Assembly: GCA_033442325.1 (NCBI GenBank) | Contig: JAWQFM010000005.1 | Location: 1,799,665 to 1,863,664, forward strand | DNA: 64,000 nt | Reading direction: 5' to 3' | Source of the DNA: Salpingoeca rosetta | Taxonomy: Eukaryota > Protista > Choanoflagellata | In this document: positions 1-64,000 of the stretch, one piece after another | How the letters are laid out: the number at the start of each line of letters is the position of its first letter | How positions within the stretch are numbered: the stretch's first letter is position 1 | Notes under the pieces: model-generated | What the model was told of the DNA's origin: nothing | Database searches by the model: none | What the model saw: the letters and a program-made list of their open reading frames with translations, nothing else | Translations under genes and position numbers: made by a program

Positions 1-67
1 GACCACGCACACGTGTGCGTACGCACGAACATGCACACGCGCATACAGACACAAACTACTGACGCAC

Positions 68-246
68 GTTTTTCTGCCTGTTCAAAGTGCTGGAGAGCCT
101 CCTCGTATGTGCTGGTTGGCGGAGTTGCAAACAGGGCGGCTGCCGCCTTGCGCTGGTACCTGTCGGATGCACAACACGACCGCGAGCATGGTGGTGTGCG
201 GTTGACCAAACCTAACCAATCAACAAAAGGGCGATGTCAATGTCAT

Positions 247-288
<42 letters not shown>

Positions 289-744
289 TACAGACAGGTA
301 CACACACACGCACACACATGTACATGTAGTTGTCGCACAGTACAGTACAGCGGGATTACCAAGGCATATCAGCGAAGGTGAAACACCAGACACCGAGCAG
401 ATGGCGTGAGGTCGCATCTTGGGGGTTCAGCTCACACGCACGTTCAAAGTGCGCCTGAAGGGCGGTCATGTTGTGTATTGTGGGGTGTGTGCACATGGGT
501 GAGCGAATGTGTGTGTGTGTGTGTGCACGGAAGCAAAACACACACGCATAGGCGCACATTCGCTCACATTTACTCGCTCACTCGTGCATACTTCACACAA
601 TACACCCTCCACACCGCACACACACACACACCTTGATCTTGTAAGCATCCAGCAGCTGTTGTTTCGAGCCAAGGTATTCACCGGTGGCATTGGTCATGAT
701 TGCCACCCACTACACACACGAACACACACACGAACACACACAAA

Positions 745-798
<54 letters not shown>

Positions 799-799
799 G

Positions 800-834
<35 letters not shown>

Positions 835-2303
835 ACACACACAAAACACACACACACACACACGAACACGAACACACACATACACACCAGTATCAAGCAG
901 TGTCGGGGATTATGGTGAGTGACGCTGACATTAAGGAGAAGCACGCAAAAGCCGAAGCAGAAGCAATCAATCGTTTGATGCCTGCAGATACAACGGTGCA
1001 CTTTGGCTCGGGTGTTCTTCAGAACATGCAACAACGTGCTGGAGCCACAGCTCAACGTGACGACAACAGCGACAATGACATCTGACAACACGTCGACCTT
1101 GTGACTGCCAAACGAGCGGTCGTCCAACTCAACAGCCTCCTTGGCCGCTTCAAAGCCCTGCACAGATGCGCATGGCACGGACATGATCAAGTCGGGGAGG
1201 GGAAGCCACACTCATGTCATAGGCAAAGTGGCCTCGCATCATGAACCATTCATGGGTGCACGTGAACACGCGAGCGCACATGCACGTGTACACCAACACC
1301 AAGACGTGTATGCACGTTTGTGGGTGCAGATGCAAAGGTTTTGTGCAAGCAGCAAGCGCTCGCGCACCACCGCACCTCGAAGATGAGGCGCTTCTTCTCC
1401 TTCTTGTCCGACACCTCTGTGGAATAGTCACGACATGCGCGGGCATAGCGCCAGAGCACCTCTGCGTGGCGCTCGCCTCCATTCTTCAGGTAATCGCCAA
1501 CCATGTCGTAGATGGCCTTTGGGGAGGGGAGGGGGCCGCGGTGTCGCAAGTATACAGACAGCCCATGAGGGGTGTGATGGGGGTGGGTTGTCAAGTGCAA
1601 CATTTGCACGTATGTGCTCACACTCGTGATGTATGTGCTCACACTCGTGATGTATGCGCTCACACAAGTGATGTATGCGCTCACACTCGTGATGTATGCG
1701 CTCACACTCGTGATGCATGCGCTCACACTCGTGATGCATGCGCTCACACTCGTGATGCATGCGCTCACACTCGTGATGCATGCGCTCACACTCGTGATGC
1801 ATGCGCTCACACTCGTGATGCATGCGCTCACACACACTCACACACACAGACACACTCACACACACAGACACTCACACACACAGACACACACACACACACA
1901 CTCACTCACAAGCACACACTCACACACACTCACACACACTCACAAGCAAACAAGCAAACACACACACGCGCACCTTTGGGTTGCTGCCGTACATGTTTTC
2001 TGCTTCCTGCGCAACGGCAAGTGGCGTCTGCTGTTCAGCAGCAGCGCTCACCACCACAAGCGGTGACGCTCCAACAAGCACGTTGTCGTTGGAATTGGAT
2101 GCAGCAGCAGCAGCAGCAGCAGCAAGTGCCACGGCGGCGCCAGTGGCGACCACACCACCCATGCTCGCTGCAGCACGACGCCATCCCGTGTTCACGCGAG
2201 CTGTGCTTGCGAACCGCGCCAACCCCATCCCCATCCTCATCCTCATCACAGCACCACCACCACAGGCACGGCGCACTCCAATGCGCAGCAGCGTCATCAT
2301 CAT
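68..2303 (-). CDS. RMDN1: Regulator of microtubule dynamics (RMDN/FAM82 family) TPR protein; multi-exon, 3' end beyond the left edge of the window
   Basis: Exons ~2303-1974, 1516-1376, 1157-1098, 709-632, 454-360 and 159-68 join at GT-AG sites. They give ...AEVLWRYARAC...GFEAAKEAVELDDRSFGSHK|WVAIMTNATGEYLGSKQQLLDAYKIK|AHFERACELNPQDATSRHLLGVWCFTFADMPW|YQRKAAAALFATPPTSTYEEALQHFEQAE, matching RMDN1 motifs (HFEKAIELNPKDATS, WCYTFAEMPWYQR, FATPPSSTYE). The Arg-rich N-terminus looks like a mitochondrial presequence. Confidence 0.88.
1608..1830. repeat. 21-bp tandem minisatellite (~10 copies; unit GCTCACACTCGTGATGCATGC) in RMDN intron 1
   Basis: TCACAC recurs at 1681, 1702, 1723 etc. (period 21). 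Confidence 0.9.
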
Positions 2304-2771
2304 TGCTTTTGCTTTGGGCGAACTCCACTGGCGGATATGAGCTGCCGAAAGTTGGCGGCCACGTTCCTGATCTTCCACTTGGTGGTGTTTGTTTGTGTTT
2401 GACGACGTGCAATGCTTGCGATCTCAACACGAGCAAAGCAGTCAGTGAACAAAACAGAGGGTGAAGCAGGCATGCAAGCCACCACCTCATGCACATGCAC
2501 GCATGCACGCATGCACGCGAGTGGGAAGCAAGTAAACGGCGGGGTTAGGGGGATAGAGAACAGCAAAGAACGTAGGAAGGCAGACAGACACAAACACACA
2601 AACACACACGAGAAGAAAAGCATGGTAACACCACATCATCACACCACACGATCAAAATTATGCGATTGCCACACCATCAACCACACGCACACGATCAAAA
2701 CCACAAGGTCCGCGCACATACACACAGCAAGGTCGACAGAGAGCACGGATCGCAAACGGCAGGGAGAGCGA

Positions 2772-3785
2772 TTACACGGTGGTGAAGCGCACGCCAATGT
2801 TGCGGCAGGTCTTGGCGAGCTGATCAATAATGACGGAGGCGTCCTTGGCAGGCAGGCGGCCGCCCCAGCCCTCGTGGTCCCGCAGGTCGTGGTCGCTCTT
2901 GCGGTAGCGCAGGCTCTTGACAATCTTGCGGAACTGGCCGTTGACGTACTTGCGGAGCCCATCCGGCGAGTTGCAGAACATGACGCGATCGCCGTCATTG
3001 TCCACATACGCCACAGCCTCGTAGGAGCGGAAGCGCACGCCGTGCTCGGCGCACATGAGGCGCAGGTCATTGATCACGCGGGAGCGGTCCTTGGCGGCAA
3101 TCTTGCCGCCCCAGCCGTCTTGGTCACGCAGGTCGCCATCGATGGGGCGGTAGTCGAAGCGCGTCACCGCCTTGCGGAACTGCTTGTTCACAAACTTGCT
3201 CAGGCCAGATGGGGTCACCTGGAACGCGATGGCATCGCCGTCGTGGTCGACGAAGCTCGTCTCACGAGGAACCACCTTGGCGGCCTCGTGCTGAGCAGGC
3301 GTCGGGGCCGACCCGGTCTTGGGCTTCACGCCGAGCTTGTCGAGCTTTTCCACGAGCTCCTCCAGGTTGTCGCGCATGTGGCGGTCCGAGGTCATGCGCA
3401 CGTACAGGTGGGAGCCGAGCTCCATGCCGAGCGGGCCCTCCCACTTGCGGGTGTCGAGGGCAGCATCCTCCATGACGATGGGGATCATGCGGGTGGTAGT
3501 GCGGCGCATGACGGCGTAGTTGAACTCCTTCTTGCAGTTGTCATCGTGTTCTGCGTTGACCTTGGAGATGTAGCGCTTGGTCACAAACACAAGCACGACC
3601 TGGGACCCATCAATGCCCTTGCACATCTGCTGCACGATGTGGCCTGACATCCGCTCCTCGTCAAACCAGGTGTTGAACCCATACGCCTTGAGCATCGTGT
3701 TCACCATGGCCACGCGATCGTGGTTGTTGCGGCCCTCGCCGTCAACGCCCCAGTCGTGCGTCAGGAACACGTCAAACTCAGACAT
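2772..3785 (-). CDS. Intronless TIR-domain (TIR_2-type) protein with two C-terminal 75-aa tandem repeats, ~337 aa
   Basis: MSEFDVFLTHDWG...GFNTWFDEERMSGHIVQQMCKGIDGSQVVLVFVTKRY...NCKKEFNYA...MIPIVME follows the TIR beta-A (FDVFLSH), WxD, beta-C (VVLVFVT) and CxxE pattern. Strong GC3 coding bias. Confidence 0.88.
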   Translation of the reverse strand: MSEFDVFLTHDWGVDGEGRNNHDRVAMVNTMLKAYGFNTWFDEERMSGHIVQQMCKGIDGSQVVLVFVTKRYISKVNAEHDDNCKKEFNYAVMRRTTTRMIPIVMEDAALDTRKWEGPLGMELGSHLYVRMTSDRHMRDNLEELVEKLDKLGVKPKTGSAPTPAQHEAAKVVPRETSFVDHDGDAIAFQVTPSGLSKFVNKQFRKAVTRFDYRPIDGDLRDQDGWGGKIAAKDRSRVINDLRLMCAEHGVRFRSYEAVAYVDNDGDRVMFCNSPDGLRKYVNGQFRKIVKSLRYRKSDHDLRDHEGWGGRLPAKDASVIIDQLAKTCRNIGVRFTTV

Positions 3786-3984
3786 CGTGTGCGTGCGTGT
3801 GTGTATGGAGTGGGGGGGGGGGAGGGGCGCGTTGGTGTGTTTTGGCGATAGGTTGGGAAGCAAGCAAAATAAAATGAAGCGCGTTTTGCACAACAGCAAA
3901 TAAAACTGTATGTTGGAGTGGTTGTGGTTGGATTGTGTTGAATTGTTTTGGTTTACTTGTCAGAGAACCCGAGAACACAACAGC

Positions 3985-4250
3985 GAGAGAGACGGGGGCA
4001 GAGAGACAGAGAGACAGAGAGAGACAGAGAGAGACAGAGAGACAGAGAGACAGACAGAGAGACAGAGAGACAGAGACAGAGAGACAGAGAGACAGAGAGA
4101 CAGAGAGAGACAGAGAGACAGAGAGACAGAGAGACAGAGAGACAGAGAGACAGAGAGAGACAGAGAGACAGAGAGACAGAGAGACAGAGAGACAGAGAGA
4201 GAGAGACAGAGAGACAGAGAGACAGAGAGACAGAGAGACAGACAGAGAGA
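3985..4250. repeat. (GAGACAGA)n / AG-rich microsatellite between the TIR gene and the RPB3 3' end
   Basis: Direct reading. Confidence 0.9.
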
Positions 4251-4357
4251 CGGCAAAGCGGCAGAGCGGCACATTTGCACACAACGTACACGCTCACTCA
4301 CCCACTCGCTCACAAGCATCCCCTTCAAACACCTACTACACACATGGCGTGCAATCA

Positions 4358-6792
<2,435 letters not shown>

Positions 6793-7042
6793 GCTCCTTC
6801 GTACCGCGTCACCTCACCAAACACTCCTCCTCCCCTTTACTTGAACCCAGGCAAGGCAAGCAACCTACAGCACACACACACACACACAGCACACACACAC
6901 ACACACAACCTCAAGCACGCACGACAAACAACAACGACAAGAAGCAGGTTCAACGCGCGCGAGTGGAGCGGGTGCGCAGTCGTCTGTATGGTTATGGAAG
7001 ATTCGATGATATTTTCCAACAACAATCGGCGGGCTGCGGAGG

Positions 7043-8206
7043 ATGCTGAGGCTGCTGCTGTGCTTGTGTCGCGTTGGTGTTGGTAGTGCGAGACTGCGTG
7101 CATTGGGGTGCAACACCAGCATCATGGCTGCGAAGCGGAGCGCAAGTCAGATTGCCTGTGACGGCACACGGCAGGCGCATGTTACATCGCCCATGCCACA
7201 TGCTGCTTTGTACGTGGGCGATGAGGCGTCGGACATTGGGGAAAGCGTGGCGAAGATCGCCTGCGTGTCACACAGCCCACCAACAACACCAACAACACCA
7301 ACAACGCCAGCAGCAACCACACGAGCCACAGCCGCAACACCAGCGGTCACAGCAACGCACACAGTAGTAGCAGCGCCCACGCCAGACACAACACACACGC
7401 CGTCCCACTGCTCAACATCATCGACAGAATTAACACGTTGTGCCAGGAACAACAGCGCCAGTAACGCTCTCCCAACCTCAAAGAGAGCACTCTCAACAAC
7501 CCGGGCTGCAAGGAAAGCCAAAGCCCCAGCGCACCCTGTTCCAAGCGTCATGGTCTGGGTTGGGCTAGGAAACCCCGGCAGTGCATACAAGCACACGCGG
7601 CACAACCTCGGCTTTATGGCTCTGGACGCTGTGGCTGCTGCAAAGTCGCTCACATGGACCAAGGACCGCAAGTGCAAGGCCATGACGTGCTCCTTCGAGA
7701 CGGGCGGCGTCAAAGTGCACATGCTCAAGCCCCTCACTTATATGAACCTGAGCGGGGACGCGGTACGCAGCTTCCTCCGCTACGCCAAGCCACTCGCCAA
7801 TGCGGAAACCGCACAGTCCAAGACGGGCGGTGGTGGCAGTGCAGCGGCAGCCCGGTGTGTGCTGGCCGTGTGCGATGACCTTGACCAGCCGCTCGGGAGA
7901 ATGAAGCTGAAGTTGAAGGGGTCCGCCGGCGGCCACAACGGGCTCAGGTCCATTGAGCAGCGGCTGGCATCGCAGGAGTACATGCGGCTGCGGCTTGGGA
8001 TTGGGCCGATGGCTGGGCGAACCACCACGGCCAAGCGCGCTGTGCAGGACTTTGTGCTCACGCACTTTGCGTCGGATGAGCAGGACGCGCTGGAGCGTGT
8101 GGTGGCGCATGCGCGCGATGCGTTGCTGCTGCTCACGCGTGAGAACAACTTGGACAAGTGTATGACTGCCATCAATGACAAAGCGAGCCCCTTCCAAGTG
8201 ACGTGA
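7043..8206 (+). CDS. PTH1: Peptidyl-tRNA hydrolase (bacterial-type Pth1), probably mitochondrial; intronless
   Basis: VGLGNPGSAYKHTRHNLGFMALD, KPLTYMNLSG, DDLDQPLGRMKLKLKGSAGGHNGLRSI, RLRLGIG and DFVL are all Pth motifs. The N-terminus is Arg/Leu-rich and presequence-like, followed by a Thr/Pro-rich linker. Confidence 0.93.
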   Translation: MLRLLLCLCRVGVGSARLRALGCNTSIMAAKRSASQIACDGTRQAHVTSPMPHAALYVGDEASDIGESVAKIACVSHSPPTTPTTPTTPAATTRATAATPAVTATHTVVAAPTPDTTHTPSHCSTSSTELTRCARNNSASNALPTSKRALSTTRAARKAKAPAHPVPSVMVWVGLGNPGSAYKHTRHNLGFMALDAVAAAKSLTWTKDRKCKAMTCSFETGGVKVHMLKPLTYMNLSGDAVRSFLRYAKPLANAETAQSKTGGGGSAAAARCVLAVCDDLDQPLGRMKLKLKGSAGGHNGLRSIEQRLASQEYMRLRLGIGPMAGRTTTAKRAVQDFVLTHFASDEQDALERVVAHARDALLLLTRENNLDKCMTAINDKASPFQVT

Positions 8207-8234
8207 TCTCACCGTCGTCCTCCCAATCACCCGC

Positions 8235-8269
<35 letters not shown>

Positions 8270-8470
8270 CTGTCTGTCTGTCTGTGTGTGTGTGTTTGAA
8301 TTGAAAGTTGCCAAGGCTTTGTGTATTGGTGGTGTGTATTGTGGTAGGCTTTGATATTAAGACGTCCAAATTAATTAGCAGGTCGGTTATGTGCCCGTTA
8401 AAAAAAAACACAATCGTCACTGCTCTCTCCAACCCTCAAAGTGAAGTGCTTCATCACAACCACTATTAAC

Positions 8471-8812
8471 CACCATCAGTCACACTCACCAACGACCACC
8501 ATAAGTCACACTCACCAACGACCACCATCAGTCACACTCACCAACGACCACCATCAGTCACAACCACCAACGACCACCATCAGTCACAACCGCCAACGAC
8601 CACCATCAGTCACAACCGCCAACGACCACCATCAGTCACAACCACCAACGACCACCATCAGTCACAACCGCCAACGACCACCATCAGTCACAACCGCCAA
8701 CGACCACCATCAGTCACAACCACCAACGACCACCATCAGTCACAACCACCAACAACCACCATCAGTCACAACCACCAACGACCACCATCAGTCACAACCG
8801 CCAACGACCACA
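8471..8812. repeat. 26-bp tandem minisatellite (~13 copies; CACCATCAGTCACAACCRCCAACGAC)
   Basis: CCATCAGT recurs at 8655, 8681 and 8707 (period 26). It lies between convergent PTH and RING genes. Confidence 0.9.
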
Positions 8813-8882
8813 ATCAACCTATCAACCACCACAAACCACTGCCGTAAACTGCTACAACAGCACCCTCCTCCCTTTCCCATTC

Positions 8883-10460
8883 TCACTTCTCTGCCGTATG
8901 GATGCAGCCAGCAATGGCACGACGACAAGCGGGACATGACTTGCCAGCAGTTGTGGTCGCGTCATGTGCGCATTCCGCACAGCACACCTGGTGGCGGCAC
9001 GGAAGGAAGATGACAGTTGCAGGTGCACCCCAACAGATGAGGCAGCTGCCTTCGCGGGTCTGATCAATGGCTGCGTGCACAGCACGCACACGGTTCTCTT
9101 CATCAACAAGCACGGCATCCACCACGCGCAACTTCCTCTCCACCGCATCGATCTGTGGCTCTTCATCCTCCCCGTCTCCTTCTTCCTCTCCTAAATCGTC
9201 CTGCTGTGCTGGTGTGGATGGGGAACTTGGCTGCGTGTGACTGACTGCCTCCAGCGTGCACACAAACGGCACAACACCGCATGCCGACCCTTGCCCTGCC
9301 GACTCATCCACGGCATCAGTGGTGCTGATGGCGCTTCTGCATTGACTGCCATCTCTGCTGTCGTTGCTGCGTGCAAGTTGGTTTCCATCACCACCACCAC
9401 CACCACCACCACCACCACCACCACCGCGAATTCCAACTTCCCCCTCCACGTCCTCTCCTTCATCATGGCTGCTGCTTGTTGAGGCCCTGTCGTCATCCGT
9501 GCTGCTGTCCGTTTCACTGCCCGTACTCTTCTCTTTCGCGCCTGAGCTGATGACGCAGGTGTATGTCTCCGTTGGGGCCTCCACATTGTCTACAAACTGT
9601 AGGGAGAAGCGATGCTGGTTCGTGGGCGACTGAGGCAATGACGTCGCACTGCCATCGTCTGCCTCGTTTGTCGCACTGCCAACACTGGCAACGTAGTGCT
9701 GTGAAATCCGGGCGTAGCCTGCAGGTGGTGAGCCCATGTTGAGCACTGGCAGGAGCTGTGGTTGCACTGGCTGCTGAGGCTGCCCTTGCTTTTCATGCTG
9801 CCCTTGTGAGTGCTGGCCATGTTCGGCGGCACGCAAAAAGGCCACAGCCTGGCGAGGATCAACACGACCACGCAGAACACAAATGACAGTGTTTGGGCGT
9901 GCACAGCCCTGGAGATGCAGGTGTTTGCGTCCTGTTGAAGATGAGGTGCAGATTGACGCGCCGTCCACGATGCCAGCGAGCAGCACGTCTGAGGCCACGG
10001 TGGTTGTGTTGGTTGACCAGTCTCCTCGAGCACGACTGGCAGCCAGTTCGTCAAGAGCGCGTGCATTGTGCTGAGCAGCACGCTCCCGCGCCGCTGCGAT
10101 CGCTGTGCCCACTCGGTTGTGCCTGCCAAAGAGGAAGGCTGCTACTCGCTGCTGAAGCGGCAAGTGCTGTTGCCGAGGTGTTCCATCGCCTACGACTTGC
10201 GCCTCTCCACGCAGCAGTTGTCCCTGCTGTCTACCAAACACAGCCCACCACCACGCGGCAGCAACGCACACGACCATGGCCGCAATCCACGTCCAAGCCA
10301 CGCCACCTGGAGCATCCTGCTTCGGCTCGTGCTGCTGCTCCTGCTGCAGTTGGTGTTGGTGTTGCTGATGATGCCGCCACACAAAACCATCCCTGCCCAG
10401 CATGATCGCAGCCCCCAACACAGCCACAGCCGCAGCAAGCAGCAACGTCCTCGTCATCAT
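8883..10460 (-). CDS. Membrane-anchored RING-HC (C3HC4_3/IAP-type) E3 ubiquitin ligase-like protein; intronless
   Basis: Two N-terminal hydrophobic segments (LLLAAAVAVLGAAIML; VAWTWIAAMVVCVAAAWWWAVF). C-terminal CLICWGAPATVIFLPCRHQVCCAECA...CPACRRAI RING preceded by a short coiled coil. Confidence 0.82.
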   Translation of the reverse strand: MMTRTLLLAAAVAVLGAAIMLGRDGFVWRHHQQHQHQLQQEQQHEPKQDAPGGVAWTWIAAMVVCVAAAWWWAVFGRQQGQLLRGEAQVVGDGTPRQQHLPLQQRVAAFLFGRHNRVGTAIAAARERAAQHNARALDELAASRARGDWSTNTTTVASDVLLAGIVDGASICTSSSTGRKHLHLQGCARPNTVICVLRGRVDPRQAVAFLRAAEHGQHSQGQHEKQGQPQQPVQPQLLPVLNMGSPPAGYARISQHYVASVGSATNEADDGSATSLPQSPTNQHRFSLQFVDNVEAPTETYTCVISSGAKEKSTGSETDSSTDDDRASTSSSHDEGEDVEGEVGIRGGGGGGGGGGGGDGNQLARSNDSRDGSQCRSAISTTDAVDESAGQGSACGVVPFVCTLEAVSHTQPSSPSTPAQQDDLGEEEGDGEDEEPQIDAVERKLRVVDAVLVDEENRVRAVHAAIDQTREGSCLICWGAPATVIFLPCRHQVCCAECAHDATTTAGKSCPACRRAIAGCIHTAEK

Positions 10461-10478
10461 TTTGCCGATGATCTGCGA

Positions 10479-12499
10479 ATGATATCCCCAATGTTTCAGG
10501 AAGCGGAAGAGCGAGTGCGGGCGTTGGTGCGGGAGGAGGTGGATGGCCTGCGCCGCGAGTTTGATGTGTTGCGCAGGGAGTGCGAGCAGTTCACGCAGGA
10601 GTGCAGACGAGAGCTACAGGAACAGCGGCGCTGGCTTACAGACGCACTCGCTAGAGTCGAAGATCGCCTGCTTCAAGGTGCCCAGCATCACCCAGGGCAA
10701 CACGGGCGCCAACAGCAGCGACCACTCAACGCAACAACCAGCGATGCAAGCGCCGACCGAGGACAACCGCAGTCATTCCCAGCATCATCATCATCGTCCT
10801 CATCAGCAGGAAACGTGAAGCTACCAGCATCGTCGGTGCGCAGATCGCTTAAAACACGCGACGCCACTCACCACCAGCAGCACCAGCAGCACCAGCATCA
10901 AGAGACTGCGAACACCGACGTCGATGCTGATGAGGATGGCATCGTCCCGAGCACTGCTGTTGTTACGCTGAACGTGGGCGGATCTCTGTTTTCCACACTG
11001 GCGTCCACGCTGAGGAGAGTGCCAGACAGCTTCTTTGACATCATGCTCAGCGGCCGGCATCCGGTGGCGCGGGATGAGGCCGGCCACATCTTCATTGACC
11101 GCAACAGCGTGCACTTCCCCGTCATCCTGGACTGGCTGCGGGACCCAGGCTCGCCACAAGCGCTTCCATTCAACGACGCGGAGTTCTTGCATGAGCTGGA
11201 GTACTATGGGCTCGCAGATGCCGTCCTCGGCGACTGGACCACATCTGAGCCAGACCTCACAGCCGTCACGGGTGGTGAGCAAAGGAAGGAAGAATAGGGG
11301 GGGGGTTACAGATTTTGTTCAACGTCCACAAGAAGTATGCACATGTGCACATCCGCACGTATGCATGTGTGCACGCACCACTTGTGTTGCTGGGCTGGCA
11401 TCTCTACTGTATACACATTGCTACATGTGTTGCTGCATGTGAGTTGCATGTGGACATCGCAGCGTCACTCACAAGCATACACACGCGCACATGTACATAT
11501 GTCCAACACATACACACACATGTGCAAACGCATACACGTGCTTGTCCGACGTTGCTGCTGCTGCTGCTGCACATCGCCCATATGCACCAATGGCGCATCT
11601 TCACGACAGGCGTGTATGCGATTGGCTCCGAGTCGCCCAACGAGCGCTACGACATGGACCGCAACATCTGGTATCCCGTGGCCGATCTGCTGCAGCCGCG
11701 TACGGACTGCAAGTACACGTGGTTCAACAACCGCCTCTATGCCATTGGCGGCCGCGATCGCCAGCGCGTGTATGCCGCCGTCGAGCGCTTTGACCCGCGC
11801 AAGAACAACTGGTGCGGTGAATGTGCGTGCGTGTGTGTGTGTGTGTTCATGTGAGCTTGCACATGAATGTGCACTTGCGAGTGTACATGCATACATGCGT
11901 GTGTGTGTGTTCATGTGAGCTTGTACATGAATGTGCCCTTGCAAGTGTACATGCATACATGCATACATGCGTGTGTGTGTGTACACTCACCAACGCTCAC
12001 ATTCACCCCCAACACGCACACGCACATTCACTCCCTTGCACACAAACAAACACATGACCACAACACCAGGGTGCCTGTGCCCGACATGCACCATGCACGC
12101 CGCAGCGTGGCGTGCGCCATCCTGCACGGGCAGCTCTACGTTATTGGCGGCCTTGACCACGACGGGCGCTGCCTTGCGTTTGCAGAGCGGTACGACCCGG
12201 ACACGCGCACGTGGGAGGAACTGCCTCCGCTGCAGCAGTGCGCCGGCCCCGTTGCATGCGTGGTCGTGCGCGGGCGGCTGTATGTGTTTGGTGGGAGCGA
12301 GATGCTGGCGGACCCGCGGAGCTACGTGCCAGTCAACGCGGTGGAAATGTATGATGAGGAGCACCGCACGTGGGTTGCGCGGGCACCCATGCCGCAGCCC
12401 CGGTATGAGCTGCACGCTGCTGTTGTCCGCACGGAGGTGGTCATTGTCGGCGGCCTCGCATCCAGCTCAACGGCTTCCGCCCTCTCGCGCGTGAGTGAT

Positions 12500-12544
<45 letters not shown>

Positions 12545-13606
12545 GTGTGTGTGTGTCTATCTGTCTGTCTGTCTGTCTGTGTTTCTGTGTGTGTGTGTGT
12601 GTGTTAGCATTACTTACACGATCGGCATGTGTGACGCAACCACCTACTCACACACATACGTGCACGCTCATCTGCTCTGCCGGAAACCAGACGGACATCT
12701 ACAGCACGGAGACGGACACGTGGCGGTCTGGTCGCGACATGCGCCTGCAGCGCTTCTCCGTCGCCTGCTGCGACACCATCGGCAATATGGTTTATGTCGC
12801 CGGTGGCTCAAACCCGGTCGCCCTCGAGACCGTCGAGAGGTCGGTGGTGTGTGTGTCTGTGTCTGTGTGTGTGTGTGTGTGTGTGTGTCTGTGTGTCTGT
12901 GTGTCTGTGTGTCTGTGTGTGTCTGTGTGTCTGTGTGTATGTGTGTGTGTCTGTGTGTGTGTCTGTGTGTATGTGTGTGTCTGTGTGTGTGTCTGTGTCT
13001 GTGTCTGTTCGCGCGGCGATAGGGCTAGGCTGTAGTCGTGGACTTGCATTCATTTCTTGCAAATCCCTTTTCATCGCTCAGTATGACTTGAAACTGCGCT
13101 GTTTTTTGTGTGTTTGTGTGTATGTACATACTTCAGGTACGACCTTGACACGGACACCTGGACCATCCTCCCAAACATGTCCCAGCACCGCCACTTCTTC
13201 TCCGCTGCCGTCTTTCAAGGTGTGTGCACGTGTGCAACAACAGATGGACTTCAGTATCCTTCCTGCACACACAATGCATCAACACACACACACACATACA
13301 CACAATGTGTCGCAGCACACACACGCACACACAACACACAAGGATGTCTTCCTCTCACACCTTGCCCTGCTCCCCCTGTCCCCTCACCCTTTGCCCCCCT
13401 CTCCGCACCTCCCACCTCCTCCAGGGCGGCTGCTGACGGTGGGCGGGATGACGTATCGGCGGGATCGGCGCTCGCAGCGCGTGGGAGCGAGCATGCCTGT
13501 GACGACGGTGGAGGCGTATGACCCGGCCACCAACAAGTGGTACACGCTCGCCCCGCTCAACAACGCGCGTGCCCACGGCGTGTGCGTCACGGCATCCTCC
13601 TTTTGA
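10479..13606 (+). CDS. Coiled-coil + KCTD-type BTB/POZ + Kelch-repeat protein (multi-exon)
   Basis: Exon 1 (~10479/10491-11274) has a coiled coil and VVTLNVGGSLFSTLASTLRRVPDSFFDIMLSG..IFIDRNSVHFPVILDWLRD..ELEYYGL (BTB_2). Exons ~11610-11815, 12070-12490, 12690-12839, 13137-13219 and 13425-13606 give Kelch blades (LYAIGG..VERFDPRKNNW; LYVIGG..ERYDPDTRTW; LYVFGG; VYVAGG; VEAYDPATNKW). Confidence 0.88.
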
Positions 13607-13811
13607 TTCCAAAGAGGGCAGAGAGGGGGGGGGGTGTGGGCGTGCGTGCGCGGAGGTGGTGTGGTGCTGCTATGTATTCTTGATGGGTGAAATGTGTGCT
13701 GTGGGTGTATGAACTCATGAATGAAAGCGCAAGGAGACAAGAAGCAAGAAAGGAAAAACACCACAAGAAAGCACACACAAACAACAACAACAACAACAAC
13801 AACAACGCGTC

Positions 13812-14016
13812 ATGTCCTCTGTGTGGGATCGGTGCATGCAGTGGTGGCAGGAGACTGTTGCCACGCCGCCACGCGTTCAAGCGGACCGCCAGCAGGACGG
13901 GTCCGTGGCGTCAGCCCTGTCGTTGCTTGGGGGAAAGGAAGAAATTGACCTACCGGGCCAGCGGCTGCGTATTGAGCGTGTCATCGCTCAAGGTGTGTGT
14001 GTGTGTGTGTGTCTGA

Positions 14017-14051
<35 letters not shown>

Positions 14052-14195
14052 TGTGTGTGTGTCTGTGTGTGTGTGTGTCTGTGTCTGTGTCTGTGTCTGT
14101 GTGTGTGTCTGTCTGTGTCTGTGTCTGTGTGTCTGTCTGTGTCTGTGTCTGTGTCTGTGTCTGTGTCTGTGTCTGTGTCTGTGTCTGTGTCTGTA

Positions 14196-14226
<31 letters not shown>

Positions 14227-14404
14227 ATGTGTGTATGTCTCTATGTGTGTGTTGGCCTATCCGTAGCTGTCTCTAAACACATCACGTACGCAACGTGTGC
14301 GTCTCTATCACGTTAGGAGGCTTCGCGGTTGTGCTGGAGGCCACGGATGCCCGCGATCCATCTCACAAGTTTGCTTTGAAGGTAAGGCGTGCATTCGTTT
14401 GTCG

Positions 14405-14473
<69 letters not shown>

Positions 14474-14639
14474 TGTGGTTGCTGGGTTGAATCCCCCACC
14501 TCCGCTTGCCCTGTGCTGTGCCTACGTCTTTAGATCAGCTGTGACAAACACCACGACTGTGTATCCAATCGACCTGGCAGAAACTGTTGGCCCATGACCG
14601 GGAGCGTTTGGACCTCATCAAGGCCGAGATCAAAGTCAT

Positions 14640-14715
<76 letters not shown>

Positions 14716-15255
14716 CAAGCAGGCGTGCTTGGTTCTTGTTTCTGCATATTCCCTGCATGCATGCATTGCTCACCGTGCTTATCTTCTGTTGTGTGCGTGT
14801 GTGTGTGTGTGTTTGTTTGTTTGTTGCTGTGACTCCTGACCTTGTTGCGCGGTGTGCGAGCAGAAACGGCTGAGTAGAGCAGAAGAGCCGAGCCCACATA
14901 TCGTCCGGTGAGCGATACAGACATTGTAGCGTTTCCAGTGTCGCCGTGCTCCAGCTTTGCTTGCTTGCATGCCTGTGGTGCTGTACACACATACATCCAC
15001 ACATGCACATGCACGAAGGCAATCACACTCAACCACACGCAAACACACACTCTCGCACACACACACACACACACGAACAGTTTGTTCTCGGTGTGTGCGC
15101 CCCATCTGGACAAGTTGTCTGCGCGCAGCCCTGCTGAGGTGCTGCTGCTGATGGAGCTCTGTCCAGGGTGTGTCATCGACGTCGTCCTCTCCCATGAACA
15201 AGGCGTTCCCGCACACACCATCAAGTCCTTCTTCACCCAGGTGACAGTGTTGTCG

Positions 15256-15290
<35 letters not shown>

Positions 15291-15612
15291 TGTGTGTGTG
15301 TGTCTGTGTGTGTGTGTGTGTGTGTGCCCGTGCATGTGTGTCTGTTCGCGGCTATGTCTGTGCGTGACTGCATGCCCTACCTTTGTGGGCTGGCATGTGC
15401 ACGCATTCGATTGTGTCAGCGTGTGTCCGCGTCGAAGTCTCTCCTCAACCTGTCATCCCCTTTACCCCTTCTGCTTGCGTACAGGCTGCGGATGCTGTTT
15501 CGTTCCTTCACGCACAGTCGCCACCAATTATCCACCGCGACATCAAGGCAGAGAACTTCCTTTTGACGCACGGTTCGCAACGATGTGTGTGTGTGTGTAC
15601 GTTTCTGTCTTT

Positions 15613-15659
<47 letters not shown>

Positions 15660-16551
15660 CCAAGGTGTGTGCTCGTCAAAGCATGTTGCACTCACTCCCA
15701 CCACCCCGTGTTTTTCCCTCCTTCCCCAGACAACGTTGTGAAGCTGTGCGACTTTGGGTCCTGCACGACGGAGACCATTGATCCCGCCGCCCTCGACTAT
15801 CGCGCCAAGATGGCAACTGCAGAGAGATTAGAAGCCGTGAGTCGTGCATGTGCGTGCGTGTGTATGCACATATTGTGTGTGTGTGTGTATGTCTGTCTGT
15901 CTGTGGGTGTTGTGTGGTTTCGCGTTCGCGCGTTTGGCAACAGCTTGTTCGCTCCCTTGATTTGCTTGCTTGCTTGCGTGTTGCTTGTATTGCACCTCTT
16001 TGTGCTTCAACGCGGCTTGTCCCTCGTTTGCTGCTTCGCTTCCGCGTTTCTAGATGACCACGCCCCAAAACCGCAGCCCCGAGATGTTGGACTTATTCTC
16101 CGAACAGCCCATCAATGAAAAGCTCGACGTCTGGGTGCGTGTGTGTGTGTGTGCGTGTGTGTGGGGGGGGGGGGTATGTGTGTGTGGGTATGTGTGTGTG
16201 TGGGTGTTGCGCTGTGCTGTGCTGTGCAGGAATGCCAGTGCCTCTCTTTTCTTTCATGTTGTTCATATTCACACGTACACGTAACACACACGTGCACCCA
16301 CACATACCCGCACAGGCGCTGGGGTGTCTGCTGCACGTGCTCTGCCACCGCGTGCACCCGTTTGAGGATGGGGCGAAGCTGGCCATTGTCAATGTCAAGT
16401 ACAAGGTCCCGCAGTCCTCGCAGTACGCTGCGTTTGACCACGTGATCGGTGCGTTAATGTTGGAGGGGAAGAGAGGAAGTGTGATGCGTGCGCCATGCAA
16501 GCACTACTGCGTCGTTCCAGATCAGTTGCGTTTTGTCCTCTGCTGTCTCAC

Positions 16552-16621
<70 letters not shown>

Positions 16622-16704
16622 CGGAGCGGCTATTTGTGAAGGACGTGGCGGCGCGAGCAACAGCGCAACAGGCAAAAGATGCTGTTGCAGCACTTGATAT
16701 CTAA
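13812..16704 (+). CDS. NAK-family (GAK/AAK1/BMP2K-like) Ser/Thr kinase, kinase domain only (multi-exon)
   Basis: Spliced: RVIAQG|GFAVV..FALK|KLL..AEIKVM|KRL..PHIVR|..[11 protein letters not shown]..|[24 protein letters not shown]|..[11 protein letters not shown]..|[26 protein letters not shown]|[26 protein letters not shown]. The PPIIHRD, CDFGS, PEMLDL and HPFEDGAKL signatures are GAK-like. Confidence 0.88.
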
Positions 16705-16845
16705 CCAGAAGTCGGTGGTGACATGACGATCGTAGTTACATTCGACACATCCTCCCCCACTCGTTACTCCTAGTCTCAGCAGCACACTGCCTCGCTTGCT
16801 TCATGTCGCATGAGCCATTCTTCAACCACACACACACACACACAC

Positions 16846-16909
<64 letters not shown>

Positions 16910-17060
16910 TTGCTCCTCATGGTGTCCTATGCCAGCGTAAACAATCCCTCCTTGTTGTCATCCCCATGTTCATTCATCCAACCAACCTGGCGCTTTCACC
17001 GTTCACCGACCACCACCGCCGCCACCACCACCACTTTTCATCATTCACCACGAGCCAGAA

Positions 17061-17717
17061 ATGAAGCTGGGGCTGTCGCTTTGTCGTTTGGTGAACGGGG
17101 CGAGTGTGGCGGCGCGCAGCGCGCTTGCAGGAAGACAGTGCAGCCATGTTCGCGTTGCTCGGCCAGTGAGGGCGAGCAGTACGCGCATGACACCGGTGCA
17201 TCCGCAGATTGGCGTGGCATGCGTCATGTTCGACAGCGCGCGGCTGGAAGACCCGCACGTGCTGCTGATCCAGCGCAAGAACCCGCCAGCGCAAGGGCTG
17301 TGGTCGTTCCCGGGCGGGCGGCTGGCGCTGGGCGAGGAGGTGACCGCTGGCGCAGCCCGAGAGGCGCGCGAGGAGACAGGCATCACCGCGGCAGCCATGG
17401 GGCCGCTCGTGAAGCTGATCGACGGCATCTTCACCAACGCGTCCGGCGAGGTGCAGCACCACTACGTCATCTTGGACTTCCTGGGCGTTGGCACAGGTAC
17501 ACCTCGCGCGGGCGACGATGCGTTAGACGCAAAGTGGTTGCCGGCCCACAAGGTCGCATCCCTCGTCCCGTGCCATGAAGGCGTTGTGCCTGCCATCGAA
17601 GCTGCGCTCGCTGCGCTTCCCGCCTTCCTGCACCAACAGCGGCCGGGTGCTTCAGCCACCGCCGAATCACCACCGCTGATCTTCGCAACCCCGCCACCCG
17701 AACCCGGCACCCCTTGA
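17061..17717 (+). CDS. Nudix hydrolase (bacterial ADP-ribose pyrophosphatase/MutT-like), intronless, probable organellar presequence
   Basis: PQIGVACV..VLLIQRKNPPAQGLWSFPGGRLALGEEVTAGAAREAREETG is a complete Nudix box (GX5EX7REXXEEXG). It also has HYVILDF and AGDDALDAKW. Confidence 0.9.
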   Translation: MKLGLSLCRLVNGASVAARSALAGRQCSHVRVARPVRASSTRMTPVHPQIGVACVMFDSARLEDPHVLLIQRKNPPAQGLWSFPGGRLALGEEVTAGAAREAREETGITAAAMGPLVKLIDGIFTNASGEVQHHYVILDFLGVGTGTPRAGDDALDAKWLPAHKVASLVPCHEGVVPAIEAALAALPAFLHQQRPGASATAESPPLIFATPPPEPGTP

Positions 17718-17783
17718 CACAGGAGGGACCCTTGTGCCTACATGTGTGGCCATCTCTTCATATTGCGCTCTACCCGTTGATTC

Positions 17784-17828
<45 letters not shown>

Positions 17829-17973
17829 GTCATGTCACCTTCCTTGTGTGCTGGTTCACACGTCAACATCATTAGTTAGCATCATCATCATCATCAGTAA
17901 ACAACATCCAACCAACCTGCTCTTCCAGCCATTCATCATCAACCAACAACAACAACGACAACAACAAACGAAC

Positions 17974-19356
17974 ATGGCGCAGCATCGCACGATCGCACGC
18001 ACTCGTGATGATGATGATGTTGTTGCGCTGCACGCCCATGGCAGCACCCGGGTTGTTGACCAAGAAGAAGATGACGACGATGATGTTGGCGTGGTAGCAG
18101 AGAGAAGGCGGTTGCTAGATGAGGCCGCGGATGCAGAAGACGGCGACGGCGGTGGGATGGGCGTGAGCAGCAGGGCCATGCCGGCCGATGTACCCAGTGT
18201 CAACCGCACCAACGACGCCACCAAAGGCGCAACCACCGCCTCCACCACCGACACAACCAACGGTACGGCCAGCAGCATGGCCAATAGCAGCATGGCCAAT
18301 AGCAGCAGTAGCCATGGGACGCTCAAAGACCCTGATGGTGACGAGCAAGATGCACACGGGGACGAGCAGGAAAGCTGCCCCATCTGCCTGGATGCCCTGA
18401 ACGACAAGGCCTTGCTGGACGGGTGCTTCCACAGCTTCTGCTTCGAGTGCATCATGTCGTGGCTCAACGTGTCGCGAACATGCCCGCTCTGCAAGGCGCC
18501 AGTGTCTTCCGTCATCCACTCGATCAAGTCCGCCACCATCTTCAAGCGGATCACCCTGCCGCCACAACGACCGCCGGCGCCAGAGCCAGCGCCCCCTTTC
18601 TCCCGACACCATCCTCACCACCACCACCACCACCATCGCCGCCATCACCATGCTGGTGCGTTTGACGCGCGACGTGATCGAAGGCGGCACACCACGAGCA
18701 GGTGGTCGGCGCATGAGACGGTGGCGGACGAGCGACGGCGCGAGACAGGGCTGGACAGGAGACGCGCTGTCTACGCCGCCAACATGCGTGCGTTGCCCGA
18801 GTACGACGAGCAGCTGCGTGCTCGCGAGCGCAGCATTGCGCCCTCCGGGCTGGCACGCGACGAACGCAACCGGCGACGCGTGCTTGCCTGGGCCAAGCGA
18901 GACATCAACGCGCTCGTGCCAACAAACACCGCGTTTGTGTACGCCTATCTCGAGTCCCTCCTCTCAACCACGGACCTGCGAGCAACCCATATCCTCGTGC
19001 AGTCGCTGGCGCCTTTCCTCCTCGCACACACAGAGCTGTTTGTGCACGAGCTGCAGATGTTCGCGCGCTCGCCGCTCAGCATGCCCGCATATGATGCGCA
19101 CGTGCGGTACCAGGTGCCCACGACGGACCAGCAGCGGCGCATGGCCCAGCAGCACGGCCTGCTCCTCGGGCCCCCACGCCGTCCGCAGCAACAACAGCTA
19201 CAGCAACCACAGCAGCACCAGCAGCAGCACCAGCAGCAGCACGTGCCGGGTTCGTCGTTTTCCCAACTCCAACTGGCACAACGCCCGACCATCTCAGGGA
19301 GTGCTGCCAGCATCGAGGACGACGGCATGCATGAAGAGCGGCGACAGCGGCTGCGC

Positions 19357-19388
<32 letters not shown>

Positions 19389-19965
19389 TGTGCCACGTGC
19401 AGCCGTGACTACACCCACACGCGTGATGGCGGGGGCGCATGGCCAATCCATGTCTTCTCGACCGCCGCTACTGCCCCACCCTTTCGCAGCAGCAGCAACA
19501 CCTGCACAGCCACCCTACTCCATGCCGCACCAGGCAAGCATGGCACCATCCCATCCGATGGGCCATGTGCCCCAGGTGCGGCCACCAGCAACACTGCAAC
19601 AGCGCACCAGCGGCAATGATAGTGGTATGGACGGGGACGAGTGGGTGCCCCACACTGAGGAGGACATGCGGCTGTTGCGAGAGCTTCGGGCCGTGCGTGC
19701 AAAGCGTGCAAAGGTGCGCGAAGGCGTGCTTGCTGGTGGGTTCAGCAGTGTACAGGTTGGGCAGCTGTCAATGCCACAGCTGTGTGAGCACGTGCACCAG
19801 CTGGAAAAGGATGTGCTGCAGCGACGAAAGCGCATCCTCGCCCTGCGCAGGGAGCAGGTGAACCAGCTGCGGGAAGCAGTGAGCACGAGTGCGGGTGTTG
19901 CTGGTCGTGGTCGTGGACGTGCTGATGGTGGTGGTAACGACAGTGGCGATGACAGTGCTGATTGA
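17974..19965 (+). CDS. TOPORS: Topors-like RING E3 ubiquitin ligase; intronless
   Basis: RING CPICLDALNDKALLDGCFHSFCFECIMSWLNVSRTCPLCKAPVSSVIHSI, plus the Topors-conserved region RRRAVY..RVLAWAKRDINAL..FLLAHTELFVHELQMFARSPLSMPAYDAHVRY. Confidence 0.82.
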
Positions 19966-20607
19966 TGACGGTTGCAGTGATGCTACTGCAAGGGGGGGTG
20001 GCGACGGAGCTCGTGGTTTTTCGATGGTGCTCGTCGTGCAGGCGCAGGTGACGCGTCAGTGTCGGCGAGGATGCGAGGGTGAATGACTTGCCAGGGCGAC
20101 TTGCGCTTTGGAAACAATGTTGCAGTGAGACGTCCAGCTGTGGCGGTCCACATTCCTGCCTGGCTTTGACCCTCATGCACACATGCTTGTTCGTGAGCAT
20201 GACTATCATCATCTCCACCGTCACCACCCTGCCAGTCTACCTGCCTGCTTGTTGGCTTGCCCCATTGTTTATTGAGAGGTGTGGGCTTGAAGAGCCCACA
20301 GTGTGTCGGCTACGACTGAAGCAATGAATAGTTGCAGTGGATGCACAGCATCACACAAGCCCACCACGTATCACGACTGGGCGGGAACAAGCAGACACAC
20401 ACACACACGCACGCACGAACACGCGCACGCACGCGCACACATTTACACACACACGCACGCACGCACACACACACACATTTACACACACACATGCATGCAC
20501 GAACACGCGCACGCTCACATTGAGACATATACGCACACACGTACAAAACATGCACGCACGCACAGACACACATGTGCACTGACACATGCACGCACGTGAA
20601 AGTTTGC

Positions 20608-22277
20608 TTATTGTTGCAGGTTGAGCTCGTGGATCATCGCGGTTCTGTTGAAGACAAAGCCGTAGAAATCCAACACATCCAACAGCCGCTGGTTGTATGG
20701 TTGGAAGAACTCCTGCAGCTCTCGTTCCATGGCGTCAGGCATGGTGTGGGAGTGTCTGTGCATGTTGGCGTGAATGCCACTCAGAACACGTTTGCGTGCT
20801 TGCGCGGCAAGCTGCGATGGCCTGTCGAGCGCCGTGGCTATCCTGTGCAGCACGCCTTCAGCGTCTGCCTTGAGCTCGGTCGTGGTGACGACGATAAACT
20901 GGTCTGGGCGAAAGCCCGCGCACAGGAAGTTGATGAGCTGGTCCACATAGATGCTACGGTGCACGTGCCCCTCGTACTTCTTGAGGAGCTTGAGGCTGAC
21001 GTGCTGCTGCAGCAACTCCTTATTTCCCTTGCGCGTGAAGTGCTGGAACCAAGGCCTGTCCTGTGTGAGCGCCTTTCCGTCAGCAGACTCGGCAAGTGCG
21101 CTCACACAACGGTAGAGGGCCGCGTACTGGTGATGGCCGGTGTTGCAGGTGATGCCAAACGGGTTGCTGCTGTCGCCTGTCGTCTTTGGGCTGGGATGGG
21201 CAAGCTGAAGGCTGCTGTTGTAGCAGTGGTGCAGAAGGTGCAGCTCTGTTGATGTCACGGCCGCAAACTCGTCCACCGTGTCGCCTGGGCTGCCCTGACG
21301 GAACCCGGACAGAGTTCTCGTGACAGGGTCGCGAATCTGCAGCACCAGCTTCACCTGCGCTGCGTGCGGCAGCACTTCATGTAGGCTCCAAGGGCTGCGC
21401 CGGTCGGAGAGGTACATGGGGCTGATGTCCACCGCCGTGCGGTTGGAGAGCGTGGTGTTGACGTGACACTGCTCCAGCGTGCATGTTGTTGCCTCTGTGA
21501 CGTTTGGCCAGCGGCGAAGGTAGTGCTTGTACTGTTTGAGAATCTTGGCTTGTTGGTACCGTGAGTTGATGTCGATGGAGACGGTTGTGCCTCGATCAAA
21601 GAAGTGCTGCTCCTTCCGCCACGTGTGTACAACCCATGGCAGTTGCTGCAGGTAGTAGAACAGGCTCGTGGTACCGCACTTCTGGCACCCAATACCTGTT
21701 TGTGCATTGTGTGTGTGTGTGTGTGTGTGCGTGTGTTGGGGAATGGGGATGGTGGTGAGCGATGTTGAAGTCGATTGCACTTGCGTGAGTGTGTAAGTGG
21801 ATGAAGGTGTGGGCGATGAAGGTGAAGGTGTGTGTATGTGCGCATTCGCTGGACCCAGATAGCTCTTCAGAACTCTAGTTATGCCCGTGTCCACAAGGAC
21901 ACTGAACAGCCACGCATCCATCCAGCCCTCTGCTCTACCCATTCACCCCATGATAGCAGTTCACCGATGAGTTCGGGTTGAAGGCGAGGCCCAAGGTCCG
22001 TGTCCTTCCATACATGCGGTAATCGCCTGGTATTTGGACGCAGCTGACTGAAGGCGTCTTCGCCTGGTTGCCGATTGTGGTTGGCAGTGCCAGCGTTGAC
22101 GTCCACGTTGGTGGCATCGACTGCTGCTGCTGCTGCTGCTGCTGTTGTTGGTGGTGTTGCTGCTGTTGCTGCCGCTGCCACTGCAACAACGCAGCCGCAA
22201 GAAAAGCAGCACAACAGCCCAACCCACACATGCACCCTCTGCATCTGCCTTTGTGCGTGTGCTCCCCTTCTTGCCAT
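20608..22277 (-). CDS. Secretory-pathway (Golgi-type) PAPS-dependent sulfotransferase, HS3ST/NDST-sulfotransferase-like; 2 exons
   Basis: Exon 1 (22277-21965; hydrophobic signal/anchor, ...PRLQPELI) splices in frame to exon 2 (21695-20608) to give [13 protein letters not shown] (5'-PSB loop). It also has [24 protein letters not shown] (3'-PB motif), RSIYVDQL and [12 protein letters not shown]. Confidence 0.87.
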
Positions 22278-22709
22278 GGTTGCTGTGGCTCTTGCCTTCT
22301 TCGATGGGAGGCTTTTTGGACCTTGCGACCCTTTGAACCTTTGAGAGGTTTTGAACCTCTGCCCTGCTGCTGTTGGGTGTACACAGAAGGGTCAGATACT
22401 GATTTCAGTTTATTTCCTCAAGAGACTGAATCCAGTCTTAGAAACGGCCAAGCAACAGCACAGCAGCTTGCTTGCTTGCTTGCTTGCCTGTCTTCTTGTT
22501 GTGGTGGTCGTTGAGCATCAACACCACCAAACACAACCAGCACATGACCACCAGCAACTAGCAACCCCACTTCCGTGCTGTTGGGTGTCGTGTGCGTGTG
22601 CGTGTGCGTGTATGTGTGCTGAGTGCAGGCTGCAGCAATATCAACGGTGACTGTGACAAGCAATAACAGCGCGCCAGCAGTGCGTTTCCCCACTTTCCGC
22701 AACGCAACC

Positions 22710-43931
<21,222 letters not shown>

Positions 43932-44139
43932 GAAGGGGGATGTGTGCGTGTGTGTGTGTGTGTGCGTGTGTGTGTGCATGTGTGCGTGTGTGTGTGTGTC
44001 TGTGTGTCTGTGTGTCTGTGTGTCTGTGTGTTTGTGTTTGTGTTTCTCACATCATCAAAATGTTTTCGCGGCATCATCAACTGTTTTCGACACCATAAAA
44101 ATTGTGCACTGTAAACGCCCGCAATTGCGACAGACGAGG

Positions 44140-45891
<1,752 letters not shown>

Positions 45892-46044
45892 CACGGGTGT
45901 TGACTTGGGTGAATGAATTAATGGTGGTGGTGGTGATGGTGCTACTCTCGCCACCTCACTCTCACTTACACGCACACAGGTGTGCAGGTGTACAGGTATA
46001 CCAACACACACACGCACACACACACAGAGGTGCACAGGTATACC

Positions 46045-46119
<75 letters not shown>

Positions 46120-46421
46120 GTGTACAGGTATACCAGCACACACACAACAACAACAACAACAACAACACTCTTGTGGTGATGACTTGGTTGTGGCGTTGGC
46201 TGCTTGCTTGGTTGATGCGTGTGACGCACAAGATTTCATGAGAGTTGACGAGACACAGAGTACACAGTTCAGGCGTGCAAGCCAGCAACACGACACAACA
46301 CAACCAAGTACACCAACACCGTGTCACATTACCAAAACACAGTGGCAGCCAATGATTAGTCGAGAACGAAGCATGTGAGTGGGGGACACAACAAGACGAG
46401 CATGCAAGGGGTTGATCGGCT

Positions 46422-47311
46422 TCAGTGGTGCTCGGCCTCATAGCCATCGGGGAGGGCGTTCATGTGAGCGTTGTGGAACAGGGAGTGGTTGCCATCGCCC
46501 CTGTTTGTCAATGCATGCGATTCAACGAGTGAGAAGGGGGAAAGGGGGGATGTGGTGGTGGAAATAGTCAAACACACGTACGCACGCGGACACACGCAAG
46601 CAGGCATACAGAAGCAAACGCTTACGCACAAACAAACAAACACACAGACACACAAACACAGAAACGCGCGCACAAAAAAAAAACACACACACACGAACAT
46701 ACACACACAAACACATACACAAACACAAACACATGCACAAACACAAACACAAACATCCTGAACAGTGCACGCACCAAGGGAACTTCTTTGCGCGCTTGCG
46801 GAGGTGGTCGTACTCGACAAACTCGGGGGCGTGCTCGTGCTCAGCAAGAACAAACGACTTGAAGCCAATCAGCAGGCAGGCGGGGATGGCAACGAAGAGG
46901 GAGATGTTCCTGTAGGTGCCAAGGGTCTCTGTGGAGCATGAAGCCGTACAGTGCAAAACAGAAATGGGTGTTTAGGTCCAGGGCAGTCAACCAACGCAAC
47001 AAAACACACATACACACACAGACAAAAAACAAAGCGAGGTTGGATGTGTGTGAGTGGTTGATAAAGGAAGTGCATGCCTATGCATGCGATCCTTGTTGGG
47101 ACAAACACGCAGTGTGAACATCTTCACGAAAACTGCGCAGCGCGATCTCACATGCATTCCTGTCACCACCACCAGAAACAAACTCACTCTTGGCGTGGTC
47201 GAAGACCTCCTCCTGCTCGGCAAGGGAAGGGCCGAGGGAAGACGCAGAGCGAGTCTGGGTCCTGTGAGCGGCAGAGGCAGCACGGCGCATGGCCTGGAAT
47301 CCGCGCATCAT
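46422..47311 (-). CDS. COX6A: Cytochrome c oxidase subunit 6A (3 exons)
   Basis: MMRGFQAMRRAASAAHR..HAK|ETLGTYRNISLFVAIPACLL..EHEHAPEFVEYDHLRKRAKKFPW|GDGNHSLFHNAHMNALPDGYE contains the COX6A signature (Y.HLR.R.K.FPWGDGNHSLFHN..N.LP.GYE). Confidence 0.93.
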
Positions 47312-48027
47312 GGCTGGGTTGGTGGATTCGTTTGGTGGAAACGAGAGGGATGGACGCAGCAAGTGGATCGAAGCGGATCGATGCGGATCGATGACTACAA
47401 GCAGAAAAGCAGAAAAACAGAAAAGCAACACGATGAGTAGGGGCGAGCAGGACGCATCAACTGGTCGGTACCGCGTCATGATCAAGAGACGTTCAACAGA
47501 TATTCACACACATACATATATATATATATAGACGTATACATGGACATACACACATGGACGTACACATATGACCACACACACACACACCCGCACAAATAAA
47601 CCCAAGGCAGAGAGGTGGTGTCACATCACAATGTCGTGTGGCACACCATCCACTACCACCATCCACTCCACCACGACCATTCACTCCATCATCCATCGCC
47701 GACCACCAACCAACCGGCTCGCAGCAGAAAAATCGGGATTGCTTGCATCAAGGCTGCGATTCGCCGTCATTTTCACAACTATCGCAATACACTTGGTGCT
47801 GTCGTTTTCAGCACCGCCAGTTGCGGATATTCTCCATGTTTTCAGGTAAATTTCTTCTGTTTAACCCCGCCCCCTTGCCTTGAAGCTCCTACTCTGCCGC
47901 AAACCTTCGGAAAGTGGCCGGCATTGCGATTTGCGAATATCTCAATCCAACATTCGACGAGGAGAGCACTGCCTGCACTGCCCGCAGGCACACAACCACA
48001 CAACAAAACACCATCCATTCATCCAAA

Positions 48028-48096
48028 GTGTCCGACTGTCCGACTGTCCGACTGTCCGACTGTCTCACCAAGCAGTGTCCGACTATCCGTCCGACT
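48028..48096 (+). repeat. 8-bp tandem/dispersed motif (TGTCCGAC)n just upstream of the TRPM2-like start codon
   Basis: GTGTCCGACTGTCCGACTGTCCGACTGTCCGACTGTC followed by further GTCCGACT copies at ~48076 and ~48089. Confidence 0.8.
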
Positions 48097-48152
48097 GTTT
48101 TCGTCTGTTTGTGCGTCTGTTTGTTCGTCCGTCCGAGCAGTCACGGACGACC

Positions 48153-49543
48153 ATGGCGGACGATCAGAACGAGGGTGTCATCCGAGCGGAGGAAAGCCAG
48201 GATCGGCTCATGGACATGTCAGGTGCAAGGAATGCACATGCGTCGAACAAGCGCAGGCATAGGTCCCGTCCTCATTCTCATTCTCATCCCAGTCACCCAG
48301 AGCAAGACAAGAGCGCGAAGTTCTTGGAAATTCCTGTCTTCGACCAAGAGAAATTGACACCAAGTCACAACCAGGTCTGTTGTGCAACCCTGAACCGATC
48401 CAAGTGTCAACATGTACCATCATCGAGTGCACCATTTCGACGAACCACAGCGGCTTGTGTGCCTCCCTGTGTCCGTGTCTGTCTGTGTTTGTGGTGTGTT
48501 CCTGGCACATCCATGCAATTGCCAAGTTCTCAAGCCTCATGTGATACAACAATCACTCCTGCACATGTTGCAGGTGAAGAAGAAACTCGATGACTTTGCA
48601 GGCGAATGGTGCGTCAGGAAGAACGGCTGGTTTGCGTGGTTGATTTGCTAGATTTGCTCTGCTGTATCATTCCAGCATTCCGATCCCTCGTTGCTTCCGT
48701 TTGTGGTTTTGGACTCAACCCCACGTCATGCAACATAAGCTGGACACACCAAGACCATTCCTGGGCCCCCTCCTTCTTCTTCTTTTCCAAAATCAGCACC
48801 ACTTGCTTGCTTGCGCTAAACACGAAACACCCACGTGGCATCTTTCCTTCTCGGGCACGTGCTGTCAGGGCGTGGCCCGCGTACGGCCTCGCATACTTCG
48901 CACTCATTGATGTGTACTTCGCCCCGTTTTCTCTTCACCCTACTTGTCCGTAGGTTCGGCCTGAGCGCAAGCCGTGGCATCACCAATCCTGCATGGGGAG
49001 TCCTCAACCTGAAAGGCAACACACACCAGGTTCGTTGGGTGATTGCGAGAGCAGACATTGTCATGTCTCTCTCGCTCTAGTTCGACGGCGCTTCTCTCTG
49101 TCATGCCAACGAGCCTTGAGTTGCTTCAACTGTCTTACGTTCTGTCGCTTTGCACAACACGCCACCACACTCGTCACACCTGCACCCGTTTGGCTTGCAC
49201 GTGCCTCACCTCCATTGCTTTCTCCTTTGATCCCGGCTGCCTTGAAGGCCCCATTTGTGTGTGTGCCGCGCGGTCCAGCCGACGACAAAAAGCCTGCTCG
49301 GCCGATGAACACCGTGTCTTTTGTGAGAGAAGTTGTCAAGAACCATGCAGGCGCCAGCTACGAAGACCCAAGTCTCATCCTCAGCATCACAGGTGGTGCC
49401 GACAGCCTCCACTTGCCCCCACGCATGGAGCGTGCGCTGACGCAGGGCATTCAGCAGGCTGCCCTTCGCACCAAGGCCTGGGTTGTTTCCGGTGGCACCA
49501 ACGTCGGTACGTTTTGCGTGCCTGCGTGGGTGTGCCTGCGTGC

Positions 49544-49595
<52 letters not shown>

Positions 49596-49894
49596 CATTG
49601 GCAAGACGTTGAAGCATCACTTGCTTGCCAGCTTGCCAGCTTGGACAATCACCTCTGCCCCATCCTGCTTTCTCAGGCCAGATACACACACACACACTCA
49701 CACATACACACACGCACACATCACTGTGTCCCTCGTAGGCGTCATGCGCCTGACCGGTTCCATCATGCAGTCAACTCCACGCCGACAGGGAGACTTCAAG
49801 CCACCCACCATCGGCATTGGTCAGCATTCACGTCCGCGTACACGCACACATACACACACACACACCTGCAAATCCTCACGTACTCACACACTCA

Positions 49895-49954
<60 letters not shown>

Positions 49955-51158
49955 ACAATCTCCCCCATTCTTCAACCGCGAATCGAACTTGCAGCAACCT
50001 ATGGCGTTATCCGCGATCATGACTTACTGCATCCGGACGACGTGAGCGCTTGCACCATGTCGTATTCGGGCTATGCCCTGCTGTGCTTTCGGTGTTATCT
50101 AAGCGCAACTCACATCCCGTCACTTGAACTGCCACCCCTGACACCACACGCAGCACGCGACTCCAGTTCATTACGACTCTCGCCAGAGGTCCGTGCGTTC
50201 GTCGAAGAGGAAGGAGAAACAGCAGCAGGCACAGCCAAACTCTGCGCCGACAACCCACGCTCCGCCAACAGCCAACGCCGATTCAACCAGAAGCGCCACA
50301 GCCGCCCCCAACGAATTTGCTGAGACAGAGTTTGCTGAGACAGAGTTTGGAGATTCAGCGTATGGGTTCAACGATGAAGAGGGCGGCAAACCTACCGCTG
50401 CCAGCAGTGTGGCCCAAGCTGATGCCAACGAGAAGAAGCAGCAACCACACGGCGGGCAAGCTCCTCCTGGCCGCCCCAAATACAACACATTGTTCGACAA
50501 GGATGATGTTCAGCCCGTTCCGCTGGATCCAAACCACGACTTCTTCATTCTGGTTGACGATGGCACCGACAATAAGTTTGGCGGCGAGATTGAGTTCCGC
50601 GCAGAGTTCGAGAAGGTGCGCTTAATTGTGTCTCTTAGTGTGTGTGTGTGTATGTGTGTGTCCTTGTATGGGTTTCTGTGGTGTGTTTCTGTTTGCCTGC
50701 CTATTTGTCCTTTTGTTTGTGCGTGCGTGCGCCTGTGCACGCTTTGTGCATGAGCTTCCAGTTGTTCCTCTTGTCCACCCGAGCAGCCTGGTCTGCCAAT
50801 CCTTTTACTCAAATCATTTACGAACACACGCATCCTGTTCCTGCGCCAAGGCTGCAAAAGGCCGCTTCGACTGTCCCGTGGTCACGGTGGTGATCCAAGG
50901 TGGGCCTGGTACCCTGAATACAGCCCTCGAATCAGGTCAGACATCCCCTGTCTGCTAGCTTGTCGTGTCTCACCCGTTGTGACGGTAGTGGTGTTGTCAG
51001 GCTGTGTAAAGGTTGCCTGTGAGGGGATAATTTCATCGGTTGCACTGAGGAAAGAGCGGCTTTTTCGCTGAAAGCTTGCATACCAGCCAATGATGCTCTG
51101 TTTGCTGTTGTTCAGTTGATTGCTGACACCCAAACGCCACCCCCACATGCACGGTGTG

Positions 51159-51204
<46 letters not shown>

Positions 51205-53296
51205 ATGTGTGTGTGTCTTGCTTCTTTGTTTCACATCAGTTCGAGCGCAGACGCCGATTGTGGTCGTGGAGGAATCCGGCCAGACTGCGGACGTCCTCGC
51301 CTACGCTTACAACTTCATGCACAGCCAACTGTAAGTCGGTTCGGTTGGTGGTTGAGAGACTCGAGCGGTACCTGTCCGGAAACATAGTTGCGGTGCACAG
51401 GACAAACACAGGGGTCAGAAGAGAAGGCGAGAGAGAACCCACATGCACATACACACACTTGCACATGCACACATGCGCACCCACACATACACTCATAAGA
51501 CATACAGCACTCAAGAGCTGAGTGGTTTCAGGCAATCACTCATATCGAACGCCTTGCTTCTGCTTCTGCCTGCTGCAGGTATCGACACACGAGCTACACT
51601 CTCAACGCCCTGAGGGAAATGATCAAGAAGGCATTCAAAATCGGAGAAACCAAGAAAGTGAACACGTTTCTCGAAAAAGTGCTGGAATGCGTCCAGCACC
51701 CAGGCCTCGTACGTTACCGTAACGGCAGGATGATGTTGAAACCGTGACGCTTTTTCCTTGTTTTGGTGCTTTCGTCGTCTCATGTCCCTCACCAACTGTG
51801 ATGTGATGTGGCTGTGACACGACCCTGGTTGCTTTCAGGTGGTTGTGTACAACCCAAACACCAGTGGCCTCGATGCTTTCGACAAGGCCATTCTGCAGGT
51901 TCGTTGTGCGTATGCGCTGTGTGTACGGTTGTGTGTGTGTGTGTGTGTGCGTGCGTGCGTGTGTGTGTGTCTTTATGAGTGTGTGTGTTTCCTGTGTGGT
52001 TACCTGCCTGGCTGTATGTGCATGTCGCAATTGTTATTAAGTGGCATCGCGCTTGACGTCACATCCTGTGCACCTTCCATCTTTTCCACGTTACCTGACA
52101 CCCTTGACATCACCTCCTTTTAACTCTCCACTGTATCTTCCAGGCCGTGTTCAAGACAGAGAATGCAAGCCTTCTCAACAAACTCAAGCAAGGTGCGTTG
52201 TTGCCTCGCGAGTCATTTGTGGGACTGTGAATGTGCGACGATGAAGAGCACACACGCTTCCACATACTCTCTCTCTCTCTCATGCCTGCTCACACTCACA
52301 CTCGCACGTTTCACACTCACGTTGTGGGAATACACCCATCCAGCAATGTTCTTTGACAACATCGACATTGCCCGCAACGCGCTCCACACTGCAACTGAGG
52401 TGTGTCATCTACCTGTGCCTGCCTCTGTGTGTGTGCGTGCGTGCGTGCCAAGTGCTGATGAACACGGTTTGTGACATCTTCACTCCTTTTCGCCCAATGT
52501 GTCACCTTTCACACCACTGTCCTCGCCCATGGCCAACACGTGCACAGGCTGAAGTCGAGGAATGCATCAACGACAACCTCCTGTATGCTTTGCAACACAA
52601 CAAGCCCGACTTTGTGGAGCTTTACCTGTCGCATGGCGCTCATTTCTGTGACGTACGTCGTCGAACCATGTACTTTGTTGTATGTTGAGTGGATAGGTGT
52701 TCGTTTGTGTCTATGTCTCTGGCTGGCTTTGTGTGTGTCTGCGTGTCTGTCTGTGTGTGTGTATGCGTGCGTGTGTGTATGTGCGTGTGTCTGGTTGTCT
52801 TTGTCTGTCTGTCTCTCTGCCTGTCTGTGGCAGTGCACTGGTCGCGTGCTTGTGGGTTTGTTTTGTGTTGTTTCGAACACCCGCAAGCACACAACAATCA
52901 AGCTAACGGCACATGCGGTGCTGTCGTCCATATTCAGATGCAGCTCCCGTCCGAGCACCGAAACCTGGAGAATGCACCTGAAAGCTACAAGGACGCGAAG
53001 CGCCCTTCCACAACGTCATCAAGTGGGAAGCGCCAACCATCCCAAGGCACTCAGCAGAACCAGCAGCAGCAACGAGAAGAGAAGACGGGGGAATCAGAAG
53101 AACAGTCCGAGCAACAGGCCCTCGTGTGGCCGCATGACTTCCAGTTTGTGGTCAAGACGCTGTACGAGGTACGTACTTGCGCGTTCATATGATTGTGGGT
53201 GGGCATGTTGGAGTGTGCGCACCTATCGCGTACCCACATCCGCCATTCGTTTGAATCACACACACGCACATCGAGTGCACACACGCACATCGCGTG

Positions 53297-53371
<75 letters not shown>

Positions 53372-56356
53372 GCACAGAGATATAATTTTTTTTAGGGAGA
53401 GAGCTGAGAGGGACAGTACTTTTTTTTTTTTAAATAGACTATGTTAAAGCATATTCTGACACGATTTTTTATTTTTTTTTTATTTTTTATTTTTATTTTT
53501 TTTTTTTTTTATCTTANNNNNNNNNNNNNNNNNNNNNNNNNNNNNNNNNNNNNNNNNNNNNNNNNNNNNNNNNNNNNNNNNNNNNNNNNNNNNNNNNNNN
53601 NNNNNNNNNNNNNNNNGTGTGCGTGTGTGTGTTGAGCGTGTGTGTGTGTGTTGAGTGTGCGTGCTGCGAACTCTCACCTCTTGGCTCACACATAAGCGCA
53701 TGCACAATTCACAACGTATTGCGCACACACACACACACACATTGTCACGTGGCGCACGTTTACTCGCCCCAACACATGCACATACCCACAACAAAACAAA
53801 TGCAGCCCCAAGCGCAGCTGGGAAACACACACGAACCCGACCTTCAGGCGCCTGATGAGCAGGAAGCTGAGCAAGTCGGCGTTTCACAAGAGCATTGACA
53901 CTGCCATGCAGAATCATGTCGATTTGTCCGCGGAGGAGCACGCACGCCGTGAAGAGGAAGCAACACACGTCCTCTTCGTAGGTTACACTGGACACGAACG
54001 CACCAATTCTGCCCATGCAAGCTCTCACGCTTTCGACTTCTGGACTGCAAGTTGAGATGCACACACACACAGTCACACATAGTCACACACACACAGTCAT
54101 ACACGCACACAGTCACATACAGTCACACATGCTCGGTTTTCTGCATCCAATTCACTCACTTCTGATGTGCCCGTTTGCTTGTTGGAATAATGTTTTGGCT
54201 GGCTTGCAGTTTTGGGCCGTCGTGACAGACCAGCTTGAGTTGGCGTGCCTGCTATGGCACCGCCTCCAAGCACCGATTTCGAACGCCCTTCTTGCACGCC
54301 ACATCCTCCTCCGTCTCACGCAAACGCAGGCTCTCAAAGGCTCTCACCTGGAAGAGGAGCGTGAGAACATGCGACAGCATGCAGCGTACGTTGACACATG
54401 TGCAGTCAATGTGCTGCTTCGTTTGCGTCAGCGTCTTTGCGTCAACCAAGTTATCCGCAGCAAATGCAGGCACTGGCATTCTTTTGGTTTGACGTTGTTA
54501 TGGCGTGTGTGCTGATCTGCTACGCGTACAAGCGGCTGTCTCACCCAACAAGCTGCGCGGTTTCTTGTCTATTATCTGCAGTCACTTTGAGACGCTAGCC
54601 TTGGGTGTTGTCAAGGAGTGCTACAACGAGGACACGGAGGAAACAGCAAGCCTCCTTGCCCAGAAGGACAACGTGACGGGTCGCACCCCTGTGCAGGTGT
54701 GCGTGTGCGTGTGCGTGCGAGTATGTGTGTACGTATGTGTGGGTGTATCTGTGTGTCTGTGTGTGTGTCATACGCATCTTGTCCAAGGCTTTCCCTCACG
54801 TGTCTTGTTTGTGCGACATTGGCACCCTGGACCAGATTGCGTATGATACAAAGGCGAGCGAATTCTTATGTCATGCCGCCACACAAGTGGCCATCAACGA
54901 CACGTGGTACGGAGACTTGGCCCCTTCCATCAACTTCTTCACGGTGAGACAGCCTCGATTTGGACTTGTATGATGACGCCACGGTGGCAGTGGTGGTGCC
55001 AATGCATACGCTGGTGGTTGTTGTGATGCGTATTGTTTTATTGTGTGCTGCACGCTGCTGTCCTCTAAGCTTTGCTTCAGTGTGGTCAGACCGTTGGCAA
55101 ACCTCTGCTCATCTTGTACTCACGTCGACACGTGGTTTGCAGGTTCTTGTCGCATGCATCCTGCCCTTGTACCCGCTCTTCAAGTTCTTCCGTTTCCTGC
55201 CCCACCGGGCCAAGGTTTGGTTTGTTTTTGTGGCCAGAAGTGTGTTGTGTTCCAGCTCAGAATGCGACGTGATGTTGTGCCCCGCTTCGCAGCGTGTGTG
55301 GGAGCTGGAACTCACTGGCTATTTTCGTGCGCTGTACTTTTGGAATTGCAGGCGGACAACACGGGAAAACACCAAGCGCGGCAGTTCTTTGTTCAAAACG
55401 AAGACAACAACCGCTCGCTCTCCAATGAGGGTAGTGGTGACGAAGACAACAACAACTCGCCATCCAGTCTGGGTAACGGTGACAGAGGCAGCCACGCGTG
55501 GAGTTGTCGACCCTGGCTTCCGTCACGATCGTCGTTGACAAACGCCATCAAGTTTACACGCGCTCCCATCACAAAGTCAGTGGCTGTTGATGCTGTTAGC
55601 GGTGGTCGTGAAAGTGGTGTTGACGGTCGTATCTGCTTGTGTGTGAGGCTGTGAGCCGCTGCTGTTGCGTGCCTTTTGTTTCGGCTTTTGTCAGTGAGAG
55701 CACTGACCACTTCTTGTCACGCGATGTACACGCTATGCTTGCGGTTGCAGATTTGCATTTGACCTCTGGTCGCACCTGTCCCTCTGTGTGCTCATGTCCT
55801 ACTACGTGCTGGAACAACCGCAATCCACGTTGTCCAATGTCGAGTGGGTCCTCGTGGCGTGGTTTGCATCCCTGAGCTTGGAGGAGATCAGACAGGTGTG
55901 CATCGATGTTGGTCGAAGCGAATGTGTCTTGTTGAGCGCTAATGCGCTTGCGTCTGTATGTGTGTGTGTGCATGGTGTATGTGTGTGTGTGTGTGTTTGG
56001 TGTGTGTATGGTGTGTGTGTATGGTGTATGTGTTGCGTGTTGTGTATGTTTTTTTTTATTTGACTGGCAGCATGCTGGCTTCCAAGGCTGGTTGGTGTGT
56101 TGCTGTGAAGACTGTGTAGTCTTTGTGGTGTTAACGATAGCGACACAATGTTTGTGCACTTGAACCAATGCAGCTGCGATTCTCGAGCATTAGTGGTCGC
56201 TACTGGAAATACTCGTGGAATCTGCTTGATCTTGTCATCCTCGCCCTCTACTGGTCTGGATTTGCCATCCGCATCTCACAACCAGATGACAGCCAGTTTC
56301 AGGTGCGCTGCTCTCTGCAAATGCACTTGTTGTTGTGAGTTGTGGCTGTATGTATC

Positions 56357-56425
<69 letters not shown>

Positions 56426-56789
56426 GCCTGTGTTCTGTGTGCGCGTGCGCAATCGCATTCAACTGACGTCACATCACTCCAATGCCATTCGACCACCGTG
56501 AATAGACGGCAACAAAAGCTGTTCACGCGTTCCTTGTCGTTGGACTTTGGCTACGTCTCATGCGCTACTACGCCGTCAGCAAGAGGCTGGGGCCAAAGCT
56601 CATCATGATTGGACAGATGACCCGTGACATTTTCACATTCATCCTCCTCGTCGTCCTCTTTCTTATCGGTGCGTATCCACAGTGGGCTTGTGATGTACAA
56701 CCGTGCCGCGCGTTGTGCACAACCCACATACTGTGTTGGGTTTCCCAAGCAAATTGCTCACATTCACCCGCAAACACGTCCATGCTGTC

Positions 56790-56858
<69 letters not shown>

Positions 56859-56895
56859 CACACACACAACAACAACAACAACAACAAACAACAAC

Positions 56896-56975
<80 letters not shown>

Positions 56976-57178
56976 CACGCGTGCAGGTTACGGTGTGGCT
57001 GCACAAGTGCTTCTGTTCCCCCTGACGGAGTTCTCGGGCCAGAAGGTCATCAATGTGTTCTTCCGCCCCTATTTCCAAATCTATGGCGAAATTCAGCTTG
57101 AGGAGATTGCGCAAGATACGGACTGCATCGGCTTTTACCCTTTCTCTGCCTGCAGCCGCCCTGTGAGTCCCACCACAC

Positions 57179-57271
<93 letters not shown>

Positions 57272-58224
57272 ACGTGAGAGCAGTTTATTGCACTGGAACT
57301 GACACATGATACCAAGCAAGCCAAGGCGAAACAACCGCACACGCACACACACACACACACGCACACACACACAAGCCCACACAAGCCCACACAAGCATGC
57401 TAGCACGTATTCCAGCTCACAATCGTACTTTGCATTTGTCATCTTTGCAGGAAGTGCGCCTCGTGCCGTTCCTGCTGGCGGTGTATGTCCTCATCACCAA
57501 CATTCTCCTCGTCAACCTCCTCATTGGTATGTGTGTGTGTGCATGTGCATATGGATGGACGTGAAAGTGCTGTGTGCGAAAGATGTGCACGCCTGCAGCT
57601 GAGCAACTCCATTCGTCTCATCGCATCTCATCTTATCTCGTTTCACATTCGTCTGGTCTGTGGTTTCTCCTTGCCAGCCATCTTCAATGACACCTACAGC
57701 AAGGTGCAAGACAAGGCACTTGCCTTCTGGTATGAGCAGAACTATGGTACGTTCAAACGTGAACTGTGTAAACTCTTGACATACTGGTCGTGCATGTTTC
57801 GTTGTGGCTGTTGTGCACCAACACCCTTCGTCCAGATTGCACACCCACGCCACCTCCAACAAATTCGTTGTGTGCAACCATCCTTCCATCCTTGGTTCGC
57901 CCCTTTTGTCGCTCCAATCGAACATCTCCTGCCGCGATTCCTAACTTGCCTGCCATCTCTCTACTCCCACCCCATCTCCTCCCGTTCCTCAGAGTTACAA
58001 CTTGAGTACAACGACCGCCCGCTGCTGCCTGCTCCACTCATCTCCATTTCGCACGTGTGGCTGATGGTGTCGTACCTGGTCAAGCTTCCGCGCGACTGCG
58101 TTCAGTGGTGCAAGCGCCAACACGACAGCAAAACGGCCGACGCCACGAAGTCTCACCAAGGCGACAGCAACAGCAGTGCACGACATGAGGAAGCCGCTGA
58201 AGTCATCGAAGGCAATGGCGACGG

Positions 58225-58299
<75 letters not shown>

Positions 58300-58319
58300 C
58301 GACAACAGCCACGAGTACG

Positions 58320-58350
<31 letters not shown>

Positions 58351-59867
58351 CCATGCCTCTGGTGGTGGCAATGACAGAAAGAGCGACGACGACGAAGATG
58401 CGGACAGCGAGGCCAAACAACTGGCGGAGTGCCGGCGCTTTGAGAAGAGCAACATGGACAGCTTTCTTCAGCGGTTCAAGCAGGAGCAGCAAGACACCAT
58501 CGAAGCGCGCGCGCGCCGCAGCAACAACCAGCTGGAGGAGGCACAGGATGACATTCGCACCGTCATGGAACACGTGCGCGCCTTCCGCAACAGCCAGGAT
58601 CAGCTCATCTCGGAAGTCCGCAAACGCATCGATGCCGTTGCCAGCAAGGTGTGTGTGTTGTGTGTGTGTGTTGTGTTGTGTTGTGTTGTGTTGTGTTGTG
58701 TTGAGCGAGCCCGTGCGAAAGAAGAGGCACGAACATGCTCGGGTCAAAGACATTCACCAAGTCGCACACTCGCCCATTCTCTCCCACTCTCTCACATTTT
58801 GGATCGTGCATGGGCAGGTGCTTGATGCACCTGAGGGCACCAGCACCAGAAGGACTGAGCTCAAGCCGCCTCCACCAACTGCTTACAAAACTGGTGACGT
58901 CTACTACGATGACGGGCGAACGAAGTTTGTGCGCAACCTGGATCATGCACCAAGTGTTGAGCCTCATGAGCTTGGCCAAGACGAGAACGCGTCTTGGATG
59001 GACGAACCACATCCCGAGGGCATTGCATTTGACAAAGACGCAGGTGGCGTGTTTCGCCGGTCCCGCGTCCCGCCCGAGCCTGATTCTACTTCTGATTCGA
59101 AGCCTGATTCTGGGCCTGATTCCCACAACACGAGCAAGATGCCACTCAACCCCAAGGGGCCGACAGGCATCAAGGGTCGGGGCTTTCTCGGGCGCTGGGG
59201 CGTCAATTTGGCCGTGGATGCCGTGCTGACGCGGTGGAAGCGCAACGAGGATGGCACGGAGCTTGTGCGCGAAGGCAAGAAGATGCTCGAGTTTGTGGCC
59301 ATTCACCGGAAGAAGGACGGCGTGTGGGCCATCCCAGGCCGCTTTGTGAGGCAGGGGCCAAAGGACACCGATTCGGAAGACCAGATCAAGGCGCTGCTGA
59401 AGAATGAAGCGCTCATCACGCTGGTCACGGAGGCCGTGGACATTCACCAGGACAAGTACACTGACGACGAGGATGCACAGCAGGCCAGCATCAACGACAG
59501 CATTAGCGGCGCTGAGGGCCAAGGCGACGACAAGGAGGTACAGGGCGTGGAACTGTCCCCGCAAGAACGCGAGGTGATGAAGCAGCTGCGCAGGTGCAAG
59601 ATCAAGCAGTTTGAGCGCATCTACAGCGATGACCCACGCAACACCGACAACGCCTGGATCGAGAGCCAGTGCTTCAACTTCCACGACGAGAGTGGTCGCA
59701 TCAAGCTTCGGCTGAGCAGCAAGGCCGAGGTGGCCGACAAGGTGGCGTGGCTGCCGGTGATGAGTCACACGCGTTTCTTCGCCTCCCACCGGCATCTTCT
59801 GCACATGGTGGCCAACGAGCACGATGCCTACTGGCCCGTCGCTCACGATGATCAGGACGCCGAATGA
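48153..59867 (+). CDS. TRPM2: TRPM2-like cation channel (SLOG/MHR1-4, six TM helices, TRP helix, coiled coil, C-terminal NUDT9-H domain); ~25 exons; spans an assembly gap
   Basis: PSLILSITGGA..AALRTKAWVVSGGTNV|GVMRLTG..TIGI|ATYG; PLDPNHDFFILVDDGTDNKFGGEIEFRAEFEK; PVVTVVIQGGPGT; PIVVVEESGQTADVLAYAY; ALQHNKPDFVELYL; FWAV..LACLLW; S2-S3 LEEIRQ..WNLLD; LRLMRYYAVSKRLGPKLIMI; FRPYFQIYGEI; VLITNILLVNLLI|AIFNDTY; EYNDRPLLPAPL; PLNPKGPTGIKGRGFLGRWGVN..TRWKR..LEFVAIHRK..WAIPG..DDPRNTDNAWIES. Confidence 0.93.
53517..53616. other. Assembly gap (100 N) inside the TRPM2-like gene
   Basis: Run of N, preceded by a low-complexity T-rich stretch. Confidence 0.99.
56790..56975. repeat. (CAA)n trinucleotide repeat in a TRPM2-like intron, directly upstream of the acceptor at ~56986
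   Basis: Direct reading. The flanking exons join FLI|GYGVAAQVLLFP without it. Confidence 0.85.
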
Positions 59868-60357
59868 ATTGTTCGTGCGCGCGTGTGTGTGTGTGTGTGT
59901 GTTGTGTGTGTGTGTGCGTCTGCGTGTGTGTGTGTGTGTAGTATGTGTGTATGCATGTGTGCGTGTGTGTGTGTGTGTATGTTCTGTGTGCTGTGTGTAG
60001 CCCAGCTCGTGGCTTGGGTGTGCTTGTTCCAATGTGCCCTGCGTTCGTCGTTAACCCTTGCCATGTACGATGACGTGTTACACGCGCAGTACTGTGGATG
60101 TTTGTGCTTGGCTGTGTGTTTGGCCGAGTGCTTGTTGTGTTGTTGTGTTTTGTGCCTCTTGCACCACTTTGTTGCGTACCTCCCGTCCGTCCCCGCCTAA
60201 CCAACGCCATCGTTGTTGTCTTGTGTTGCTTTTGTTTGCTTGCACCTTTCGTTCCTTTCCATCCTTCGTTTGTTTCCGTACCAGTGAACCTACAAGTGTG
60301 ATTGAGAATGAGAGAGAGTGTGTGTCAACTGCGTGCGTGTGTGTGTGTGTGTGTGTC

Positions 60358-60437
<80 letters not shown>

Positions 60438-60530
60438 TCCGCAAGAGTGGATGTCGCCCTTCATGACGACTGACTCTATGCCGTGTACATTGTGTCCTCA
60501 CTCATGTCACCCTCCCTCCGTTCTGCTGCG

Positions 60531-60674
60531 CATGGCAGTGGTTGGACGGCTTGTGACTGGCTCAGCTGTTGGTCTCCTGTCGACATCGGTGCCAGTGTAC
60601 GTGGCAGAGCTCAGCCCAAAGGCGCTTCGTGGCAGGCTCGTCACTGCAAATCAGGTGTGTGTTTGTGTTTGTGT

Positions 60675-60740
<66 letters not shown>

Positions 60741-62518
60741 CAGCGAGAGAGAGAGAGCGAGCACTTTCATGTGTGTGTTTTCTGTTGTCCAGTCTTTGCG
60801 GTCGAACGCGTGTGGAAGCCTGGTTGCATTTCTCCCTCACACCCACCTCTTCTCCGACACGACGATGTGCATGGCAGCTGTTCATCTGCATTGGCGTGCT
60901 GCTGGGCTTTGTTGTCGACGACATCTTCAAGTGCCCCGGAAACGGCGACTATTGCCAACGCGCACGCACATCCGCCTGGCGCTGGATGCTTGCCAGGTAG
61001 GCGTGTGTTTGTGTGTCTCTGTGTGTCTCTGTGTGTCTGTGTGTGTCTGTGTCTTTGTGTGTGTCTGTCTGTCTGTGCGTGACTGTGTGTGTCTGTGTGT
61101 CTGTGTCTTTGTGTGTGTCTGTGTGTCTGTGCCTTTGTGTGTGCCTGCCTGTCTGTCTGTCTGGCTGGGTTGCTGGCCGGCATGTTTTTTCCCTTGTCCG
61201 AACGTTTTGCACCGGCACGTTACGCACACCGTCCAACGCCACATCTGAGATTACATCTTCCTCCCTCTCTCCCTCTCTCCCTCTCTCCCTCTCTCCCTCA
61301 CTCCCTCCCCCCCCCACTCCCTCTCCCCCTCTCCCCCTCTCCCCCTCACTTCCTCTCTTCTTCCCCCACTACACCACTTGCCCCACCTCCCTACCAGCGC
61401 CACCCCTGTCGCTGCCGTCCTGATTGTGGCGTTTGCCTTTGCGCTGCCGGAGTCACCGCGGTTTCTTGTGCGCCGAAAGCGACTGACGGCTGCACGCCGC
61501 GTCCTAGCTTGTGTCAGGTCCTCCCCAGCGCACATCCAGCAGGTCAACAGCAGCCGCTGCGGCTGTTGCTCTGTGTGTGTGTGTGTGTGTGTGTGTCTGT
61601 GTTTGTCTGTGCGTGTGCTCATGTATCTCTGTGTGTGTGCGTGTGTGCGTGTCTGTGTGTGTGCGTGTATGTGAGGCTGCTTGAAGACAACCTATTCACA
61701 CGCTCACATGTGTACACATACACGCATATGCGCGTCACTCCCATGCCGTGGACACATCACGTACAGGAGCTGGATGAGATAACAGCCGCGTGCAATCAGC
61801 CAACAGCGACATGGCGGTCCCTGCTTCGCCCAAACGTCCTGTATGGTGTGTACATTGCAACCATGCTCAGCGCAATCCAACAATTTACAGGTGAGAGCCT
61901 TCGCCTCGTGGTTATTTGCAATTGCCCTGTTCTTGCGTGCATTGCACTCTCCTGTTTCTTGTGAACGCACTCCCCCTGTTTTGTCGCTGCCGCCACTTCA
62001 TACCTGTGCTCCTTCGTCAATTGCTGTGCGCTACAGGCGTGAACGCGGTCAACTTCTACGCGCAAACCATCATCATCTCTGCTGGGTTTGACCAGGACCA
62101 CGCCTTCTCCTTCTCCATCTACATTGGCGTCATCAAGGTTGTGTTTGTTGGCGTTGGGATGCTCCTCATCGACAGCGCGGGCCGCCGCATCCTCATGATT
62201 GTCGGCATTGCCGGCATGACCCTCTCAACCGCCCTCCTAGCTGCCGTCTTCCAGGTGCGCTGTGGTGTGTGTGTGTGTGGGGGGGGTTGTGCGTGTGTGG
62301 GGGGCGGGGGGTATTTGGTGCTTACGGTGTACGGCGATCGAGCACATACACATACACGCACGCACGCACACGCACACACACGCACACACACACACATTGC
62401 CCTTGGTTTGCAACCTCCTGCAGATGAAGGAGGAGCACGGCAGCGTCAGCAATGGTCTTGGTTGGCTCGCCCTCATTGCATTGTTTTTCTACATGGGCTT
62501 CTTCGAAATTAGCCTCGG
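60531..62518 (+). CDS. MFS sugar-porter family transporter, partial (TM1-3 and the C-terminal TMs not visible)
   Basis: [37 protein letters not shown]|[15 protein letters not shown]|..LPESPRFL..|..LSAIQQFT|[23 protein letters not shown]..|..[12 protein letters not shown] are sugar-porter signature motifs. Confidence 0.85.
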
Positions 62519-62602
62519 GTATCTACCCCCAACTTTGCTGTTGTCATGTGCAAGCACTGCGCACTGCGCCTCTGTGTTGCTGGTCTGTCCAATTCTGTGC
62601 TG

Positions 62603-62696
<94 letters not shown>

Positions 62697-63363
62697 NNNN
62701 NNNNNNNNNNNNNNNNNNNNNNNNNNNNNNNNNNNNNNNNNNNNNNNNNNNNNNNNNNNNNNNNNNNNNNNNNNNNNNNNNNNNNNNNNNNNNNNNNNNN
62801 NNNNNNNNNNNNNNNNNNNNNNNNNNNNNNNNNNNNNNNNNNNNNNNNNNNNNNNNNNNNNNNNNNNNNNNNNNNNNNNNNNNNNNNNNNNNNNNNNNNN
62901 NNNNNNNNNNNNNNNNNNNNNNNNNNNNNNNNNNNNNNNNNNNNNNNNNNNNNNNNNNNNNNNNNNNNNNNNNNNNNNNNNNNNNNNNNNNNNNNNNNNN
63001 NNNNNNNNNNNNNNNNNNNNNNNNNNNNNNNNNNNNNNNNNNNNNNNNNNNNNNNNNNNNNNNNNNNNNNNNNNNNNNNNNNNNNNNNNNNNNNNNNNNN
63101 NNNNNNNNNNNNNNNNNNNNNNNNNNNNNNNNNNNNNNNNNNNNNNNNNNNNNNNNNNNNNNNNNNNNNNNNNNNNNNNNNNNNNNNNNNNNNNNNNNNN
63201 NNNNNNNNNNNNNNNNNNNNNNNNNNNNNNNNNNNNNNNNNNNNNNNNNNNNNNNNNNNNNNNNNNNNNNNNNNNNNNNNNNNNNNNNNNNNNNNNNNNN
63301 NNNNNNNNNNNNNNNNNNNNNNNNNNNNNNNNNNNNNNNNNNNNNNNNNNNNNNNNNNNNNNN
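62697..63363. other. Assembly gap (~667 N)
   Basis: Run of N following a (GT)n tract. Confidence 0.99.
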
Positions 63364-64000
63364 GTGTGGCCTGTCCACCGCGACATGACGTATTGCCCTC
63401 AGTCTGCTCTCCACCCAGCAGCTGGCTTTTGGTTTTTGGGGCTGTGTAGTGCTGTGCTCTGAGGGAGGGGACGTGTGCCTCACTGTGCATAGTATCCTAG
63501 GATTGCGGTTGATGTCAAGTGTGTACATACCTCATTCACACACGCGCGCTTTCCGAGCCCTCGCTTCGTTTGAAGTTTCCACTTTTCATTTCTTTGATTG
63601 CATCGAGTGAATGGGAACGCTCTAAGCTATGCTTGCTCAACCACTAGCAAAGGAAGCGAAATACAAATGACATGACGTACCTTCTATCACACGAAACGAA
63701 TAACGTACAGCAGCAACATAATGTAACACGTAATGTAATGTCATGAAATGTCATGACATGCAATGGAACTGGAACAACACGATGTCAGAACCGCCACGAT
63801 GCAATGCCTTCATGCACTCTTGCACTGCCTCAATTGTTCGCGAGTTGCTAGTTGGCGGGCCATTAGAAGACTAGACATCAATATCAGCGACTCCAGCTCC
63901 CTGTTGCTGGAAGCGCGGGCTCTTTCCGTGCACCGCCTGTAGCTGAAAGTCAATGCCACAGATGCCTTCATGTCAATTTGCAGTTGTGGACCCTGATCAC

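Follow-up and report, generated by a model that had tools for sequence, protein, structure and literature searches.

A TRPM2-like channel gene of Salpingoeca rosetta with a degenerate Nudix box and conserved ADP-ribose-contact residues

The closest described relative of the gene reported here is encoded in the same genome. The S. rosetta TRPM2 chanzyme (srTRPM2; PDB 8sr7-8sri) combines MHR1/2, six transmembrane segments, rib and pole helices and a NUDT9-H domain. In this channel, F268 and R275 of the N-terminal site are both essential for gating by ADP-ribose (ADPR), and D1460 of NUDT9-H is the catalytic base (Huang 2024). ADPR is held in the srTRPM2 NUDT9-H domain partly through three Mg2+ ions bridged to E1386 and E1390, and ligand binding makes the domain tetramerise and promotes opening of the channel. 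Replacement of the E1386 equivalent lowers catalytic efficiency by 3-4 orders of magnitude. NUDT9 carrying RILGEE or REFGKK in place of its own box is inactive, and Nematostella NUDT9-H (nvNUDT9-H) carrying AILGEE or AEFGKK shows an unchanged KM for ADPR.

The searchable TRPM2 literature describes the Nudix box of every non-vertebrate TRPM2 as canonical. Conversion of the channel-enzyme into a ligand sensor has been thought a vertebrate (and TRPS) event, tied to a loss of pore stability. Vertebrate TRPM2 (PDB 6puo, 6pus) carries a vestigial box, RILRQE in the human protein, and the determinants of its reversed ADPR pose have been defined (Huang 2024). In the metazoan TRPS (soromelastatin), a TRPM-related channel whose NUDT9-H is without the residues for ADPR hydrolysis, pore substitutions are reported to accompany the loss of those residues (PMC13143021).

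The gene lies on contig JAWQFM010000005.1 of S. rosetta, in a window of 64,000 nt (the whole stretch of DNA that was analysed), and a scan with our own HMM identified it as the sole TRPM gene of that window (Table 1). An HMM of 23 full-length relatives served to locate the exons, and the choice of junctions was based on HMM score together with GT/AG sites. The gene model is our own because the annotated protein was returned neither by an all-against-all representative search nor by a word search with P0005. The MADDQNEG N-terminus to which an initial annotation of the locus had drawn attention begins an upstream exon, and homology is what connects it to the remaining exons: the join from exon 1 to 49248 (APFVCV...) would follow from the 'APYLRLS' motif of the relatives. 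The last exon is a single open frame of 349 codons with a stop at its end, preceded by an AG acceptor, and a GT donor follows the preceding exon at 58648; translation of the other two reading frames of this exon revealed no Nudix box.

Table 1. Features of the TRPM2-like gene, in window coordinates
Feature	Position	Strand	Details and basis
Whole TRPM2-like gene	48153..59867	+	23-exon model, 4521 nt coding, 1506 aa, one terminal stop
Exon 1 (MADDQNEG...SHNQ)	48153..48374	+	ATG at 48153, donor CAG/GTCTGT
MHR1/2 exon with N-terminal ADPR site	50408..50615	+	F268 equivalent 50577-50579, R275 equivalent 50598-50600; srTRPM2 alignment
Assembly gap within gene, 100 N	53517..53616	.	Model for 52660-54209 provisional
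S1-S3 exons, transmembrane cation site	55751..56302	+	E 55884-55886, Q 55893-55895, N 56219-56221, D 56228-56230
S4-S6, pore and TRP-helix exons	56506..58009	+	FQIYGE 57073-57090, LEE 57097-57105, TRP helix 57728-58009 (spliced)
Last exon: linker and NUDT9-H domain, 349 aa	58818..59867	+	Translation, phmmer, AlphaFold2, Foldseek
Kept ADPR-contact residues (srTRPM2 numbering)	58995..59639	+	Alignments; residue roles from Huang 2024
W1264, D1330, R1360	58995-7, 59217-9, 59307-9	+	Alignment with srTRPM2
F1372, D1426/R1428	59343-5, 59631-9	+	Alignment with srTRPM2
Nudix motif start	59337..59360	+	GG>GR 59337-42, GE>GP 59355-60; 70-sequence alignment
Predicted Nudix helix EDQIKALLKNEALITLVTEA	59376..59435	+	Box equivalent ALLKNE at 59391-59408
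Acidic insert after Nudix helix	59436..59555	+	About 40-45 residues; absent from all 69 aligned relatives; low model confidence
Catalytic-base loop	59721..59732	+	GGDDA aligns with KA-EVA: D1459>E, D1460>V

Sequencing runs provided a view of expression. The words sampled from the last exon were completely present (1.00) in RNA-like runs of studies P5 and P6. Other P5/P6 runs held 0.50-0.52 of 54200-59867, a region in which the exon share of our model is 0.509, and DNA-type runs of several studies held 0.93-0.98 of it. That RNA-like runs hold only the exonic half of the 3' region together with the whole of the last exon counts for transcription of the gene.

Judged by its sequence, the channel part retains everything that srTRPM2 requires for opening by ADPR and Ca2+/Mg2+. 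In MHR1/2 (SLOG), DGTDNKFGGEIEFRAEFEK matches srTRPM2 and 17 relatives column for column, with F268 and R275 both kept. The six-transmembrane core is complete: LEEIRQ, WNLLD, FQIYGE and WYEQNYELQLEY were all found, accounting for the S2/S3 cation site, the pore helix and filter, and the TRP helix. The two cation-site motifs, LEEIRQ and WNLLD, align with srTRPM2 and a fish TRPM2, the cation-site residues being identical to those of srTRPM2, and the selectivity filter FQIYGE is exactly that of srTRPM2. The pore sequence YGE-IQ-LEE follows the invertebrate pattern, having Glu in the filter, an acidic triplet after it and no proline; the Pro before an uncharged post-filter doublet that characterizes the inactivating vertebrate pore is absent from it. 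The channel part differs from srTRPM2 in a poly-Asn tract in the rib/pole region and in a Lys at the position of the MgMHR-site residue E1114.

The last exon had been read as encoding a clear NUDT9-H domain, and every motif quoted in support was found in its translation (NPKGPTGIKGRGFLGRWG, TRWKR, WAIPG and DDPRNTDNAWIES). Searches of PDB sequences with phmmer gave the srTRPM2 chanzyme as the best solved relative (8sr7, E 2e-41), with human NUDT9 (1q33, E 3e-37) and Nematostella TRPM2 (6co7, E 6e-33) also matched, so that the resemblance to NUDT9-H well exceeds chance; the alignments always split in two, at residues 98-181 and 266-338, and do not extend across the Nudix box. An AlphaFold2 (AF2) model of the exon (mean pLDDT 81.8, pTM 0.81) had srTRPM2 (8sre/8sr9) and NUDT9 (1qvj) as its top Foldseek matches (E 1e-21 for 8sre, 2e-19 for 1qvj), and sequence and model together indicate that the domain retains the NUDT9 fold. 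The Pfam NUDIX model (PF00293) gave no match even at E 10, with either the exon or the trimmed domain as query, and recovered both controls, the srTRPM2 tail (E 6.8e-6) and the P0002 tail (E 1.2e-7). Because this model misses the domain, a 2026 survey that used it probably left the domain uncounted; counts that rely on Pfam NUDIX fall short for the NUDT9-H domains of choanoflagellate TRPMs.

The family pattern WAIPGG...GE-x7-REFxEE is replaced in the gene by WAIPGR...GP-x10-ALLKNE, followed by the acidic insert. The affected stretch, WAIPGRFVRQGP through TEAV, occupies 59325-59438 (~59325-59440 in the initial annotation), and an alignment of 70 sequences bore out the description given there: GG is replaced by GR, an insertion is present, and the REF portion of the box, with its Mg2+-binding Glu, is missing. 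The Gly that is Arg in the gene is 98% conserved among 46 canonical sequences. In the GX5E motif, by which active chanzymes are recognized, Gly is replaced by Arg and Glu by Pro. Relative to srTRPM2 the gene has an insert of 3-4 residues ahead of the Nudix helix, and Pro stands in place of the 96%-conserved Arg in GRTG. The catalytic base D1460, on which the initial annotation had not remarked, is also lost, and all ADPR-contact residues, likewise passed over, are kept.

The register of the Nudix helix determines which acidic residues could still bind Mg2+. In the MAFFT alignment of the 70 sequences, REFMEEAL pairs with ALLKNEAL, placing Leu at E1386 and Asn at E1389 and keeping E1390. The Nudix helix of the AF2 model covers residues 137-156 (143-155 in the srTRPM2 control), and if the register is set by the helix start, E1386 corresponds to L143 or L144. 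Both of these structure-consistent registers put Leu at E1386, and the predicted helix, read off the sequence, is without an acidic pair at i/i+4. A register obtained with HMMER and a profile of canonical sequences aligns E1386 with the Glu of KNE and E1390 with that of TEA; we ranked it below the other two because it places a 4-residue insert inside a helix that is continuous in the AF2 model, breaks the F/A/L hydrophobic pattern and has a low posterior. The initial annotation had named acidic residues such as those of KNEA or TEAVD at the Mg2+-binding positions as an outcome that would refute it; this outcome applies by half, as the Glu of KNEA most likely occupies E1390 and Leu stands at E1386.

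In the acidic insert, the 46 residues from TLVTEA to VEL include 13 D/E and 2 K/R. The possibility that this insert is an unrecognized intron was ruled out, as RNA-like runs hold 1.00 of the sampled words of the exon. Canonical sequences have 59 domain columns with conservation of at least 85%, of which the gene keeps 46, and the changes are concentrated in the catalytic signature (5/6 columns changed, versus 8/53 of the others; Fisher p 0.0014). The alignments and the structural model both indicate that the catalytic machinery of NUDT9-H has been lost.

The residues that contact ADPR in the C-terminal site show the opposite pattern, all six (W1264, D1330, R1360, F1372, D1426 and R1428) being identical to those of srTRPM2. 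The determinants of the reversed vertebrate pose (D1330 to Tyr, F1372 to Ser, and absence of W1264) are not present, the gene having D, F and W at these positions. With these residues in place, an ADPR pose reversed as in vertebrates is not expected. The box itself matches its human counterpart position by position: in both ALLKNE and RILRQE the first Glu gives way to an aliphatic residue and Phe to Leu, a basic residue follows, the second Glu is replaced by an amide, and the final Glu is retained; the catalytic-base Asp is also lost in both (Ser in human, Val in the gene). Vertebrate TRPM2 differs from the gene in that the latter has chanzyme-type ligand residues, an invertebrate-type pore and an independent origin.

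The gene had been proposed as a second S. rosetta paralogue. It is indeed distinct from the characterized srTRPM2 (XP_004993318/F2UB89), with ~46% identity over 1201 aligned columns, but it is not simply the second, since the species has at least four further TRPM2-like proteins with NUDT9-H; a 2026 preprint counts eight TRPMs in S. rosetta. In the phylogeny, the gene falls inside a clade with 98% SH-aLRT support that contains a Hartaetosiga protein with REFMEE, four S. rosetta paralogues and Microstomoeca, and the other members of this choanoflagellate clade carry canonical boxes. This nesting among canonical-box paralogues makes the loss separate from those in vertebrate TRPM2 and metazoan TRPS and, at the level of sequence, upholds the earlier suggestion that the box decayed independently of vertebrates. 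TRPS forms a separate metazoan clade, whereas the gene is a choanoflagellate TRPM2-type paralogue with an unchanged pore. The terminal branch of the gene is 1.2, compared with 0.27 for srTRPM2. In a tree of NUDT9-H alone, with an unresolved backbone, the branch of the domain is 1.99, and the NUDT9-H branch of the gene is 10-25 times longer than that of srTRPM2; so long a branch also fits relaxed constraint. The gene has no close orthologue, and its paralogues are too saturated for dN/dS on the domain.

Taking its parts jointly, we consider it reasonably probable that the gene is an intact, transcribed paralogue in the S. rosetta TRPM2 channel-enzyme family, with indirect support for splicing and expression, and that its NUDT9-H domain binds ADPR without hydrolysing it, catalysis having been lost independently. 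The domain would no longer hydrolyse ADPR at a meaningful rate and could still bind it, acting only as a positive regulatory module as in srTRPM2. The self-limiting step, the local consumption of agonist, would then be missing, and with a non-inactivating, invertebrate-type pore the channel would go on reporting ADPR until other enzymes removed it. The initial annotation had proposed that the gene may encode a sensor-only channel or a heteromeric modulator subunit. The loss would have arisen within the choanoflagellate expansion of the family, leaving ALLKNE with the pattern of human RILRQE. Against this reading stand the kept Mg2+-site Glu at E1390, a Glu that adjoins the lost catalytic base, the low-posterior HMMER register, the Pro in GRTG and the very long domain branch. 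As ADPR is held in srTRPM2 partly by way of E1386 and E1390, binding in the domain may be weaker or the pose changed, and as the insert adjoins the cleft into which the srTRPM2 buckle helix fits, tetramerisation may work differently.

An alternative that we regard as unlikely, but that deserves serious weight, is that NUDT9-H is a structural remnant which neither binds ligand nor catalyses and serves as an appendage for folding, trafficking or assembly, with gating left entirely to the N-terminal MHR1/2. Deprived of NUDT9-H, srTRPM2 continues to gate on ADPR/Ca2+, though its surface expression is lower and its closed states are long, and its own Mg2+-bridged binding mode needs E1386; the Pro in GRTG, the very long domain branch and an insert of 40 residues, modelled with low confidence beside the Nudix helix, would all suit such a remnant. 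However, a domain in which 6/6 ADPR-contact side chains are kept and 5/6 catalytic-signature columns are changed has decayed selectively rather than at random, Nematostella Nudix-box mutants retain their KM for ADPR, and the 1050-nt exon is open with 46/59 conserved columns kept.

It is improbable that the domain is still an enzyme, with residual hydrolysis or an altered mechanism in which the Glu of NEAL, the Glu of TEAV 1-2 turns further on, the Glu beside the lost base or acidic side chains within the insert take part. The kept E1390 equivalent and the change of D1459 to Glu are in its favour, as is the low-posterior HMMER register, which has Glu at both Mg2+ positions. In a continuous helix, however, these two Glu lie 8 positions apart rather than 4, and the activity of NUDT9 and nvNUDT9-H is abolished by similar single or double box substitutions, to which the gene adds G>R, E>P and D1460>V; human RILRQE, with the same pattern, is inactive. 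That the locus is a decaying or unexpressed copy, or that it reflects an assembly or gene-model artefact, is scarcely credible: a 100-N gap, four weak junctions (49823>50408, 52659>53697, 54951>55751 and 55907>56174) and the absence of the gene's own protein from the results of two large protein searches point that way, but the frame stays open through 23 exons and 4521 nt up to its only stop, DNA-type runs of several studies contain nearly all of the region, RNA-like runs contain only its exonic half with the entire last exon, and every functional channel motif is intact.

The gene is a counter-example to the canonical state described for non-vertebrate boxes, from the very organism behind the reference chanzyme structures, with a dead box, a lost base, kept contacts and an unchanged invertebrate-type pore. 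Since srTRPM2 comes from the same cell, the two form a natural pair for comparison, which could be used to test the contribution of self-hydrolysis to gating, the survival of the chanzyme-type pose without Mg2+ ligands, and the co-assembly of paralogues. A wider and rather doubtful extension is that channel-enzymes turned into ligand sensors several times inside individual choanoflagellate genomes, and that S. rosetta uses hydrolysing and non-hydrolysing paralogues in parallel, perhaps in heteromers, to control the duration of the ADPR signal. On that view the gene would be a natural uncoupling of a dead enzyme from a stable pore, having reached the vestigial box pattern of human TRPM2.

Other choanoflagellate TRPM2-like proteins have a recognizable NUDT9-H and a non-canonical Nudix box, including those of S. 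infusionum (RLVFTK and RVLWTK), S. punica (RIFLNK), H. balthica (RTLVEK), S. macrocollata, and S. rosetta itself (RKFLEE). They fall elsewhere in the tree, most are without W1264 and without the last Glu (replaced by Lys), and none has the inserts of the gene. The Logan protein P0001 (271 aa, best hit 45% identity) has the box VQFLKV and may be an orthologue. Bacterial NrtR and AraR, which gave weaker structural matches, use a Nudix fold to bind ADPR or a related ligand without hydrolysis; with 11-16% identity they are unrelated in sequence, and as DNA-binding fusions rather than channels they serve as an analogy only. Molluscan TRPM2-like matches with odd boxes probably belong to the TRPS clade already described (PMC13143021) and were not counted as new.

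The last exon of the TRPM2-like gene is a single open frame of 349 codons with a TGA stop, and its translation contains all the NUDT9-H motifs quoted in the initial annotation, so that this observation stands. A phmmer search against all PDB chain sequences matched the exon to the characterised S. rosetta 'TRPM2 chanzyme' (srTRPM2; 8sr7 and related entries, E 2e-41), human NUDT9 (1q33, E 3e-37) and Nematostella TRPM2 (6co7, E 6e-33). All of these alignments were broken in two, covering query residues 98-181 and about 247/266-340, and the unaligned gap falls at the expected place of the Nudix box. The box was absent from the other two reading frames of the exon region. Pfam PF00293 left the domain undetected even at E 10, but does detect the tails of srTRPM2 and of XP_004996225, an S. 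rosetta paralogue.

The register of the box was taken from MAFFT, in an alignment of 70 sequences (A1). Where the family reads WAIPGG-xVDxGE-x7-REFxEEAL, the window protein reads WAIPGR-FVRQGP-KD(TDS)EDQIK-ALLKNEAL. The earlier description, GG turned to GR, an insertion, and loss of EF and the first catalytic Glu, is borne out by A1 and by the distance from the GE/GP position to the next conserved helix, which is 65 residues in the window protein vs 21 in NUDT9. The catalytic-base loop is KA-EVA against GGDDA in the family, and the residue equivalent to D1460 (srTRPM2 numbering) is therefore Val. The srTRPM2 structures show three Mg2+ ions bound by E1386 and E1390, with D1460 as the base that takes a proton from the attacking water. 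Substitutions at the E1386 equivalent of NUDT5 or NUDT9 reduce catalytic efficiency by three to four orders of magnitude, and those at the D1460 equivalent by about two; NUDT9 carrying RILGEE or REFGKK is inactive, as is human TRPM2 with its RILRQE box, which the ALLKNE pattern parallels. The ADP-ribose contacts of srNUDT9-H, the enzyme domain of srTRPM2, are all identical in the window protein (W1264, D1330, R1360, F1372, D1426 and R1428). It keeps 46 of the 59 columns conserved in at least 85% of 46 canonical sequences, and differs at five of the six Nudix-signature or catalytic-base columns vs 8 of the 53 others (Fisher one-sided p 0.0014). Judged from the sequence, the decay is aimed at catalysis and is not fold-wide.

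Features of the TRPM2-like gene, its surroundings and its NUDT9-H domain (nt, nucleotides of the window; aa, residues of the AlphaFold2 domain models; sr, srTRPM2 numbering)
Feature	Position	Strand	Details
Long open frames upstream	31780-43931 nt	+	3007 aa and 1072 aa; rich in low-complexity Gly/Ser/Ala tracts
Exon 1	ATG at 48153 nt	+	MADDQNEG...; join to 49248 placed at relatives' 'APYLRLS' motif
Assembly gap	53517-53616 nt		100 N; inside TRPM gene, adjoining least certain exons
Last exon	58818-59867 nt	+	NUDT9-H domain
WAIPGRFVRQGP-to-TEAV stretch	59325-59438 nt
Exon fragments downstream	60500-62560 nt	+	resemble sugar/MFS-type transporter
Assembly gap	62697-63363 nt		second gap of the window
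Strand G-R-F, window domain	124-126 aa		followed by 10-residue loop
Continuous 20-residue helix EDQIKALLKNEALITLVTEA, window domain	137-156 aa		pLDDT about 70-76
Low-confidence stretch, window domain	157-197 aa		pLDDT 53-57
Conserved helix PQEREVMKQLR, window domain			after low-confidence stretch
Strand G-G-F, srNUDT9-H model	134-136 aa		followed by 6-residue loop
13-residue helix, srNUDT9-H model	143-155 aa
Window substitution (A1)	G1371 sr		Arg
Window substitution (A1)	E1377 sr		Pro
Window substitution (A1)	R1385 sr		Ala
Window substitution (A1)	E1386 sr		Leu
Window substitution (A1)	F1387 sr		Leu
Window substitution (A1)	E1389 sr		Asn
Kept in window (A1)	E1390 sr		Glu

The AlphaFold2 model of the window domain (mean pLDDT 81.8, pTM 0.81) retrieved eleven srTRPM2 structures as its top Foldseek matches (E about 1e-21 to 1e-19), then NUDT9 1qvj and then human TRPM2, which confirms the NUDT9 fold for the predicted structure. 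In the srNUDT9-H control, modelled by the same procedure (mean pLDDT 95.3), the eighth helix residue is E1386 and the twelfth E1390. The E1386 position of the window model is predicted to be Leu in both registers, L144 when counted from the helix start and L143 by MAFFT, and the kept Glu falls at E1389 or E1390, respectively; with MAFFT, the buried F/A/L pattern stays in place as well (L-x-x-x-A-L). When the profile is built from canonical sequences alone, a further register results, with Glu on both Mg2+ positions: the Glu of KNE takes the place of E1386, ALIT is inserted, and the Glu of TEA takes the place of E1390. However, the posterior of that alignment is low, the register needs the insert, and the two Glu lie eight positions apart, not four, in the predicted continuous helix, which offers an acidic pair at i/i+4 in no register. 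We therefore rank it low. The possibility raised in the initial annotation as evidence against a dead box, other acidic residues at the Mg-binding positions, holds for one Mg2+ position and fails for the other.

Among full-length proteins, the nearest to the window protein are choanoflagellate TRPM2-like proteins, four of them from S. rosetta (srTRPM2 F2UB89/XP_004993318, PTSG_05446, XP_004987771 and XP_004996225) and others from Microstomoeca, Hartaetosiga, Monosiga and several Salpingoeca species. Identity to any relative is at most 46%, and this value and the tree position agree with the proposal that the gene is a paralogue other than srTRPM2; by sequence it is distinct. In a maximum-likelihood tree of 30 full-length proteins, it falls within a clade of 98% SH-aLRT support together with Hartaetosiga (REFMEE), the four S. 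rosetta paralogues and Microstomoeca (REFIEE), on a terminal branch of 1.2 vs 0.27 for srTRPM2. Because the boxes of its neighbours are canonical except for one RKFLEE (XP_004996225), the window box decayed on its own branch. The proposed independence from the vertebrate loss is upheld by this tree, and the decay is likewise separate from a second loss, described in metazoan TRPS by a 2026 MBE study, and from the dead-box clades of S. infusionum, S. punica, S. macrocollata and H. balthica.

Degenerate boxes are common in the expanded choanoflagellate family. They occur in further full-length TRPM2-like proteins that we retrieved from S. infusionum (P0057, P0120 and P0088), S. punica (P0065), H. 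balthica (P0157) and S. macrocollata (P0048/P0050), reading RLVFTK, RVLWTK, RIFLNK, RTLVEK and others; W1264 and D1460 are also gone in most of them, and their scattered placement in the tree suggests repeated losses. The best match of the window exon, at 45% identity, is a protein with box VQFLKV and catalytic loop AGKET, which could represent an orthologue or a further independent loss. It is encoded on an AT-rich genomic Logan contig of 2971 bp (SRR14727189; L001), whose stretch 1120-2559 carries a TRPM2-like rib-helix exon and a NUDT9-H last exon.

The gene model was assembled from a chain of exon cores, located in the three forward frames by an HMM that we built on 23 full-length relatives (representative search); junctions were chosen by HMM score and GT/AG sites and gave an uninterrupted frame. 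Once exon 1 is joined, the model comprises 23 exons (4521 nt, 1506 aa) and ends in its only stop; intron donors are mostly GTACGT, GTAAGT or GTGAGT, acceptors are mostly CAG, and four junctions are weak. The model for 52660-54209 is provisional because of the 100-N gap inside the gene; a June 2026 preprint reported another S. rosetta TRP gene short of 83 residues where genomic sequence is missing. A scan of the window found no second TRPM gene.

According to a run index of sampled words, in which the RNA type of runs is guessed, the last exon has a share of 1.00 in guessed-RNA runs of two sequencing studies (P5 and P6), which speaks against a missed intron as the explanation of the insert. Across 54200-59867, other P5/P6 runs hold 0.50-0.52 vs 0.93-0.98 for DNA-type runs, and the exon share of this interval in the gene model is 0.509. 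These shares fit spliced transcripts with the whole last exon, insert included, but are not proof of them.

The channel core is intact. Equivalents of F268 and R275 in MHR1/2, both essential for ADPR gating of srTRPM2 (Huang et al. 2024), are present, as are the S2/S3 cation site (LEEIRQ, WNLLD) and a conserved S6 and TRP helix. The filter FQIYGE is the same as in srTRPM2, and the post-filter triplet LEE is acidic without proline, a combination of the 'stable pore' type (Iordanov et al. 2019). At position 1114 of the srTRPM2-specific MgMHR cation site, srTRPM2 and most choanoflagellate relatives have Glu, whereas the window protein has Lys (ECRRFEKSNMD).

In srTRPM2, the channel is opened via the MHR1/2 site and can open without NUDT9-H, which directly up-regulates opening and indirectly down-regulates it through slow ADPR consumption (Huang et al. 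2024); box mutants of Nematostella lose catalysis and keep KM. We infer that the window paralogue would keep the direct up-regulation and lack the ADPR-consuming down-regulation. Pore inactivation, which takes the place of that step in vertebrates, would be missing too, given the invertebrate-type pore, and the paralogue would act as a sustained ADP-ribose reporter whose signal ends only once other enzymes clear the ligand. ADPR binding by the domain may be weakened by the loss of the Mg2+ bridge to E1386, the Arg to Pro change in its GRTG motif may also have an effect, and tetramerisation may be altered or replaced by the acidic insert, which sits at the buckle-helix cleft.

The feature is real, and its reading at the sequence level is right; the functional claims for the paralogue are plausible. 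A TRPM2 whose enzyme domain turned non-catalytic is known already. New are its occurrence in a choanoflagellate paralogue beside the reference chanzyme, the selective retention of chanzyme-type ligand contacts, a box whose pattern resembles human RILRQE, and the uncoupling of the non-catalytic box from pore changes. Our literature search found no paper describing a catalytically degenerate choanoflagellate NUDT9-H. The June 2026 preprint counted eight TRPMs in S. rosetta, five with a NUDIX domain (PF00293); since PF00293 misses the window domain, the gene was most likely scored there as lacking NUDIX.

Repeats are frequent in the gene. Nearly all introns, most of them within 49500-58820, hold long (GT)n/(CA)n microsatellites (for example, 54060-54104), and the intron at 56669-56986, between the S5 and pore exons, consists almost entirely of CAG/CAA/ACA repeats. 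Whichever of the three frames is read, these give long poly-Q, poly-N and poly-T tracts, a possible source of error for gene callers. About 25 Asn codons and a shorter second run lie in frame at 58226-58303 in the exon coding for the rib/pole helix, with no counterpart in relatives. At 59080-59135, units of the CCTGATTC type repeat in a slippage-like manner and encode PDSTSDSKPDSGPDS, an insert between the NUDT9-H cap and core that has low model confidence and likewise no counterpart in relatives.
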